From an uncultured delta proteobacterium (GTDB taxonomy: Bacteria > Desulfobacterota > Binatia > UBA9968), in assembly GCA_963737905.1 (NCBI GenBank), contig CAVTUQ010000025.1, forward strand, positions 298,653-362,652: a stretch of DNA of 64,000 nucleotides, given 5' to 3'. The notes beneath the pieces were generated by a model. It did no database searches, had not been told where the DNA came from, and was given only the letters and a program-made list of their open reading frames with translations. The translations under genes and the position numbers were made by a program. Below are positions 1-64,000 of the stretch, piece by piece; position 1 is the first letter of the stretch, and the number at the start of each line of letters is the position of its first letter.

Positions 1-1324
1 CCACGGCGCCGGTGGCCGCCGCGGTGGTTTCGGAGGCCAGTGTCGCCCCAAGAAAAGTGCCATGCTGCCAATTGAAGGATTGATAGACGAGCGGGATCAT
101 TTTTTGCCGGCGCGCCCCGAAAAGGATCGCGCTGATCGGCACGCCTTCGGGCTTCTCCCACTCTGAGGAGTAGCTCGGACATTGTTTTATCGACACAGTG
201 AAGCGGGCGTTGGGGTGCGCCGCCGGGTGGCCGCCTTCGGGGTCCCAGGGCTTGCCGCGCCAATCCTGAGCATCGTTGGGCACGGGATCGTCGTGTCCTT
301 CCCACCAGACGGTTCCGTCCGCTCGCAAAGCTACGTTGGTAAAAATGGTGTCTCTCGTGACTGTCTTCATGGCGTTTCGATTAGTATTCGATCCGGTCCC
401 CGGCGCAACACCGAAGCAGCCGGCTTCCGGATTGACCGCCCAAAGTCTGCCGTCCTTGCCGACGCGCAACCAAGAAATATCATCGCCGATGGTGTGGATC
501 TTCCAGCCTTTCATGCTTGGCGGCGGAACCAGCATCGCGAGATTGGTCTTACCGCAGGCGCTTGGAAAGGCGCCGCAGACATAGTGGATCTCGCCATCTG
601 GGCTTTCCACCCCGACGATCAGCATATGCTCGGCGAGCCAGCCTTCTTGCTGTCCGAGTTTGCTGGCAATACGCAGAGCCAAGCATTTTTTCGCCAACAA
701 CGCGTTGCCGCCGTAGCCCGAACCAACGCTCCAGATGGTATTGTCCTGAGGGTAATGACAGATGAAGCGGCGCTCGATGTCGAGGTCGGCCTTGGAATGG
801 AGACAACGGGTAAAATCGTCGGAACCGCCGAGATGATCGAGCGCGATCTGGCCCATGCGCGTCATGATACGCATGTTGAGCACGACATAGACGCTGTCGG
901 TCACTTGAATTCCGACCTTGCTGAACGACGAGCCCCGCGCGCCCATGAGAAACGGAATGACATACATCGTGCGTCCTCGCATCGAGCCGGCATAAATTTT
1001 CGACAGCTTGTCGTAGGATTCCGCGGGGGCCATCCAGTTGTTGTTAGGGCCTGCATCTTCCTGCCGCTCTGTGCAGACGAAGGTCAAATTTTCGGTGCGC
1101 GCGACATCGTTGAGAGCGCTGCGATGCAAATAGCAACCTGGTAATTTCTTTTGATTCAGCTCGATTAGATCCCCGCACTGAAGGGCGATTTGTGTTAGTC
1201 GTTCACGCTCGTCCTCGGAACCGTCGCACCAGAAAACTTCGTCAGGCTGGCATAGTGCAGCTACATCTTTGACCCATTTCTGGACATGGGAATTGGACGG
1301 TACCGTTCCTGTTACTTTATTCAT
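1..1324 (-). CDS. pckG: Phosphoenolpyruvate carboxykinase (GTP), 3' end beyond window
   Basis: Manual minus-strand translation MNKVTGTVPSNSHVQKWVKDVAALCQPDEVFWCDGS...DVARTE...GSGYGGNALL...AFPSACGKTNLAM...GDDISW; GGAG RBS upstream; absent from the ORF track because it runs off the edge. Confidence 0.93.
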   Translation of the reverse strand, partial: MNKVTGTVPSNSHVQKWVKDVAALCQPDEVFWCDGSEDERERLTQIALQCGDLIELNQKKLPGCYLHRSALNDVARTENLTFVCTERQEDAGPNNNWMAPAESYDKLSKIYAGSMRGRTMYVIPFLMGARGSSFSKVGIQVTDSVYVVLNMRIMTRMGQIALDHLGGSDDFTRCLHSKADLDIERRFICHYPQDNTIWSVGSGYGGNALLAKKCLALRIASKLGQQEGWLAEHMLIVGVESPDGEIHYVCGAFPSACGKTNLAMLVPPPSMKGWKIHTIGDDISWLRVGKDGRLWAVNPEAGCFGVAPGTGSNTNRNAMKTVTRDTIFTNVALRADGTVWWEGHDDPVPNDAQDWRGKPWDPEGGHPAAHPNARFTVSIKQCPSYSSEWEKPEGVPISAILFGARRQKMIPLVYQSFNWQHGTFLGATLASETTAAATGAV

Positions 1325-1454
1325 AGCGTCGATTTTCTCCCTTACAGACTTGGCTCTCTACTTTTCAAACTATCCGATTGAGAACGGGGATGTCAACTAA
1401 CCCATCGGCTCTCAATAAATGGCAACCAAAGTCCCAAAAAAGCGGCCGAGGATG

Positions 1455-2348
1455 CTATCCTCGGAACACCCGGACCAGACGCCAACGTCCACCGGGAATA
1501 TCTTCAACCCACTCTACTAATGCAACCAACCCCCCGCAGGGGTCGAGGATGCGCGCCAGCTTCTCGGCCCCGATCGGTTTATCTAACTCCCGCAAGATTT
1601 CTTGCTGCCCCAGACGGAGTCGAGCCAGCAGTTGGTTTTCCCAGGTAACGGCTCGAAGATGGTCCAAGGCTTTTTCCAAAGAAAGGAGGAGAGCCTTTGA
1701 ATCGACCCGCTCAAGCTCGTCCAAAGTCACCGCCCGATCTACCGTCAGATGACCGCACGCGATTCGGCGGAGGCTTTTCAGATGCGCGCCGCAACCGAGA
1801 GATTGTCCCATGTCAGCCGCCAGAGTCCGAACGTAAGTTCCACGAGAGCAGGTCAACTCAATTTCGATCTCATCTTTGCCCAACTGATTCAGTTGAAGCC
1901 TTTCAACCCTGATGGAACGCGGTTCGCGCGGCACTTCTTTACCCTGGCGTGCCAGCCGATAGAGGGGCACCCCGTCCCTCTTGAGCGCCGAGAACATCGG
2001 CGGCACCTGCCGCAGGTCACCGGAGAATTGCTGTTCGAGCTTTTCAAGTTCCGCTTTTCCTAGAGTCGGCACGGCTCGTACTTGCACAATAGTTCCGGTG
2101 GCGTCCTGAGAATCGGTTTCTACTCCCAGGACCATGATGCCGCGATAGCTCTTGGCGGCGCTCAGGAATAGATCGGCAACCTTCGTCCCCTCATTAATTC
2201 CTAAAACCAACAATCCGGAAGCAAACGGGTCCAAGGTACCCAGATGACCAACCTTCTTCGCTCCCAACAGAACCTTGACCCTGTGCACCACCTGTGCGGA
2301 GGAGGGACCTTCTAGCTTGTCGATCAAAAGGAGGCCGCTATCCACCAC
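1455..2348 (-). CDS. truB: tRNA pseudouridine(55) synthase
   Basis: GHLGTLDPFASG and CSRGTYVRTL motifs; follows rbfA. Confidence 0.97.
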   Translation of the reverse strand: MVDSGLLLIDKLEGPSSAQVVHRVKVLLGAKKVGHLGTLDPFASGLLVLGINEGTKVADLFLSAAKSYRGIMVLGVETDSQDATGTIVQVRAVPTLGKAELEKLEQQFSGDLRQVPPMFSALKRDGVPLYRLARQGKEVPREPRSIRVERLQLNQLGKDEIEIELTCSRGTYVRTLAADMGQSLGCGAHLKSLRRIACGHLTVDRAVTLDELERVDSKALLLSLEKALDHLRAVTWENQLLARLRLGQQEILRELDKPIGAEKLARILDPCGGLVALVEWVEDIPGGRWRLVRVFRG

Positions 2349-2411
2349 GATATCGCTCCGCTTAACGACCCTTGTACTGTAAAGCGATGATAGATTGATG
2401 AAAGGAAAGGT

Positions 2412-2753
2412 CTATTGCCTAACCTGTTTCAGAAGATTTTCGATCCGCTGCGCTTCATCTTGCGTCTCGTCGTAGAAGAACTCGATGGTTGGGACAAATC
2501 GAAGGTTCAATTGTTTGCCAATCTTTGAGCGAATAAATCCGGTGGCGCTTTGCAACCCCGCCAGCACGTCTTTCCTATTCTCACGGTCACCAAAAAGATT
2601 AAAGTAAACACGCGCGTGGCGAAGATCTTTGCTGACCTTAGCAGCCGTGATCGTGACCGCGCCGAGGCGAGGGTCACGGATTTCTCTTCTCAACAGTTCC
2701 GAGATCAACTCCACGAGCAAATCACCGACCCGGTCTGAACGTTGATAATCCAT
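2412..2753 (-). CDS. rbfA: Ribosome-binding factor A
   Basis: RSDRV...IRDPRL...SKDLRHARVY...LRFVPTIEFFYD; operon context. Confidence 0.97.
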   Translation of the reverse strand: MDYQRSDRVGDLLVELISELLRREIRDPRLGAVTITAAKVSKDLRHARVYFNLFGDRENRKDVLAGLQSATGFIRSKIGKQLNLRFVPTIEFFYDETQDEAQRIENLLKQVRQ

Positions 2754-2772
2754 GAGCGGTCACTAAGCTGCA

Positions 2773-3060
2773 TCAGCAATGATAGAACTCGATTTCGGCG
2801 CGGCCCACCTCGGCCAACCCCATATCGTCCACAAACTCCACGACCTTCTGGAGCATTGCGTCGAGGACGGGCTGACTTGTGCCGACGACGCCGAAGCCCA
2901 GGACTGCGCTTTGCCAGAGATCTTGGTCACCGCACTCAGTGACGGAGATGTTAAATTGATTTCCAACCTGCGCCTGGATTCGTTTTAACACCCCTCGCTT
3001 TCCCTTCAAAGAGTGATTCTCGGGGAGCACAAGGTTGAGCTTGAGAACCCCCACGACCAT
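2773..3060 (-). CDS. DUF503 (YlxP-like) protein
   Basis: HSLKGKRGV...FNISVTE..DQDLWQ; between infB and rbfA. Confidence 0.9.
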   Translation of the reverse strand: MVVGVLKLNLVLPENHSLKGKRGVLKRIQAQVGNQFNISVTECGDQDLWQSAVLGFGVVGTSQPVLDAMLQKVVEFVDDMGLAEVGRAEIEFYHC

Positions 3061-3099
3061 CGAGGCCGAGGGCGATGGATCATGATGTCGGCTTATCGC

Positions 3100-5871
3100 T
3101 TATCCTCTACTCGCGTGCGATGCTTCTCGTCCCCCGGCGGTGGTCGCGATACGCCTTATCACGGGGATTTTCTCGTACGCTTCGACCACGTCTCCCTGCT
3201 TGATATCCTGGAAGCCTTCGATGGCAAGACCACATTCGTAACCGGCAGCTACCTCACGGACGTCGTCTTTGAAACGTTTGAGGCTGCCTAGCTTGCCTTC
3301 GTGTACGACCACCTGATCTCTCAGCAACCGTACCAAACTTCCGCGCTGGACTTTTCCTTCAGCGACATAGCAACCGGCAACCGTACCCGCGCCGGAGATA
3401 TTGAAGACCTGGCGAACTTCAACCCGACCCATAATTTGCTCGCGGTAGGTCGGTTCCAACAGTCCTTCCATTGCTGCCCTCACATCGGCTACCGCTTCAT
3501 AGATGATCGTGTACAAACGAACGTCCACCCCTTCTTTAGCCGCCAGCGAAGCTCCTTTGGCTTCCGGCCGAACATTGAAGCCAATCACAATGGCATTGGA
3601 GGCTGCCGCCAGCAAGATATCACTCTCGGTAATGCCGCCAACGGACCCGTGGATCACCCGGAACTTGACTTCGTCGCTGGAGAGCCGACCTAGAGCTTCC
3701 GTTAAAGCTTCTACGGAGCCCTGGACATCCGCTTTGAGGACGACCCGGAGTTCCCTCACATCGCCCGCTTTGATCTGATCGTAAAGTTCTTCCAGCGAAA
3801 CCTTGCTCGACTTAACCAGCTCGGTCTCTCTTTGCTTGCTGTGGCGATACTCCGCAACCTGCCGCGCCTTTGCCTCGTCGGCAACCGCGACGAAAGAATC
3901 TCCAGCCTGCGGAACACCCTGCAGGCCAAGAATTTCCACGGGGAAAGAAGGCGAAGCCGCATCTACTTTACGTCCCCGATCATCGACCATCGCCCGCACC
4001 TTGCCATAGAATACACCGCAGACAAAGGCATCACCGACGTGCAAGGTCCCCTCCTGCACGAGCACGGTTGCCACCGGTCCGCGTCCACGATCGAGTTTGG
4101 CTTCAACAATCGTCCCGCGGGCAAGTTTGTTTGGATTGGCCTTGAGCTCGAGTATGTCCGCCTGTAACAGAAGCATTTCGAGGAGATGAGGAATACCCTC
4201 TTGGGTCTTCGCCGATACCGGCGCAAAAACCGTATCCCCCCCCCAGTCCTCCGATACGAGCCCGTATTCCGAAAGCCCCCTTTTCACCCGCTCAAGGTTG
4301 GCGTCTGGCCTGTCGATTTTGTTGATCGCGACGATGATGGGCACTTCAGCGGCGCGCGCATGGTTGATCGCCTCCACAGTCTGCGGCATGACACCGTCGT
4401 CCGCCGCCACCACCAGCACGACGATATCCGTCACCTGCGCACCGCGCGCCCGCATGGCGGTGAACGCTTCATGACCGGGAGTATCCAAGAAAGTTACACT
4501 GCGGCCGTCAACTTGCACATGATACGCGCCGATATGTTGGGTAATGCCGCCGTGCTCTTGATCCGTCACATGGGTGCTGCGAATAGCGTCGAGCAACGAG
4601 GTCTTTCCGTGGTCGACGTGGCCCATAATGGTGACCACCGGCGACCGCGGCATCAGTGCCGTCTCCTGTTCTTCCACCTGGTGCTCGACTTCAAGAGCGC
4701 TGTCGGCGTCGAATGCGACATTCTCTACTTGATGGTCGAACTCCGAAGCAATCAGGGTCGCGGTATCCGCATCCAAAACCTGATTAATCGTCGCCATCAT
4801 CCCGAGCCCCATTAATTTCTTAATGACCTCCCCGGCCTTGACACCCATGTCACGCGCCAAGTCACCGACGGTAATGACTTCGGAGATTTTAATAATGCGC
4901 TTGCTGGCCCTGGGAACAGTAATCTCGGTTTTTCTTTGCTCTTTTCCGGGGAGCGCTCTCTTCTTTCTCGGGATACGCCCGGAGCGAAGCTCTTTTTCTC
5001 GAAACTCCAAGACATCTTGTTTCTTGACGACGCGCTTCTTGTGGCGGCCGGCCTTGGCTGGTTTCTCCCCTTCGGCTCCTTCTGGCTTGGGGGCCTCGCC
5101 TTCGCGAGCGGGTTTGAGAGTGTCTGCCGCCGGCCTCTGAGTTACCACCGGTGCGCCGGGTACCGGACGCCGAGCTACGGGTGTCGGCGCCGGCTCGACT
5201 CTCGTTGTTCGCCTAAGATCGATACGGCCCAGGATCCGCGCACCGCGGGGTGCTTCTTCTTGAACGGGCGCTGGTTTTTCTTCTGCGCCCGGCTTGGGAG
5301 CGGGTTCTTCTGGCACCCCCTGCACCGAAGGCGCCGCTTCTGCTGTCACTTCCTCAGTACCAAGAGGTTCTTCCTGAAAAACCGCATCCATCTCACCCAC
5401 CAGGTGATCTGGCATTTCAATTTCAGGCGTAGATTGATCCGGCAATTCCTCGGCAGGTGCAATCGGTGCTGCCGTTTCTTCGATGGCCGGGGCGGGTGTT
5501 TTCTCGAGGCCGGGCTCGACTCCCGTCTCGGGTCTCTCAACCACCTGCGCAGCCACCTCGACCCGGCTGGTGCGGCGGCGAATGACATTGGCTCGAACCC
5601 TTCGCTCCACCACCGTTTCCCGAGCCTGAATTTCTCCGAGGTTCTCATCCTCTGCGGTCACGACACGGTCCGCGACGACTTTTTCTTCGCCAACGTGGAC
5701 CTGAGGCTTCTCTTGTCCTGCTAACACCGCCCTGAGACGAGTTACTTCGTCATCTTCCAGGGAACTCTGAGCCTTACGGCCGCGAATTCCCAGTTTGTCA
5801 AGCTGGGCAATGAGATCCTTGGTCTCGATTCCAAGTTCCTTAGCCAATAAATGGACTCTCGTTTTTCCCAT
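3100..5871 (-). CDS. infB: Translation initiation factor IF-2
   Basis: [20 protein letters not shown] and NKID GTPase motifs. Confidence 0.99.
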
Positions 5872-5874
5872 CTC

Positions 5875-6153
5875 TTACTCTCCGTATCGCTCCCTCAATT
5901 CTAGAATTATTTTTCCCCTTACATCCTTGCCGATTTCGACATGAAATGCCCGATGAAGACTCTTTCTCCGCAAAAAAGCCTGCCAACAGGAATGAACCGG
6001 GTGGAGATATCCTCCCCGACCGTTACCCAACCAGTCCATTTTCAGCTCACCCTGTTCGCCGACGACCAGGCGAATTAATCTATTCTGCTCCTCTCTCTCG
6101 CCACATCCCAAGCATGTCCGTCGTGGACGATGGCCTCGTTTCGACAAAGGCAC
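5875..6153 (-). CDS. ylxR: YlxR/DUF448 RNA-binding protein
   Basis: PRRTCLGC...GRGGY motif; between nusA and infB. Confidence 0.9.
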   Translation of the reverse strand: MPLSKRGHRPRRTCLGCGEREEQNRLIRLVVGEQGELKMDWLGNGRGGYLHPVHSCWQAFLRRKSLHRAFHVEIGKDVRGKIILELRERYGE

Positions 6154-6155
6154 AC

Positions 6156-7502
6156 CTAGGATTCCTGAGGTTGTTTTTCCTCCACTGATTGCACTTCTAA
6201 TTGCACTTCGCTGATGGCCGCCGCTGCTTCGGCTGCGGCTTGTGCCTCTTGTTCCTTCTTCCGCTTCTCGGCTATGTATTCCTTGGCGGATTTGTGCAAT
6301 GCCTCGGCTTTATCCTTGCTTACGCCTTCGACATCGAGGATGTCTTCCAATTCGCTGTCGGCCACTTCCTCGGCAGATTTGAATCCAGCCTGGTACAGGA
6401 GCTCGGCCGCAAAATCGTTGATGCCGGGGATAGCTCCGATCGACTGCCGCGCCTGGCGTGTCTCTTCTTCGGCCTCAGCTTCGCTGCGCACATCGATCCG
6501 CCAGCCGGTCAGGCGCGACGCCAGGCGGACGTTTTGGCCCTTCTTGCCGATGGCAAGAGAGAGCTGATCGTCGGGAACAATAACCTCCATGCTGTGCTCG
6601 TCGTCATCGATGATAATTTTAGAAACTTTTGCCGGCGCCAGAGCCCGGCACACGTATTCGGCTTGATCGGGTATCCAGTGAACGATGTCGATTTTCTCGC
6701 CGCGCAACTCCTGAACCACCGACTGAACCCGCGTCCCCTTCATGCCAACGCAGGCCCCCACAGGATCGACATCGGGATCATTGGAGACAACGGCGATCTT
6801 CGCCCGACCTCCGGGCTCACGCGCCGCGCCTTTAACTTCCACGATGCCTTCGTAGATTTCCGGAACTTCCTGCTCAAAAAGTTTTGTGAGCATGCCGGGA
6901 TGGGTGCGCGACAGGACAATCTGCGGACCGCGACTCGTGATCTCCACGCTCACAATGTAGGCTCGAATCCGATCTCCTTGCCGGTATCGTTCCCTCGGCA
7001 CTTGCTCCTTTTCCGGGAGAATGGCATCGGTGCGTCCCAGATTCACAATTATGTTACGTTTCTCGAAGCGCTGCACAATGCCGTTGACCAACTGTCCTTC
7101 TCGCCCCTTAAACTCGTTATAGATAATCTCCCGCTCCGCATCTCGAACACGTTGGACAATATTTTGTTTGGCCGCTTGCGCGGCGATGCGCCCGAATATG
7201 CTGGAATCCAGTTTGCTCAGAAGCTCGTCGCCGATCTCGGCATCCGGATCAAGAGCCTCTCGAGCCTCCTGCAAGGTCACCTCCACAGCCGGGTCTTGCA
7301 CGTTTTCCACCACGGTTTTGGCTTCGAAGAGCTCCACCTCGCCGATCTCTGGATTGAACTGGGCCTCGATCTTTCGTTGATGACCGAAAGTCTTCTTGGC
7401 CGCTGAGATCATGGCATTTTCCAAAGCGCTGATGAGGATAGACTTGTCGATGCCTTTTTCTTTGCTTACTTGTTCGATAACTCGATTGAGATCCTGCTGC
7501 AT
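6156..7502 (-). CDS. nusA: Transcription termination/antitermination factor NusA
   Basis: FGRIAAQAAKQ, AREPGGRAKIAV, AIGKKGQNVRLAS; start at the internal ATG. Confidence 0.98.
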   Translation of the reverse strand: MQQDLNRVIEQVSKEKGIDKSILISALENAMISAAKKTFGHQRKIEAQFNPEIGEVELFEAKTVVENVQDPAVEVTLQEAREALDPDAEIGDELLSKLDSSIFGRIAAQAAKQNIVQRVRDAEREIIYNEFKGREGQLVNGIVQRFEKRNIIVNLGRTDAILPEKEQVPRERYRQGDRIRAYIVSVEITSRGPQIVLSRTHPGMLTKLFEQEVPEIYEGIVEVKGAAREPGGRAKIAVVSNDPDVDPVGACVGMKGTRVQSVVQELRGEKIDIVHWIPDQAEYVCRALAPAKVSKIIIDDDEHSMEVIVPDDQLSLAIGKKGQNVRLASRLTGWRIDVRSEAEAEEETRQARQSIGAIPGINDFAAELLYQAGFKSAEEVADSELEDILDVEGVSKDKAEALHKSAKEYIAEKRKKEQEAQAAAEAAAAISEVQLEVQSVEEKQPQES

Positions 7503-7503
7503 A

Positions 7504-7971
7504 TTAAGCGCTCCAATCGTGCTCGTAATTCGACTTTTCAATCATGGAAAGTGGAATCTGATAGCGTTTTCCTTCCTGCGTCAAAATCACACTGTCTCCC
7601 ACCACCTGGCCCAGAATTCCCAGAAACGATCTCCGGCCATCGATCAAATCCCGGGTGCGAACGCGAATTCGCTTGCCGACAAACCGGGCAAAATGCGCCG
7701 CTTTTTTGAGCGGGCGATTGATCCCGGGGGATGAAACTTCCAGGGTGTAGGCGCCGTCGATCGCATCTTCTGCGTCCAGCAGCTCGCTCAGCTGGCGGCT
7801 TATCCGGCTCAAATCATCGACATTCGGCCCCCCCTCTTTGTCCAAATACAGCCGCAGCACTCGTCCGCCGCGGCTTCCCTCGTGCCGAAACTCGATATCC
7901 ACAATCTCCATTCTCTCGCCTTCGACTAGCGGGCCCGCGAGCTGCCAGACTCGCGTGAGGGTCGCATCCAT
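7504..7971 (-). CDS. rimP: Ribosome maturation factor RimP
   Basis: YTLEVSSPGINRPL motif; start at MDATL. Confidence 0.96.
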   Translation of the reverse strand: MDATLTRVWQLAGPLVEGERMEIVDIEFRHEGSRGGRVLRLYLDKEGGPNVDDLSRISRQLSELLDAEDAIDGAYTLEVSSPGINRPLKKAAHFARFVGKRIRVRTRDLIDGRRSFLGILGQVVGDSVILTQEGKRYQIPLSMIEKSNYEHDWSA

Positions 7972-7993
7972 CGCAATTCCAAGTCCCAAAAAC

Positions 7994-8017
7994 AAAAAAA
8001 GCGGGCAAAGCCCACTT
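7994..8017 (-). terminator. rimP leader hairpin / attenuator
   Basis: Minus strand AAGTGGGC-TTT-GCCCGC-TTTTTTT just upstream of rimP, typical of rimP-nusA leaders. Confidence 0.7.
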
Positions 8018-8154
8018 CGAGTGTAAACTCCTAAAGTGTAAGATTTTTTTACCACAGCGCCCACCGGAATTGCAAGGCCCGGAGCGCGCCCGCGGTGCGT
8101 TTGCTTGCCGGGGTAGATTTGCTATGATTTTCCGAATTCACACGCGTCTATGCC

Positions 8155-9264
8155 ATGAAAGTATTAAACCTTCACAGTAAACAGTCACCGTCCAAAATCT
8201 CCTGGGACCAGATTCTTGCCGCCATGGAAGATGGCGTCATCACGGTGGACCGGGACGGAAAGGTCTCTTATTTCAACGAAGCCGCTGAGATGCTCACGGA
8301 ACTTTCTGCATCCCAGGCGATCCAAAAACCCGTGATCCAGCTCTTCAAGCGAGAGCATTGGCTCATAGAACTGGTCAAAAAGAGTCAACCGCCACGACAG
8401 GAAAGCACGCGGGGCGAAGGCGAGTTGGTGACGCGCTGGGGACACAAGGTGCCCGTCAGCCTCACGGTTTCTCCTCTGCAAGACCGGCACGACAATTTTC
8501 TAGGTAGCATCCTCGTCCTACGGGATCTGAAGCATCGGAAAGAACTAGAAGAAGATCTGAAACGAGCGGATCGTTTAGCCATGGTCGGAACTTTGGCCGC
8601 CGGCCTGGCTCATGAAATTCGTAACCCCTTGGGAGGTATCAAAGGCGCCGCTCAGCTGTTGAAGCGCTGCTTGGATCGCGATTCATCGTTGCTGGAATTT
8701 GCCAACATTATGATTCGCGAAGTCGATCGGGTGGACAAACTCATCGAGCAGCTTCTTGATCTATCTCGCCCGGCAAAACTTGAACTCACGGCGGTGAATA
8801 TCCACGAGGTGTTGAATGACGTTTTATTGCTGGAAGCACAAGCGGCGGAAGAGTTGAGCATCGTTGTTAAAAAACGTTTCGATCCCAGCCTGCCTCCGAT
8901 CCGCGGAGACCGAGCCCAATTGACGCAAGTTTTTCTCAATCTCGTGAAAAACGCCCTGCAGGCGATGAACGGGGGCGGCGCTTTGACCGTCACGACACGG
9001 CTGGAAACCGACTTTCACATCCGCGGTCAAGGAACCGAGCGCAGTCGGCTAATTTGGGTGGACATCGAGGATCAGGGAGTCGGAATCAAAGAGGAAAACC
9101 TTCCCCATATCTTCTCCCCTTTCTTTACCACCAAGAACAGCGGTACCGGTCTCGGGCTCGCGGTTTGCTATCGAATCGTCAACGAGCACGGCGGTCTCAT
9201 CCGCGTGGAGAGCGTCGAAGGGAAAGGAACCACCTTCAGGATTTCTCTCATGGAGGCAAATTAG
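8155..9264 (+). CDS. PAS-domain sensor histidine kinase, NtrB/GlnL-like
   Basis: PAS domain; LAHEIRNPL H-box; FFTTK and GTGLGL boxes. Confidence 0.9.
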   Translation: MKVLNLHSKQSPSKISWDQILAAMEDGVITVDRDGKVSYFNEAAEMLTELSASQAIQKPVIQLFKREHWLIELVKKSQPPRQESTRGEGELVTRWGHKVPVSLTVSPLQDRHDNFLGSILVLRDLKHRKELEEDLKRADRLAMVGTLAAGLAHEIRNPLGGIKGAAQLLKRCLDRDSSLLEFANIMIREVDRVDKLIEQLLDLSRPAKLELTAVNIHEVLNDVLLLEAQAAEELSIVVKKRFDPSLPPIRGDRAQLTQVFLNLVKNALQAMNGGGALTVTTRLETDFHIRGQGTERSRLIWVDIEDQGVGIKEENLPHIFSPFFTTKNSGTGLGLAVCYRIVNEHGGLIRVESVEGKGTTFRISLMEAN

Positions 9265-9268
9265 CACT

Positions 9269-10714
9269 ATGGATCAGGGAAAGATCCTGGTTACGGAAGA
9301 CGAAGAATCGCTGCGCTTTGTGCTGAAGAAGGCCCTCGAAAACGAAGGCTATTGGGTACAAACCACGGCCAACGGTAATGCGGCGCGCCAGTTACTGACG
9401 GAAACACATTTCGACGTCTCACTCATGGACATTAAATTGCCCGACGCGGATGGTCTAAGCTTGCTGAAAGAAATCAAAGAAGCAGGCATCGATACTGCGA
9501 TGATCCTGATGACCGCCCAGAACACCATGCGCAATGCCATCGGCGCCATGAAGAACGGGGCCTTCGATTATATTACCAAGCCCTTTGATCTTGATGAGGT
9601 CCTGGTCCTGGTCAAACGGGCCATCGATAGCCGCAAGTTAACCCGGGATTTCCGGGAACTCAAAGAAGAAGTGAAAAAACGTTTTGAGCCCGGCGTCAAT
9701 ATCATCGGCACGAGTTCCAACATGCAGAAGGTCTACAAGACCATCGGGCAGGTGGTCGATACCCATGCCACGATTTTGATTCAGGGAGAGAGCGGCACGG
9801 GCAAAGAGCTGGTCGCCAAGACGATTCATTATAATTCGCCGCGCTGGAATCAGCCGTTTGTCGCGATCAACTGCGCAGCCATCCCTCGTGACCTGTTGGA
9901 AAGTGAGCTCTTCGGTCATGAAAGGGGTGCCTTCACGGGCGCTCTGGATCGGCGCATCGGCAAATTCGAGTTGGCCGAAGGCGGGACGCTTTTCCTCGAT
10001 GAGGTGGGCGACATCCCGCTGGAGCTGCAAACGAAACTTCTTAGAGTCTTACAGGATCGCGAGTATAGCCGTGTCGGCGGCAGGGACGTCTTGAAGGCCG
10101 ATGTTCGGATTCTGGCGGCCACAAACCAGGATCTCGAGAGAGCGGTCAAAGAGAAGCGCTTCCGTGAAGACCTCTACTTTCGTCTCAAAGTGATTCCGAT
10201 TTACTTGCCGCCGTTGCGCGAGCGCAAGGGCGACATTCCGCTCTTGATCAGCTACTTCATCGACAAGATCAATCGCGAAATGGGCATCCAGATCTCTGGC
10301 ATTTCTCCGGAAGCCCAGAAGCTTTTGGAAGAACACACTTGGCCCGGCAACGTTCGCGAGCTGGAGAACACGCTTATCAGAGCGGCGGTGCTCTCCTCCG
10401 GCCCTATCTTGTTTCCCAAAGATTTTACTTTACAGAACAAACCGGCGATCGCGAACCTCGAGGTGGATCAATTGTCCTTCGAAGAGATTATCCGCCACAA
10501 ACTCGAAGACTACTTTCGCCGAACCGGTGACGTGGATTTGGATAACCTTTACTCTCTAGTCATCGAAAGAATCGAGCGGCCATTGATTGAGCTGACGCTC
10601 AAAAAAACTCGCGGCAATCAAATCCGCGCGGCGCAGATTCTCGGCATCAACCGAAACACGCTGCGCAAAAAGATCGTCGACCTGCGGATTGAGGTCAAAA
10701 GAGAAAGCAGTTAA
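9269..10714 (+). CDS. Sigma-54-dependent response regulator, NtrC-like
   Basis: REC domain, GESGTGKE, GAFTGA, Fis-type HTH (GNQIRAAQILGINRNTLRKK). Confidence 0.93.
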   Translation: MDQGKILVTEDEESLRFVLKKALENEGYWVQTTANGNAARQLLTETHFDVSLMDIKLPDADGLSLLKEIKEAGIDTAMILMTAQNTMRNAIGAMKNGAFDYITKPFDLDEVLVLVKRAIDSRKLTRDFRELKEEVKKRFEPGVNIIGTSSNMQKVYKTIGQVVDTHATILIQGESGTGKELVAKTIHYNSPRWNQPFVAINCAAIPRDLLESELFGHERGAFTGALDRRIGKFELAEGGTLFLDEVGDIPLELQTKLLRVLQDREYSRVGGRDVLKADVRILAATNQDLERAVKEKRFREDLYFRLKVIPIYLPPLRERKGDIPLLISYFIDKINREMGIQISGISPEAQKLLEEHTWPGNVRELENTLIRAAVLSSGPILFPKDFTLQNKPAIANLEVDQLSFEEIIRHKLEDYFRRTGDVDLDNLYSLVIERIERPLIELTLKKTRGNQIRAAQILGINRNTLRKKIVDLRIEVKRESS

Positions 10715-10721
10715 CCGCTCC

Positions 10722-11354
10722 ATGCCACAGCCTTCACGAAGGCTCCAACTACCGCCGCTTTACGCCATTCTCGATCCCGAGCAAACCAAGGGCCGCGCCA
10801 CCGAGACCGTCCTCCGCGAGCTTTTGGAAGGCGGGATTAAGCTGCTTCAATTGCGCGCCAAGGTACTAACCGCCGGCGACTTCCTCCAGCTCGCACGGGT
10901 CGCGCGCAGATTGACGCGGTCCTCCGGATGTAAAGTGATCGTCAACGACCGCGTGGACATCGCGCTTGCCTGTGACGCCGACGGTGTCCACCTTGGACAA
11001 GAAGATTTACCCCTATACGCCGCGCGGAAGTTGATGGGCGACAGCACGATCGGCATCTCGACCCATGCAGTGGAGCAAGCCAAAGAAGCTGAAGACGGCG
11101 GCGCTGACTACATCGGGTTCGGTCCGATGTTCGGATCCACGACGAAAGAAACAGGCTACAGCGCGCGCGGCCTGGAAATGCTTCGCCGAGTTCGTGCAGC
11201 AATCGCCCTCCCCATAGTCGCCATCGGCGGAATCACCGAAGCGAACGTTGTAGAAGTCTGGCAAGCCGGCGCCGATTCCGCAGCCATCATCAGCGATATC
11301 TTAGGCGCGGACGATATAGCGGATAAGGTCAAAAGAATTCTAGCTCTCCGTTAA
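10722..11354 (+). CDS. thiE: Thiamine-phosphate synthase
   Basis: QLRAK, IVNDRVD, GVHLGQED, STH, VAIGGI motifs. Confidence 0.95.
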   Translation: MPQPSRRLQLPPLYAILDPEQTKGRATETVLRELLEGGIKLLQLRAKVLTAGDFLQLARVARRLTRSSGCKVIVNDRVDIALACDADGVHLGQEDLPLYAARKLMGDSTIGISTHAVEQAKEAEDGGADYIGFGPMFGSTTKETGYSARGLEMLRRVRAAIALPIVAIGGITEANVVEVWQAGADSAAIISDILGADDIADKVKRILALR

Positions 11355-11472
11355 GCCGTGTAAACACCTCTTCCTCGATTCGCATCCTATGGTTCTCCGT
11401 CCAAAAGACGAAAATCTCGCTCCACTGTTGCACTTGCTGGGGTGATGGCGCTCAGGGTAAACTCTCATCAGC

Positions 11473-11793
11473 ATGAGTAGAACCTTCGACAAGGTCGTGC
11501 TCTGGTTCAGCGCGCCGAAGTGAGGATATCGGACCACGGATATGATGATGTCTGACGAAAATATCCTCGCCAGGGATGTCTTGGCCGGTGTTTTCAACGG
11601 TATTGTCGTCGAAGACTATCCGAGCTATGGCAAGGGACCATGTGTGCTTGTCCTGCAAAAAGATCTGAACCAGGAACCGATCCACGTCGTCTGGGGAATT
11701 CCGAAGGATTTATCGTCGCCGGCGGTTGTCGTGACCGCCTATAGACCTGATCCCGATATGTGGTCTGAAGATTTCACAAGGAGAAAAGCATGA
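11473..11793 (+). pseudogene. DUF4258 toxin-like gene with two apparent -1 frameshifts near the 5' end
   Basis: Reconstructs as MSRTFDKV-ALVQRAEVRISDHGYD-MSDENI...VEDYP...PIHVVWG...VTAYRPDP.MW. Confidence 0.75.
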
Positions 11794-12005
11794 GAAAAAA
11801 GCGCCATACAAAACTAGTTCACGAGGGACAATACGTAGCCGAAGTTGATGTTGAACTCATCGAGACCGACGAAGGTTGGTCGCCGTACTTGTCGCTGGAG
11901 GATACCTACAAGTTAGACGATGGCCGTTTTGCGCTACGTCGGGGCGACCTAAAGAGTGCAGCGCGCCTATCGCGCCTGTTCAGCCTGACCCCAGTGCGTG
12001 CGTGA
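11790..12005 (+). CDS. Small putative antitoxin, partner of DUF4258
   Basis: KLVHEGQYVAEVDVELI...WSPYLSLED; ATGA overlap with the toxin gene. Confidence 0.75.
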   Translation: MRKKRHTKLVHEGQYVAEVDVELIETDEGWSPYLSLEDTYKLDDGRFALRRGDLKSAARLSRLFSLTPVRA

Positions 12006-12013
12006 GTTTGATC

Positions 12014-12073
12014 GGAGAACACTCGGATGGAGCCGCCGCGATAACTGCACGCGGCTCACCCAAAACGCTAGGC
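12014..12073 (+). other. Degenerate attC site
   Basis: GGAGAAC actcg GATGGAGCCG...CGCGGCTCACCCAAAAC GCTAGGC; internal inverted repeat. Confidence 0.65.
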
Positions 12074-12101
12074 GGATCAATAGCAGGTCCTGGACGAAAC
12101 G

Positions 12102-12638
12102 ATGACTCCACTAACAACAGAGCAGATTGATGCGATGTCCGCAGGTTATGAGTTGGATGCGCTCGTGGCCGAAAAAGTCATGGACGAAATTATGCCTACA
12201 GCGCCGCACGACCGGGCGCACCTTGAGCCGATTAGGTCTAATGGCGAGAACTGGATATGCTGGCCGGAGTACGAACACGGAGATAAGTGCGAATGGGCAC
12301 CCCTTCCGTTCAGCACAGATCCGACGGCTGCTTGGAAAGTTGTGAGTCGGTTTGAGCCCTGGGTTTGCCGTTTTCAATCAGCGGACGGATTCATTCATCT
12401 TGCTTGCGGCCATTGGGCAGATCACGGAAACTGCATCGAACATGGGTGGACGGAAGAAGAGGAAAAGTTGGAAGCCGACCCAGAAGCGTGGTCGTTTCAC
12501 ATTCATTTGGGCCTATTGGCCGAGGGGGATAAAAGTCCGCCACATTGGAAACACGGGGATCGATTTTGCGCGTTCGGCCCCACGGCGCCGCTCGCTGTCT
12601 GCCGAGCGGCCTTGAAAGCGATCGCGACGGCGGGCTAA
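12102..12638 (+). CDS. Phage ABA-sandwich-like (BC1872-type) cassette protein
   Basis: G.ELDALVAEKVM...PFSTDPTAAWKVV...TAPLAVCRAALKA; stop lies in GGCTAAC (R'' of a truncated attC). Confidence 0.7.
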   Translation: MTPLTTEQIDAMSAGYELDALVAEKVMDEIMPTAPHDRAHLEPIRSNGENWICWPEYEHGDKCEWAPLPFSTDPTAAWKVVSRFEPWVCRFQSADGFIHLACGHWADHGNCIEHGWTEEEEKLEADPEAWSFHIHLGLLAEGDKSPPHWKHGDRFCAFGPTAPLAVCRAALKAIATAG

Positions 12639-12701
12639 CAAGGCCGTGAACCTGCGCCAGTCCCCGACCCTACACACGGGTCGTAGGTCAAATCAGGGCG
12701 T

Positions 12702-12785
12702 CACATCAAAAGTAAAGAAGGAGGCGTCCGCTTTCTAAAGACGATCATTCCCAGCCGAAAAGCCACGAAGGAGTATCTAAAATGA
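12702..12785 (+). pseudogene. C-terminal remnant of a BrnT-like toxin
   Basis: HIKSKEGGVRFLKTIIPSRKATKEYLK*, overlapping the antitoxin start. Confidence 0.7.
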
Positions 12786-13066
12786 GCGGCAACCCGCTGA
12801 AATTGGACGAAGAGGAATTGCAGGTCCTGCGTGATTTTGAACGCGGGGAGTTTGAGAGCATTCAGCATTTTCGAAAAGAGAAACGTAGTCTGGAAGCAGC
12901 CGCCAAAAGAACTCTCCAAAAGGATAAGCGCATCAACATTCGCATTTCCTCCCGCGACCTGGAGAAGCTACAAAAACGAGCCGCCATGGAAGGGATTCCC
13001 TATCAGACATTCATCGCCAGTACCTTGCATAAGTTTGTAACTGGTAAGCTCAAGGAGCCCGGCTAA
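12782..13066 (+). CDS. CopG/RHH (BrnA-like) antitoxin
   Basis: KDKRINIRISSRDL..LQKRA..EGIPYQT; stop in GGCTAAC. Confidence 0.85.
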   Translation: MSGNPLKLDEEELQVLRDFERGEFESIQHFRKEKRSLEAAAKRTLQKDKRINIRISSRDLEKLQKRAAMEGIPYQTFIASTLHKFVTGKLKEPG

Positions 13067-13084
13067 CTTTTGCGCTGCAACCGG

Positions 13085-13234
13085 ATCGTCGCCATCGGCG
13101 GCATTACCGAAGCGAACGTTGCCGAAGTCTGGCAAGCCGGCGCTGATTCCGCAGCCATAATCCGCGACCTCTTGGGCGCGGGCGATGTTGCGGATAAGGT
13201 CGGAAGGATTCTAGCTCTCCATCAAGCCCTGTGA
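13085..13234 (+). repeat. Diverged direct copy of the thiE 3' end (original 11214-11358)
   Basis: Encodes IVAIGGITEANVAEVWQAGADSAAIIRDLLGAGDVADKVGRILALHQAL*; roughly 80% nt identity by eye. Confidence 0.92.
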
Positions 13235-13266
13235 ATATGGTTTCACACCCTGCGCTGTCTCTATGA

Positions 13267-13405
13267 TTTACAATCGCCATACTCGGAGAGTAACATTTGG
13301 CTCCGCGGTTTAGTCCAACCCGTTTTATTCCCCGTCGCTCCTTCGACGATCTCTCCCAGGCTTGATTGCTTCCAGGCTTTGGGGATAAAACGCTATACGT
13401 TATAG
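13267..13405 (+). mobile_element. Orphan right end of the recombinase/IS91-like element
   Basis: TTTACAATCGCCATA...GGCTCCGCGGTTTAGTCCAAC CCGTTTTATTCCCC...GCTTGATTGCTTCCAGGCTTTGGGGATAAAACGCTATAC GTT matches 46274-46411. Confidence 0.88.
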
Positions 13406-13415
13406 CGCACTTGAG

Positions 13416-14030
13416 ATGGACGTGTACGGGAAATTTGCTGAGCTAAAGGAGGTAGAGCGCGAAGGCGTCGATTACTGCGTCTGTGTCGTCCGGAGAAAGC
13501 ACTCGTCCACCGTCGTCTTGGCGCCCCATGGCGGAGGTATCGAGCCCGGGACCTCGGAAGTGTCGAGGAAGATCGCGGAAGACGACTTGTCCTTAGCCAT
13601 ATTCGAAGGGAAGAAGTCCGTGGGCAACGCTCGCCTTCACATGACAAGCACGAACTTCGATGAGCCCCGGTGTCTGGAGCTCATCCAGGCTACCGACAGT
13701 GTGGTCGCAATCCACGGCGAAGAAAGCAAAGAACCAGTCATATTTCTGGGGGGTAGAGACAAGAAGCTGGGCGCGCGATTACGTGCAGCGTTGGAGAGGC
13801 ACGGGTACAAAGTCAAGGTGCACGAGAATCCTGAGCTACAAGGGATGGCTACCGCCAATGTCTGCAACCGCGGGCGCCAAGGGGCAGGCGTTCAACTCGA
13901 GCTGAGTTTTGGGTTGCGCGAGACCTTTTTCGAGTCATTGACAGCCGAAGGCCGGAAGAAGCCCATTGATGAACTGGCCAAGTTTGCAGGCGCGGTACGG
14001 GAGGGGTTGCGTGCCGCAGGTGCGCTCTAA
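13416..14030 (+). CDS. Poly-gamma-glutamate hydrolase family (DUF867/PghP-like) cassette gene
   Basis: APHGGGIEPGTSE, LHMTSTNFDEP, AIHG, N.CNRG...GVQLE; cassette ends GTTATAGCGCAC / GTGCGCTCTAAC are complementary. Confidence 0.85.
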   Translation: MDVYGKFAELKEVEREGVDYCVCVVRRKHSSTVVLAPHGGGIEPGTSEVSRKIAEDDLSLAIFEGKKSVGNARLHMTSTNFDEPRCLELIQATDSVVAIHGEESKEPVIFLGGRDKKLGARLRAALERHGYKVKVHENPELQGMATANVCNRGRQGAGVQLELSFGLRETFFESLTAEGRKKPIDELAKFAGAVREGLRAAGAL

Positions 14031-14065
14031 CCCTTGAACACCGCGATGAACGTTAAGCTCCAAAC

Positions 14066-14461
14066 GTGAATCCACTATCACGAAAACTGACGACAGGTAC
14101 AATTGGGGAGCTTCTCGTTCAGCTTCGCCTGCTCCAGTTTGATGTCCAAGCGGCGCCACCACTCAAGGATTCTGGCAATGACCTCATCGCAGTCCGCGGG
14201 CATGCGATGCGGGCCATACAGATAAAGACTAGCGCGGGACATGCTTTTAGCGGCCGTCGTTTACCAAGATTTTATCACATCCTTGCGGCTGTTCGCCTCG
14301 TTGGCGATGGAGAAATTCTGCACCTGGATAAGTGCGAAGTTTTCCTGATTCCCAAGGAGGAGCTACCGACTGTTTCCCGGCAGTTCGCTCGTTTATTGGA
14401 TTATCGGTTGACACGGAGCTTGGTTGATCGGTTATTCAAGCCAAGAAGATTACACAGATGA
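14066..14461 (+). CDS. Small PD-(D/E)XK-like nuclease cassette gene
   Basis: GTIGELLV...NDLIAV...IQIKT; cassette ends GTTAAGCTCCA / TGGAGCCTAAC. Confidence 0.6.
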   Translation: MNPLSRKLTTGTIGELLVQLRLLQFDVQAAPPLKDSGNDLIAVRGHAMRAIQIKTSAGHAFSGRRLPRFYHILAAVRLVGDGEILHLDKCEVFLIPKEELPTVSRQFARLLDYRLTRSLVDRLFKPRRLHR

Positions 14462-14471
14462 GTGCCATGGA

Positions 14472-14561
14472 GCCTAACTTTTGCCCCAGCCGTTGCACCG
14501 ATTGCGTCCCTGTTGGACTTCGGACACCGTGGGCGGCGCGCCACTGAGCGTTACGTTAGGC
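14472..14561 (+). other. attC site
   Basis: GCCTAAC...GTTAGGC, 90 bp, between co-oriented ORFs. Confidence 0.8.
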
Positions 14562-14580
14562 CTCTTAGCTATTGATCGAG

Positions 14581-15093
14581 ATGATATATCTTCTGGGCGT
14601 CAACCATGGTGTACAGTTCGAGAGCAAGACCTCGGATATGAACGTCATTAATGCGTTTGAGGACTACTTAAGGGATGCGTGCGCAAGGTATAACACTGAC
14701 TGCATCGCAGAAGAGATGAGCATCGAATCTCTGAAGAAATGGGAAGCGACCCGGTACGTATGTAGATCCATTGCCGACACGCTATCCATAAGACACATGT
14801 TTTGTGACCCAGACTCAAATGAGCGCAAGAAAAAAGGGATAAAACTTGAAAAGGAAGTTAGGGAGGCCTTGGGCTACGGACAAATTTTGAGCGATTCTCA
14901 GGTAGAGAAACTAGACGAGGCGTTAAAAACACAATGGCCGCTCCGTGAACAATTTTGGTTGGAAAAGATACTCGAAGCAGAAGCAGAGCGCACCTTGTTT
15001 GTGCTTGGTAGCAGCCATATCGAGTCATTTTCAGAGCTACTAAGTCAAAAGGGTATTGGTTTTGTCATCTTGGAAAGAAAGTGGGACACCTAA
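14581..15093 (+). CDS. Hypothetical cassette protein, possible TraB/Tiki/EreA-like fold
   Basis: LLGVNH...IAEE...RE...VLGSSH pattern; stop in ACCTAAC. Confidence 0.6.
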   Translation: MIYLLGVNHGVQFESKTSDMNVINAFEDYLRDACARYNTDCIAEEMSIESLKKWEATRYVCRSIADTLSIRHMFCDPDSNERKKKGIKLEKEVREALGYGQILSDSQVEKLDEALKTQWPLREQFWLEKILEAEAERTLFVLGSSHIESFSELLSQKGIGFVILERKWDT

Positions 15094-15142
15094 CCCGTCA
15101 CTAGGGGTCATCGCCGAGCAGCGGCGCTAGTGCTAGTTGAAG
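15088..15142 (+). other. Probable degenerate attC
   Basis: ACCTAAC ccgt CACTAG...CGCCG..CGGCG CTAGTG cta GTTGAAG. Confidence 0.5.
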
Positions 15143-15164
15143 TGAACTCATAATGATTTCTCAA

Positions 15165-16489
15165 CACTACTGTCCCAACGTTGAAATCGTGAACCGGTAA
15201 AAGCTATTAAAAAGACTTAACTTTTTGTTGAAAATGCAATTTATCGATTTGAAATCAAAAACGCTCCAAAGCCACACTTGCGTATCCCCGCGCAAGGAGA
15301 TGGCTAATGAATTCAGGAAAGACGGTGTTCTCTCAACTGATGGACTTTGTGCCCTCATACGAATTCCGCCTCTGTGTGGATCGCTATCACGGCAACCACA
15401 AAGTGAAAAGCTTTTCATGCTGGGACCAGTTTCTATCGATGGCCTTTGCTCAGCTTACCTATCGCGAAAGTCTCAGAGACATCGAGACCTGTTTGAGAGC
15501 TGCGGGCGAAAAGCTTTATCACATGGGCATTCGCGGCAAGGTCTCTCGCAACACCCTAGCTCACGCCAACGAGGTGCGCGACTGGAGAATCTACCAAGAC
15601 TTTGCCCAAGCCCTGATTCAAAACGCCAGAGAACTTTATGTGGGAGATCCTCTCCAAGTTCAGCTCGATCAAACCGCCTATGCCTTAGATTCGACCGTCG
15701 TCGATCTGTGTCTGACGCTATTCCCTTGGGCGAAGTTTCGAAAGCGCAAGGCCGCCGTGAAGCTTCATACCCTTTTGGATTTACGTGCCAGCATCCCCAC
15801 CACCGTGATTGTTACTACGGGAGCGGTCCACGATGTGAACATCATGGACGAGCTTTTTTGGGAGCCAGGGTCGATCTACGTGATGGACCGGGGCTACGTG
15901 GACTTCGCTCGGCTTTACCGCATCCAGCAAGATTCGGCCTTCTTTGTCACCAGAGCCAAGAAGAACTTTCGCTTCCAACGCCTTTACTCTCACCGAGTCA
16001 ACAAAGCCACCGGCCTTCGCTGCGATCAAACCGTGGTGCTTTGCGGTTTCTACGCTCAAAAAGATTATCCCGAAAAGCTGCGTCGCATCCGTTATTTCGA
16101 TCAGCAAACCAACAAAGCTCTGGTTTTTCTGACCAACAATTTTACCTTACCGGCTTTAATCATCGCCCAATTGTATCGATGCCGCTGGCAGGTGGAATTG
16201 TTCTTCAAGTGGATCAAGCAACACCTTCGTATCAAAGCCTTCTATGGCACCAGCGACAATGCCGTGAAGACACAGATCTGGATTGCCATCTCGATCTACG
16301 TGTTGGTGGCGATCATCAAAAAGCGCTTGAATCTCGATCACAGCTTATACTCGATTCTACAGATCCTGAGCGTGACAACCATGGAGAAAACTCCGCTCAT
16401 ACAAGTACTTTCGCAGTTCGATGAGTCGGAAAAAATGCTCGATAACAGCAAACAACTGATTTTGTTCAATTAACGTTGGGACAATAGTG
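15165..16489 (+). mobile_element. IS4-family insertion sequence, complete
   Basis: TIRs CACTACTGTCCCAACGTT / AACGTTGGGACAATAGTG; 9-bp TSD ATTTCTCAA at 15156-15164 and 16490-16498. Confidence 0.95.
15307..16473 (+). CDS. IS4-family DDE transposase (DUF4372 + DDE_Tnp_1)
   Basis: DST, MDRGY, YRCRWQVELFFKWIKQ (YREK) motifs. Confidence 0.95.
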   Translation: MNSGKTVFSQLMDFVPSYEFRLCVDRYHGNHKVKSFSCWDQFLSMAFAQLTYRESLRDIETCLRAAGEKLYHMGIRGKVSRNTLAHANEVRDWRIYQDFAQALIQNARELYVGDPLQVQLDQTAYALDSTVVDLCLTLFPWAKFRKRKAAVKLHTLLDLRASIPTTVIVTTGAVHDVNIMDELFWEPGSIYVMDRGYVDFARLYRIQQDSAFFVTRAKKNFRFQRLYSHRVNKATGLRCDQTVVLCGFYAQKDYPEKLRRIRYFDQQTNKALVFLTNNFTLPALIIAQLYRCRWQVELFFKWIKQHLRIKAFYGTSDNAVKTQIWIAISIYVLVAIIKKRLNLDHSLYSILQILSVTTMEKTPLIQVLSQFDESEKMLDNSKQLILFN

Positions 16490-16598
16490 ATTTCTCAATT
16501 GTAATTATCGATGGAAGCGTTTTTCATTTTTTCCGCACGCCTTGACAGTCACCCTTGATCGTCGGGCGGACGATCACTGAGGAACGGAACCGCGACTG

Positions 16599-17714
16599 GT
16601 GAGAGTTATGGTCACGAAGTTGGGCTTCTGCGATGGACTTCTCGTTTCGCTCGATCAGTTGAGCGCGTTGAAGCGATCCAAGGAGCTTATCTGTCTCCTG
16701 CTTGACAGAGGAACGTGGACTTTTTCTCTCATTGGACCCCCCGTCGGTGATGAAAGGCGCACCTCCATCTGGAACGTTGCGCGGGAGGCGGAGGCGAGCC
16801 CTGAAGACCGACAATATTGGGCTGAACTCCGGACCCTCTGGAGTCAACTAAAAAATTTCAGCCTCTCACCCTTCCTGGGCGATTCGATCGCCAACGGCGA
16901 AATCACGGGCCTAGACTACGCTTCCCTTCTCCAATCTTGGCGACCAAAATACGAGGAGTTGAGCGACGTGAAGCGACTCAAGGAGGTTGTCTGCCTCCTG
17001 CTTGACAGAGGAAAGTGGCACGATTTTCCTCTGGTTGAACCACCCGTCGGTGATGAAAGGCGCACCTCCGTCTGGAACGTTGCGCGGGAGGTGGAGGCGA
17101 GCGCCGAAGACCGCCAATATTGGGATGAACTACGGAGCCTCTGGAGTCAACTGCAATATGTCAGATCCTTCCTCTTACCCTTCCGCGCCCTGCCCCAAGT
17201 GGGCGATTCGATCGTCAACGGCGAAATCACGGGCGTAGACTACGCTTCCCTGCTCCACTCTTGGCGACCAGAATACGACGAGCCAGAGAGTCTCCACTCT
17301 AGGATCCACGAGGCCCTCGAAAGGTCGCAGACCGATCCAGTTCAGTTTGACTTTGCGGGATGCTGGCTTTTCAAGAACAACCGCTATTCGATAGAGGGCC
17401 ACTACGACAGCGAGGAAAAGAAACTCCTGGTCGTGGAGGAGTTCGATAAAGAAAGAAGGCACTTCGAGCGGCTACACCATAAGCACAGGTCAGCCGGTTC
17501 TGACAGCAACCAGCCAGGCCGTCCACGCGTGCCAGAAGCCGTCAGAATCGAGGTATGGCGGAGAGACGGGGGGCAATGTTCAAGGTGCGGAAGCCGAGAG
17601 AATCTCGAATACGACCACATTGTCCCTCTTGTGAGGGGAGGCAGCAACACAGCGAGGAATGTTGAACTCCTCTGCGAGAAGTGCAATCGCTCGAAGGCGG
17701 ATAAGATTGAGTAA
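16599..17714 (+). CDS. HNH endonuclease with a tandemly duplicated ~100-aa N-terminal unit
   Basis: C-terminal VWRRDGGQCSRCG...LEYDHIVP..RGGSNTARNVELLCEKCNRSK. Confidence 0.85.
   Translation: MRVMVTKLGFCDGLLVSLDQLSALKRSKELICLLLDRGTWTFSLIGPPVGDERRTSIWNVAREAEASPEDRQYWAELRTLWSQLKNFSLSPFLGDSIANGEITGLDYASLLQSWRPKYEELSDVKRLKEVVCLLLDRGKWHDFPLVEPPVGDERRTSVWNVAREVEASAEDRQYWDELRSLWSQLQYVRSFLLPFRALPQVGDSIVNGEITGVDYASLLHSWRPEYDEPESLHSRIHEALERSQTDPVQFDFAGCWLFKNNRYSIEGHYDSEEKKLLVVEEFDKERRHFERLHHKHRSAGSDSNQPGRPRVPEAVRIEVWRRDGGQCSRCGSRENLEYDHIVPLVRGGSNTARNVELLCEKCNRSKADKIE
16657..17282 (+). repeat. Two-copy tandem repeat (~300 bp unit) inside the HNH gene
   Basis: CCTGCTTGACAGAGGAA...CCCGTCGGTGATGAAAGGCGCACCTCC...TAGACTACGCTTCCC occurs twice. 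Confidence 0.93.
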
Positions 17715-17746
17715 GAGGAGAAAAAAGCGACATTCTGAGTTATTAG

Positions 17747-17803
17747 GCCTAACCTCTGCTTCAGACCGACGCGGAATACGCGCAGCTGAGCACAGCGCTA
17801 GGC
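17747..17803 (+). other. attC site with R' variant GCT
   Basis: GCCTAAC ctc TGCTTCAG..CGCG gaata CGCG..CTGAGCA cagc GCTAGGC. Confidence 0.8.
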
Positions 17804-17810
17804 GGACATC

Positions 17811-18293
17811 ATGAACCGATCGACATTTACCACCTCCCCGGACAACCGTTATTTTGAAGATTATGTCGTCGGAGCGGTGCACGAGTTCGGTACGATCTCG
17901 GTGGAAGAAAAAGAAATCCTCGACTTTGGACAGCGCTTCGTTCCGTTGGCTTACCACATCGATAGGGAAGCGGCAAAAAAGAGTATCTACGGCGGTTTGA
18001 TTGCGAGCGGCTGGCATACCGCTGCGCTCATGATGCGGCTTTACGCGGATAACTATTTATCTAAAGTAGCGAACCTCGGCTCCCCTGGCGCTGATGAGCT
18101 GAAATGGGATAACCCGGTCTTCCCCGGCGATGAGCTGTCGATTCGCATCACAGTTTTGGAAACCCGCCGCTCCGAATCTAAACCGGATCGCGGCATTGTC
18201 CGCTCTTTTGTCGAGGTACTGAACCAAAAACGCGAAGCCGTGATGAGCGTAAAGATGGTGAACTTTGTGCGGAGCCGAGAGACCCCGGCGTAA
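17811..18293 (+). CDS. MaoC-family dehydratase
   Basis: RYFEDY.VG...GGLIASGWHT...PVFPGD. Confidence 0.9.
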   Translation: MNRSTFTTSPDNRYFEDYVVGAVHEFGTISVEEKEILDFGQRFVPLAYHIDREAAKKSIYGGLIASGWHTAALMMRLYADNYLSKVANLGSPGADELKWDNPVFPGDELSIRITVLETRRSESKPDRGIVRSFVEVLNQKREAVMSVKMVNFVRSRETPA

Positions 18294-18318
18294 TTCCGGA
18301 AACAGCAGGAACTAAATT

Positions 18319-19692
18319 CTAGGCTTCGTCCGCCTCTTCGTAGTCGAATTCGTCACGCGGCGTAAAATTCTCAAACCGCATAAACTCGTTCAAAAAGGTC
18401 AGTTCGACGGTATCGATGGGGCCGTTTCGCTGCTTGGCGACGATAATTTCGGCGATGCCCTTTTTTTCCGAATTCTGATTGTAAACCTCGTCCCGATAGA
18501 TAAACATGATGACGTCTGCGTCCTGTTCGATGGCTCCCGATTCCCGCAGATCGGACATCATCGGCCGCCGGTCGCCGCGATCCTCAACCCGACGGTTGAG
18601 CTGCGAGATGGCGATGACCGGAACGGTCAATTCTTTGGCCAAAGCCTTTAAGGAACGTGAAATTTCTGAAATCTCCTGTTCACGGTTTGACGCGGCTCCC
18701 ATGCCGCGCATCAACTGCAAGTAATCAATGACGATCAGCCCGACCTTCTTCGTCCGGTCACGCACCAGGCGCCGCGCCTTGGCGCGCAGCTCGAGAACCG
18801 AAATTGCGGGCGTATCGTCGATATAAATCGGCGCCTCGTGGAGCCGACCAGCGGCGTTCGCCAATTTTGGGAAATCTCGTTCTGCTAAATAGCCGGAGCG
18901 AACTTTGGAATTGTTAACGTGGGCTTCGGAACAAAGCATGCGGAGAACGAGCTGCTCCTTGGCCATTTCCAGGGAGAAAACCGCGACTCCGACTCCCGTA
19001 AATGCCGCGTTGGTGGCGATATTGAGGCTGAAGGCGGTCTTACCCATGCTGGGTCGACCGGCAACGATAACCAGGTCGGATGGCTGGAGCCCGGCGGTAA
19101 GTTTGTCCAAATCTTCGTAACCCGTGGGCACGCCGGTGACCATCTCCTTGCGTTCATACAGCCTTTCGACTGTTTTGAGCGTGTCCTTGATCATATCCCC
19201 GACGGCGACGAAGGATGCTTTGACCTTCTTTTCCGATATATCAAAGATCACTTTCTCCGCCGTGTCCAAAAACTCATCGACGTTGCCCTGCTCTTCGTAA
19301 CCTCGCGTTGCAATCTCCGTTGCCGTACTGATGAGACTGCGCAAGATCGCCTTTTCCCGTACAATACGCGCATAGTAGGAGATGTTGGCCGCTGTCGGTA
19401 CAAAATCAGCCAGAGAAGCCAGGTACGCGCTGCCTCCGACCGCGTCAAGCTCGCCCCGACTTTTGAGACACTCGCTCAGCGTGATGAGATCCGCCGGCTC
19501 GCCGCGGTCCGTGAGCTCAATCATGCCGCGGAAAATCTTGCGGTGAGATTCGCGATAGAAATCTTCGGGGCGAACCAATTCCAAAACGAGATTAATGGCG
19601 TCGTTTTCAAGCAGAATTCCTCCCAAGACGGAAGTCTCCGCCTCGAGATTCTGAGGAGGAACCTTTCTGAGATTGTCGTCCAAAGCTGCCAT
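18319..19692 (-). CDS. dnaB: Replicative DNA helicase
   Basis: PPQNLEAE, GRPSMGKT, DYLQLM, DLRESGAIEQDAD, KQRNGP. Confidence 0.98.
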   Translation of the reverse strand: MAALDDNLRKVPPQNLEAETSVLGGILLENDAINLVLELVRPEDFYRESHRKIFRGMIELTDRGEPADLITLSECLKSRGELDAVGGSAYLASLADFVPTAANISYYARIVREKAILRSLISTATEIATRGYEEQGNVDEFLDTAEKVIFDISEKKVKASFVAVGDMIKDTLKTVERLYERKEMVTGVPTGYEDLDKLTAGLQPSDLVIVAGRPSMGKTAFSLNIATNAAFTGVGVAVFSLEMAKEQLVLRMLCSEAHVNNSKVRSGYLAERDFPKLANAAGRLHEAPIYIDDTPAISVLELRAKARRLVRDRTKKVGLIVIDYLQLMRGMGAASNREQEISEISRSLKALAKELTVPVIAISQLNRRVEDRGDRRPMMSDLRESGAIEQDADVIMFIYRDEVYNQNSEKKGIAEIIVAKQRNGPIDTVELTFLNEFMRFENFTPRDEFDYEEADEA

Positions 19693-19921
19693 GAATCTAA
19701 TTTCAGTTTGGGATTTGCAAGCGTTCAAGCTCGCGCACAATCAATTCATTCTTCCCCGTCGATTGGAGGACCGAACAGCAAGGCTACACGAAAGAAAACA
19801 AAAAGCAAGGAAAAATTTTACCCGGAAAGAAATTTTTGTCGCCGGGCAGCTGGAAAGCAATCGGCAACCGAAAATCTATGGATCAGACTTCTTAAAGAGC
19901 TTCGCCTGGTTAAAAAGAGGC

Positions 19922-21922
19922 TCAAAATGGATGATTATCGCCGGGCGGATTCAGAATTTGCGCGGCATCATCCAAAGCCTTGTGGCCGCCCAAGAGAATA
20001 AGCATGTCGCCGACTGCCAACTTAAAGTCGTTGCCAACGTTGTGGTAGGATTGACCCTCCCGAACCACTGCGATGACGGACACGCCGCTCCGGGAAGGCA
20101 GGTTGATCTCTTCCAAGCTCTTGCCCGCGGCCGGCGACCTTTCAACAATGGAAAAGATGTCGCTTGTGGTTCCCACGAGAAATTGACTCAACGCATCCAA
20201 TTGTTTGCCCTGAAGCTGGATGCCACGCAACGTGCCGTAATGTTCCTTGCGGATTAGATCCACCTGTAGCGAGATCACATTGCGCGGAACATGATATTCC
20301 TGCAACACGCGGGCAAAAATCTCCACGGACGTCTCAAACTCTTCGGGGATGACCTGGTTCGCCCCGAGGCGGTAGAGATGATCGATCTCCGCCACGTAAC
20401 GAGTCCGAACGATGATGTACAGGTCGGCCCTTAACCGGCGAGCCTGCGATACCAGCCGCGCGGTGGCGGCGGGATCAGAGATCGCGATGACCAAAACGCG
20501 GGCCTTTGCGATACTCACTTGCTGCAATATTTCCGGCCGGGTTCCATCACCGAAAGAGATCGGCTCTCCCGCCGCTTTCGCCGAACCTACCAAATCCGGA
20601 TCCATTTCGAGGACCCGATAGGGAACCCCGACTTCTTTGAGAACACGTGCCAAATTCTGCCCGTTTAGTCCATAACCAACCACAATCACGTGCCCCTCAG
20701 CTGCCCTTGTTTCGCTTGCTCCTCCCTTTGTTGGACGGTCGATCCCGACACTCTTAAAGAGTCCCTCAAAACCAAACGCCAAACCGTGCGCCCACTGGAT
20801 GAGAAACGGCGTCGCTATCATGCTCAAGATCGAGGCCGCCAAAAATATCTGTTCGTCCGCAGGGTTCAAAAGTTTATAGTTGATACCCGCCTTGGCCAGA
20901 ACAAATGAAAACTCACCGATTTGAGCCAGCCCTAAGCCCAGCACAACTCCCAATCGAATCGAGCGATAGAACCACCAAAAAACGGCAAAGAGCACCAAAC
21001 CTTTGATACCAATCATCAACAGAAGATCCAGAAGAGCCATGCCAAAGTCTTGGGACAAAAGAGCGAGGTTTAATAACATCCCGACAGAAATAAAGAAGAT
21101 GCCGCTGAAACAGTCGCGCAAGGGCAGAATGTCGGCGACGATCTGGTGACTCAGTTCGGATTCAGAGATGACCAGGCCTGCAACCAGCGCTCCCAGCGCC
21201 AGCGAAAGCCCGGATTCCGAAGTTAACCAGGCAGTTCCGAAACACACCAGAACCACGAAAAGGACAAAGATCTCCCGATTTCGAAGCAAGGCGACCTGAT
21301 GGAGGAGTCGCGGCAGTAATTTGCGCGCCGTCCAGACGATCACCACCAAGGAGATCAGAGACTTCGCCAGGGCCCAACCGATCAAAACGATCGAGTCCTG
21401 TCCGGAGCCAGCCAAAACCGGAAGCAGCAGCATCATCGGCACGACGCAGAGATCTTGAAAAAGAAGAATGCCGCTGGCCAGACGACCCTGCAGCGAATTG
21501 ATCTCGCCGCGATCATGGTAAATCCTGAGCACAATGGCCGTACTGCTTAACGAAAGCAGAAATCCGTAGAAGATACCGACTTCCGCCGACACGCCGAGGA
21601 AAAGAGCGACGGCTAGGACAACCAGAATCGTCAGCACCACCTGAAGAAGTCCGGCCCACACCACTCGTCGCTGCACCGAGAGGGTCGCCTCTAGAGAGAA
21701 TTCCAAGCCGATGGTAAAGAGCAGGAGAACCACACCGATTTCGGCCAATGTTTCCACTTGGCCGACGCTTTGGATCAACTGAAATCCATGGGGTCCGATG
21801 ATCACGCCGGCAAGAAGAAACCCAACGATGGTCGGCAGGCGTAATTTTTGAAAGACGAAGACGATCGCAATCGTCGCCGTCAATACGATGATGAGCTCGC
21901 GCAGAAAAGTTGGGTCAGACAT
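19922..21922 (-). CDS. CPA2 cation:proton antiporter with TrkA-N/TrkA-C domains (Kef-like)
   Basis: Hydrophobic N-terminal half with LSSTAIV and FQD; VGYGLNG RCK domain. Confidence 0.9.
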   Translation of the reverse strand: MSDPTFLRELIIVLTATIAIVFVFQKLRLPTIVGFLLAGVIIGPHGFQLIQSVGQVETLAEIGVVLLLFTIGLEFSLEATLSVQRRVVWAGLLQVVLTILVVLAVALFLGVSAEVGIFYGFLLSLSSTAIVLRIYHDRGEINSLQGRLASGILLFQDLCVVPMMLLLPVLAGSGQDSIVLIGWALAKSLISLVVIVWTARKLLPRLLHQVALLRNREIFVLFVVLVCFGTAWLTSESGLSLALGALVAGLVISESELSHQIVADILPLRDCFSGIFFISVGMLLNLALLSQDFGMALLDLLLMIGIKGLVLFAVFWWFYRSIRLGVVLGLGLAQIGEFSFVLAKAGINYKLLNPADEQIFLAASILSMIATPFLIQWAHGLAFGFEGLFKSVGIDRPTKGGASETRAAEGHVIVVGYGLNGQNLARVLKEVGVPYRVLEMDPDLVGSAKAAGEPISFGDGTRPEILQQVSIAKARVLVIAISDPAATARLVSQARRLRADLYIIVRTRYVAEIDHLYRLGANQVIPEEFETSVEIFARVLQEYHVPRNVISLQVDLIRKEHYGTLRGIQLQGKQLDALSQFLVGTTSDIFSIVERSPAAGKSLEEINLPSRSGVSVIAVVREGQSYHNVGNDFKLAVGDMLILLGGHKALDDAAQILNPPGDNHPF

Positions 21923-21992
21923 CGCGAAGAAGGATGGGTACGAGGTCTGTCTATTAACAGTAAAGCAGTCTTAACACCAAGTAATCGAGGCT

Positions 21993-22349
21993 TCAGGAAG
22001 CCTTATACTCGGCGGTTACCGTCGTGTGAATGCCACCGCGGATATTGAAATCACCGACGACCGTCATTGCCTTGGGGCGGCAGGCCTGCACGAGGTCGTC
22101 CAAAATTCTGTTGATGACCGCTTCGTGAAATGCTCCTTCGTCGCGATAGGACCAAAGGTAAAGCTTGAGCGACTTAAGCTCTACGCATAGTTCCCCCGGC
22201 ACATAACGAATGCGGATAGTGGCAAAATCAGGTTGTCCTGTACGCGGACAGAGGCAGGTAAATTCGGGGCACTCCATCGCGATCTCAAAGTCACGCTGCG
22301 GGCGCGGATTGGGAAAAGTCTCCAGTTGTTTGCTCGGTTTCGTGGCCAT
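21993..22349 (-). CDS. queF: PreQ0 (7-cyano-7-deazaguanine) reductase, type 1
   Basis: [32 protein letters not shown]. Confidence 0.96.
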
Positions 22350-22472
22350 ATCGCAATTCATCTTAACGCAGCAAGAATATTATTCCAATTCTCCCCGCCG
22401 CCTTGACAAGCCAATAATGCGATGGTAAACGCGCGTTATCTATGTAAATATAAGTGTTCTAGGGGGTAGAAC

Positions 22473-23264
22473 TTGAGTAAACCGAGAGAGCCGAAAGCCG
22501 GCGAGAAATTGAGCGCAGAAGAAGCCAAAGCTTACGTGGACTATCTTTATTCTACGCTCTACAAAGCCTGGAATGAGAAGATCCACGGCGGTCCTTTCAT
22601 GACCCAACTCCGTGAGGGGGAATTGCCAATGCCGGTGATCCGGCAGTTTTTCAAGAACTGGGGACATTTTTCAATGGAGGTGAATGCGCTCAACGCGGTC
22701 TCGTACTACACGCATCTGCCGTTCTTCGTTCGTAACTTTGATCTTTTGGGTCCCTTCTGCGCCAAGATCGCTGACGAGTTGATCTCACCCAGAGCGCCGG
22801 GACATGTTTTGGTGCTTCTACAAACCGCCGAGGTGATGGGTTTGAGCCGCAAAGAAGTTTTGGAAGATCCCTATCTCCCGGCGGCTCGCGCCATCAATGA
22901 CTTTTGCCATAAGATTTTTATCGATGGCTCGCTCGTCGAGCTCTGGGGACTGCATGTGTTCGAAGAGTCGTTGTCCCATTGGTCCGGCGAGTGGTTTACC
23001 GCCCTCACGACTAAGTACGGTTTTACCAAGCAGCAGGCGATTTATTTTTCCACCCATGAAGAGGCCGATATGGATACGCACCAGTTAGGCGAAGGCGGTG
23101 AAGAGGCCATGGGACATGGCGCCTTCAACCGCACGGTGCTGACGCGCGCTCTCCAAGACGGGGTGGAGTTTCGCGCCGGCTATTCGATGGAGTACTGCGC
23201 GCTGACGATGGTCGATCTCCATGCCCAAATGAAACAAGCGGCGCTGGATCATCCCTATCCCTGA
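22473..23264 (+). CDS. Heme-oxygenase-like (TenA/PqqC/CADD) diiron redox enzyme
   Basis: Helical protein with E..H, E and YFSTHEEAD..H ligand pattern. Confidence 0.65.
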   Translation: MSKPREPKAGEKLSAEEAKAYVDYLYSTLYKAWNEKIHGGPFMTQLREGELPMPVIRQFFKNWGHFSMEVNALNAVSYYTHLPFFVRNFDLLGPFCAKIADELISPRAPGHVLVLLQTAEVMGLSRKEVLEDPYLPAARAINDFCHKIFIDGSLVELWGLHVFEESLSHWSGEWFTALTTKYGFTKQQAIYFSTHEEADMDTHQLGEGGEEAMGHGAFNRTVLTRALQDGVEFRAGYSMEYCALTMVDLHAQMKQAALDHPYP

Positions 23265-23524
23265 TTTCTGGATGCGCCTGCGAGCCGCTGAGGCCCGGCG
23301 TAGACGTTGCAGCCCTCGCCGTGCAGAATCCAATTAGGGTTATCTGAACTTGCGCGCTGCCGAACCATATCCGAGCCTTCCCGTTTACTTATTACGACGG
23401 CTTGCAGGCTGCTCTCAGCTGGGGCACCATCATTCCTATCGAACCTCAATTGGCCACGGTTCAATACCACGCGTCGCTATAAGAACAGGCAGAGTTAAAA
23501 CGTCACCCATGTCTGGAAGACGAG

Positions 23525-25249
23525 ATGACTGATAGTGAATTTGATCCTCTGCGCGCGATCCTCGCAGAGTTGGCGCCGCAAGGACGCCCTGCACTCCTGC
23601 CGGCGTTACACGCCGCACAGAAGATCTACGGCTGGCTCGCCGAACCGGTTTTGGCTGAAGTGGGTCGCGCATTACACGTGCCCCTCGCCGACTTGTATGG
23701 TGTCATCGACTTCTACGCGATGTTCCAACGACAACCGGCCGGCCGGACCATGGTGCGCGTATGCAGCGCGCCGGTGTGCGCCCTTGCCGGGGCCGAGGTC
23801 GTGGCGCAAGCCCTGTGCCGTCACTTGCAAATCGAGCCGGGCGCAGTCAGCTCGGATGGCGCATTCACCGTCGAGCATAGCCCCTGCCTGGGCTTGTGCG
23901 ACCGCGCGCCGGCGCTGCTCGTGAACGAAGCCGCTGTTGGACATGCCGATCCCGCAGATGCGGCCGCGATCTGCGCGATGAGCAGGCCGCAGACGGTGAG
24001 CTTCGTCGGCGGCGATATCCGCATCCTCACGAGCAATTGCGGACCAGGGAATCCTACGTCCCTTGCCAACTACCAAGCGCGCGGCGGTTATGCGGGGCTG
24101 AAGAAAGCTTTGACGATGACGCCGCGAGCTGTGCTCGCCGAAGTGAAAGCAGCGGGGCTGGTCGGCCGCGGTGGCGCGGCATTTCCCACCGGCGTCAAGT
24201 GGGAGGCAGCCGTCAATGCGCCAGGCCAACCCAAGTATATCGTCTGCAATGCCGACGAATCCGAGCCCGGCACGTTCAAGGACCGCATTCTCATGGAAGA
24301 AGACCCGCAACGCATCATTGAAGGAATGATCATCGCGGCCTATACCGTGGGCGCGAGTCAAGGTTACATTTACGTGCGCGGCGAGTATCCGTACGCCTTC
24401 AAGGTTATGAGCGAAGCCTTGGCCGAAGCCCGCCAAGCCGGTATCATCGGTAAAAATATTTTCGGCGCCGGCTTGGACTTCGATATTGAAATGCGGATGG
24501 GAGCCGGCGCTTACATTTGCGGTGAGGAAACCGCGCTGTTGGAGTCCATCGAAGGCAAGCGAGGTCTGCCGCGCATCAAGCCGCCGTTCCCCACCACCCA
24601 CGGCTTATTCGGCAAGCCCACGGTGATCAACAACGTGGAGACATTCTGCAACGTCCCGCTGATCGTCGAACGGGGCGCCGCCGAGTATCGAAAAATCGGT
24701 ACGGAACGCTCGCCCGGCCCGAAACTCTTCTGCGTGTCGGGCCACGTGCAGAGGCCTGGACTTTACGAGGTGCCGTTTGGAATCACCTTGCGCCATTTGT
24801 TGTTCAATCTCGCCGGCGGGTTGAAGCAGGGACGCAGGCTTCAAGCGGTGCTCATGGGCGGGGCCGCGGGCGCATTTGCTATTGAGAAAAATCTCGACGT
24901 GATTTTGTCGTTCGAGAGCCTGAGCGCGGCCGGCTTGCCCCTTGGCTCCGCCGCAGTCATGGTCTTCGACGATAGCGCGGACATGCGCGATGTGCTGAAG
25001 CGGCTGGCGCACTTCTTTGCCGACGAGAGCTGCGGCAAATGTTACCCTTGCCAGCTCGGCGCGCAGCGGCAGTATGAAATCCTGGAGCGGGGCGCGGCCG
25101 GGCATCCTCTCGCCGGCGACCGCGAACGCTTATCGGACGTGGGCCAGACTATGACCGACGCATCCCTCTGCGGCCTGGGCCAGACGGCGGCCACCGCGGT
25201 ATTGAGCGCGATGAAGTTATGGCCGGAAATGTTTAGTGTGAACAAATAA
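23525..25249 (+). CDS. NuoE-NuoF fusion diaphorase subunit of NAD-linked formate dehydrogenase
   Basis: 2Fe-2S CxxxxC...CLGLC; GRGGAAFPTG, NADESEPGTFKDR, YICGEET, ESCGKCYPC. Confidence 0.92.
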   Translation: MTDSEFDPLRAILAELAPQGRPALLPALHAAQKIYGWLAEPVLAEVGRALHVPLADLYGVIDFYAMFQRQPAGRTMVRVCSAPVCALAGAEVVAQALCRHLQIEPGAVSSDGAFTVEHSPCLGLCDRAPALLVNEAAVGHADPADAAAICAMSRPQTVSFVGGDIRILTSNCGPGNPTSLANYQARGGYAGLKKALTMTPRAVLAEVKAAGLVGRGGAAFPTGVKWEAAVNAPGQPKYIVCNADESEPGTFKDRILMEEDPQRIIEGMIIAAYTVGASQGYIYVRGEYPYAFKVMSEALAEARQAGIIGKNIFGAGLDFDIEMRMGAGAYICGEETALLESIEGKRGLPRIKPPFPTTHGLFGKPTVINNVETFCNVPLIVERGAAEYRKIGTERSPGPKLFCVSGHVQRPGLYEVPFGITLRHLLFNLAGGLKQGRRLQAVLMGGAAGAFAIEKNLDVILSFESLSAAGLPLGSAAVMVFDDSADMRDVLKRLAHFFADESCGKCYPCQLGAQRQYEILERGAAGHPLAGDRERLSDVGQTMTDASLCGLGQTAATAVLSAMKLWPEMFSVNK

Positions 25250-25374
25250 GACTCACCGCGAAGAGCACGAAGGTTTTGGACAATCCAAACTCCGAACTTC
25301 GTGATCTTCGTGTCCTTCGTGGTGCACTATTCCCTGTGCCTGACTCAGGCAAGGCTTAACCCGAGGGATGACTC

Positions 25375-26074
25375 ATGGCTGATATCACACTCACCATTGA
25401 CAGCGCTTCCGTCACCGTGCCTGCGGGAACGACGATTCTTAAAGCCGCAGAGAAGCTCGGCCGGCGGGTTCCGACCATCTGCTATCACGAGCACTGTACG
25501 GCGAACGGTCTTTGCCGCATCTGCGTCGTTGAAGTCGACGGGGTCAAGCCGCTGCTGCCGGCGTGCCTAAGCCGGGTAAGCGAAGCCATGAAAGTCTCAA
25601 CGTCGAGCCCGCGCGCCGAGCGCAGCCGTCGTACTATTCTCGAATTGCTTGACTCCGCCGTGGATCTGTCTCAAGCGCCAGAGATTCAAAAGTTCATCGA
25701 GGATTATCGCGCCGACCGCTCGCGCTTTCCGGAAGCCAAAAGGCGTGAGGTATGCGGTGCTCGATGACAACGCGATGTATATCCGAGACTATTCCAAGTG
25801 CATTTTGTGCTGGCGCTGCGTTCAGGTGTGCGCCGACGACGCGCAGTTCACCTACGCGATCAACTTCAAGGGACGCGGCTTCGACACCGCCATCGGCACC
25901 TTCTTTGACAAGCCCATGCCGGAAACGAGCTGCGTATTTTGCGGCCAGTGCGTGGGTGTTTGCCCCACCGGCGCGCTCAAGCCCAAGCGCGAGGCGCTGC
26001 TCGAACAGGGATTTGACTTAAATGAAATCATGCAAGCAACCAGGGGCGAAAAGCGCCGGAGAAAATCGCCATGA
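25375..26074 (+). CDS. 2Fe-2S/4Fe-4S ferredoxin subunit, apparent frameshift near 25745
   Basis: ORF 25375-25767 (CRICVVE) continues in another frame as [12 protein letters not shown]...[12 protein letters not shown]. Confidence 0.85.
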
Positions 26075-28233
26075 TCACCGCCGATCGCGTCGTTCCGACC
26101 ACCTGCCCGTACTGTGGCGTCGGATGCAATCTCGAGCTACACATCAAGGACGACTACATTTATAAGGTGACGTCGCCGTTTGACGCGGTGGTCAACCACG
26201 GAAACCTGTGCGTCAAAGGTCGTTTCGGCTATGACTTCATTTACAACAAAGACCGGGTGACCACTCCTCTCGTCCGCAAAACCAAGCAGGCGCCCGGCGC
26301 GCGCACACAGGCCTTCGATCGCGATCAGTGGCGGGAGGTCTCGTGGGACGAGGCGCTCGATTACACTGCCAATCGGTTGGTCGAGATTTACAAGCGCGAC
26401 GGCAGCGACGCCATAGCGGTATACTGCTGCGCCAAGGCGACCAACGAGGACAACTATCTCCTGCAGAAGCTTTTCCGCGCGCTGTTCCGCACGAATAACG
26501 TCGATCATTGCACCCGCCTGTGCCACGCCGGCTCGGTGGTTGCGCTACAGATGGCGCTCGGCTCCTCGGCGATGAGCAACACCGCCGCCGAGGTCATTCA
26601 CAGCGACGTTTTTCTGGTGACCGGTTCCAACACCGCGGAGACTCATCCGATCATCGCGCTGCAAATGAAAGCCGCGGTCGCCAGCCATGGCGCCAAGCTG
26701 ATCGTCGTGGATCCGCGGCGCGTGGAAATGGTCAACTGGGCCACGCTCTGGCTGCCCGAGAAACCCGGCACCGACGTGCCGCTCTTTTCCGCCATGGCGC
26801 ATGTCATCATCAAGGAACGGCTCTACAACCAAGATTTCATCGATCGGCGCACCGAGGGCTTCGATGACTTCTCCAGGTCCATGGAAAAATTTACGCCGGA
26901 ATATGCGGAGGCGATTTCCGGCGTCGACCGCAGCCTGATCGTTCAGGCGGCCCGAATGTATGCGACGGCGAAGAATGCGGCGATTTATTGGGCGCTGGGC
27001 ATTCCCGAGCATTCGCACGGCACCGACAACGCGATGTCGCTCATCCATCTGGCGCTGCTCACCGGCCACATCGGCCGCAAAGGAACGGGGCTCAATCCGC
27101 TGCGCGGGCAAAACAACGTGCAAGGCGCGTCGGATGCCGGCGCCATGCCATGGCATTATCCCGGTTATCAGCGTGTCGATGACGAAGCGGCCGCGCGCAA
27201 ATTCGAGCAGGCGTGGAATATCGAGCCGGGTGGGCTCAACCGCAGACTCGGGCTGACGACAACGGAGATCATGAGCGCGGTTGGCCCCGGCGGGGTGCGC
27301 GCGCTTTACATCATGGGCGAGAATCCCATGATGTCCGAGCCTAACTTGAACCACACACGCCACCTGATCGAACAGTTGGAGTTCCTGGCGGTGCAGGACC
27401 TGTTCATCAACGAATCCGGCGCCTATGCCGACATGTTTTTACCCGCCGCTTCCTGGGCGGAGAAAGAAGGCACGTTCACCAACACCGACCGCCGCGTTCA
27501 GCGCGTGCGTAAAGCCCTGGAACCGCGCGGCCAGACGAGACCCGATTGGGAGATCGTCTGTGACCTTGCCTGTCGCATCGAAAATAGGCTTGGCCGTCCG
27601 CAGACCGCTTTTTGGGCGTACCGGACGCCCGCCGAAGTGCTTGAAGAGATGGGGCGGGTTGTTCCCGAATATGCCGGAGTACAGTATCAGCGCCTCGAAA
27701 GGGAGGGCCTCCAAACGCCGGTGTGGGATGACAGCCATCCCGGCACTCCCTATCTATTCGCCGAAAGTTTCCCGCGCGGCAAAGGCAAATTTCACACGTT
27801 GGAATACGTACCATCTGTGGAGAGGCCCGATGAGGAATATCCGTTCATCCTCACCACCGGACGCCTGCTCGAACACTGGCACGGCGGCACGCTGACGCGC
27901 CATTCAAAACTCGACGACCTCTATCCAGAGGCGCGCATCGAAATCAATCCTGCGGATGGCGCCCGCCTGGAGATCGAAAACGGCCAAGCCGTGCGCGTCT
28001 CATCGCGCCGCGGCACCATCGTCCTGCGCACCTGGCTAACCCAGCGAACCACCGTAGGGGTGGTCTTTATTCCCATGCATTTTGCCGAAGCCGCCGCGAA
28101 CCTCCTCACCATCGACGCCTTAGACCCGTTGGCCAAGATCCCCGAGTACAAAGCCTGCGCCGTGCGCATCGTCCCCGCGGCTGAAACAGAGCTGGCGCAG
28201 CCCGAGACAAAGGTGGAACGGGGCCGGTACTGA
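26071..28233 (+). CDS. fdhF: Formate dehydrogenase alpha subunit (Mo/W-bisPGD, Cys-ligated)
   Basis: [30 protein letters not shown]. Confidence 0.92.
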
Positions 28234-28305
28234 TAGGGGCGATACATGAATCGCCGCGTAGGTTCGTAAATTGATCGGCTATCCACCATATGTTATAAAA
28301 TCATC

Positions 28306-28584
28306 ATGAGTTCTCCCCTGGAAAGCAGCGAAGCGGCCATTCTTGATCGGGTGTTTCGACCCAATGCAGCGGATTGGCCGCATGCTGTCGCGGAAGCCAT
28401 TTTGAAAATCCAGTTTGACCCAAGCGACCGTGAAAAGATGACTGAGCTGCTAGACAAGGCGAAAGCAGGTGAGCTCACCCAAGAGCAAGCCGAAACGATC
28501 GAACATTACAGGCATATCGGCCGTTTGCTGGAGCTGATGAAATCCAGAGCCAGGCGATCCTTGCGAAGCGCATCCACCGGCTAA
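28306..28584 (+). CDS. Small hypothetical protein paired with the HNH gene
   Basis: 92 aa, helical; 2 nt before the HNH start. Confidence 0.7.
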   Translation: MSSPLESSEAAILDRVFRPNAADWPHAVAEAILKIQFDPSDREKMTELLDKAKAGELTQEQAETIEHYRHIGRLLELMKSRARRSLRSASTG

Positions 28585-28586
28585 TC

Positions 28587-28997
28587 ATGCCCCGTCCAGA
28601 CCGCGCGCTGGAGCTCGAAGTCGTCCGCCGTGCGCAAGGACGCTGTGAATATTGTCACTTTCCGGAAACCGCAGCAGAACTTCCGTTCCACGTCGATCAC
28701 ATCATCGCTGAAAAACATGGCGGTCAGACAGTCTCTTCCAATCTCGCATGGGCATGTTTCTCTTGTAATTTGCACAAAGGGCCGAATATCGCCGGCCTCG
28801 ATCCTGAGACTGGCGAGCTGACGCGATTATTCCACCCGCGAACCGATCTCTGGACTGACCACTTTGAATGGGCCGGTGTTTTCATTCGGGGAAAGACCGC
28901 GGTGGGACGGACAACAGTAGTAGTCCTTGCCGTAAACGATTCTGATTCCGTAGCCGTGCGCGAGGCTTTACGTGACGAGGATGTTTTCGACTTTTAG
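28587..28997 (+). CDS. HNH endonuclease
   Basis: RAQGRCEYC...HVDHII..HGG...NLAWACFSCN.HKG. Confidence 0.9.
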   Translation: MPRPDRALELEVVRRAQGRCEYCHFPETAAELPFHVDHIIAEKHGGQTVSSNLAWACFSCNLHKGPNIAGLDPETGELTRLFHPRTDLWTDHFEWAGVFIRGKTAVGRTTVVVLAVNDSDSVAVREALRDEDVFDF

Positions 28998-29211
28998 AAC
29001 CATAAAGGATGCACAATGGCCAAGAGGACAGATCGCATTGGCAAGGCTCTAGCGGCACCAAGACAGATTTACGTAGGAACCCGCCCTTCAGGCCCGCTGG
29101 AATTGCTTCAACTGGGAAAAGAAATTGGCGCAAGGCTGAGATCTAGGGGGGCGGCCCAGTGATCCAAAGTGGAATGTGCGCAGGGTGATTAACGTTAGAA
29201 CCACATCTGAC

Positions 29212-29300
29212 CTTGAACCTGGAACTTTGAACGAAGCATTCGTCATCTGACGTTGAACCTTGAACTCAGGGCAAGCACTAGAACTTTGAACGAAGCATTT
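29212..29300. repeat. Heptamer (TTGAACY-type) short tandem repeats
   Basis: TTGAACC TGGAACT TTGAACG ... TTGAACC TTGAACT ... TAGAACT TTGAACG. Confidence 0.75.
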
Positions 29301-29302
29301 TG

Positions 29303-30374
29303 CTAGCGCAACTGGGACATATGCACGAAGGCGCTCATCTCGTGCGGAAAGAGTCACCGCCGGCGCTTTGCAGACATGATGCGGTTTGATCTGATCGACG
29401 CGAGTTACTCCAAGCAGCGCCATATCGATGGTAATCTCCTCCTCGAGCAACTCGAGGACGCGCATCAAGCCGGCCTGACCTCCCGCGCCCAAGCCCCAGC
29501 CCTGGAGTTTCCCGATGGTCACAGCCTTACACCCAAGCGCCAGCGCCTTTAAAACGTCGGTACCGCGGGTCACGCCGCCGTCCAGCACGATGTCCACCTT
29601 GCCGCCCGCCGCTTCGGCAATTTCCGGAAGCGTGTCGATGGTGCCTCTGCCGTGATCCAACTGCCTTCCCCCGTGATTCGAGACGTAGATTACGTCGACT
29701 CCGTGCTCTACTGCCAATTTGGCATCTTCCGCAGTCGCCACTCCCTTTAGAATGAAAGGCAGGCCGGCGATTTTTTTGATCGCCTCCATCGTTTGCCAGG
29801 TCAGCATCGCTTGAAAGTGTCGGCCCGTCTCGGATCGTCTGCTGGGCGGCTGCCAACGGTTGAGCAGTGGCCGCTCGCGGCGGCTGTAATGGGCCGTATC
29901 GACGGTCAGGCAGAGGGCATGATATCCGGCTTTCTTCACGCGCCCGAGGATCTCTTCACACCAATCCAAACCGCCACGGATGTAGAGCTGAAAAATCTTT
30001 GGATGGTTCGTGCTCGCGGCGATCTCTTCCAGGCTCGGCTGGGTAACGGAACTGACGAAGTTCATCGTGCCGAACTCAGCCGCAGCCTTCGCCACCGCGA
30101 CTCCGCCCTCGGGTGTGATCGTCTGCAATGAACCGATGGGGGCCATCATAACGGGAATGCGCAGCTTCTGCCCCAAGAACGTCGTCGAAGTGTCGATCTT
30201 TGAAACATCTACCAGCACCCGCGGGCGCAATCCCAGGCTGTCAAAACCGAAACGGTTGCGGCGCATGGTGGTTTCAGACTCCGCACCACCGGTTAGATAA
30301 TCCCACACGTCCTGTGGCAGATTGCGCCGCGCCGCTTGGATGATCTCTTGGTTACTGACGTAATCGAGGCTCAT
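29303..30374 (-). CDS. FMN-dependent alpha-hydroxy acid oxidase/dehydrogenase, +1 indel near 29348
   Basis: VSNHGGRQLD, DGGVTRGTDVLKALALG; removing one T restores ...LPHEMSAFVHMSQLR*. Confidence 0.9.
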
Positions 30375-30484
30375 TGTAAGAACTCCTTTCGTCCCTGTTG
30401 ACACAGAAATCCGACAACTCAGTCCCCTTTAACTCTGCTGTTTCTTATGTGTGCTGCCTTCGTTCCGTCGTTGCATGGTTCCAT

Positions 30485-32159
30485 TCAATTCGTAACGGCT
30501 CCCTGAGACGCCGAAGAAACAAGTTTGGCATATTTTGCCATGACTCCGGTGGTATACCGAGGAGCGGGAGGTGACCATTGGCGCAGCCGCGCATTCATCT
30601 CCTCTCCGGAGATCACAACGTCGAGCCGCCTCGCCTCGATATCAAAAACAATCGTATCGCCGTCACGAACCAGTGCGATGGGGCCACCATGGGCCGCCTC
30701 AGGCGCGACATGACCGGCCATGAGACCATGGGTCGCTCCGGAGAACCGGCCATCGGTAAGGAGCGCAACGGAATCACCCAGACCGGCGCCCACAAGAGCA
30801 GCGGTCACACCGAGCATCTCGCGCATTCCAGGCCCGCCTTTCGGACCTTCATAGCGAATCACAACGACGTCGTTAGGTTTAATTTGTCCTTTTTGCACCG
30901 CCTGGAAGGCGTCTTCCTCGCGATCGAAGACACGCGCCGGACCTTTGTGAATCATTCTTTCATGCCCCGCAACTTTAACCACGCAACCTTCCGGCGCCAG
31001 ATTGCCTTTGAGAATCACTAGGCCTCCGGTGGGCTTCAGCGGGTTCGACAGTGGGCGCACGACTTCTTGCCCGGCAGTTTCCCGCACCGATTGCAATGCT
31101 TCGGCGAGGGTACGACCGTCCACGGTCAGCGCATCGCCGTGAATCAAACCGCCATCAAGTAAGCGCTTGGCGACGAGTTGGATGCTGCCTGCTTTGTAGA
31201 GATCGCTGGCGACAAATCGACCACCCGGCTTGAGGTCGGCGATCAAGGGAGTACGATTGCTAATGGAATCAAAGTCGTCAATGGTCAAATCGACGCCGGC
31301 CTCACGCGCGATGGCAAGCAAATGCAGCACGGCATTCGTCGAACCGCCGGTGGCAGCCACCGAGGCAATAGCATTCTCGATGGATTTGCGCGTGATGATC
31401 CGAGACGGCCGCAAGTCACGGCGCAATAGATCAACGACGAGCTTCCCTGCATTGAAAGCGGCCTCGTCTTTTTCCCCAACCGTCGCCGGAATCCCATTGC
31501 TCCCCATCGGGCGAGATACCCAGAAATTCCATGACCGTAGACATGGTATTGGCCGTGAACTGCCCGCCGCAGGCGCCCGCACCCGGGCACGCCGTATTTT
31601 CGACGGCTTTGAATTGATCCGCGTCGATCCTGCCGCTTCCATACGCCCCCACCGCCTCAAAAACGTCTTGAATCGTCAGGTCACGGTCTCCGAGATGCCC
31701 TGGGGCGATGGAACCGCCGTAGAGCGCGAGTCCGGGAATATCGAGGCGAGCGAGCGCCATAACGACACCGGGATTCGTTTTGTCACAGCCCGAAAGGCAG
31801 ATCAACGCGTCGAAGTGATTGCCCCGAGCCACCAGCTCGATGGAATCCGCAATCACTTCGCGACTGACGAGCGAGCACTTCATCCCCTCCGCGCCCATGC
31901 TGATTCCATCGGAGATCGATACCGTGTTGAATTCCATGGGCGTTCCGCCCGCGGCTCGGATGCCCTCCTTGACTTTGGCCGCTAGGCGGCGGAGATGGAA
32001 ATTACACGGACCGATTTCGATCCAGGTGTTCGCCACGCCGACGATAGGTCGCGACAAATCTTCGTCCGAAAAACCAACGGCCTTCAACATCGCCCGCGAC
32101 GGCGCCCGATCGGGTCCATCGGTGATCACGCGACTTCGAGGTTTTAAATTTTCAGCCAT
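30485..32159 (-). CDS. ilvD: Dihydroxy-acid dehydratase, apparent frameshift near 31510
   Basis: [21 protein letters not shown], then in another frame [23 protein letters not shown]. Confidence 0.93.
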
Positions 32160-32452
32160 AAAATGCTCCTTATCAGTAGCACAGAGGATTAATTAACAAT
32201 GGCGGTCCTGCTTTTGCAAGCAGCATTCAAATGAGTGAATTTACATTTACGGTTCCTACGTAATGAACGGCACAGCCATCGCCGGACCGATTGGCCCCAT
32301 TTTGCTTGACAGCGGTGATGCTGATCGATAGGTTTCACACAAAGCTTCACAGCGCCAGAACTTGGAATGACGATAGACGTTTATTGTGCTCTAAGCCGAA
32401 TTAGAGTCTCGGGATTACGCCTATCGTGATCCCTTAAAACAAGGAGGGGCAG

Positions 32453-33337
32453 ATGGCAACAGCGAAGGAACCGAAACTGATGCGCCGTACGTGCGGCACA
32501 ATGGGCGCACACATGTTCATGCTCGAACGGTATCCGGCGTTCCGCGCAAGACAACAGCGACTGGAAGGCGAAACCGCCCGCCGTCGCGCGCTGGGATTCG
32601 TGGCAGCGGAGCTCAAGCTCGCCAAGATCAAGGTGGTCGTCAACGTCGTCTACAACGACGCGACACAAAACGTCTCCGACGCCCAAATCAACAGCCAGAT
32701 CAAAGCGCTCAATCTCGATTTTCGGGCGAAAAACTCCGACAAGAAAAAGACACCCGCCGTATGGAACGGACTCGTCGCCGACTCGCAAGTCGAATTTGAG
32801 CTTTACAAAGTCACGCGCACGCAAACCACGCAGTCGTCCTTCGGAGCCGATGACGATGTCAAGCGCGCTTCGACGGGCGGCATAGCTCCGCTCAATCCGA
32901 GCCGCTACCTCAATCTTTGGGTGTGCCCGCTGGGAGGCGGGCTACTGGGTTATGCGCAGTTTCCCGGCGGGCCAAAGACAACCGATGGTGTCGTGATTAA
33001 CTATCGCGCATTCGGAACCGTGGGCACGGCCCAATCGCCGTTTAACAAAGGACGAACTGCCACCCATGAGATCGGGCACTACTTCAACCTGCGCCACATT
33101 TGGGGCGATACTGAGGATTGCAGCGGGAGCGACATGGTCGCCGACACTCCCAACTGTGCCGGTCCCAACTATGGAAAACCAACGTTTCCCAAAGTCTCCT
33201 GCAACAATGGTCCCAGTGGCGACATGTTTGTGAATTACATGGACTATGTGGACGACGCCGCCATGTTCATGTTTACGCCGCAACAGATGGCACGCATGCG
33301 CGCCACTCTCGATGGCCCGAGACGCTCGCTATGGTAG
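32453..33337 (+). CDS. M43 (ulilysin/pappalysin-like) zinc metalloprotease
   Basis: RTCG propeptide; HEIGHYFNLRH zinc motif; NYMDY Met-turn. Confidence 0.9.
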   Translation: MATAKEPKLMRRTCGTMGAHMFMLERYPAFRARQQRLEGETARRRALGFVAAELKLAKIKVVVNVVYNDATQNVSDAQINSQIKALNLDFRAKNSDKKKTPAVWNGLVADSQVEFELYKVTRTQTTQSSFGADDDVKRASTGGIAPLNPSRYLNLWVCPLGGGLLGYAQFPGGPKTTDGVVINYRAFGTVGTAQSPFNKGRTATHEIGHYFNLRHIWGDTEDCSGSDMVADTPNCAGPNYGKPTFPKVSCNNGPSGDMFVNYMDYVDDAAMFMFTPQQMARMRATLDGPRRSLW

Positions 33338-33365
33338 GCGCGCTATCCGGGCAACGATGTAAAAT

Positions 33366-33695
33366 ATGGCTCAGAAAAAACTAAGCCCGGAGTTGTTTCG
33401 GCATCGTTGGATTCACTCCTTCGAGGAGGATAGCGACCAGGCTCAAGTTTACCGGCCTCAATCCTGGGACTTTCCCTTGTCGCGCCGTCCGCGCGAAGCT
33501 TTTGAATTGCGCGCGGACGGCACGGCTCAGCTCTTTTTACCCGGCGCGGAAGACCGGCCGGAAGCGGCAGATGCATCATGGACCGAAGAAGAAGGTGAGC
33601 TGATCATACGCTCGGCAAAAAAGGCAACCCGCGGCGCGTTCAACTTACGTATTGTCGAGTCCGCAGCCGACAAGCTCGTTGCACGTCGCTCCTAG
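33366..33695 (+). CDS. Hypothetical beta-rich protein downstream of the protease
   Basis: WIHSFEED...VYRP...FPLSRR..FEL..DG. Confidence 0.7.
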   Translation: MAQKKLSPELFRHRWIHSFEEDSDQAQVYRPQSWDFPLSRRPREAFELRADGTAQLFLPGAEDRPEAADASWTEEEGELIIRSAKKATRGAFNLRIVESAADKLVARRS

Positions 33696-33912
33696 CGATT
33701 CAGTTTCCAATTTCCAAATCTTCTGCCACTCACCGAGACTCACAAGCAATAAGAATTGACCGGTTTATTGTCTTGAATTTCTGCAGTCTGGGCAAACTAT
33801 TGAAATTCAGACTATAATTGGTAATGAGTACAGGTCGGCGGGGAGCCATGCATCATTCCATCCTTTCTCATACATGCCACGTGAAGAGTTTCTAAATGTA
33901 ACCGGAGAATGA

Positions 33913-34911
33913 ATGAATAGAGCAACTATAACTTTCCTGGGGGGCTTCGTCACACTTGCGTTACTGCTCGTCTGCCCCGTTTCCGTTCGCTCCGCTGATC
34001 CAATGATTGTGGGCGTTGCCGGACCGGCAATCAACATGGTGTATTCCTTTGTGGCTAGAGATGCGGGGCTTTTTCAGAAGTATGGTCTCGATGCCCGCAT
34101 CGTCGTGTTTGACGCCGGCTCTATCTTGGCCCAGGCCGCGCTCTCGGGCGAGGTCAAAGTTTCCGTATCGTCGGGACCCGCCACCATTGCTTCTCGCACC
34201 CAAGGGGCAGACACAATTATCATTGCGGCTTGCGTCAATACGCTCCCCTATAGCCTGGTCACTGCCAAAGGAATAACCAAGTGGGATCAGCTCAAAGGAA
34301 AGAAAATCGCCATCAGTCGCTTCGGTTCGGGAACGGACACGGCGATCCGCTTGGTGCTAAAGCAATTTGGGCTCGATCCAGTCAAAGATGTCATCATCGT
34401 TCAGCTCGGCACCCAGCCAAGCCGCGTGCAGGCTTTGGCGGCCGGGGCCATCGATGCTACCATCATCTCGCCGCCATTGGATATAACCGCGAAAAAACAG
34501 GGCTATCAGATTCTCGTGAACATCGCGGAACTTAAGATTCCCTACCCGCAACAAGTGATTGAAATGACGGACCGTTTCATCCGGGAGAACCCGCACATGG
34601 CCAAGACCATCCTGAAAGGGTTTATCGAGGGTGTCCGCTATGCAACGACGCATAAAGAAGAAACAAAGAAGATAATAACCAAATACTTAAAGACCGCCGA
34701 TCCTGAAATCCTCGAAGCGACTTATCAGAGCTTTGTCCAGGTCACCGATGAAAACTGCTATCCGAATCTGGAGGGCATCCGCAATGCTATGGACGAAGTG
34801 GCGCAGCGCGTCCCTGGGGTCAAGAGCAAAAAGCCCCAGGACTTCGTCAACACGCGCTTTCTAACAGATCTCGAGAAGGAAGGTTTTTTTAAACAGATAA
34901 CAGAAAAATGA
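33913..34911 (+). CDS. NMT1/SsuA-like ABC substrate-binding protein
   Basis: Signal peptide; GLFQKYGLD, LKGKKIAISRFGSGT. Confidence 0.9.
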   Translation: MNRATITFLGGFVTLALLLVCPVSVRSADPMIVGVAGPAINMVYSFVARDAGLFQKYGLDARIVVFDAGSILAQAALSGEVKVSVSSGPATIASRTQGADTIIIAACVNTLPYSLVTAKGITKWDQLKGKKIAISRFGSGTDTAIRLVLKQFGLDPVKDVIIVQLGTQPSRVQALAAGAIDATIISPPLDITAKKQGYQILVNIAELKIPYPQQVIEMTDRFIRENPHMAKTILKGFIEGVRYATTHKEETKKIITKYLKTADPEILEATYQSFVQVTDENCYPNLEGIRNAMDEVAQRVPGVKSKKPQDFVNTRFLTDLEKEGFFKQITEK

Positions 34912-35012
34912 CCAATAGAGCCGCGCAAACACAAGCTCCGGCTCTGCCTTAAATCTAAGAAAATTCTCGACCTTCTCTTTCCGACCCGCCGTCCTTGAGA
35001 AAGGTGATAAGC

Positions 35013-35888
35013 ATGCAAACCCTTCCGTTCAAGCAAGTCGATGTCTTCACGCAGAAGCCGTTCTTCGGCAATCCGGTGGCGGTCGTTATCGGTGCGGAAA
35101 GGTTGGCAACGGAAGAAATGCAGCGCATCGCGGCATGGACCAATCTATCGGAAACGACTTTTGTGCTCCCGCCGTCGTCCGAGCGGGCAGACTATCGCTT
35201 GCGCATTTTTACGCCGAAGCAAGAGCTGCCGTTCGCGGGCCATCCGACCGTAGGCAGCGCCCATGCTGTGATGGAATGTGGTTCTGCCACGCCACGAGGG
35301 GGGAAACTTCGTCAGGAGTGCCCTGCGGGCTTGATCGAACTAACGGTGGAGGACACGGAGATCGGCAAACGCATTCTAGTTCAAGCGCCGGAGGCAAAGA
35401 TAAACCCGCTCACCGATAACAACAATCGGCTGCTCACTTCGGGGTTGGGTGCGGCTTGTGATTCGAGCGATCCCCCTTTGCGAGTGGATGTTGGCGTCGT
35501 GTGGCTGGTCGCGAACCTGGGCGATGCGGGCGTCGTGGCGACACTCAAACCGGTCCTCGACACACTCTTGAATGTATGCGCTGAAACTCAAGCGGCCGGC
35601 GTGACGGTTTTCGGTCGGGCGAATGATGGCCATTTCGCGCTCCATGTCCGTTCCTTCGCTCCCGCACTCGGGGTGGCGGAAGATCCGGTCTGCGGCAGCG
35701 GCAATGCAAGCGTGGCGGCGTTTCTGCTTCATACTGGGAAATCAAATGACTTCGGTTCCAAATACGTCGCCCGCCAGGGCATGCAAGTGGGCCGCGACGG
35801 CCATGTCGCCGTACGCATCGACGGAATGTCGATCCAGATCGGCGGTTACGCGGTCACCTGCGTCGATGGGAGCCTGCGTGTGAAGTGA
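35013..35888 (+). CDS. PhzF-family epimerase/isomerase
   Basis: VDVF...GNPVAV, LSETTF, ELPFAGHPT, EDPVCGSGN. Confidence 0.93.
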   Translation: MQTLPFKQVDVFTQKPFFGNPVAVVIGAERLATEEMQRIAAWTNLSETTFVLPPSSERADYRLRIFTPKQELPFAGHPTVGSAHAVMECGSATPRGGKLRQECPAGLIELTVEDTEIGKRILVQAPEAKINPLTDNNNRLLTSGLGAACDSSDPPLRVDVGVVWLVANLGDAGVVATLKPVLDTLLNVCAETQAAGVTVFGRANDGHFALHVRSFAPALGVAEDPVCGSGNASVAAFLLHTGKSNDFGSKYVARQGMQVGRDGHVAVRIDGMSIQIGGYAVTCVDGSLRVK

Positions 35889-35941
35889 CAGCCGGTGGCG
35901 GCAACGAGGAGTCAGACATTGCCAAAATCGACGCCATCCCG

Positions 35942-37956
35942 TCAGTTGTCCGCGCCTACGACCGCTCTTGGCGCTCGAGCGCGAGGGGAGCGGGCCAGCC
36001 ACTCCAACGCCACAAGTAAAATAGCTAACGCGAGTCCGATACCATTCGTGGCCCAGGTTAGCGCCGCAAAGTCGCCGCTGTGCATCGGTATCAGCAAACC
36101 GGCTGCGGCAAGGACAAAAAGAATCCGTTTAATGACACCCACCGGGACGAAACAGATAGCCCACCAAGCCAACACTGAGCAGGACGGCGCCGACGACGGC
36201 GGTCGTAACTGAAAGCAACACGATGTACCAATGCCCGATCAGTAACAGCGAAGGAGAAAAGACAAACAAAAAGGGGACGACATAGGCAATGGCGCAAAGC
36301 CGCATCCCCTCCCAGCCGGTTTTTATCGGATCCGTCTTGCCGATGGATGCCGCAGCGTAGCTGGCGATACAAACCGGCGGCGTGATCATGCTCAGCATAC
36401 CGAAGTAAAAGATGAATAAATGTGCTGCGATCGGAAGAATACCCAACTTCGGAAAGGCCCGGCGCCACTAGAACCGCGAGCAAAACGTAAACCGCCGTGG
36501 TGGGCATGCCCATGCCGAGAATCATACTCACGATAGCCGTTAAGATTAGAAGCAGAGGAGCGCTGCTCTGCCCAAGGTTGAGAAGGGTCAAGGTCAGGCT
36601 GAAGCCCAGACCCGTCAGTTGAAGAATGCCGATGACGACACCGGCCAAGCCGGTGATAGCGGCTATCTCCAGCATGCTACGGCCCATACTGATTAAGATC
36701 TTGAAGATTTCGCGCGGACCGACGCGAATTCCCGGTGTGAGTAAACCTACGACGAGGCCGGCCAAGGTGGCCGTGAGTCCCGCTTCTTCCGGTCGCCAAT
36801 TGAGGAAGAACATCAAAACGATCAGCACAATTAACGGAACTACAAAGCCCGCGCAGTGCCGCATTACCTTGAGCAGGTGAGGCAACTCCGCGCGCGGCAG
36901 GCCGTGAATACCATTGCGCGCCGCCAACAAGTCGACCTGAATAAAAAGCGTTACATAGTAAAGAATCGCGGGCACCAGTGCTGCCAGCGCCACTTGTGCA
37001 TAGGGGATGCCGAGATACTCGGCGATCAAAAAGGCCGCGGCGCCCATAACCGGCGGCATGATCTGTCCGCCCGTCGAGGCGACAGCCTCTACGGCGGCAG
37101 CCTGCGGAGGAGGATAGCCCGCTTTTTTCATCATCGGTATAGTGAAGGCGCCGTCAACCACCACGTTGGCCACTGCACTGCCGCTGATATTGCCAAACAA
37201 GCTGGAAGAGACGATGGCGATCTTGGCCGGGCCGCCGCGAAACCGGCCCATGACGGCCTGAGCAAAATCGCTCAGGAATGCGGCACCGCCGATCGCGTTC
37301 AGAACCTCGCCGAAGAGGATAAAGACCAAGACTATGCTCGACCCTACTTGCAGGGGCAGACCGAAGATTCCATTGGCATCGAGATACAGGTAGGTAGCAA
37401 GACGGCTCACCGACCAGCCACGACCGTAAAAATCTCCGGGAAAAAGGTAGGCGAAGAAAGCGTAGAAAACGAAAACAGCAGCAATGATGACGAGGGGCAA
37501 GCCCACGAGCCGCCGGGTGGCCTCGGCCAACAACAAGATCGTAACAGTACCTAAAACGACTCTTTCCTGGGTGATCTCACCCAAGGTGTTTACGAGCGCG
37601 GGATATTCAATGAAAACATAGAGTCCCACTCCAAGACCTGCGGTCGCGGCAACTAAATCATACCACGGTACCCGGTCAGGCTCGGCGGCCGCTCTTACGG
37701 GTATCAGGAGAAACGTCGCGAAGAGTGCCAGCGCCAAGAACAGCCCCATATACTGTTCATTGAAGGCCAACCAACCGATTCTCTGGGGCACATCGAGTAG
37801 AAAAAAGATCCCCACCACCGGAATCGCGATGAGGGCACCGTTTGCTGCCCAGGCGAGAGGGCCGTGCAGTTGCTCGAGAACGGGCACTTTCCTCGATTTC
37901 CACCTTATCGACCTTTGAAGAATTCGGAGCCGAAGCCATTGCGCCGGCTCCGGCAA
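35942..37956 (-). CDS. TAXI-TRAP fused 4TM/12TM permease, apparent frameshifts near 36450 and 36140
   Basis: GGPAKIAIVSS, SGSAVANV, ASTGGQIMPPVMGAAAF, GMGMPTTAVY, ITPPVC across three consecutive ORFs. Confidence 0.88.
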
Positions 37957-37972
37957 AACGCGCTCCTGAATT

Positions 37973-39019
37973 TTAACTACAGATTTCTTTTAAACGCGCT
38001 TCTTGTTTGGCCGTCCATACGCCGACTTCCTTGTAGAACTTAATGGCTCCGGGATGGTACGGCACGGTGAAGTTAGTGAGCGCCTGATGTTCTTTCGTCC
38101 ACTTTTTGAAAAGCGGATGTAGTGTCTGGAGTTCCGCGAGATTATCCCACCATGTTTTCACCATCGTATAGACGGTTTTTTCGCTGACTTTGGTGGAGCT
38201 GACGAGTTGGAGAGGATAACCAATTACATGGGTTTCACCCTTGACACCCGTGGTCGGGTCTGACTTTACAATCGCGGCGCCATAGCGAGCTAGAACATTG
38301 TTGGCCGCGTCTGTACTTGGGAGATTAATGAACCGTATCGGCTCCATCGCATTGACCTCCTCCACCAGACCGATACCGAGCGCCGAGATCGACGAATCGA
38401 CCTTTCCCTCTGCCACCGCGCGCACGCCATCGTTCAAATTGGAAACGCGCACCTGAACCACATCCGTGCCCTTCAAGCCGCCGGTCTCCAACATGGCATC
38501 TTGCCACGTCTGATTGATCGCATGGCCGCCGAAATCCCAGGCCATCCGCTTGCCCTTGAGATCCGAAACCTGCTTGATTTCCGACTTGTCACGAACCAAG
38601 AGTCCTGCGGTGAAGGGGAAGACACCGCCCTGGACAACGCGGATACTCTGATAAGCTTTTTTATAATTGCCTGTCCCCGTCGCCGCCATATAGGAGTCCA
38701 AGATATTGATGATGCCGAACTCCAGCTCGCCGTTATCCAACAAGGTCATCCAGGCATTGGGGCCATTGTAGGGTTGAACCTTGCCCGATACCGGGGTCGT
38801 CTTGCTCGCCACCGCTGCCAGTCCCGACCCTAGAGCATGAGCGCCGGTGCCGGCGGGATTGGTCCCGATGGCGATAGTGCGCGGGAGGTTATCGCTTTTA
38901 TTGGTCACCGGGCCGCAATCGAGCTTGGCTGCTGCTGCAAATCCGGGGAGCTGCCCTTGAACGGTCAGCAAGCCGACGACCGCGACCATAGCCAGAACTT
39001 TCTTAAATCTACGGATCAT
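37973..39019 (-). CDS. TAXI-family TRAP solute-binding protein
   Basis: Signal peptide; DLKGKR; VPYHPGAIKFYKE.G. Confidence 0.9.
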   Translation of the reverse strand: MIRRFKKVLAMVAVVGLLTVQGQLPGFAAAAKLDCGPVTNKSDNLPRTIAIGTNPAGTGAHALGSGLAAVASKTTPVSGKVQPYNGPNAWMTLLDNGELEFGIINILDSYMAATGTGNYKKAYQSIRVVQGGVFPFTAGLLVRDKSEIKQVSDLKGKRMAWDFGGHAINQTWQDAMLETGGLKGTDVVQVRVSNLNDGVRAVAEGKVDSSISALGIGLVEEVNAMEPIRFINLPSTDAANNVLARYGAAIVKSDPTTGVKGETHVIGYPLQLVSSTKVSEKTVYTMVKTWWDNLAELQTLHPLFKKWTKEHQALTNFTVPYHPGAIKFYKEVGVWTAKQEARLKEICS

Positions 39020-39420
39020 ATTTCGCCCTCCTGAGTTGATTGATTCTCCTTCTTCCGAGTCACGTTGCTCTTCCTTGTTTAGACCCGAAATCCGGACCAC
39101 GCGCCGCTATCTATCCCTTTTCTCCCCCGGAGTTGTCAAGACTTTTAGGCAACACTTCCGCTTTGCTTGCAAAGTAGCTGAAGCCGGTATTCACCACGTG
39201 GGTGATGCAACCGGCGATCACAAGCCACCATTTTCGTTCCATCAGATGAAATCTCCAAACTCGTTGCTTAGCGCTGAGCGTTGAGAAAATCCGTGCAGAT
39301 TAACCGAAATTTAGCGCGTAAGGAAGGCATTTACTCCATCTCTAAGTCTAGTAGACTGGGATTGATCTCAACGAAACTCCCGGATTTTCACGCCACAGCC
39401 AAGATTAGGAGACGCGACAC

Positions 39421-41157
39421 GTGCCTCATGACGTTCCTCTGATCACCACGATAGCTGCCGCTTTGGGACTCGCGTTGATTATGGGCTTTATCGCCGCGCG
39501 CCTTAGGCTGCCGGCTCTGGTCGGCTATCTCATCGCCGGCATCATCATTGGCCCCGCCACACCGGGGTTTGTCGCCGACATCGAGCTTTCGAACCAGCTC
39601 GCCGAAATCGGCGTGATGCTTTTAATGTTCGGCGTCGGCCTGCACTTCTCTCTCGACGACCTCTTGGCGGTGCGCCGGATTGCCTTACCCGGCGCCATCG
39701 TTCAGATTGCCGTCGCCACTATGCTTGGCATGGCTGTCACCGCTCTTTGGGGGTGGAGCCTCGCAGCCGGCATCGTCTTCGGTCTCGCGCTTTCCGTAGC
39801 GAGCACGGTGGTGCTCCTAAGGGCGCTGGAAAGTCGGGGCGTTCTCGAATCTGTTAACGGGCGCATCGCGGTGGGCTGGCTCGTGGTGGAGGATCTCGTG
39901 ATGGTCCTCGTGCTGGTATTGCTGCCGCCGTTTTCATTATGGCTCGGTGGCGACTCAGGGATTCACGCTAAAGGAACAGGAGATCAAAGTTTACTGGCAA
40001 CGCTCGTCCTTACCGTCGGTCGAGTCTCGGTCTTTATTGCGCTCATGCTCGTTATCGGCCGGCGGCTTTTCCCATGGCTGCTCTGGCAGATCGCCCGCAC
40101 CGGCTCGCGGGAACTTTTTACTCTGTGCGTCATTGCGGCCGCGGTGGGCATCGCTTACGCCTCCGCCGAGCTTTTCGGCGTTTCCTTCGCTCTAGGCGCT
40201 TTTTTCGCCGGCATGGTGATGCGGGAATCTCCGCTAAGCTATCGGGCTGCTGAAGAATCTCTGCCGCTGCGGGATGCGTTTTCCGTTCTGTTCTTTGTAT
40301 CTGTGGGTATGCTGTTCGATCCCCACGTTCTGATTAGCGAGCCGGCCCATGTAATCGTCGTCCTGGCGATTATCGTACTCGGCAAGTCGCTGGCTGCTTT
40401 CCTCCTCGTCCTTTTGTTCCGCTACCCGCTCAACACAGCGCTCACGGTATCGGCCAGCCTGGCGCAAATCGGCGAGTTTTCTTTCATCCTGGCCAATTTG
40501 GGGGCTTCCCTGGGGCTGATGCCAACGGAAGGTCAAAGCCTCATTCTGGCCGGGGCAATCATATCGATCGCGCTCAATCCGCTGGTTTTTCGCGCCATCG
40601 AGCCTGCACAAGCCTGGATTCGAGCCCGCTCGAAACTTGCAGAAACCTTGGAACGACCGGACGATCCTCTCGCGGTTCTGCCGATGACCGTCGAACTGAA
40701 TCGCCTCACCGGCCACGTCGTGTTGGTAGGTTATGGCCGCGTCGGCCGGCGCATCGGGGAAGCACTGGCTGGCAACGGCATATCCTTTGTCGTGGCCGAG
40801 GAGAATCGTGAGATCGTCGAGAAATTGCGCGAGAGCGGCATACCCGCCGTTTCCGGCGACGCCTCTGAACCAACGGTCTTGATTCAGGCACATGTCCATC
40901 GTGCACGTATGCTGGTGATCGCCACGCCGGATACGCTGGATGTGCGGCGCATGATCGAAATTGCGCGCACGGTCAACCCGCGCATCGAGACCGTGGTGCG
41001 TACCCACAGCGAGGAAGAGGCGGTGCTTCTCGAAAAAGAAAATGCCGGCAAAGTTTTCCTGGGTGAACAGGAGCTGGCGCTCAGTATGATCCGACACGTG
41101 CTCGACTTCTACGCCGCCGGAGTTGACGGCGTCACTACCGACGCCGGCAACCCCTAA
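39421..41157 (+). CDS. ybaL: YbaL/RosB-like Kef-family CPA2 antiporter
   Basis: MPHDVPLITTIA..., LMFGVGLHFS, LPLRDAF, GYGRVG RCK domain. Confidence 0.88.
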   Translation: MPHDVPLITTIAAALGLALIMGFIAARLRLPALVGYLIAGIIIGPATPGFVADIELSNQLAEIGVMLLMFGVGLHFSLDDLLAVRRIALPGAIVQIAVATMLGMAVTALWGWSLAAGIVFGLALSVASTVVLLRALESRGVLESVNGRIAVGWLVVEDLVMVLVLVLLPPFSLWLGGDSGIHAKGTGDQSLLATLVLTVGRVSVFIALMLVIGRRLFPWLLWQIARTGSRELFTLCVIAAAVGIAYASAELFGVSFALGAFFAGMVMRESPLSYRAAEESLPLRDAFSVLFFVSVGMLFDPHVLISEPAHVIVVLAIIVLGKSLAAFLLVLLFRYPLNTALTVSASLAQIGEFSFILANLGASLGLMPTEGQSLILAGAIISIALNPLVFRAIEPAQAWIRARSKLAETLERPDDPLAVLPMTVELNRLTGHVVLVGYGRVGRRIGEALAGNGISFVVAEENREIVEKLRESGIPAVSGDASEPTVLIQAHVHRARMLVIATPDTLDVRRMIEIARTVNPRIETVVRTHSEEEAVLLEKENAGKVFLGEQELALSMIRHVLDFYAAGVDGVTTDAGNP

Positions 41158-41330
41158 ATTTCTATGCGAAACTTTGAGAGCAGGCGAGTATAGGACAGCT
41201 AACCAAAATCGTAGCCGCGATGGGTGTTCTCATTGACACCGTTCCACAGAAAGCATAAGTTTTTCAGCGATGTAGACCCGCCGCACGCGTAATGTTGCCG
41301 GTGCGGGTTCTTGCAACGAATGAACTTCCA

Positions 41331-42653
41331 ATGTCACGTCATGCTTTATTCGCTTTGTTTTTCTTTGTGATCCTTATGGCGGCCACTCGACCTGATGCAT
41401 CGTCCTATGCGCAGTCTTCCGAAGACGCGCTGATAAAAAAAGCTCGGGCGATCCACGAAAAAGTGATCACCATCGACACTCACATCGATTTCCTCCCGGT
41501 GGATCTCGTCGGGGAGCGCAATTACACGGAGCGGCTCGATACGCAGTTCAACCTGCCCAATATGATCGACGGCGGCCTGGACGCACTCTTCTTCAGCATT
41601 TATGTCCGCCAGACGAGAGAAGCGCAGAGTCCGGATGCGTTCAAACCCGCGGGCTACGAGCGCTCCTACAAGCTCGCCGTCGAAAAATTTGACGCGGTCC
41701 ATCGTTTTACTCGCGAGATCGCACCAGACAAGATCGAGCTGGCCCTCAATGCCGCCGACGTGCGCCGGATCAACACGCAAGGAAAGAAAGTCGCTCTGAT
41801 AGGCGTCGAGAACGGCTATCCCATCGGCGAAGACATCTCTCGGGTTAAGGAATTCTACGATCGCGGTGCGCGTTACCTATCGCTCACCCACAACGGTCAC
41901 AATCAGCTCGCCGACTCGCAAACCGGCGAGCACGACGGCTGGAAATGGAACGGGCTCTCGCCTCTCGGCAAACAAGTCATCGCCGAGATGAATCGGCTCG
42001 GCATAATGGTCGATGTTGCGCACGCGTCCAAGGAGTCGATGATGCAAGCCGCGGCGCTGTCCAAAGCACCCATCATCGCCTCTCACTCGGCCCCCCGCGC
42101 GCTCTGCGACGTAAGCCGCAACATGGACGACGAGCAGCTTAAGGCGCTCAAGAAAACCGGAGGCGTCATTCAGGTCTTCGCCTATAGCAGTTCGGTCAAG
42201 ACAACGAGACCTGATTCTTCCGACCGCGCGGCGGCTCTGGTTGCTTTGAGAAAGGAGTTCGGCCTACCTGAACAAACGGGTCCGAGTCAACGGGCGCGCT
42301 TCCAAGCCGCGTTGAAGCGCCTTTCTGCCGATCACCGCGCAGAGTACGACAAGAAGCACGGCGAGGTCGACAAGCAGCACCCGGGTGATTCGCCCGCCAC
42401 GATCAAGGACTTCGTCGACCATATTGATTATACCGTGAAGCTCATCGGCATCGACCACGTAGGCATCTCCTCCGACTTCGACGGCGGCGGCGGCGTTATC
42501 GGCTGGAACGACGCCAGCGAAACCTTCAACGTGACTCTGGAGCTTGTCCGCCGCGGCTACACCGAACAGCAAATAGAAAAACTCTGGGGCGGCAACCTGC
42601 TGCGGGTTATGAACGAAGTGCAGCGGGTCGCGACGGAGCTGCAAAAAAATTGA
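41331..42653 (+). CDS. Membrane dipeptidase (M19)
   Basis: IDTHID, GVENG, LTHNGHN, ASHS, SDFDGGG. Confidence 0.92.
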   Translation: MSRHALFALFFFVILMAATRPDASSYAQSSEDALIKKARAIHEKVITIDTHIDFLPVDLVGERNYTERLDTQFNLPNMIDGGLDALFFSIYVRQTREAQSPDAFKPAGYERSYKLAVEKFDAVHRFTREIAPDKIELALNAADVRRINTQGKKVALIGVENGYPIGEDISRVKEFYDRGARYLSLTHNGHNQLADSQTGEHDGWKWNGLSPLGKQVIAEMNRLGIMVDVAHASKESMMQAAALSKAPIIASHSAPRALCDVSRNMDDEQLKALKKTGGVIQVFAYSSSVKTTRPDSSDRAAALVALRKEFGLPEQTGPSQRARFQAALKRLSADHRAEYDKKHGEVDKQHPGDSPATIKDFVDHIDYTVKLIGIDHVGISSDFDGGGGVIGWNDASETFNVTLELVRRGYTEQQIEKLWGGNLLRVMNEVQRVATELQKN

Positions 42654-42766
42654 ACAGCAGGATACTGGGGCCGACCGAAACCGCAGCCTTCCGCCGCAGC
42701 AACTCATAGGCCTACAAAGGTTACGCCCGTATTCGAAAGGCCGTCATCAGACAAACGAAGTCGTGT

Positions 42767-43327
42767 ATGAACGACTTGATCAAGAAACTGACAGCGGAAC
42801 AGGCTCTCGAAGTCGTCAAGCGGCTGAGCGAGAAAGGAGGTAAGATTCGAGAAGCCGTGGTCACCGAAGCAAGAAACCTTGTGATGGCGATCGATGTGGA
42901 TGAAACAGCCGATGAAGTTTTCCGTATTCTAGATTCGATAGACGTACAAGATTGTTGGGAGCGGTCAGGCAGGTCCCGTCATGGCTACACCGAACCTAGT
43001 GAAGCGGCGGTCGAACTCGTGGAGGAAGAACTTCAACCGTTTCACGACCAAGCCAAAACATACCGAGAGTTGGGTATGTCCGAGCAAGAAACGACTTACT
43101 GCATGGGAGTGATTCTAGGAATCTACCGCTACGAGCATGAGTCCAAATCAGAATTTAGGGAGTGGTGCGTGGACGTTCCTCTTGAATGCGCGGGCTACCT
43201 GCTAGATCTATGGCGGAAACGAAACAAACGTACGGCTGTCGCCCGGGCGATGGATAAGTTCATTCAAAACCGTTGTCCGAAATGGGCCAAGTACTTGATT
43301 CCCAAACGAGCCGCTGGTGGTTCATGA
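42767..43327 (+). CDS. Hypothetical protein
   Basis: 186-aa acidic helical ORF; no family recognised. Confidence 0.7.
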   Translation: MNDLIKKLTAEQALEVVKRLSEKGGKIREAVVTEARNLVMAIDVDETADEVFRILDSIDVQDCWERSGRSRHGYTEPSEAAVELVEEELQPFHDQAKTYRELGMSEQETTYCMGVILGIYRYEHESKSEFREWCVDVPLECAGYLLDLWRKRNKRTAVARAMDKFIQNRCPKWAKYLIPKRAAGGS

Positions 43328-43491
43328 CCGTTCCTACACCCAACTGATCAAAGCTACCTTTCAACCTCATTTTCTACCTTGTCACTCCTGGTATCGCATG
43401 GACCGCTGCCGCCACAAGGCACTCCTACTCAAGTTTGTGCGCGAGCGACGCCCCGGCGCCGGATCGAGCGCTATTCACCGCGCGGTTGACT

Positions 43492-43637
43492 TTTGCGACT
43501 CATCTCCTCGAAGACGGCTACGACATCCGAACCGTCCAGGAATTATTAGGGCATAAAGACGTTTCGACTACGATTTTTACACTCATGTGTTAAATCGTGG
43601 CGGCAAGGGTGTTTTCAGTCCCGCTGATCGGCTTTAA
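43492..43637 (+). pseudogene. intI: C-terminal remnant of integron integrase
   Basis: [27 protein letters not shown]-/[19 protein letters not shown], a typical IntI C-terminus with one indel. Confidence 0.88.
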
Positions 43638-43791
43638 TAACACCCTTGTTGCATGTGAGGGCGGTTCTTTCTTTGAGAAAGGTCATGAAAAAAAAGTCTA
43701 TGGGAGAGGATTTGGTAACCGCTGCCGTGCTACACCGCGGGCTGATATCTGGATACCCCGCCCCCGGCGCAGCGTTTGTCGGGAAAAGAGA

Positions 43792-43821
43792 TTGACAAGG
43801 CAGCGCTTGTTGGCGGATATT
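43792..43821 (+). promoter_or_regulatory. Candidate Pc-like sigma70 promoter
   Basis: TTGACA-N18-GATATT about 75 bp before the first GTT site. Confidence 0.35.
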
Positions 43822-43877
43822 GCAGCTGTTTTTGCTCTTACTCGATTGCGGATTCCTGGATACCCCGTCGGAAGAGC

Positions 43878-43901
43878 CGGCAGTTCACTTAATAGTTGAA
43901 C
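43878..43901 (+). other. Candidate attI core / left junction of the first cassette
   Basis: CGGCAGTTCACTTAATA G|TTGAAC fits GTTRRRY with an upstream GTT box. Confidence 0.55.
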
Positions 43902-44037
43902 TAAACCGCTTCGCGGTGGCACTGGTTATGTAAGGTCGGTGCCACTCACTCTACCTTTGTTTTTCATTGATCTTGCTAGCTGATTGTTTTTCTCTGAACT
44001 AGCGTAGTTCCCAAAATTAATCCAAGGAGGATTTTTT

Positions 44038-44886
44038 ATGGGAGCACTACGAGAAAAGATGGTTGGGGAGATGAAACTGCGCAACTTCGCGTCCAGGACA
44101 CAGAAGTCTTACCTTGCCGTGATGGTGGGGTTGGCCAAGCACTATCGTCAGTTTCCGGATCAACTGACGCAGGAGCAGATCCGCACCTACCTGTTGCATT
44201 TGCAGGAGCGGGGGCTGTCGAGCAGTTCGCAGAACGTGGCCATCTCGGGGCTACGGTTTTTCTATCAGCAGGTTTTGGGGTGGACCCAGGAGCAGATATT
44301 CTTGCCACCGAGAAAACGCACCTGGCGATTGCCGGAGGTGTTAAGTCCCAGGGAAGTGGAGCGATTGCTAGCTGCCGCAGTCAAGCTTCGCGATCGCTGT
44401 TTGCTAATGACGGCCTACTCGGCAGGGCTTCGGGTCAGCGAGCTGGTCCACCTCAAACTGAGCGATATCCATACCGAGCGGATGATGATCCGCGTAGAAC
44501 AGGGCAAAGGGAAAAAAGACCGTTACACCATTCTCTCCCAACGGCTGCTCGGTGAGCTGAAGAGATACAAGCAGACTTATCAACCGGTTTCGTGGGTCTT
44601 CTTTGGCAAGAACAGAAATTGCCCTTTGGATATCACTGCAGTCCAGAAAGTCTACAATCGAGCCAAGCAGAAAAGTGGCGTTGAAAAAGGCAAGGGCATT
44701 CATACATTGCGCCATTGTTTCGCAACCCATCTTCTTGAGGGCGGAGTGGACCTGTGCACGATCAAGACGCTGTTGGGGCATAACTCGCTTCAGAGTACCC
44801 AGCGCTACCTGCAGATTCGCCAGCCCAAGTTGAGCTCGACCACGAGTCCGTTAGACTTGCTCGATCTGCGTGACCCCCCGCTTTAG
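44038..44886 (+). CDS. Site-specific tyrosine recombinase (no IntI I2 insertion)
   Basis: SAM-like N-terminus; GLRVSE, GKGKKDR, HTLRH, LLGH, TQRY. Confidence 0.95.
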   Translation: MGALREKMVGEMKLRNFASRTQKSYLAVMVGLAKHYRQFPDQLTQEQIRTYLLHLQERGLSSSSQNVAISGLRFFYQQVLGWTQEQIFLPPRKRTWRLPEVLSPREVERLLAAAVKLRDRCLLMTAYSAGLRVSELVHLKLSDIHTERMMIRVEQGKGKKDRYTILSQRLLGELKRYKQTYQPVSWVFFGKNRNCPLDITAVQKVYNRAKQKSGVEKGKGIHTLRHCFATHLLEGGVDLCTIKTLLGHNSLQSTQRYLQIRQPKLSSTTSPLDLLDLRDPPL

Positions 44887-44898
44887 TCGGGCACGATC

Positions 44899-46074
44899 AT
44901 GCTGCTTGCCCGTCCAGGGCTGGTGGCAGGAGAGAGAAGCGGGGGCCCCGAACTGGCCGATATCTTTCGTAGTCACGGGCAGAGCTACCAACGAACGCAT
45001 CGCCTATCGGCCTCTGAGCAAAAAGTGATGCGGGCCGTTGAGGTCTGTCGCACGGCTGAATTGGGAGGGCATCTCAAGCAGTGCGACACTTGCGGCTTTG
45101 AGCACCCGACTTATAACTCCTGCCGTAACCGCCACTGTCCTAAATGCCAGTCGCTGGCCAAAGCCAAGTGGTTGGAGAAGCAGACCTCTGAGCTTTTGCC
45201 GGTGGGCTATTTTCATCTGGTCTTTACCTTGCCGCACCTTCTCAACGGCTTGATCCTGGCCAACAAAAAGATCCTGCTAAGCCTGCTGTTTAAAGCCGTC
45301 AGTGAAACGTTACTAGAGTTTGGCCAGACACGTCTTAAGGGAACCCTCGGAATCATCGCCGTGCTACACACCTGGGACCAAACGCTCAAGGATCATTTTC
45401 ATCTGCACTGTTTGGTTCCCGCCGGCGCTCTGTCTTCGAATCACAGCCGTTGGATTGGAGCACGGCCAAACTTTCTGTTTCCTGTCACCGCTCTGAGCCA
45501 GGTGTTTCAGGGAAAGTTCCTGGCTCTCTTACAACAGGCCTGTGATAAAGGAAAAATCCCGCCGGCCAACAACGAGATCAAAGCATCACGGCAAAAGAGC
45601 TGGGTGGTCTACGCCAAAAAGCCGTTCGGTTCTCCACAGACCGTGCTCGATTACCTCGGCCGCTATACCCACCGCGTGGCGCTGTCCAACGAGCGCATCC
45701 TTTCGGTCCAAAACGGTCAGGTCACCCTGAGTTATAGAGATCGAAAGGATGGCAACAGAAAAATGACCATCCCCCTTGACGCCCAGGAGTTCATCCGCCG
45801 CTTCCTGCTTCACGTCTTGCCCGATGGCTTCATGCGCATCCGTCACTTCGGGTTTTTAGCCAACCGCTCTAAAAAACAGGCCTTGGCTCAGTGTCGCAGA
45901 CTGCTAAAAATTGAGGCCGCGTTGCCGGAAACCCCGAAGGAGTCAGCTAAAGATTTGTTGCTGAGAATCACCGGCATCGATCTGAGTCGCTGCCCTTCCT
46001 GCCATCGGGGAACCATGATCGTCGTCGCTGAGCTGCCGCCGATTTCAAGCCCGTCTCAATGGGATTCTTCATGA
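44899..46074 (+). CDS. IS91-family (Y2 HUH) transposase with Zn-binding domain
   Basis: CDTC...SCRNRHCPKC; LHTW...HFHLH; YLGRY; RIRHFGFL. Confidence 0.95.
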   Translation: MLLARPGLVAGERSGGPELADIFRSHGQSYQRTHRLSASEQKVMRAVEVCRTAELGGHLKQCDTCGFEHPTYNSCRNRHCPKCQSLAKAKWLEKQTSELLPVGYFHLVFTLPHLLNGLILANKKILLSLLFKAVSETLLEFGQTRLKGTLGIIAVLHTWDQTLKDHFHLHCLVPAGALSSNHSRWIGARPNFLFPVTALSQVFQGKFLALLQQACDKGKIPPANNEIKASRQKSWVVYAKKPFGSPQTVLDYLGRYTHRVALSNERILSVQNGQVTLSYRDRKDGNRKMTIPLDAQEFIRRFLLHVLPDGFMRIRHFGFLANRSKKQALAQCRRLLKIEAALPETPKESAKDLLLRITGIDLSRCPSCHRGTMIVVAELPPISSPSQWDSS

Positions 46075-46318
46075 GAAAAACTCAAATGCTGATAAGCCCT
46101 TTTTACTGTTTACAGGCCGTCGTCGCACAGGTGTGTCTGCTGATACCCAAAAGTTGCTCCCATGCCCCATTGCACCGTAGCCATCAAACAAAATCTACCG
46201 ACCTCGATCTCAACCTTCTCCTGCTTCTCGATCTATCGCTCACACAGCACCACCCTCGGCACCGCTGTGCCACTTTACAATCCGCATAGCCGCAACCTCC
46301 GTGCGGCTCCGCGCTTTA

Positions 46319-46411
46319 GTCCAACACGTTTTATCCCCCCGTGGCGCTTGCCAGAATATTTTGGAGCTTGATTGCCTCCAGGCTTTGGGGATAAAACGCT
46401 ATACGTTAGGC
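46319..46411 (+). other. Atypical attC-like site at the element right end
   Basis: GTCCAAC a CGTTTTATCCCC...GGGGATAAAACG ctatac GTTAGGC. Confidence 0.75.
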
Positions 46412-46435
46412 AAGCCAAGGCAAGCCCAGTATGCG

Positions 46436-47011
46436 ATGACGACCTATCAACCCTACTCGGACTTTACTGCGCAGAGCCGGACGGTTTCGGCGCTCATGTC
46501 GATGTACGCGCAGCTTAAGCGTGGTACGTCGTCGACGACCGAACTCACACCCATTGTTGTATTTCTTGCGTTCTCAATCGAGTCGTACCTTAACTCAATT
46601 GGAGCACGAAAGCTCGCGATCTGGGACGAGTTGGAACGCCTTCCATGGAAAAACAAGATTGCAATACTCCACAAGACAGTCGGCAAATCGCCGGTGTGGG
46701 ATAAAGATCCGTTGCAGTTCGCAATTGAGGTGTTTTCATTGAGAGATAAACTTGCTCATGGGAAACCCGAACGGGTGGTCGGTCTGAAATTTAGAACCCA
46801 CGCAGAGGCGGCGCGGTATATCAATCGGCCAGAGTTGCACCCCGACTTGCAGCCACAGTGGTACAGGAAAATTACAAAGGACTGGGTGATGGATGCAAAG
46901 GAGCGTTTTAGACTCCTGATGATATACCTAAGTGGGATGTTCGATCTTCACGAGTCGGACCACTTGCTCACCTCCACTGGCGGCTTGCTTATCGACGATG
47001 AGAAAGATGCC
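46436..47011 (+). CDS. HEPN-like cassette protein; native stop displaced by the intron (now reads to 47146)
   Basis: AFSIESYLN and RDKLAH (Rx4H) motifs; ...EKDA GCC joins TAAC at 49014. Confidence 0.7.
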
Positions 47012-49013
47012 AGGAACGCCGGTTACCCGGCGCCCCCCGTACAGACCCCGGCGTGCAGTTTTTCCGCACCGGGTTCCTCGGTCCTACTCGCTTCCGCGCA
47101 AGACCTAGCCATCAAGCAAACACTCTCCGTCGCGGCATCTCGGTGATACACGGCTTGGCGATAGAGACACATTTAAGCACCCGCTCAAACTGCTCCCATG
47201 TGTAGCTTCGCCGCCAACTCCGACGGTTGAGCCACTTGAAGGCGCAGTTTATCGCCCACGCATAGAAGCGGTACAGCGAGTGCGAGTTGCCTCGCACACC
47301 ATAGTAATTGTAATGACCGCGTAACCGAGCGTTTAACCGCTCGAAAAATTCGCCTCCAGGCAAGTGTCGGTTGAGCTTGATCCATTCCTTGATCCTACGG
47401 CATGCAGCCTGCAATCTCTTGCGGGCCGTACGCCGCTTTACCCTCGGCACGCCTTGCCGATCGAGCTTCCACTGAAACTCGAAGCCCAGAAAGGCAAAAC
47501 GATGCTTCAGTCTCGGATGAAATCGACTGAAACGCAGGATGCGTGTCTTCTCCGAAGCCACCTCTAAGTTGAACTTCGCCAACCGCTTCGGTAGCACCCG
47601 ATAAAACCGCTCTGCGTCTTCCCGATAGCGGAATGCCCACACCGCATCATCAGCATAGCGACACATGATCGCCTCTCCCCGGCTCCGTGGCTTAACGACT
47701 TTCTCAAACCACAAGTCCAATGCGTAATGTAAGTACACATTGGCGAGCACCGGGGAAACAATCCCGCCTTGAGGAGTGCCGGTATCTGGATGAATGACCT
47801 CTCCATCTGTCTCCAAAATGCCAGCCTTCAGCCATTTCCGAATCAGGTCAAGAAAGGCCTGGTCGTCGATGCGCAGACTCAGCATCTTCAGCAGCCAGTC
47901 ATGGTCCATATGATCGAAAAAGCCTTTGACATCAGCCTCAACCACATACCCATAGACTCCGTATTGCAGGTCGAAGGTGAGGTCTCTCACCCCATCCAAC
48001 GCACTGCGCTCGGGCCGATAGCTATAACTGCAACTTAGGAACTCCTGCTCGTAAATCGCACTCAAAAGCTTCGCACAGGCCAACTGAACCAGCTTGTCTT
48101 CCAACGCCGCTATCCCTAACGGCCTCTCTTTACCATCCTCCTTCGCAATGTATCTTCGCCTCACCAACTTCGCCCGATAGCGCTTCGCTCTCAGTCGCTC
48201 TACCAGCGCCTCGATGTTAGCCTTGAGATTTCTCTCATAAGCCGCCACCGTGACCCCGTCCACACCCGCCGCGCATTCTGTTCAACTGCGGCCAGCACCA
48301 CATCACGTACTCAACGTTCAAGTACCGGTAAAGATCCTGAAATCGGTGGCACTTGTTGGCTTTCGCCTTGTTTGCTATTTCCCGCAGGAAGGTTGGCTCG
48401 TGTTCTCCCGGCCCAACTCTGTCCGGCACGAGTTGCCTATGCAGGTTTCGTAGTTCCGTCAGGTCCTTCCCCATGTACGTGGCTTTCCCACGCTCCGAGT
48501 ACTATGCCTGATAAGACCCCCTAAGCTTGCGGCGGGCTTTCCCTCTTACAGTACTTCTCCGCCTACCTCGCGGCGTTCCACTCGGGCGCTCTAGGTTCCA
48601 GCATAGCTCCGTCTCCGGGTTTCCCCTTGTGTGCCTCATTAGCTGTATACCCTACTCCCTAGTTTTGCTCCGCTTGGAACCCATGGGGCCTCCCGGGTTC
48701 TCCTAGCGTATCTCTCCCTGCATGCCATGGCCTGTGGACTCCGGCGGACCTCCACATCCTCGCCCTATCGGATGCTTCGTGTTGGCTTCGTGCACGTTAA
48801 AACACTCGCCGTCCGCAACAACCCTATCTCGAAGCTGTACCAGCTCTTCAGGACGCGCGGTCGTCCCTACGGCCTACAGGATTCTCTGTCTACGCTTCGC
48901 CTGTCTCGTTCGCCTTTCGGCTCCTCCACAGACGCAAGACTCGATACGGGCGGGTGGCTCACCCTTACCCGACGGGGACTCTCACCCCGTAAGATACGCC
49001 GAGCTTTGGCGGA
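47012..49013 (-). mobile_element. Group II intron inserted in the attC R'' box (GCC|TAAC)
   Basis: DV/DVI GAACCCGGTGCGGAAAAACTGCACGCCGGGGTC..GGGGGGCGCCGGGTAACCGGCGTTCC; 5' region with GGGGTGAGAGTCCCC; RT ORF. Confidence 0.9.
47112..48474 (-). CDS. ltrA: Group II intron reverse transcriptase/maturase, no En domain, frameshift near 48270, start uncertain
   Basis: KEDGKERPLGI, GTPQGG..SP.LAN.YLH, RYADD, YNYYG. Confidence 0.9.
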
Positions 49014-49091
49014 TAACGATCGGGTTGAGTCCGATCGTCCGCCTACTCGCTTGCGCTCGCGAGCTGCGTCCGCTCACCCTCAGCGTTAGGC
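49014..49091 (+). other. Remainder of the interrupted attC
   Basis: TAAC gatc GGGTTGAG...CTCACCC tcagc GTTAGGC. Confidence 0.8.
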
Positions 49092-49121
49092 CACCCATAT
49101 GACTACTGGTACGAGTCACTC

Positions 49122-49943
49122 ATGAAAAACCTTAAGGCCTTTCAAAAAAGCCAGTTGATCTACGAATTCGGCATTCTCATACAACCACTCGAAGAACTCG
49201 CAAGAGCGAACCGGATACCGTTGCTAAACGAGTATCGGATCGCGATAGCAAAAGTTCAGGCGGGTGACGGTGCTTGGCGTCGGCAAGTCAAAGCGTTCAC
49301 TACATTTGCAGCCGACATATTTTTTATCCAAGAGTATCAGGACATCTCGCATGTTCCCGAGCGATGCTGGGGCGCTTTGAAGGGAGTCATCAATGACCAA
49401 GCTTTCCAAAATGACCCAAACCAGCTTAAAGGACGGGTCGCGCAGGAAATCGCAAATGCTCGCGAGAGGTTTTTCGAATACATCGACAGGATTCCGCTTG
49501 CATGGGAGCCTGTTGTGTTTGAAGCTAATACGCCATTCACGTCGTACTTGAGAATCAAGGAAGCAATCGTCGCGGTCAAGCAACGTCTGCACTACTTTGA
49601 TAGGTATCTTAAGCCAGATTTCTTCGCGCTGTTCTTAGTCTCAGTGGATAACACCGTTTCAATCCGGCTCGTTACCACTGCCGGTAATACACAATACGGC
49701 GTTACCAGTGTTGCTGCTGTGTCAAACCTTGCTCGGCAGCAGTTTGCCGACTATCAACTGATTGAGGTTGCTCCAACTGATCTACATGATCGCAATTTGC
49801 GAGTTGATGATCTGATCTTCTCTCTCGGTCCGGGAGTTGATCGCGCGGGAATGGCATTGACGAATTTCGGACCGTCGGACAGCTCCTTAGAGGCTCACAA
49901 CGAATTCGATCGAATAATAGCGGGCGGGCGTGTCGTGTCATAG
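49122..49943 (+). CDS. Hypothetical cassette protein with PLD-like C-terminal domain
   Basis: YFDRYL...LHDRNLRVDD...SLG pattern. Confidence 0.6.
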   Translation: MKNLKAFQKSQLIYEFGILIQPLEELARANRIPLLNEYRIAIAKVQAGDGAWRRQVKAFTTFAADIFFIQEYQDISHVPERCWGALKGVINDQAFQNDPNQLKGRVAQEIANARERFFEYIDRIPLAWEPVVFEANTPFTSYLRIKEAIVAVKQRLHYFDRYLKPDFFALFLVSVDNTVSIRLVTTAGNTQYGVTSVAAVSNLARQQFADYQLIEVAPTDLHDRNLRVDDLIFSLGPGVDRAGMALTNFGPSDSSLEAHNEFDRIIAGGRVVS

Positions 49944-49973
49944 TTGTGTCTATTGGGAACTCACAAGTTCAGG

Positions 49974-50072
49974 CCCTAACAAGCCACTGGAGCAGACGGC
50001 CCACCCGACAGATTGTGTGGGTCTACACTCATCTCGTCGTGAGTGGGCCGCTGCTCACCGGCGGCGTTATGC
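49974..50072 (+). other. attC site
   Basis: CCCTAAC aagcc actgGAGCAG.CGGCCCAC...GTGGGCCG CTGCTC accggcggc GTTATGC. Confidence 0.88.
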
Positions 50073-50093
50073 GGTCTATGAATTGGATTAATA

Positions 50094-50362
50094 ATGCCAG
50101 AGGTTTCTAGGTTCTTCGGAATTATCATTCGCATGTTCGTTGAGGCCGGAGGACAGCACATATGCCTCACTTCCACGCGTACTATCAGGATCATGTGGGA
50201 ATCTACGATATCGGCAGGGTCGAGCGTTTGGCCGGCTCCCTTCCGAGACGTCAGGAACGCCTTGTGCTAGCGTGGGCAGAGCTTCATCAGGAAGAGTTAC
50301 TGTCGAATTGGCAGACGTTGCAACAGGGCCGTCCGCCCATTAAGATTGATCCATTAAAGTGA
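50094..50362 (+). pseudogene. DUF4160 (HicA-like) toxin, frameshift near 50160
   Basis: MPEVSRFFGIIIRMF...H-/-PHFHAYY...LAWAELHQEELL.NW. Confidence 0.8.
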
Positions 50363-50373
50363 GAGGTCCGCCT

Positions 50374-50691
50374 ATGGCTCATGAGATTTATCGGGTTTCC
50401 TCGTTTCAGAAGGTAGCGCCATTCACTCTGCGCGTACAGTTTGACGACGGTACGTCCCAAATCATCGATTTCGGTCCTGTCCTGAAAGGGGAACTGTACG
50501 GTCCTCTGCAAGAGCTAACGCTTTTTGATCAGGTCCGGATCGATCCAGAGGTCCACACGCTTGTTTGGCCAAACGGTGCAGATTTTGACCCAGCAATTCT
50601 TCATAACTGGCCCGAGTCAGGACCGGCACTCAAAGCTCTAGCGGAGCAGTGGGTCTCCGCAAAGCACGGCATGACCGATTCCGCCACATAA
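50374..50691 (+). CDS. DUF2442 antitoxin
   Basis: LRVQFDDG...WPNGADFDP; stop in ACATAAC. Confidence 0.85.
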   Translation: MAHEIYRVSSFQKVAPFTLRVQFDDGTSQIIDFGPVLKGELYGPLQELTLFDQVRIDPEVHTLVWPNGADFDPAILHNWPESGPALKALAEQWVSAKHGMTDSAT

Positions 50692-51450
50692 CCAATAAGG
50701 ATTGAGACGACTTCCGAGTCGTTTCAATCCTTAGTTCAAGAAGCCCGTGGTGAGGCAACGATCAATATAAAGGGAAATGGTTGTGAGTGTGGTTTGCGCC
50801 GAAGGAAGTGAAGGTCAGATTGGCGGTATGAATCGGCGCGCTGTGAAGTTGCAGCGGTAGAGTTTACTTAACTTTTGTTTTTTTCTCGCCAGTCTCTCCG
50901 CAAAAGAGAGTATCAGAACAAGGTTGGTGGCAAACCTCGGCGCATCCCCATGAGCTTTCATGTAGCGGAGGAGAAACAGAGGGAGATGAGTATGGTGTTG
51001 AAGAGTTTTTTTAACCTGATCGACGCAGAATTTTGAGAGGCGGCAGCAGCGAGCGCAATTTGAGTAGCCCACCGCAGGTTGGGCAGGTAGCGCCATGAGG
51101 AGGATCGACCTCGGGCAGAGGCAGATCGAGAGCGAAACCGTAGCTTAATTCGATCAGGGCGCGAATCCGATCGAGTGCAATCTTGCAGTTGGGATTCATA
51201 AAGCCGTAGTAGCGGATCTTCATGAAACCAGTGGGCAGCACATGCTGCAAGAAACGGCGGATGAACTCCATGACATCAAGAGCCAAGATTCTGGAGCGCT
51301 GGCTGTGAGGCTTGCGATAGCGAACCAGCACGGTGCGGTCTTGGACGCCGAGGATGCGCGAGTTGGAGATCGCGACTTTGAAGACGTAGGGAGCGAGATA
51401 CTTAAGACAAGCTTCACTGGAAGAGACCGCTTGGCAGTTGACGTTCCAGG
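50690..51450 (-). mobile_element. Remnant of a second IS91-like element (3' part of transposase and right end)
   Basis: WNVNCQ...LKYLAPYVFKVAISNSRI...EFIRRFLQHVLP.GF.KIRYYGF, stop at 51011; end CTTGAAC-stem-loop-GTTATGT on the minus strand. Confidence 0.85.
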
Positions 51451-51529
51451 CGAATTGATTCGCCTCATTTCGGCCCGCAAGGCGGACCGGTCAGAGCGGG
51501 CCCAATACAGCAGACGGTGGAGACAATGA
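51449..51529 (+). pseudogene. C-terminal remnant of BrnT toxin
   Basis: GELIRLISARKADRSERAQY. Confidence 0.8.
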
Positions 51530-51744
51530 GAAAACATTACGACTTTTCCCAGGCCAAACCGAATCCCTACGCCAAACGGCTGAAGAAGGAAGTTACGCTT
51601 CGGCTTGATGAGCGGACGGTTAACTATTTCGAGGAACTGTCTGAAGAGACGGGGATTCCCTCCCGAACGCTTATTAACCTGTATTTGCGTGAATGCGCCG
51701 CAAGTCGGAAGCGGCTGGCTCTTCAATGGAAACCTGCGGCTTAA
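51526..51744 (+). CDS. BrnA-like antitoxin
   Basis: MRKHYDFSQAKPNPYAKRLKKEVTLRLD...TLINLYL. Confidence 0.88.
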   Translation: MRKHYDFSQAKPNPYAKRLKKEVTLRLDERTVNYFEELSEETGIPSRTLINLYLRECAASRKRLALQWKPAA

Positions 51745-51752
51745 ATGTCGCG

Positions 51753-51853
51753 GCCTAACAAACCCACTGCACCCGACCACGACCTTGCTACAGTTCTGAA
51801 TGAGGGCTCAAGGCCAGAGTCTGGCCGCGTCGGGTGAGCGGGTGCCGTTAGGC
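51753..51853 (+). other. attC site
   Basis: GCCTAAC...CACCCGAC...GTCGGGTG...GTTAGGC. Confidence 0.88.
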
Positions 51854-51875
51854 GTGAATGCAGCAAGGGAGGGCA

Positions 51876-52244
51876 ATGATGAAAAAGCTTTTGCTTTTAG
51901 CGGTGACGATTTCGATATCGGGTTTCTTTGGCAAGGCTGCGACGGCGCAAGAAAAAGCGGAGAAGGCGAATGTACCTACCATAACGGTCTTTGTGCAAAA
52001 TGACCGGGTCAAAGGTTACGAGGGTCACTTCAAACCTGGCGACAAGAGCGCTGGGATGGCGAAGCGTCCCGCCCGAGTCGAGTTTGCTATCACGGATGGT
52101 CAGATGAGGAATTACTATCCGGACGGTAAAACAGAAGAGGTCATGTGGAAAGCCGGTGAAGTAAAGTGGTCGGAGCCGGCGACTTACCAACAGGAGAATA
52201 TTGGGACAACAGAATTTAGAATCCGGGTTGTCCAATTGAAGTAA
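51876..52244 (+). CDS. Secreted cupin-like cassette protein
   Basis: Signal peptide; QNDRVK...FKPGD...WKAGEVKW...ENIG. Confidence 0.7.
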   Translation: MMKKLLLLAVTISISGFFGKAATAQEKAEKANVPTITVFVQNDRVKGYEGHFKPGDKSAGMAKRPARVEFAITDGQMRNYYPDGKTEEVMWKAGEVKWSEPATYQQENIGTTEFRIRVVQLK

Positions 52245-52358
52245 AGTGCAGCGCTTGAATTTTTGGATATTGCCTTCACTCCTACCATCGGAGCTACGTC
52301 GCGAGCTGCTTGGGCTTTAACATTAGGTGAGACACTACGCATATGGTAGACTACCTCG

Positions 52359-52601
52359 GTGCCAACCGTCTTGAGGAGCGGTCCGTACCGCGTGTACTTT
52401 TTCAGCCACGAACCGAACGAACCTCCTCACGTCCACGTGGATCGAGATGATTTGTCCGCTAAGTTCTGGCTTCAGCCGTTGGCACTGGCACGGAACTTCG
52501 GGTTTCCGCCGCGAGAATTACGGCGGCTCAGCGCTCTGATCGAAGAGAACCGAGAAAAACTATTGGAGGCGTGGCATGGGCATATTAGCGCTAAGCGCTG
52601 A
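52359..52601 (+). CDS. DUF4160 toxin
   Basis: MPTVLRSGPYRVYFFSHEPNEPPHVHV...AKFWL. Confidence 0.88.
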   Translation: MPTVLRSGPYRVYFFSHEPNEPPHVHVDRDDLSAKFWLQPLALARNFGFPPRELRRLSALIEENREKLLEAWHGHISAKR

Positions 52602-52887
52602 CGAGCGGGTGCGGGATGTGCGTGTGTCGGAAGACACATTGACTGTCGATTTGATGGACGGTCGAACGATCTCCGTACCCTTGGTTTGGTATCCGCGACT
52701 GCTGGGTGGGACACCGAAACAGCGATCGAATTGGAAGGTATGCGCGGCCGGTTACGGTATCCACTGGCCGGATCTGGACGAGGATCTCAGTACAGAGGGT
52801 TTATTGCGGGGTGCGCCGGCGCCCGCAGCTTCGGCACGGCGCCTAACCAACCGCTCCAAGCGACGGCGGAAAGCTCGCCGCGCCTGA
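52576..52887 (+). CDS. DUF2442 antitoxin
   Basis: DGRTISVPLVWYPRL...GIHWPDLDEDLS. Confidence 0.88.
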   Translation: MGILALSADERVRDVRVSEDTLTVDLMDGRTISVPLVWYPRLLGGTPKQRSNWKVCAAGYGIHWPDLDEDLSTEGLLRGAPAPAASARRLTNRSKRRRKARRA

Positions 52888-52903
52888 CCGGAAACGTTTA
52901 GCC
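52841..52903 (+). other. attC site
   Basis: GCCTAAC...GCGACGGCG gaaagct CGCCGCGC...GTT(T)AGCC. Confidence 0.78.
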
Positions 52904-52949
52904 AGCAGAATAAATTTGTGTTAGATTTCAGGGCGTGGAGAAAAGCGAG

Positions 52950-53174
52950 ATGTCAGTCCCTGAGCCCTTAATCACGACCTCGCCTGATCGGTTAAGCGGG
53001 ACTCCCGTCTTTGCGGGCACCCGCGTTCCTGTGCAAACCCTTGTCGATTACCTTGAAGAAGGCGATTCTCTGGACGATTTTTTGGCCGACTTTCCTAGCG
53101 TTTCTCGCGAGCACGCCATCGCGGTGTTGGAGCTCGCAAAATCGGCTCTCCTTGCCAAGGCTGTTGCCGCATAG
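52950..53174 (+). CDS. DUF433 antitoxin
   Basis: SGTPVFAGTRVPV..L.DYL..G...FL.DFP. Confidence 0.9.
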   Translation: MSVPEPLITTSPDRLSGTPVFAGTRVPVQTLVDYLEEGDSLDDFLADFPSVSREHAIAVLELAKSALLAKAVAA

Positions 53175-53180
53175 CTGCAA

Positions 53181-53501
53181 GTGCGAGTGCTCCTCGATGG
53201 CTGCGTGCCGAGCCGCCTAGCCGATGAATTGCCAGACCACGAGGTTAACACGGCGCCGGAAATGGGCTGGGCGAATCTCGACGACGGGCCCCTCCTTGAT
53301 GCTATGGCCGAGCGGTTCGACGTACTTGTTACCGTGGACCAGAGTCTTCCCAAGCAACAGCGTATCGACCACCGACCTTTGGCTGTAGTGGTCCTGCGAG
53401 CAAAAACGAATCGCCTAGCAGATCTGCTTCCGCATGTTCCGAAGCTCCGCAGCGTAGTTGAGAACGCGCAGCCGGGTCACGTTTATGAAATTTCTGGCTA
53501 A
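53181..53501 (+). CDS. DUF5615 PIN-like (VapC45-type) toxin
   Basis: MRVLLDGCVP...GWANLDDGPLL...VLVTVD. Confidence 0.85.
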   Translation: MRVLLDGCVPSRLADELPDHEVNTAPEMGWANLDDGPLLDAMAERFDVLVTVDQSLPKQQRIDHRPLAVVVLRAKTNRLADLLPHVPKLRSVVENAQPGHVYEISG

Positions 53502-53555
53502 CTATTGGGTTGAGAGGGACGCGGCGGACCGCGCCTCTCACCCATTGCGCTAGAC
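53496..53555 (+). other. attC site with R' variant GCT
   Basis: GGCTAAC tat TGGGTTGAGAGG..GCGG CGGA CCGC..CCTCTCACCCA ttgc GCTAGAC. Confidence 0.82.
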
Positions 53556-53583
53556 CGCTTGTGCGACCAACATTCCGGAAAAC

Positions 53584-54024
53584 ATGGGAACCTCGATTCG
53601 CCACATATTGGTTGATCAAGACGATACAGTGATCCGATTGAGGAACCGCCTCTTCCAAAACCTGTGGGACAATTCTCAAGCCTATACACTTCCGCAATTT
53701 GCCGGATGTCGGCTTCGATGGGCGGAAGCGGCGGTGGAACTACAGGACCGTAAGCCAGTTCGTATACTGCGAGTGGTCTTCTGTTACTTGTACTTCGACC
53801 ACCAAGGCCGCCTCGATCGAGACAAAGTGATGAGAGATGGTGCCCTGATGGTGGAGGCAGCGATAGGAGGTATCGCTCCGACGAAATCAGGGTCGGTCAT
53901 ACACGCGTCGTCGCGCTTTGCCGCTCGACGTCGGGATCATGAGGCCATCTGGAAGCCAAGCCCGGAGCTCAATAGGGCAATTGACGACGCAGCGCTCGAT
54001 TCCAAATCGTACAAACGTCTATGA
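53584..54024 (+). CDS. Hypothetical protein, last cassette
   Basis: 146-aa ORF followed by R'' GTCTAAC at 54043, complementary to the cassette start. Confidence 0.7.
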   Translation: MGTSIRHILVDQDDTVIRLRNRLFQNLWDNSQAYTLPQFAGCRLRWAEAAVELQDRKPVRILRVVFCYLYFDHQGRLDRDKVMRDGALMVEAAIGGIAPTKSGSVIHASSRFAARRRDHEAIWKPSPELNRAIDDAALDSKSYKRL

Positions 54025-54309
54025 TCACACATCAAGTTGCCCGTCTAACCCGCTGGAGCCAGTAACTTATTATGATACTTTGCGGTGATGTTCTTATATG
54101 CTCTCTGCAACCTCCTTCTATCGTTTTCCGTTCCGCAGTGCGCGCCCGTTCTGCGGGTCGCATTTACATTTGCAGGTCCCATTGAACGAGTTGACGGTTG
54201 CGAAAGCTAAAGAGTATTGTCTCTATGCGTTTCGTGAGCGGAAAAAGTCGAAAGATTCTGGCATACCATGTAACGAACCATTCAGATTAACTCAAAAAGG
54301 AGAAGAACC

Positions 54310-55470
54310 ATGAAGCGGAGCACTGATCGGATTTTAACCACTCACTGCGGCAGTTTGGCGCGTCCTAAGGACTTGCTCGACTTGATGAAAGCAAAGATCA
54401 ATGCCGAACCCTATGACGAGACCGCCTTCACTCAGCGGGTACAGAGCGCGGTGGCCGAAGTTATTCGCAAGCAAGCCGAGAGCGGCATCGACATTGTGAC
54501 CGACGGCGAGCAGGGAAAGCCGGGCTTCTTCGCCTACGTGCGCGAGCGGCTTGCCGGCTTTGAGCCTAAGGGCCCTGCGCGCGGCGCGCGAAAGGAGTGG
54601 GCCGCGGAAGTGGCCGCCTTCCCGGAATACTATGAACAATACTTCAGCCGGCGCATGATGGGCGGAAGCATCGCCTCGCGCATCCCGCTGGTCTGCACCG
54701 GGCCGGTAAGCTACCAGGGACAAGAAGCGATCCGGAAAGACATCGACAATCTCAAGGCTGCGGTCCGTGGTTTGAAAGTCGAGGAAGCTTTCATGCCGGC
54801 CGTGGCGCCGAGCGGCGTGGGCAACAATGAATACTACGGCAGCGAGGAAGAATACCTTCAAGCGGTCGGCGACGCTTTGCGGACGGAATACCAGGCAATC
54901 GTGAGTGCGGGATTCATTCTACAGATCGACGATCCCTGGCTCACAGAAGTATACGGTGATGCCTCATTGAGTCCTGCCGACCGGCGCAAGATCGCCGAGA
55001 GATCTGTCGAAGCGCTCAATCACGCGCTGCGGGGAATTCCGGCGGAAAAGGTCCGCTTCCACACCTGTTATGGAATCAATGAAGGGCCCCGTGTCAACGA
55101 CGCTTCGCTCAAGGACATGGTGGACCTTATTCTGAAAGTAAATGCCGGTGCCTACTCTTTTGAAGCTGCGAACCCGCGCCACGAGCACGAGTATCATGTC
55201 TGGGAAACTGTGAAACTGCCCGAGGGCAAGGTAATTATTCCGGGCGTGGTCACCCATGCGAGCAATATCGTCGAACATCCCGAACTTATCGCCGAGCGCA
55301 TCACCCGATTCGCGAAGCTAGTGGGCCGGGAGAACGTGATCACGGGATCAGACTGCGGCTTCTCCTCCCAAGCAACCTACAACCCAGAGGTTCATCCAAC
55401 TGTCGTATGGGCAAAATTTCAGGCCATGGCCGAGGGCGCACGCCTGGCAACAAAGCAGCTCTGGCGGTAA
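54310..55470 (+). CDS. Cobalamin-independent methionine synthase II-like (MetE C-terminal domain) enzyme
   Basis: TTHCGSL.RP, TDGE, QIDDP, HTCYG, DCGF. Confidence 0.9.
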   Translation: MKRSTDRILTTHCGSLARPKDLLDLMKAKINAEPYDETAFTQRVQSAVAEVIRKQAESGIDIVTDGEQGKPGFFAYVRERLAGFEPKGPARGARKEWAAEVAAFPEYYEQYFSRRMMGGSIASRIPLVCTGPVSYQGQEAIRKDIDNLKAAVRGLKVEEAFMPAVAPSGVGNNEYYGSEEEYLQAVGDALRTEYQAIVSAGFILQIDDPWLTEVYGDASLSPADRRKIAERSVEALNHALRGIPAEKVRFHTCYGINEGPRVNDASLKDMVDLILKVNAGAYSFEAANPRHEHEYHVWETVKLPEGKVIIPGVVTHASNIVEHPELIAERITRFAKLVGRENVITGSDCGFSSQATYNPEVHPTVVWAKFQAMAEGARLATKQLWR

Positions 55471-55712
55471 GCCCGGAAAACATTAACCAGAGAACCTAAT
55501 GCGGCAGAGCCTGATGAAAGTAGAAAAGAAGTTAAACGCAGAGAAAGTAAAAAACGCAAAAATTAGGCCTGGGTTTCAAATTCGCCGTTTCTTGGTGTTT
55601 TTCGTGATTTTCGCTATGAGAGGTCTTGTGAATTCCAATGGGTCGCATTCGCTGCCAACAGTGATTCCCCGCCGTTGCACCAACTATGAGAGAAGGTTAA
55701 ACTCTTTCCGTT

Positions 55713-56006
55713 ATGGACCCGCTAGCATTGATCCAAGCTCATGCTGAAGAATTGCACGCTTTGGGTGCACGTCGGATCGGTGTGTTCGGTTCATTCGCCA
55801 AAAACCAGGCAACTCCGGAAAGCGACGTGGACGTTTATGTAGAGTTTTCCGAAGGGATGAAAACTTATGATAATTTCTTTGCCCTTTACGAGCTGCTGCG
55901 GGAGCTCTTCGGCAGGCCCATCGACCTCGTGACGGACGGGGCGTTAAGTGAGAGAAAAGCTCGCCTAATACTGCCAACCGTTCGCTATGCAACCCTCAAC
56001 GCTTGA
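55713..56006 (+). CDS. MNT nucleotidyltransferase antitoxin
   Basis: VFGSFAK......SDVDVYV. Confidence 0.9.
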
Positions 56007-56313
56007 AATTCTCCGCGACATTCTCCAAGAAGCGGAGTTTCTAACGGCACAAGCGTCGCACATATCCTTTGAATCCTTCATCCGTGACGAGATCAAGAAG
56101 CGCGCCTTCGTGCGTAGCATTGAAATTATAGGCGAGGCGGCCAAGAAGATCCCGAACGAGATACGAGATCAGATTCCAGAGATCGAATGGAAAAAGATCG
56201 CCGGGATGAGGGACCGACTCATCCATGACTACGCAGACGTGGACTATGTCATCGTGTGGGACGTGGCGAGAACCAAAGCTCCAGAACTCCGGAACACTTG
56301 CGGCCAATCATAG
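55987..56313 (+). CDS. HepT/DUF86 HEPN toxin
   Basis: EIIGEA...[13 protein letters not shown]. Confidence 0.9.
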
Positions 56314-56407
56314 TATCGCACGACGAACATCACTGATGGTCGTTCAGCGCTGTCACTCGCTTCACGCGGTTTTGTGACCTTTGCGTTCTTTGTGGCTACT
56401 TTCGCCC

Positions 56408-57424
56408 CTACTCATCCAACCACATCAGCTTCGTCGGATTGTCTTTCAACATCACCTTGACTTCGTCGGGCTTGATGCCGAAGCCGAGGAGCGCGCGGAG
56501 GAAGACCCGCATACCGTCGACTGCATCCATGTGCAGCACCTGGCCGAAGTCGCTGCCTATAATGCAGCGATCAGGGCCGATCTCTTTGATCGTGCGGATG
56601 GTTTCCATTGGATCGGCGACGGGTTGATACAAACTCGGAATCATCGGCTGGCAGTAAGTGCCGACGTAGACACCGAGATCGCGGAGTTGCTTCATCTCGT
56701 CCAGTAAGAGTTTGTTCAACTCCAGCAGCGGATGATCCAAGGTCGCCCGGACACCGATATCTTTTGCCAGTTTCCCCAACGGTAACAGCTCCTGAAAATC
56801 GGTATGGCCAAATCCGATGCCGACTTTTTTTTCCGCCGCCATCTCCATGATCTCTTTCACCTCCGGCAAGACCTTGCCGTCCTCACTGCACAGCCGCACG
56901 CCTTCATGCTCCGGATGGCCGGCGCCGCGCCAGAAGCCGTAGGACGTGAAGGTCGGAAACCAGATCATCTTGAAGTTGGGATATTGGAGACCAACGCGCA
57001 CGTAATCCGGCCTCATGCCGAAACACATTCCCACGCCACCATAGACTTCGACGCGATTTGTCAATTCGCCTCGGGCGATCATATCGTCGATATAGCGCTG
57101 GGTCAGATAGGCCGACGTTGCGCTGATGTTCCAGTGGTCTTTGAACGCGATCGCGCGCATGCCGCACTTGGACGCCTCGATGGCGATCTGGATCATGTCC
57201 TGCGACCGATGAACGAAATCCGGAAACGCATGGATGTGACAATCGATGGCCCCCTGAAGCAGCTCGTTCTCGATCCCCGGATAAATCTTCAGCATCTCCG
57301 GGTTGTCTTTCAGCATCTGATAAAAATAATCCTTGGCGTTGAGCTCGCGCACCCGCGCCACGCTCAAAGTTCGGCCGACCATTAACTGTTCCGCGGCCGC
57401 CGCATCTGCAGCAAAATCACACAT
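56408..57424 (-). CDS. Amidohydrolase-fold protein (DUF6282-like)
   Basis: AIDCHIH.FPD, FKDH, GH, DHP, GSDFGQ. Confidence 0.75.
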   Translation of the reverse strand: MCDFAADAAAAEQLMVGRTLSVARVRELNAKDYFYQMLKDNPEMLKIYPGIENELLQGAIDCHIHAFPDFVHRSQDMIQIAIEASKCGMRAIAFKDHWNISATSAYLTQRYIDDMIARGELTNRVEVYGGVGMCFGMRPDYVRVGLQYPNFKMIWFPTFTSYGFWRGAGHPEHEGVRLCSEDGKVLPEVKEIMEMAAEKKVGIGFGHTDFQELLPLGKLAKDIGVRATLDHPLLELNKLLLDEMKQLRDLGVYVGTYCQPMIPSLYQPVADPMETIRTIKEIGPDRCIIGSDFGQVLHMDAVDGMRVFLRALLGFGIKPDEVKVMLKDNPTKLMWLDE

Positions 57425-57450
57425 AGAAAATCTCCCTTCGTTCGATTTTC

Positions 57451-57557
57451 AGTTCAAAAGTTCAAGGTTCAATGTTCAAAGTTGGACTCACGAAAACCGG
57501 TGGCGGCATTGCATTGTCGACTCTTAACGTTGAACCTTAAACTTTGAACGTTGAACC
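57451..57557. repeat. Inverted heptamer-repeat hairpin
   Basis: (RGTTCAA)x4 ... (TTGAACN)x4. Confidence 0.85.
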
Positions 57558-57577
57558 ACGCGCGTAAGCGCGCCGCG

Positions 57578-58579
57578 CTACGCGCTCCCCCACGCTTCAA
57601 AAAACTTCCTCGCGTCCTCCACCACCGGCTCCGTCACCGGCACGTACGGAATAACCATCCGGGTCACGCCGGCTTCTTCGAATGCTTTCATCTTTTCTTT
57701 GATCTCTTTGATACTAGTTGCGGGAACCACCGGGAGCTTGTCCATATACTCGTCGGTCAGTGCGCCCATGGCCGCCTTGAAGCCGCCTTTTTGAAACGCC
57801 TCATGAATCGCGTTGACTTCTTTTTCAAAACCCATGCCCCGGAGCATATCGCTGTAATGATCGGCGATGTTATAGAACGTGAGTACCTGGCGAAGCTTTG
57901 CGCGAGCTAAGCTCCTGTCGGGATTCAGCGAAACGCGACTCTTGGCAACGATTTCAATTTTGCTCGGATCGCGCCCCGCCTCTACCGCCCCATCGCGCAC
58001 CCGCGCGGCGATTTCTTTGACTTTCGCCGGCGTCGCCATGTTAATAAAAACGCCGTCGGAAACCTTTCCGACGAGCTTCGTCATCTGCGGGCCGAGGCCG
58101 GCAAGGTAGATGGGAAACTTCGGCTGGCTCGGCTTCCACGAAAGCTGGAAGCGTTTGCCGGTCTGATAGATCTCGCCTTCGTATTCGACGCGCTCGCCGG
58201 CAGCTACTTTGCGCACGATATCGATGTATTCCCGCGCGCGCTTGAGCGGACGGTCAAAGATGCCGCCATGCCAGCCCGCGATGCTCTTGTTCGCGACACC
58301 CAGTCCCAATAGCAACCGACCGCCGGAAAGGTCCTGCAAGGTCGCTGCCTGGATGCCCAACGTGACCGGGCTGCGGCCATAGATGTGATAGATCGCCGTG
58401 CCCAGTTTTATGGTCTTCGTCCGGCTCGCCACAGCGGAAAGCATCACGATCGGATCGGTGCTGTTCGACTCCCCTTTCCAAAAAGCTCCAAAGCCGACCT
58501 GTTCGGCCAATTCAATCAGACCCGGCACGTCGGCGGCCGGATAGTGCGCCGCTGAATTGATTTCAACGTCGTAGATCAT
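57578..58579 (-). CDS. LLM-class flavin/F420-dependent oxidoreductase
   Basis: DP..MLSAVASRT..IKLGT, SGGRLLLGLG, PIYLAGLGP. Confidence 0.9.
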   Translation of the reverse strand: MIYDVEINSAAHYPAADVPGLIELAEQVGFGAFWKGESNSTDPIVMLSAVASRTKTIKLGTAIYHIYGRSPVTLGIQAATLQDLSGGRLLLGLGVANKSIAGWHGGIFDRPLKRAREYIDIVRKVAAGERVEYEGEIYQTGKRFQLSWKPSQPKFPIYLAGLGPQMTKLVGKVSDGVFINMATPAKVKEIAARVRDGAVEAGRDPSKIEIVAKSRVSLNPDRSLARAKLRQVLTFYNIADHYSDMLRGMGFEKEVNAIHEAFQKGGFKAAMGALTDEYMDKLPVVPATSIKEIKEKMKAFEEAGVTRMVIPYVPVTEPVVEDARKFFEAWGSA

Positions 58580-58658
58580 AGTTCCTTCCCTTCAAACTAT
58601 TTTGAATTTTAGATTTTCGATTGCGGATCCGGGCAAAATCCGAGCTCTCTAAAATCCT

Positions 58659-59855
58659 CTAAGTCTGAGCACACTTGGTGATTCCCTGAGCAACAAGCTT
58701 TGCAACATCGGCTGGGTCGTATCCCAGCTCTTTTAGAATCGCCGCCGAGTGTTCGCCGAGCAGCGGCGGGGGCGTTGATTGTTCTTTTGTTAGTCCATCG
58801 TAACGTACAGGACCGCCGACAAATTGCAACTTTCCCGCCTGCGGATGAACCAGCTCCTCGACCAGATCAAGATGGCGCACCTGGGGATCCGCGAGCACTT
58901 CGGCCACGTTGTACAGAGGAACGACCGGGACGTCGTTGGCTTCCAGCCGCTGCAGCCACTCGGTCCGGCTTCTCGTCAAAAACACCGGCGCCAGAGTTGA
59001 TTCCAGCGCTTCGTAATTTTGCCTGCGGGCGTCCCGAGTCTTAAATCTTGGGTCTTCCGCAAGATCCATACGGTCGGCTGCCTTGAGCAATGCGAGCCAA
59101 AACTTTTCCGGCACCGAGCAATGAATCGCTATCGGCAGCTTGTCCTTGCACACAAAAGCAAATGCGTGGGCGTTTTTCACTCTGGCCATTCGGTTGGGAA
59201 CCAGGCCGGTCTTCATATAACCGGCTGCCGTCTCGCCAATAAAAGATAGCGTGGCCTGGAGCAGCGACGTCTCCACTCTGCAGCCATCGCCGGACTTCTC
59301 CCGCCCCAGCAAAGCGCCGAGAATCCCATAGCCAGCGGACAGGCCGGTGACGTAATCCGACACCGCCATCCCCATCACCTTCGGCTCATCCGGATCAGTC
59401 AGCAAACTCAATAATCCGCTCACCGCCTGGCCCAACGTGTCAAACCCCGGCTTGTTCGCGTAGGGTCCGCTCTGGCCGAAAGCCGAGATAGAGCAATACA
59501 CCAAACGCGGATTGAGCGCGCGTAAAGTTTCGTAGCCGAATCCCAGGCGTTCTGCCGTGCCGGGACGGAAATTCTCCACGAACACGTCCGCCCGCTTGAG
59601 CAACTCGAGACAGATCTCTTTCCCCTTGGATGATTTGAGATCCAGTGCCAGACTTTCTTTATTCCGATTCAGGTGGGCAAAGTTGAAGCTGAAGTACGGG
59701 TCCGGCGCGAAATAGCGATACGGGTCGCCATCCGGCGGCGACTCGATCTTGATCACGCGCGCGCCAAGATCGCCTAGCAAAAAAGCGGCGTAGGGACCGG
59801 TAACAAAGGTCGAACATTCAATCACCGTGATATCTTTGAGAAAGATGAAAGGCAT
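58659..59855 (-). CDS. Family III CoA-transferase (CaiB/BaiF)
   Basis: LGARVIKIE, NRNKESLALDLK, ENFRPG, ISAFGQSGPY. Confidence 0.93.
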   Translation of the reverse strand: MPFIFLKDITVIECSTFVTGPYAAFLLGDLGARVIKIESPPDGDPYRYFAPDPYFSFNFAHLNRNKESLALDLKSSKGKEICLELLKRADVFVENFRPGTAERLGFGYETLRALNPRLVYCSISAFGQSGPYANKPGFDTLGQAVSGLLSLLTDPDEPKVMGMAVSDYVTGLSAGYGILGALLGREKSGDGCRVETSLLQATLSFIGETAAGYMKTGLVPNRMARVKNAHAFAFVCKDKLPIAIHCSVPEKFWLALLKAADRMDLAEDPRFKTRDARRQNYEALESTLAPVFLTRSRTEWLQRLEANDVPVVPLYNVAEVLADPQVRHLDLVEELVHPQAGKLQFVGGPVRYDGLTKEQSTPPPLLGEHSAAILKELGYDPADVAKLVAQGITKCAQT

Positions 59856-60137
59856 GCCCTAGCCTGCATTGTTTACGGAAGAGTGACCGAGAAGCAAGCC
59901 TCTCCGGTTGCGGGCAATGGGCCGGTGTCTTGAGCACGCCTGCAAATTGCAGTGGTAAAGCGAAGGGTGCAAAACCAATGCGAGCTTATTGCCGATCCCC
60001 TAGAAGTCAGCATAGCTCTACGCTCCTGTGTCCGCTCGCTCCGATGCTTACTTCTCGGTCTACAATCTGTCGTGCCTTTTCCTGGGTTCATGAATAGTTC
60101 GGACTGGTGTTCTGAAATATTGAGGCGCCCCACCTTC

Positions 60138-61385
60138 TCAACGCGGTGCCACGAGGATCTCGTCGCGCGGGAAATAATCCATGATCTCCGCGCCGTTTTT
60201 GGTCACCACGAGCATGTTTTCCAATCTCGTGCCGCCGACCCGTGGCTCACCTTCGCGGGACTCCACGGCGATCGTCATGCCTTCTTCGAAAACCTGCGGA
60301 TGATCAAAAGACCATAACCGATTGATAATCGGCATGTCGTAGCCCGTGCTAGTCCCGAGACCGATGCCGTGCCCGATCTCGCTGGCGAGGATCTCTACTT
60401 CGCTCTTGTAGCCCCATCGGGTTGCCGGCGGAAAATGTTTCGCCGCGTCGGCTGTCGTCTTGCCCGGTTTTATTTCGCCGATGACGGCATCGATGCGCTC
60501 GCGTACTTGTTTATACCAGTCTTTTTCTTTGGCCGTCGCGTCGCGGCCGACGATGAATGTCCGATAGGTGCAGCTTCCGTATCCCATGTAAGTGGCACCG
60601 CAATAGGAACCGTAGACCAGATCGCCGACCTGGATGATCCGGCTCGTGGCATGGCAACCGCGGTCGAAGGTCATGGGCCCGGTACGCCAACCACCCGGAA
60701 CCGCGGCTTCCAAGCCCAACTCATAACCCGCCGTGGATCCCAGGGTCATCAGGTCGGTATCCTTCATCCCAGGCTTCAAGTTCTCCCACACGCGGAACCA
60801 CACGCCGTCGACCATCGCAGCGCAAGTTTTGAGGCAGCTAATCTCATCTTGATTCTTAACCATGCGAGCTTCCAGCATGAGATTTCGCGTATCGACGATA
60901 TTTTTCACGCCGGCATTGATCAACGCTTCCCGCCCGGTGCCATCAAAACTTCCCAGGCCGAGTTTCTCGCCAAGCAAACCGCGCTCCTCGAGCTCCGCCT
61001 TGATCTCGGCGGCAAATGCCTTCGCTTCCACCGCGCTGGCTTCAGGACCGGGGGAACCCGTTAACCAAGAACGGGCGGGCCGCCACTCTTTGATCCAGGG
61101 ACACTGGTCGGGCATCTGGTGATAGTAGCCGTCATGTTCATACATCACCGGGTCCTGTTCCGCGAAGAACAGGACATAGCGACACATGGGATAGGCGAAA
61201 CCTTTAAGCGCGGTTAGATAGCGGATGTTTTGATGATTCGCTTCGAGGATTGCGGCAATCCCGTATTTGCGCATGAGCATCTGCGCACGCTCCACCCGCT
61301 GCCGGCGCATGCGATCCGGGTTAAGTCGCTCTTGCCAATCCGCCGTTTCAGGACCGAAGGTTAGCTTGGGTGAATATTGCACCAT
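60138..61385 (-). CDS. M24 Xaa-Pro peptidase-family protein
   Basis: GHGIGL, EEGMTIAVE, RLENMLVVT. Confidence 0.88.
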   Translation of the reverse strand: MVQYSPKLTFGPETADWQERLNPDRMRRQRVERAQMLMRKYGIAAILEANHQNIRYLTALKGFAYPMCRYVLFFAEQDPVMYEHDGYYHQMPDQCPWIKEWRPARSWLTGSPGPEASAVEAKAFAAEIKAELEERGLLGEKLGLGSFDGTGREALINAGVKNIVDTRNLMLEARMVKNQDEISCLKTCAAMVDGVWFRVWENLKPGMKDTDLMTLGSTAGYELGLEAAVPGGWRTGPMTFDRGCHATSRIIQVGDLVYGSYCGATYMGYGSCTYRTFIVGRDATAKEKDWYKQVRERIDAVIGEIKPGKTTADAAKHFPPATRWGYKSEVEILASEIGHGIGLGTSTGYDMPIINRLWSFDHPQVFEEGMTIAVESREGEPRVGGTRLENMLVVTKNGAEIMDYFPRDEILVAPR

Positions 61386-61488
61386 GACCGTCCTCCTTAC
61401 TGAAAGAAAGGCATCGATTTTTTCGCCAACTGGCGCGACTGTATATTGAACGCCGCGCCGCTTGCAACAGGAACGCCTCGACCCGATA

Positions 61489-61567
61489 ACCACGAAGATC
61501 ACGAAGGCCACGAAGGCTTCGGATATTTTTGATCATAAACTTCGTGCCCTTCGTGTCCTCCGTGGTC
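61489..61567. repeat. Inverted nonamer-repeat hairpin
   Basis: (NNCACGAAG)x3...(CTYCGTGNN)x3; sibling at 25255-25325. Confidence 0.85.
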
Positions 61568-61716
61568 AAATCTGCTTGTCTCTTCTAGCTTGCCTTGACG
61601 GGCGGTCAAATCGCTTGCATTATTTCGGCCGCCTGGATAGACAGCAACTAAAGATGATAAAGATGAACAACGGATACAATTTGAGAGGCTATGCTGGCTA
61701 ACAAAATGAGGGACTG

Positions 61717-62801
61717 ATGCGAGTAATCGATATCGATGGACACGTGCGGGAAGCCGATGATTTGTGGGAACGCTACTCGAGCGGCCCTTTAGCTCCCGTG
61801 CCCCGAAAATTCAACGAGTGCCAAACGGCCAACTCCTATTTCTGCTGGAAGGCAACCGCCACCACCGCAAACCCGATGAGTCTCCTTTCCAGGTGAAGCC
61901 CGACGGCTCTCCGGTCAACGAACATCGCGATCTGGCCACGGATCCGCGGGAGAGGCTCAAAGACATGGATCGTGACGGCATCGAACGCGGCATGCTGTTC
62001 CCGTCGGCGGGTCTCTATCTCCCTTCCGTGGAGGAAGATACCTATGCCGCTGCGCTTTGCCGTGCCTACAATAATTGGCTCTACGATTATTGCGGCGCGG
62101 ATCGAAAACGGCTCATGGGCGTGGGTGTGATTCCGGTACAGGACATCGACGCCGCCGTTGCCGAAACGCACCGGGTAATTGTCGAGCTGGGATTCAAAGC
62201 AATCTTTCTTCGACCGAACCCGGTGAAGGGCAGAACCATCGATGATCCCTACTACGACCCGCTCTACAAAACGATCCAGGAACTGGGTGTTCCACTAATG
62301 CTCCACGAAGGCTCCGGCGCCTATCTCCCCACCGCCGGCGCGGATCGCTTTCCAGGACAGTGGTTTTTTACCCACACGGTCTCCCATCCATTCGAACAGA
62401 TGCTCGCCAGCTTGAGCTTGATCTGCAAAGGGGTGTTGGAGAAATTTCCAGGGCTCCAAGTGGTCTTTCTCGAATCCGGTGCCGGTTGGCTGCCCTACTG
62501 GCTCTGGCGGATGGACGAGCACCACGAGATCCTCCCTTTTCAGGTACCGTGGCTGAAGATGAAACCGAGCGACTACTTTCGCCGGCAATGTTATATCTCC
62601 TGCGAGCCGGAAGAGGAACGTTTGGGAGAGGTCGTAAAAGCCGTCGGCGCCGAGCGAGTTCTGTTCGCCTCGGATTATCCGCATTGGGATGCCAAACTCT
62701 CCGGTTCTCCCCAGATGATTATTGGACGCAAGGATCTCGACGACGAAGCCAAGAGAAAAATTATGGGCGAAAACGCCGCCCGGCTGCTTCGGCTGGACTA
62801 A
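61717..62801 (+). CDS. Amidohydrolase_2 family protein, -1 indel near 61776
   Basis: MRVIDIDGHVRE, then RLKDMDRDGI, AYNNWL, LESGAGW, FASDYPHWD. Confidence 0.88.
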
Positions 62802-62970
62802 CTGACTCCAGTCTAGGGTTTCGAGTCTTGTGTCTCGCGTTTTTCGAGCAACTCGAAACCCAAAACCTGGAACCGGAACTGCGAATCCTTTCTTCTGCCT
62901 GTTGACACGCAGCGTCCCTTTCTCATATCTCTCCGGTATCCAATACGCAGCGACATAGGAGGATTCGCGG

Positions 62971-63081
62971 ATGGCCGAAATACCTAAACTCGTCTCGTCC
63001 ATGGGCAAAGCCGAGTTGGATCGGATTTTTGTCCGCGGCTACGATCTCAACGAAGAACTTAAAAGGAAGGGGATTGCATGA
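62971..63081 (+). pseudogene. N-terminal stub resembling citryl-CoA lyase/citrate synthase
   Basis: GGAGG RBS; MAEIPKLVSSMGKAELDRIFVRGYDLNEEL, then a stop overlapping the next ATG. Confidence 0.55.
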
Positions 63082-64000
63082 ATTTAAGAGTACCCGCGGT
63101 TTTACTTGTCGTCTCGCTCTTTGTTTCTCTCGGGCTGAGTTTTCCGGTGAGCGCGCAACTACGCAAGCTCAACATCGCCTATACCGCCACCAGTCCTTAC
63201 CAGGCGCCGCTAATTATCGCGAGAGAAGCGGGGCTTTTTAAAAAGCATGGTCTGGATATAGCCGCAATTCTTACCCCAGGGGGCTCGCTTGGATTTCAGG
63301 CGATGATGGGAGGCGATGTATCAATGGTTTTAGCCGATGGATCGGCAGCCGTCACCAGCAGCCTCGCCGGCGCAGATCTCGTCATCATCGCGAGTTTCCT
63401 TAACACGTTTCCCTACAGCCTGATTTCTTTGCCGGAAATCAAGAAGGTCGATCAGCTGATCGGCGGCAAGGTAGCCATCAGCCGCTTTGGCAGCGCAACC
63501 GATCTCAGTGTACGGATGGCACTGGCAAAGGTGGGCTTAGCCGAAAAAGATGTTGTTTTGTTACAAATCGGAACTCAGACCGCTCGAGTCGCGGCTTTGC
63601 AGTCTAAGAACGTTCAAGCGACCATCATCACACCGCCCTTTACGTTGACTGCGCGCAAGATGGGATACAACACGTTGATCCACATGGCTCAACTTAACAT
63701 CCCCTTTGAACTGACCGCGATGCTAACGACACGGGCTTTCATCAAAGCGCAGCGCGAGACGGTGGCGTCCGTTATCACCGCTCTGGCCGAAGCCATTCAC
63801 TTTTACAAGACGGAGAAGGAACCCAGCATCAAGATCTTGAGCAAATATCTTCAAACCTCCGATCGCGAGGCTTTGGAAGAAACGTACCGCGAAATAGCCC
63901 TCAAGGTGATTCCCGAGAAACCCTATCCGACGCTCCCGGGTATTCAAACCATCCTCAATGAGCTAGCCGTTAAAAATCCCAAGGCGAAAGCCTCTAAACC
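63078..64000 (+). CDS. NMT1/SsuA-like ABC substrate-binding protein, partial
   Basis: Manual translation: signal peptide, AREAGLFKKHGLD, KVAISRFGSATD; runs off the window. Confidence 0.88.
   Translation, partial: MNLRVPAVLLVVSLFVSLGLSFPVSAQLRKLNIAYTATSPYQAPLIIAREAGLFKKHGLDIAAILTPGGSLGFQAMMGGDVSMVLADGSAAVTSSLAGADLVIIASFLNTFPYSLISLPEIKKVDQLIGGKVAISRFGSATDLSVRMALAKVGLAEKDVVLLQIGTQTARVAALQSKNVQATIITPPFTLTARKMGYNTLIHMAQLNIPFELTAMLTTRAFIKAQRETVASVITALAEAIHFYKTEKEPSIKILSKYLQTSDREALEETYREIALKVIPEKPYPTLPGIQTILNELAVKNPKAKASK

Follow-up and report, generated by a model that had tools for sequence, protein, structure and literature searches.

An ISAzo26-like IS91 element with its own tyrosine recombinase in the first-cassette position of an integron, member of a clade most likely specialised for integron recombination points

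Domain matches in the window, that is the whole stretch of 64,000 nucleotides analysed here, revealed an intact 2.5-kb element of the IS91 family at positions 43895–46404. It is of the ISAzo26 type, in which a recombinase gene (int) lies directly 5' of the transposase gene tnpA on the same strand and the ends are homologous (Table 1). TnpA scored 439.6 bits against the family model NF033538 (cut-off 125) and comprises the domains PF14319 (Zn-binding; 8.6e-33) and PF04986 (Y2_Tnp; 7.9e-56). Its translation contains a CxxC..CxxC zinc motif as well as the stretches HFHLH and YLGRYTHR, which we take to represent the HUH motif and the two catalytic tyrosines, respectively. The catalytic set of Int is likewise intact, with residues R132, K157, H222, R225, H248 and Y257 being invariant in the alignment. 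Int is not an integron integrase (IntI), as three IntI-specific insertions are missing from the alignment; its match to TIGR02249 stayed below the cut-off (164 versus 265 bits) and consists of two stretches with model positions 180–237 skipped. The original prediction that this recombinase lacks the IntI insertion was thus correct. Annotated int–tnpA pairs are present in NC_006824, NZ_CP021216 and NC_008381/2/4, which confirms that IS91-like elements with an upstream recombinase exist, namely ISAzo26 and its Rhizobium and Sinorhizobium relatives with homologous ends. This type of recombinase is not special to integrons: Int shares 41–46% identity with its counterparts in ISAzo26 and the Rhizobium relatives, and the flanks of three identical Rhizobium copies are unrelated.

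Table 1. Positions of the element, its ends and the surrounding integron features in the window
Feature	Position	Strand	Remarks
intI remnant	43477..43634	+	last ~55 codons of integron integrase, one frameshift
attI site, co-oriented type	43635..43894	+	ends AGTTCAC-TTAATA right before G|TT
Whole element	43895..46404	+	2510 nt; alignment limits of paralogues and relatives
Left end, terIS-like	43895..43920	+	GTTGAACTAAACC, then predicted hairpin ACCGC-TTC-GCGGT (43905-43917)
int	44038..44886	+	Xer-like tyrosine recombinase, 282 aa; Pfam Phage_integrase 1e-37
tnpA	44899..46074	+	IS91-family HUH-Y2 transposase, 391 aa
Internal motif TTACAATCCGCATAG	46275..46289	+	kept in 18/19 aligned right ends; L018 cut there
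Subterminal inverted repeat of left end	46305..46325	+	ends GTCCAAC, fits attC R'' consensus RYYYAAC
Right-end hairpin	46327..46398	+	12-bp perfect stem (46327-46338/46387-46398), 48-nt variable loop
CTATAC, oriIS terminus	46399..46404	+	invariant in relatives
GTTAGGC, integron core site and next-cassette start	46405..46411	+	
Next cassette	46412..49091	+	ends at GTTAGGC 49085-49091
Group II intron reverse transcriptase/maturase	47112-48263	-	TIGR04416, 333 bits
Group II intron RNA RF02005	48728-48982	-	

Two paralogues in contigs C1 and C22 of the same genome, which are 75% identical to the window copy, lose similarity to it at positions 43889 and 43897 on the left side and at 46407 and 46411 on the right side. 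These paralogues and 19 complete relatives could be aligned between the element limits only, and contigs from four soil metagenome studies branch at the same two end points. Since GTT is common to element and target, the limits can equally be placed at 43896–46405 or 43898–46407, and the GTT on both sides is equally compatible with insertion free of target duplication, with a 3-bp duplication and with a shared crossover core. Alignment of the flanks of homologues had been set as a test for the element, and conservation indeed stops at GTT on both sides. Both genes were found intact in most of 23 loci inspected. Contigs of public runs from the four soil studies, which by their nature cannot show circles, displayed neither a back-joint nor a skip of the whole element.

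The element is preceded by integron sequence. Using the intact IntI of the genome as tblastn query, the intI remnant matched residues 311–343 and 346–363, and the open reading frame at 43435–43593 matched TIGR02249 (4.7e-14). The attI site of the window aligns with ~210 nt 3' of the intact intI in locus L021. Two element-free copies of the upstream 260 nt are present in contig C34, where they run straight into GTTAGGC or GTTAGCC; on this alignment, they are empty sites. The stretch 5' of the intI remnant, whose fold energy is unexceptional (z = 0.01), is not an attC. For the core site GTTAGGC, 11 copies in the window contrast with an expectation of 4.6, and none of 100 shuffles reached 11. The open reading frame 46433–47146 in the next cassette has no family match, and the 3' part of this cassette is split by the reverse-oriented group II intron. 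The element has G|TT bounds, with attI (or attC) before it and the next cassette behind it: judged from its genes, ends and surroundings, it is a member of the ISAzo26-like IS91 subgroup in the first-cassette position of an integron with a dead intI. The additional suggestion that it might substitute for the dead IntI was not upheld, since an intact intI exists elsewhere in the genome and intact-looking intI genes lie beside the element in loci L021 and L049.

At the left junction, TTAATA|GTTGAAC, the G occupies position 43895, and the left-end word GTTGAAC is present in 17/20 loci. A 22-mer from this end was detected in 37 of 401 genomes of the class and not once in the reversed control. Excerpts of PMC13181058 describe terIS as having a subterminal palindrome and a cleavage tetranucleotide resembling the target, and the left end of the element, GTTG plus a hairpin, matches this layout. 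The right end consists of GTCCAAC (46319–46325), a single A, the 12-bp stem and CTATAC, followed by GTTAGGC; the reverse complement of GTCCAAC equals GTTGAAC at six of seven positions. This order and pairing are exactly as the original prediction had it, and so is the start of the two-gene unit at G|TTGAAC in an attI-like context behind an intI remnant. The stem is kept in 19/19 aligned elements. The internal motif TTACAATCCGCATAG is also found in ISAzo26 and in the Sinorhizobium and Rhizobium relatives, and it is weakly similar to the termini of IS91 and of a copy in an E. coli plasmid. The latter, an IS91-family copy, we presume to be IS1294 and refer to as IS1294-like; it ends CCTATAC|GTGC, so that CTATAC corresponds to its last six bases. 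At the right end of the element, CTATAC|GTTA lies 3' of tnpA next to a GTTC-like target tetranucleotide, as expected for oriIS. The prediction had located an ori-like motif inside the element rather than at its terminus. Such a motif does exist at 46275–46289, but CTATAC|GT at the very end has the canonical sequence of an ori terminus in the IS91 family, and hence the ori-like sequence is not confined to the internal position. Solo right ends, which start near TTACAATCCGCATAG and measure ~150 nt, were found beside unrelated genes and directly 5' of cassettes.

By their layout, the ends of the element are classical IS91 ends, and for this reason the transposase alone could explain the GTT junctions. 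The right end does not constitute a canonical attC. By inspection, both R'' (GTCCAAC) and R' can be recognised, but spacers of 1 nt and 6 nt stand in place of the usual ~5 nt on both arms, and the 12-bp stem has no mismatch, in agreement with the earlier remark that canonical attC spacing and extrahelical geometry are lacking. In a junction alignment of 19 elements, RNAalifold paired the subterminal repeat with the left end, and the joined ends of a circle are predicted to fold into a long attC-like hairpin; as the junction stems are nearly invariant, covariation lends no support to this fold. The extra module composed of inverted repeat and hairpin was present in 4/4 Int-bearing lineages examined and missing from 2/2 Int-less members, i.e. 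IS91 and the IS1294-like copy.

The closest described counterpart is ISAzo26 from plasmid 2 of Aromatoleum aromaticum EbN1 (NC_006824), which has the same gene order and whose Tnp and Int are 47% and 46% identical, respectively, to those of the window. ISAzo26 and its relatives on Rhizobium and Sinorhizobium plasmids share the left end, GTTGGACTAAACCGC plus hairpin, and the organisation of the right end, where the motif CCCCATAG is followed by GTCCAAC, which repeats the left end in reverse complement, then by a long hairpin and finally by a short tail. However, these copies reside outside integrons, whereas the clade of the window ends with CTATAC at attI or attC. As excerpts of PMC13181058 and our comparison of termini show, IS91, IS801 and IS1294 resemble the element in encoding an HUH-Y2 transposase, in having oriIS at the right end with a GTTC-type target tetranucleotide beside it, and in a left end, terIS, that carries a subterminal palindrome. 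They differ from it by having neither a recombinase gene nor the inverted-repeat-hairpin module beyond the ori motif, and their 4-nt target has no link to integrons; IS91 carries orf121 instead.

A hand tally of the right flanks at 65 public junctions yielded GTT in 55, GTTAG in 35, GTTRRRY in 25 and GTTAGGC in 12 cases, and the fourth base was A in 44 flanks (GTTA) and G in five (GTTG). The 3' end of a co-oriented intI is located 168–211 nt upstream in 9/68 public loci (one match being weak) and in addition in the window and in L018, and left flanks cluster with intI-adjacent flanks. Canonical attC sites serve as left flank in L014, L042, L068 and L090 as well as for a diverged copy in contig C19 of the window's genome. 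Our home-made attC scan (RYYYAAC...GTTRRRY plus fold) was unspecific, returning 342 matches genome-wide, and a stricter version recognised 5/66 junction flanks versus 4/225 control GTT sites, with one false call; the attC counts are therefore lower bounds. If the first base of GTT came from the target on the left and from the element on the right, the crossover would lie at G|TT. On the left side, position 1 of GTT varies in ~6 loci independent of one another, whereas position 2 does so in one or two; on the right side, each of the three positions varies in ~4/65 junctions. These numbers are too small to place the crossover. Base pairing of GTCCAAC with the target is not favoured as a guide for target choice, since the flanks carry GTTA much more often than GTTG and the Rhizobium flanks mismatch their own motif.

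Not all loci follow this pattern as clearly. In the class-wide sample, ~30 left flanks could be assigned to neither attI nor attC. Three identical Int-bearing copies in R. johnstonii have unrelated flanks, with no site preference and no GTT rule, and in genome G389, where some copies are truncated at the 5' end, no word is common to the left boundaries of these copies. Two independent 21-nt remnants of the right end (L022, L095) are bounded by N|TT at the pseudo-core TTT[A/G]GGG. Among the public genomes of the family covered by both searches, 10/21 with a right end had no IntI match at E<=1e-60, and two of these are 98–99% complete. IntI was found in 11/21 element-bearing versus 9/28 element-free genomes, a weak signal given that the genomes are mutually related. 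Nevertheless, the frequency of attI behind intI, of GTTRRRY right flanks and, in some cases, of attC substantiates the expected enrichment at integron sites. The clade, which is frequent among metagenome-assembled genomes of soil Syntrophobacteraceae, Binatia and their relatives, is therefore, on the strength of its flanks, most likely specialised for integron recombination points. Of the original concept of a rolling-circle element dedicated to integrons, the strong enrichment at recombination points persists, but its ends are classical IS91 ends and its recombinase is not integron-special.

How might such an element arrive at G|TT? We lean towards a route in which TnpA makes a circle whose folded junction is inserted by a tyrosine recombinase at G|TT of attI or attC. 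By analogy with the family, TnpA would nick at the right terminus CTATAC|GTT (oriIS), rolling-circle replication would peel off the bottom strand up to the left end GTTGAAC and its hairpin (terIS), and TnpA would close the peeled strand into a single-stranded circle. In this circle the left end could pair with its inverted copy at 46305–46325, the two being complementary and their folding predicted. Together with the 12-bp stem, the paired ends would form a long attC-like hairpin with an AAC/GTT R box, a spacer and a second stem. A tyrosine recombinase would then exchange one strand between this hairpin and G|TT of attI, less often of attC, and replication would complete the insertion. Single-strand exchange with a folded hairpin is well known from integron cassettes and from CTX phage. 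The insertion step may tentatively be ascribed to the element's own Int or, almost as probably, to host IntI. A tyrosine recombinase is favoured because of the junction hairpin, the Int-linked extra module and the N|TT-bounded 21-nt remnants, and because known reactions of the IntI type likewise involve a flank consensus of 7 nt and use attI in preference to attC. The consensus of the window's clade is also longer than the IS91 target, which is given as 4 nt in excerpts of PMC13181058. Counting against a tyrosine recombinase are the ~30 unassigned left flanks, the genomes that have the right end but no IntI match, a right-end hairpin with non-canonical spacing, no evident extrahelical bases and an unexceptional bottom-strand fold energy (z = -1.16), and an Int devoid of the insertions with which IntI contacts extrahelical bases. 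The case is further weakened because the Int-bearing Rhizobium copies insert with no site preference and because classical IS91 chemistry, as far as excerpts of PMC13181058 depict it, fully explains the ends.

It is indeed possible, albeit doubtful, that the element moves by classical IS91 rolling-circle transposition, with TnpA itself inserting the bottom-strand circle. TnpA of the clade would in this case read an extended GTTC-type target, whose bottom strand RYYYAAC is the element's own left-end word, and Int would be an accessory factor, for instance a termination aid or a multimer resolvase comparable to Orf121 of IS91. The terminal CTATAC|GT, identical to the IS1294-like terminus, and the terIS-like left end speak for this scenario. 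So does the behaviour of IS801 and IS1294, for which excerpts of PMC13181058 report that target and ter tetranucleotides are alike and that only the bottom-strand circle inserts. Moreover, the Int-bearing Rhizobium relatives act as ordinary insertion sequences, the element occurs in genomes with no detectable IntI, and both solo right ends and 5'-truncated copies with intact right ends turn up frequently. There are more right ends than left ends, for example 10 versus 0 in G389, which is expected if all starts at ori. However, the degenerate 7-mer would be present thousands of times per genome, and yet at least 11 loci have the element exactly at the attI crossover, 168–211 nt behind intI. TnpA acting alone also leaves unexplained why attI is used more than the far more numerous attC sites and why GTTA prevails over GTTG, although GTTG would better fit the element's own ter word and GTCCAAC; nor does a rolling circle readily yield remnants of 21 nt with N|TT bounds.

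Part of the apparent site preference could be inherited if the attI-like left flank travelled with the element. That is, rolling-circle replication that sometimes overruns the left end (one-ended transposition) would copy attI and an intI stub along. Many attI-like flanks lacking intI or retaining its last codons only (window, L013, L017, L025, L030), the three elements behind similar attI-like flanks in genome G274, the variable distances of 59–231 nt at which flank similarity ends and the word GGTTGAC at the point where intI is broken off in the window are all compatible with this. We still consider it improbable: element-free attI copies exist in the same genome, and the element is carried by at least four attI sequence families, all of which follow separate, diverged intI genes (70%, 61% and 49% identical to the IntI of contig C7). 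In addition, the right flank is in most cases a cassette start, and the attC insertions would remain unaccounted for. Finally, int and tnpA might be mere cargo of a cassette whose right end happens to be an attC, so that host IntI would be the sole mover and the transposase would play no part in the spread. The first-cassette position and the G|TT limits agree with this, and like proposals are in print for ISCR28 (PMC12772301, excerpt) and ISShvi3 (PMC9229058, excerpt). It is nonetheless very improbable, considering that relatives outside integrons have the same end architecture, that int and tnpA have both stayed intact at the majority of the 23 loci, that the attC geometry is non-canonical and that truncated copies retain the ori end.

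Mobile elements specialised for integron recombination sites have precedents in the IS1111-attC elements and the group IIC-attC introns, both of which are known to invade integrons. The two groups are also mentioned as integron-site mobile elements in excerpts of PMC9229058, and a group II intron occupies the next cassette of the window's array. They differ from the present element by relying on an IS110-family transposase and a reverse transcriptase, respectively, and by entering the attC hairpin rather than G|TT of attI. An IS91-type clade landing on the attI crossover would hence be a third, mechanistically distinct invader of integrons. ISCR28, which lies beside sul4, and ISShvi3 from a Shewanella integron are IS91-like and are reported to have an attC either at their end or immediately behind it; excerpts of PMC12772301 and PMC9229058 read them as possible cassette components, the data for ISCR28 not being shown there. 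In these excerpts, they are dealt with in passing, with no analysis of ends, attI targeting or a recombinase partner. Our literature search, confined to the text of openly accessible articles, yielded only these passing remarks and no description of an integron-targeting IS91 clade. With IntI cassettes and the CTX phage/XerCD system, whose single-strand recombination of a folded hairpin is mentioned in PMC9345347, the element shares the G|TT crossover, the first-cassette position and a folded single strand with an AAC/GTT box. Moreover, the circle of IS91 consists of the bottom strand, which in attC is likewise the recombinogenic one. In contrast to both systems, the hairpin of the element is non-canonically spaced, Int is Xer-like with no IntI insertions, and the circle would originate from an HUH enzyme instead of excision.

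The element and its close relatives thus appear to represent a little-described parasite, perhaps a partner, of integrons. The proposed route would join two single-strand DNA systems, HUH rolling-circle transposition and integron/Xer recombination of folded strands, and would give the enigmatic recombinase gene of ISAzo26-like elements a function that can be tested. As a long shot, Int and the inverted-repeat-hairpin module may even form a self-contained integron-like single-strand device, in which TnpA supplies the circle and Int inserts it, solo right ends act as ready-made attC sites in the genesis of cassettes, and a kinship with the ancestors of attC and IntI is conceivable. If this were true, solo right ends would let ordinary genes gain an attC and become cassettes. 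This route to attC acquisition is testable, because elements of the IS91/ISCR type carry neighbouring DNA and solo right ends precede cassette arrays. Insertion at attI also parts the cassettes from transcription on the intI side, and elements at this site therefore probably silence cassette arrays.

The assembly holding the window (6.7 Mb, 46 contigs, 87% complete, 6.7% contamination; window = C25:298653-362652) carries, at window 43895-46404, an element made up of a tyrosine recombinase gene, int, and an IS91-family transposase gene, tnpA (see table). Every sequence detail listed in the original prediction was found in its place. In a profile search, Int scored under the cut-offs of all four models, XerA, XerC, XerD and IntI. 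Alignment revealed an intact protein with catalytic R, K, H, R, H and Y all in place, which shares a C-terminal SPxDxL with the integron integrase IntI and, as predicted, lacks the IntI insertions. The HFHLH, YLGRYTHR and CxxC..CxxC motifs are all visible in the tnpA translation.

Features of the window and of other contigs (C19, C34) of the same genome
Feature	Position	Strand	Remarks
int	44038-44886	+	282-aa tyrosine recombinase; Phage_integrase 1e-37 and SAM-like N-domain
tnpA	44899-46074	+	IS91-family transposase; NF033538 439.6 bits (cut-off 125); Zn_Tnp_IS91 and Y2_Tnp domains
intI remnant	43477-43634		upstream of int; last ~55 residues of integron integrase only, frameshifted
Next cassette	ORF 46433-47146		right of element; group II intron in 3' part; ends at GTTAGGC 49085-49091
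Group II intron	47050-49084	-	reverse in cassette; RT/maturase 47112-48263 (TIGR04416 333 bits); RF02005 at 48728-48982
IS91-family transposase fragment	51152-51469	-	within cassette region; model positions 215-322, 108 bits
attC-like site	51753-51853		further right in window
Third int-tnpA pair	C19 ~192863-195268	-	more diverged; start GTTCAAGTAAGCCGC, right end then GTTATGC
Intact thiE	10689-11354
Relic second thiE, 3' end	13073-13234
Solo right end	13240-13404		directly behind relic thiE; 83% identical to element's; ends CTATAC|GTTATAG
Cassette-like ORFs	13416-14030; 14066-14461		directly after solo right end; first, poly-gamma-glutamate hydrolase
attC-like site	14472-14561		closes these ORFs
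DDE transposase gene	15307-16473		IS4-like, DUF4372; after first cassette-like stretch
HNH endonuclease gene	16599-17714		after first cassette-like stretch
Class-A attI, two more copies	C34 ~45597-45772; C34 ~68768-69031		no intI adjoining
attC-like candidates	C34 46948-47005; 57148-57205; 74357-74411		after the C34 attI copies

The same genome contains two paralogues (75% identical; C1:58681-61155 and C22:19811-22259), each carrying a broken tnpA; their alignable similarity to the window copy is confined to the stretch from window 43889/43897 to 46407/46411. Two copies of the 260-nt stretch left of the element lie in C34, where the element is absent and GTTAGGC or GTTAGCC follows directly; as empty sites, these copies fix the element's left limit at TTAATA|GTT. 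Soil metagenome contigs (4 runs, 4 studies) cover the element piecewise, with zero depth past 46497, and in them the match gives way to unlike sequence ahead of 43885 and directly past 46407, 46411 or 46412. Near-identical element pieces are widespread in soils: 19 runs, either from soil or without a label and spread over 8 studies, contain 41-47% of the words sampled from window 43500-46800.

The terminus of IS91 reads ...TTTAAATTCCTATC|, and that of an IS91-family copy on an E. coli plasmid, which we take to be IS1294, reads ...TTCAATTTCCTATAC|GTGC; owing to this likeness, the window's CGCTATAC|GTTA represents a canonical ori terminus. Likewise, the left end, GTTG followed by the hairpin ACCGC-TTC-GCGGT, is a terIS look-alike. 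As described in PMC13181058, the terIS of IS91-family elements forms their left end and combines a subterminal palindrome with a tetranucleotide at which cleavage occurs (GTTC in IS801 and IS1294); oriIS at the right has subterminal palindromes and an adjoining GTTC/CTTG target, and insertion proceeds from the bottom-strand circle alone. The internal motif at 46275-46289, originally proposed to be oriIS-like, does resemble the IS91 and IS1294-like termini, if weakly, but the real terminus is itself the canonical ori. This motif is kept throughout the ISAzo26-like subgroup, and solo right ends begin near it (window ~13264 and loci L094 and L100).

A transposase scan with one genome per species yielded a first set of 23 loci (62-89% identity) in MAGs of Syntrophobacteraceae, Binatia, Nitrospirae, 'Deltaproteobacteria' and Anaerolineales. 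By tblastn, 21 of these loci have int ahead of tnpA; for L028 and L034, neither an int match nor a left-end match was obtained. The left end is GTTGAAC in 17 of the 20 loci having one (TTTGAAC in two, truncated in one), and GGGATAAAACGCTATAC is invariant across all 16 right ends. Left flanks in this set are non-random: eight end in ...CA(C/A)TTA(A/C)TA| as in the window, most others share GTATA(C/T)T...|, and one class matches the sequence immediately behind the intact intI of the window's genome. In a class-wide sample of 401 genomes, the left-end 22-mer occurred in 37 genomes at 71 places (reversed control, 0) and the right-end 16-mer in 29, of which 27 belong to the window's own family (63 genomes in the sample).

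A hand tally over 65 public right junctions, from which the unpublished genomes G393 and G351 and loci L061 and L069 were excluded, gave GTT in 55, GTTA in 44 (GTTG in 5, GTTC and GTTT in 3 each), GTTAG in 35 and the full integron consensus GTTRRRY in 25 (GTTAGGC in 12, GTTAGAC in 7); a random heptamer fits the latter by chance at 1/1024, although the junctions are not independent trials, since three come from the window's genome and the genomes are interrelated. On the left, a same-strand IntI match ends 168-211 nt from the junction in 10 of 68 oriented loci (one unpublished, one weak), a count for which just ~400 nt of flank were examined at many loci. The window and L018 add two further cases, and clustering ties more left flanks to these. 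Clear attC flanks precede L014, L042, L068, L090 and the C19 copy, the last of which sits right behind a canonical-looking attC (GTCTAAC...AATG|GTT). This site assignment covers all but ~30 flanks, most of which belong to other families within the class, and the same site occurs in both collections as L022/L060, L013/L070, L014/L061, L023/L064, L027/L087, L017/L083 and L015/L067. Thus, the proposed comparison of homologue flanks favours a link to integron sites, with attI being the commonest identifiable site. In genome G274 (L071, L055), the attI-like region consists of ~190-nt repeats, each with GTGATAGGCTGC...GCAAGGGTTG; GATAGGCCG words, common to class-A attI sites of other genomes, may be integrase binding sites.

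The int-tnpA pair (Tnp ~47%, Int 41-46% identity) and the same end plan recur in ISAzo26 from an Aromatoleum plasmid and in elements of Sinorhizobium/Rhizobium plasmids. ISAzo26 starts with GTTGGACTAAACCGC and a hairpin, and its right end runs from a CCCCATAG motif through GTCCAAC, the exact reverse complement of its left end, to a long hairpin with a short tail behind it. In contrast, the Int-less IS91 and IS1294-like copy end with the ori motif and are devoid of this inverted-repeat/hairpin module, present in four lineages and missing from two in this small sample. Since the plan is common to the Int-bearing relatives, the attC-like look is ancestral to their subgroup and no captured attC. 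In R. johnstonii 3841, three identical copies are flanked by unrelated sequence on either side, which makes integron targeting a speciality of the window's clade rather than of Int-bearing elements generally; the predicted 'rolling-circle parasite of integrons' describes this clade fairly. When right and left ends of 19 complete elements were joined in silico, RNAalifold paired CGCGGTTTAGTCCAAC with GTTGAACTAAACCGC around an inner 11-12-bp stem, with CTATAC bulging out on one side. The predicted hairpin resembles a folded attC in its AAC/GTT box, spacer and second stem containing GTTTTAT/ATAAAAC, whereas its spacing (1 nt vs 6 nt) and the lack of obvious extrahelical bases differ. Covariation is uninformative, as the stems hardly vary.

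Which enzyme inserts the element? We lean towards a tyrosine recombinase step, be it by Int or IntI, as suggested by the 7-nt integron consensus of the flanks, the position at the exact attI crossover, the use of attI over attC, the linkage of the hairpin module to Int, and two independent ~21-nt right-end remnants, GGG(G)ATAAAACGCTATAC, at L022 (right junction) and L095 (G389:C496 ~1348, directly behind attI). Both have GTT on either side and are N|TT-bounded at the pseudo-core TTT[A/G]GGG, their start, which resembles a secondary core site of integrons. Int itself is a tentative candidate: it is intact, ends like IntI and co-occurs with the hairpin module, but it lacks the IntI insertions, and its Rhizobium homologues act without site preference. 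Host IntI, known for cutting at exactly G|TT of attI/attC, appears slightly less probable still, being absent (E<=1e-60) from 10 of 21 public family genomes with the right end, two of them 98-99% complete; it was found in 9 of 28 family genomes without the element. The idea that the element substitutes for a dead IntI gained no support, given an intact intI on C7, long intI matches adjoining the element in L021 and L049, and no pattern requiring a substitute.

Insertion by the transposase alone, about as plausible as insertion by Int, would agree with the classical IS91 type of both ends and the many 5'-truncated and solo copies keeping the ori end. The junction pairing would be useful to such a mechanism as well, as it puts the displaced bottom strand's 5' end beside the site of ter cleavage. 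Co-mobilization of attI through one-ended transposition is improbable, and a passive cassette even more so, compared with a tyrosine recombinase step. Passive shuffling as cassette components was suggested, with data not shown, in a sul4 study in which each ISCR28 is reported to have attC sites at or behind it (PMC12772301). A description of IS91-type elements targeting attI was not found in the literature searched, beyond which ISfinder/TnPedia, subscription journals and supplements may hold more. Right ends far exceed left ends in number in G389 (10 vs 0; L093, L094), G237 (7 vs 3) and G345 (6 vs 2), and several in the window's family retain just the last 45-120 codons of tnpA; abortive rolling-circle copying would give 5'-truncated copies of this type, with the ori end intact.

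The element sits within an integron. Its left flank aligns to ~210 nt behind the intact co-oriented intI of L021, a Binatia MAG, whose product is 70% identical to the intact IntI of the window's genome (C7:226354-227478). At window 43475-43492, the intI remnant begins directly behind GGTTGAC, which resembles the left-end word GTTGAAC and may be the pseudo-termination site at which a rolling-circle event that had run through came to a stop; a fold check of the stretch left of the remnant found no attC-like folding. The intron in the next cassette lies just before GTTAGGC, as is usual for attC-targeting group IIC introns, so that one small array is home to two integron-targeting mobile elements of different kinds. 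Within the window, GTTAGGC occurs more often than expected (11 observed vs 4.6 expected). The transposase fragment further right is oppositely oriented, just ahead of the attC-like site. Each C34 copy of the class-A attI leads into GTTAGCC or GTTAGGC; against a single intact intI (C7), the genome has at least three attI-plus-cassette modules that lack intI. The array at window 13240-14561 seems to start from a bare IS end, not attI, and the DDE transposase and HNH genes beyond it (15307-17714) belong to a part of the contig rich in mobile DNA.

Follow-up and report, generated by a model that had tools for sequence, protein, structure and literature searches.

An IS91-family remnant in an integron cassette array and the preference of its relatives for the R'' box of attC sites

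Integron attC sites are the known homing targets of two kinds of mobile element: insertion sequences of the IS1111-attC group, which enter cassette attC sites in one orientation, and group IIC-attC introns. The former are mentioned in a passage of PMC9229058, whilst that paper and PMC3001079 describe group IIC-attC introns as invading attC sites antisense to the cassettes. The elements dealt with here are of a different type and resemble the IS91 family, whose members, according to sections of PMC13181058, produce no target duplication and are bounded by an oriIS end with one or two subterminal palindromes and a terIS end at which a palindrome lies beside the cleavage site (GTTC in three of four members). 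The target tetranucleotide abuts oriIS; it is CTTG for IS91 itself and GTTC for IS801 and IS1294, with T always at position 2, and the same sections of this 2026 study report that, for IS91, only single-stranded circles of one strand insert (PMC13181058). Passages of PMC13393415 add that terIS lies on the side where the transposase gene has its promoter and that both ends contain sequences forming secondary structures, and a passage of PMC10288648 has IS91 elements inserting 5' to the tetranucleotide.

The 64,000-nucleotide stretch of DNA analysed here (the window) holds a cassette array in which DUF4160/DUF2442 pairs and antitoxin-like ORFs, identified by Pfam, are encoded on the plus strand (Table 1). 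A group II intron is present on the minus strand of the same window. The attC sites of the array are heterogeneous: an attC arm taken from C19, a locus elsewhere in the same genome that is described below, finds a single match in the window, and a strict R-box scan (at least 6/7 positions complementary) returns just two sites and is too strict for mapping the array. A preliminary description of this DNA had placed a second IS91-like element, with the same end layout as a first one upstream, at the end of one of the DUF4160/DUF2442 cassettes, and all parts of that layout can indeed be recognised there on the minus strand. It had also read the GTTATGT that abuts the element as the reverse complement of the R'' box ACATAAC of this cassette. 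Since the 5' boundary of the cassette, GTTATGC, is complementary to ACATAAC at 6/7 positions, the comparison supports this assignment of ACATAAC as the R'' of the cassette's attC, the body of which would have been deleted.

Table 1. Positions in the window of the two IS91-family elements, their parts and the neighbouring cassette features
Feature	Position	Strand	Evidence or remarks
First element, complete, 2510 bp	43895-46404	+	Abuts GTTAGGC at 46405-46411
Tyrosine recombinase gene of first element	44038-44886	+	
Y2 transposase gene of first element	44899-46074	+	
attC preceding DUF4160	49978-50068		Canonical; ends GTTATGC at 50062-50068
DUF4160 and DUF2442 ORFs, cassette whose attC was hit	50162..50691	+	Pfam
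DUF2442 ORF	50359-50691	+	TAA stop inside ACATAAC
Target GTTATGT	50692-50686	-	Bottom strand of putative R'' box ACATAAC; overlaps DUF2442 stop codon
IS91-family element remnant (3' third)	50693-51453	-	Ends, hairpin, Y2 transposase C-terminus
Terminal spacer ATTG (last bases of element)	50696-50693	-	Homology of copies stops here or at next G
oriIS hairpin (15-bp stem, one A.C mismatch, 6-nt loop)	50697..50732	-	Fold and covariation
Hairpin 3' arm GTCGTCTCAATCCTT	50711-50697	-	Carries the A.C mismatch
Hairpin loop	50717-50712	-	
Hairpin 5' arm AAGGATTGAAACGAC	50732-50718	-	
Right inverted repeat GGGCTTCTTGAAC	50746-50734	-	Followed by t at 50733; mirrors 5' terminus GTTCAAGTAAGCC of full-length copies
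Subterminal motif AACCATTTCCCTTTATA, oriIS region	50782-50766	-	Consensus kept among family members
Y2 transposase gene, 5'-truncated	51011..51453	-	Pfam Y2_Tnp PF04986, E 6.7e-29, profile 92-178 of 183
Deletion scar (probable) between truncated element and BrnA/CopG-like ORF	51454..51516	.	attC remainder unrecognisable
Lone BrnA/CopG-like antitoxin-like ORF	51517-51744		Pfam CopG_antitoxin E 2e-4, below cut-off
Neighbouring canonical attC	51753-51853		

The first element starts with GTTGAACTAAACCGC and ends with GCGCTTTAGTCCAAC, followed by A, a 12-bp stem, CTATAC and GTTAGGC; it and its clade follow a repeat-plus-hairpin plan with sequences other than those of the second element. It is sense-oriented and lies directly after an intI remnant. 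An attI was sought by aligning the region after the intact intI of C7 with the region upstream of the first element, and only the intI remnant aligned.

The second element is a fragment. Its transposase ORF encodes the last ~145 aa of the protein, which include a YxxxY motif with two tyrosines (YLAPYVFK) and share 40% identity with the first element's complete transposase. Neither the zinc-binding domain nor the HUH histidines remain, and the transposase cannot be active: the window copy is a dead fragment with no present function. Homology to the full-length relative at C19 begins at ~51453 and no recognisable attC remainder was found in the window after this truncation point, in keeping with the earlier remark that the rest of the attC is missing. 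A single deletion probably took the 5' two thirds of the element, the attC body and the beginning of the next cassette, and probably a toxin gene with them.

How the element came to lie where it does can be seen more clearly at C19. A DNA search of the same genome found this copy to be 81% identical to the window copy over positions 1-764 of the 765-base query, in a match that spans the hairpin and reaches GGTTATG. The full C19 element is ~2.4 kb long (~2.45-2.5 kb for intact elements) and its 5' end is GTTCAAGTAAGCCGCTCCGCGGCAG; the end of a 295-aa tyrosine recombinase gene overlaps the start of the 363-aa transposase gene, with the recombinase upstream. Read along the cassette strand, the order is an msrB-like ORF, GCATAAC, the antisense element ending CTTGAAC, an attC remainder (CATTG-GGTTGAGACGGTCGCGG-CAGA-CCGCGCCTCTCACCC-ACAAC-GTTAGAC) and a hydrolase ORF, the junctions being GCATAAC / element / CATTGGGTTGAGACGG...ACAACGTTAGAC. 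An intact paralogue of this attC is found ~1 kb away, after the hydrolase gene (GTCTAAC-CATTG-GGTTGAGA...), and locates the C19 insertion precisely at the junction of the R'' AAC with the spacer. At the relative G019, the arrangement is GCCTAAC / element / ...GTTAGGC. Thus the question of whether the left flank restores a split attC, raised by the preliminary description, is answered in the affirmative by both loci: their flanks combine into a single attC and, apart from the GTT carried by the element at its 5' end, nothing is repeated, so there is no target-site duplication.

Might the hairpin in the window instead be the attC of the DUF4160/DUF2442 cassette itself (ACATAAC...GTTCAAG), with the transposase fragment forming the next cassette or having inserted at the G/TT of R'? 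(Here and below, a slash within a box marks the crossover point.) On the plus strand the sequence does run AAC-spacer-stem-loop-stem-GTT, and the in-situ unit (50690-50736) scores among the best attC-like folds of the window in our own test. The genome, however, has just three copies of the hairpin (in the window, at C19 and at C7), two of which are joined to the element. The third, at C7, is a 60-nt solo copy of the hairpin unit. It abuts GCCTAAC within a cassette array, and a genuine integron integrase gene (TIGR02249 455.7 bits, cut-off 265) lies 3.5 kb upstream of it. All three have a common sequence up to GGTTAKG and diverge right beyond it. Furthermore, C19 and G019 possess a complete host-type attC besides the hairpin, and in all family members examined, those at non-attC sites included, the hairpin is joined to the element and co-varies with the element's lineage. 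A hairpin that travels with the element into non-attC sites is not an arm of the attC, and we reject this reading, to which we attach almost no probability. As a caution for annotation, the element's own hairpin is easily mistaken for an attC and such elements may be filed as 'cassettes'.

Relatives of the element are widespread. Within the phylum, 42/401 genomes (the window's own included) gave a match with an E value of 1e-40 or lower. Both ends are fixed by a complete genome that contains a pair of 2511-bp copies with 99.84% identity as well as a solo end; the paired copies begin with GTTCAAGGAAGCCGC... at the 5' side and finish at the 3' side with GGGCTTCATGAAC-TC-long hairpin-TATGG, then GTTG, then unrelated flanks. 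A scan of public genome contigs identified at least 577 stretches encoding a relative, and the best 79 of these loci belong to Thermodesulfobacteriota, Nitrospirota, Anaerolineales, Omnitrophota, Rokubacteria, Chlorobiales, Spirochaetales and others. In the plasmid collection searched, no relative exceeded 41% identity: copies on a Herpetosiphon plasmid and an Ensifer plasmid, at most 41% identical, carry the recombinase and IS91 transposase gene pair and display the repeat-plus-hairpin plan with other sequences, GTT being absent after the hairpin in the Ensifer copy.

The proteins of these relatives identify the family. Against NCBIfam NF033538 (the IS91 family transposase model, cut-off 125) the transposase of a full-length relative reaches 361.6 bits, and it has Pfam matches to Zn_Tnp_IS91 as well as Y2_Tnp, the N-terminal zinc-binding domain being present, and the family alignment has invariant H156/H158/H160 and Y235/Y239. 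Y2_Tnp, Zn_Tnp_IS91 and Phage_integrase are the only domains found in the element proteins, with no DEDD transposase of the IS110/IS1111 kind. The upstream recombinase that the preliminary description had suggested looking for is present at C19 and, just upstream of the transposase gene, in 6/7 distinct loci, the seventh ending at a contig edge; in every relative checked, an apparently intact recombinase gene is joined to that of the transposase. The NCBIfam models that the recombinase matches best are XerA/integron-integrase, XerD and XerC, with scores below every curated cut-off. The integron-integrase model TIGR02249 gives 168.8 bits (cut-off 265) and is matched in two stretches, because of which the recombinase appears to be without the IntI-specific insert.

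Both ends of the element are common to relatives from several phyla. The 5' ends are nearly invariant, GTTCAAGTAAGCCGC-N3-GCGGCAG, and constitute a terIS, with the cleavage tetranucleotide GTTC and a small palindrome. The 3' ends comprise GGGCTTCTTGAAC, 1-4 nt, GGATTGA..loop..TCAATCC, a spacer such as TTATTG and then GTT; the terminal spacer is 4-6 nt in the family, as against 1-4 nt between repeat and stem. What had been noted as an 'ori-like' sequence proves to be a shared feature, the motif AA.CA.T.CCCT.TA being kept in at least 80% of 47 distinct family sequences ~20-40 nt before the inverted repeat.

The hairpin is likewise conserved. In the window it folds with -15.2 kcal/mol (z -3.6), a value equalled by 0/200 shuffles. 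Over the 14 pairs counted in 38 aligned sequences, pairing holds in 87.8% of cells, compared with 25.7-50.1% when the partners are slid by 1-3 columns, and six pairs are changed on both sides (GGATTGA/TCAATCC becoming GATAGAG/CTCTATC or GGTTTGA/TCAAACC, for example). The covariation score is 0.170 against 0.069 in shuffles, none of 500 shuffles reaching 0.170, for a structure set by hand on a MAFFT alignment that is not structural and therefore undercounts the upper stem; RNAalifold on the MAFFT alignment recovered just the 6-bp stem base. A mismatch right after GGATTGA (A.C, A.A or G.G) recurs across lineages, giving an imperfect stem with unpaired features, as in the L''/L' of attC. The CTTGAAC of the element fits the attC box RYYYAAC at 5/7 positions and would be exactly complementary to GTTCAAG in a hypothetical circle.

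A stable stem-loop downstream of a gene could simply be the transcription terminator of the transposase gene, in which case its adjacency to GTT would be a matter of chance. Yet the hairpin lies ~280 nt beyond the stop codon and at a fixed distance to the element's end, it has no T tract, a terminator scan over the hairpin region called no terminator-like site, and different lineages preserve both the stem base GGATTGA/TCAATCC and the location of the internal mismatch. We therefore reject the terminator-only explanation and regard it as very improbable. The compensatory changes in the 38 sequences bear out the earlier expectation that the hairpin is conserved at the ends of related elements and is neither an attC arm nor a terminator alone.

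What, then, do these elements choose as a target? Among 53 distinct 3' junctions parsed with a pattern that required G at +1 and admitted T or A at +2 and T or C at +3 (L095 and L113 could not be parsed and were dropped), T is found at +2 in 50, T at +3 in 52, A at +4 in 36, G at +6 in 34 and C or T at +7 in 42. By hand count, 18/53 fit GTTRRRY, where ~3 would be expected by chance given GTT, and 11/53 read GTTAGGC. The exceptions are GAT in three junctions and GTC in one, and it follows that the TT belongs to the target and not to the element. On the other side, the 5' flanks have conserved bases, A at -8 in 43/52 and T at -11 in 36/52.

The 5' flanks also fold. In 20 of 49 non-redundant cases they form, together with GTT, an AAC...GTT hairpin that ranks below the 5th percentile of the values for 252 control GTT sites at the same loci, the threshold for an attC-like fold being our own and not that of IntegronFinder; L114 and L064, slightly above this line, are attC-like in appearance too. 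The attC-like folds at the targets have bulged bases on the 3' arm. The remaining 29/49 sites fail the test, several of them from multi-copy Nitrospirota genomes with AT-rich targets, and copies within one genome are not independent insertion events. Since these 29 sites fail, a folded attC is not required, and R'' of attC is a strong preference but not the sole target. At 18 attC-like loci, 50/61 flanking ORFs (at least 70 aa) are on the strand opposite to the element, and, as with DUF2442 and msrB, the next ORF beyond the 3' end of the element commonly has its stop codon only a few tens of bases away; from this it follows that the sense strand of the element is the bottom strand of the attC and that the insertion point is R''. 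The proposal that this lineage inserts antisense at R'' thus stands as a preference, seen at 20/49 sites by the strict test, but not as a rule: R'' is not the only target and the first element is sense-oriented.

Taken as a whole, these findings establish what the element is and where it ends, its hairpin, target rule and orientation, and the preference for attC. They are in our judgement likely to be best explained if the oriIS-side remnant in the window stems from an IS91-family element that transposed by way of a single-strand circle and accepted a folded attC as its insertion site. By analogy with IS91, the Y2 transposase would make a single-stranded circle of the element, in which CTTGAAC would pair with GTTCAAG below the hairpin. 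The product would fold like the bottom strand of an attC, with an R-box-like duplex and an L-box-like stem on either side of an asymmetric internal loop, and cleavage would take place where GTT begins. Matching geometry (a stem, a short spacer and GTTRRRY paired in the R box) would be found at R'' of a folded attC bottom strand, which, by mimicking the oriIS-terIS junction, could be accepted as the place of joining; the element would then insert, as its junctions show, immediately 5' of GTT without target duplication. The window copy lies antisense to the cassettes and would have separated the AAC of R'' from the remainder of the attC before the later deletion. Mimicry of this kind would account for the strand used, for the orientation and for the precise point of insertion. 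It fits less well with the conserved bases of the 5' flank (A at -8, T at -11), which are absent from the element's own 3' end, or with the 29/49 sites that are not attC-like, and it leaves the conserved tyrosine recombinase without a role.

The recombinase takes centre stage in an alternative model, in which site-specific recombination, by the element's own enzyme or by the host IntI, joins an attC-like circle junction (CTTGAAC-hairpin-GTTCAAG) to the target attC; cleavage of the attC top strand at RYYYAA/C of R'' would lead to an inverted insertion. The HUH and site-specific models would predict identical junctions, and a crossover at G/TT fits all junctions as well as the IS91 model does. 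That an apparently intact recombinase gene accompanies the transposase gene in every relative checked, and that its best models are XerA/integron-integrase, XerD and XerC, is what such a model would lead one to expect, as are the 7-nt boxes of the junction, which would be exact complements with asymmetric spacers between them, the attC-like score of the in-situ hairpin unit and the sense orientation of the first element after an intI remnant, as for a cassette at attI. The recombinase nevertheless falls below all curated cut-offs, apparently without the IntI-specific insert. Many of the targets do not resemble an attC and belong to genomes in which the element has increased in copy number, and the target spacers show no identity to the element's spacer, although this is usually needed by two-strand tyrosine recombination. 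Moreover, the ends follow the IS91 rules exactly, and solo hairpin units are not bounded at G/TTCAAG. We consider site-specific recombination, the main rival, unlikely. Among the assembled contigs of public runs, which cannot show rare forms, none joins the element's 3' end to its 5' end and none joins msrB to the attC, as an empty site would; loose contig ends at element boundaries in these runs lead to other contexts only.

In a more speculative scheme, which we think doubtful, the element would be a hybrid of insertion sequence and gene cassette whose oriIS-terIS junction has evolved into a working attC mimic. If so, folded attC bottom strands would serve as docking sites for the single-stranded circle, which the element's own Xer/IntI-like recombinase or the host IntI could handle like a cassette. 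Once inserted, the GAAC of terIS beside the remaining attC hairpin would make a second ori-like site, from which one-ended rolling-circle transposition might carry off cassettes independently of IntI.

A full-text literature search returned no account of IS91-type elements homing to attC R''; it yielded only a remark on ISShvi3, and the 'attC' of that published remark may well be the element's own hairpin. What is new here is the preference for attC R'' as a target, undescribed within the literature searched, the architecture being that of an ordinary IS91-family element. With this preference, the elements would be a third attC-homing kind, one with a single-strand HUH transposase, and the same behaviour of intact relatives from many bacteria suggests a further kind of mobile element homing to integrons. 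Elements acting on single-stranded DNA would then find in the folded attC a landing pad of general use, and a job would be suggested for the tyrosine recombinase that many IS91-family members carry. The elements would also offer a natural system for studying how an IS91-type transposase reads the hairpin beside its cleavage site. IS91 and ISCR elements can move adjacent DNA by one-ended transposition, and copies in cassette arrays could therefore shuffle cassettes without integrase.

Set against known systems, the sequences of the elements match the IS91-family plan point for point. The preliminary description had proposed that the AAC - stem - GTT structure is a family-wide recombination site. 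The structure is indeed shared across relatives but is no new kind of site: AAC closes the right inverted repeat, the counterpart of GTTC in terIS, the stem corresponds to the oriIS palindrome and GTT to the target. IS801, IS1294 and IS91 are alike in having an HUH Y2 transposase with an N-terminal zinc domain, a GTTC terIS and a downstream oriIS palindrome, as far as sections of PMC13181058 and PMC13393415 describe them. Unlike these three, the elements described here have a target relaxed to GTTN, with A preferred, and a strong preference for attC R''; where IS91 has orf121, they have a tyrosine recombinase gene. ISShvi3 and other IS91-family entries of ISfinder presumably carry an upstream integrase-like gene beside the transposase gene, and elements of the ISShvi3 type would thus share the pairing of recombinase and IS91 transposase genes. 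The IS1111-attC insertion sequences resemble the elements in homing to attC in one orientation and are set apart by a DEDD transposase of the IS110/IS1111 family and by different ends. Group IIC-attC introns differ in being retroelements with a ribozyme and a reverse transcriptase that move by retrohoming. IS200/IS605 elements use a Y1 enzyme of another fold family and move by cut-and-paste ('peel and paste'). They are similar in their HUH transposase, subterminal hairpins, single-strand intermediates and orientation-specific insertion guided by a short target, as outlined in a passage of PMC10288648. The likeness to gene cassettes, finally, is that the circular form would carry an imperfect hairpin between complementary AAC/GTT boxes and that the linear form of the element starts TT... 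and ends ...G; the elements differ from cassettes in sitting at R'' and not at R', in boxes that fit RYYYAAC in part and in possessing mobility genes of their own.

The 52 insertions for which 5' flanks were compared share a conserved target position upstream of the insertion point, namely an A at -8, which is present in 43 of these flanks and is found also at several targets that lack an attC-like fold. Other positions in the same flanks are conserved too, with T at -11 in 36/52 and either T or G at -1 in all but one (51/52).

The oriIS unit, the inverted repeat and hairpin at the 3' end of the element, is also encountered with the remainder of the element absent (see table). The solo units on contig C7 of the window's own genome and in the relative's stretch L046 are 60-107 nt in size, with boundaries that do not coincide with the inverted repeat; that on C7 lies inside an integron array, adjoining GCCTAAC. 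In another relative's stretch, L067 (at about 3852-3950), a second, similar hairpin unit directly abuts the 3' end of the element (GTTGAAC), so that this locus carries two oriIS units in tandem.

Features of the window and of related loci

Feature	Location	Strand	Remarks
Integron-integrase gene, C-terminal remnant	window 43470-43640	+	frame break present
Group II intron	window 47112-48982	-	Rfam RF02005 plus reverse-transcriptase/maturase ORF
Reverse-transcriptase/maturase ORF of the intron	window 47112-48263	-	
Lone BrnA/CopG-like antitoxin ORF	window 51517-51744	+	Pfam score below cut-off
Two homologous attC sites	L014 9270-9322 and 10272-10330 (G000:C19)		hydrolase ORF between
Intact integron integrase	L015 2385-3479 (G000:C7)		same strand as own cassettes
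Solo oriIS unit	L015 6932-6993 (G000:C7)		inverted repeat and hairpin, remainder of element absent
Solo oriIS unit	L046 1705-1805 (G264)		inverted repeat and hairpin, remainder of element absent

Element 1, the complete element in the window, begins about 250 nt downstream of the integron-integrase remnant and is adjoined by GTTAGGC, so that it may occupy the attI site, in sense orientation. The remnant is about 75% identical at the DNA level to the intact gene on C7, where integrase and cassettes are co-oriented rather than divergent. The same arrangement relative to the cassettes is seen for the remnant.

The paired sites on contig C19 form a small attC cluster adjoining msrB, the R'' box of the first containing the msrB stop codon; no intI was found within the 15 kb inspected.

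Two further features of the window deserve mention. The BrnA/CopG-like ORF, which is without a toxin partner, adjoins the truncation point of the second IS91-family element. The group II intron, whose RF02005 match (48728-48982) scores 119.8 bits, resembles attC-homing introns in its antisense orientation to the cassettes.
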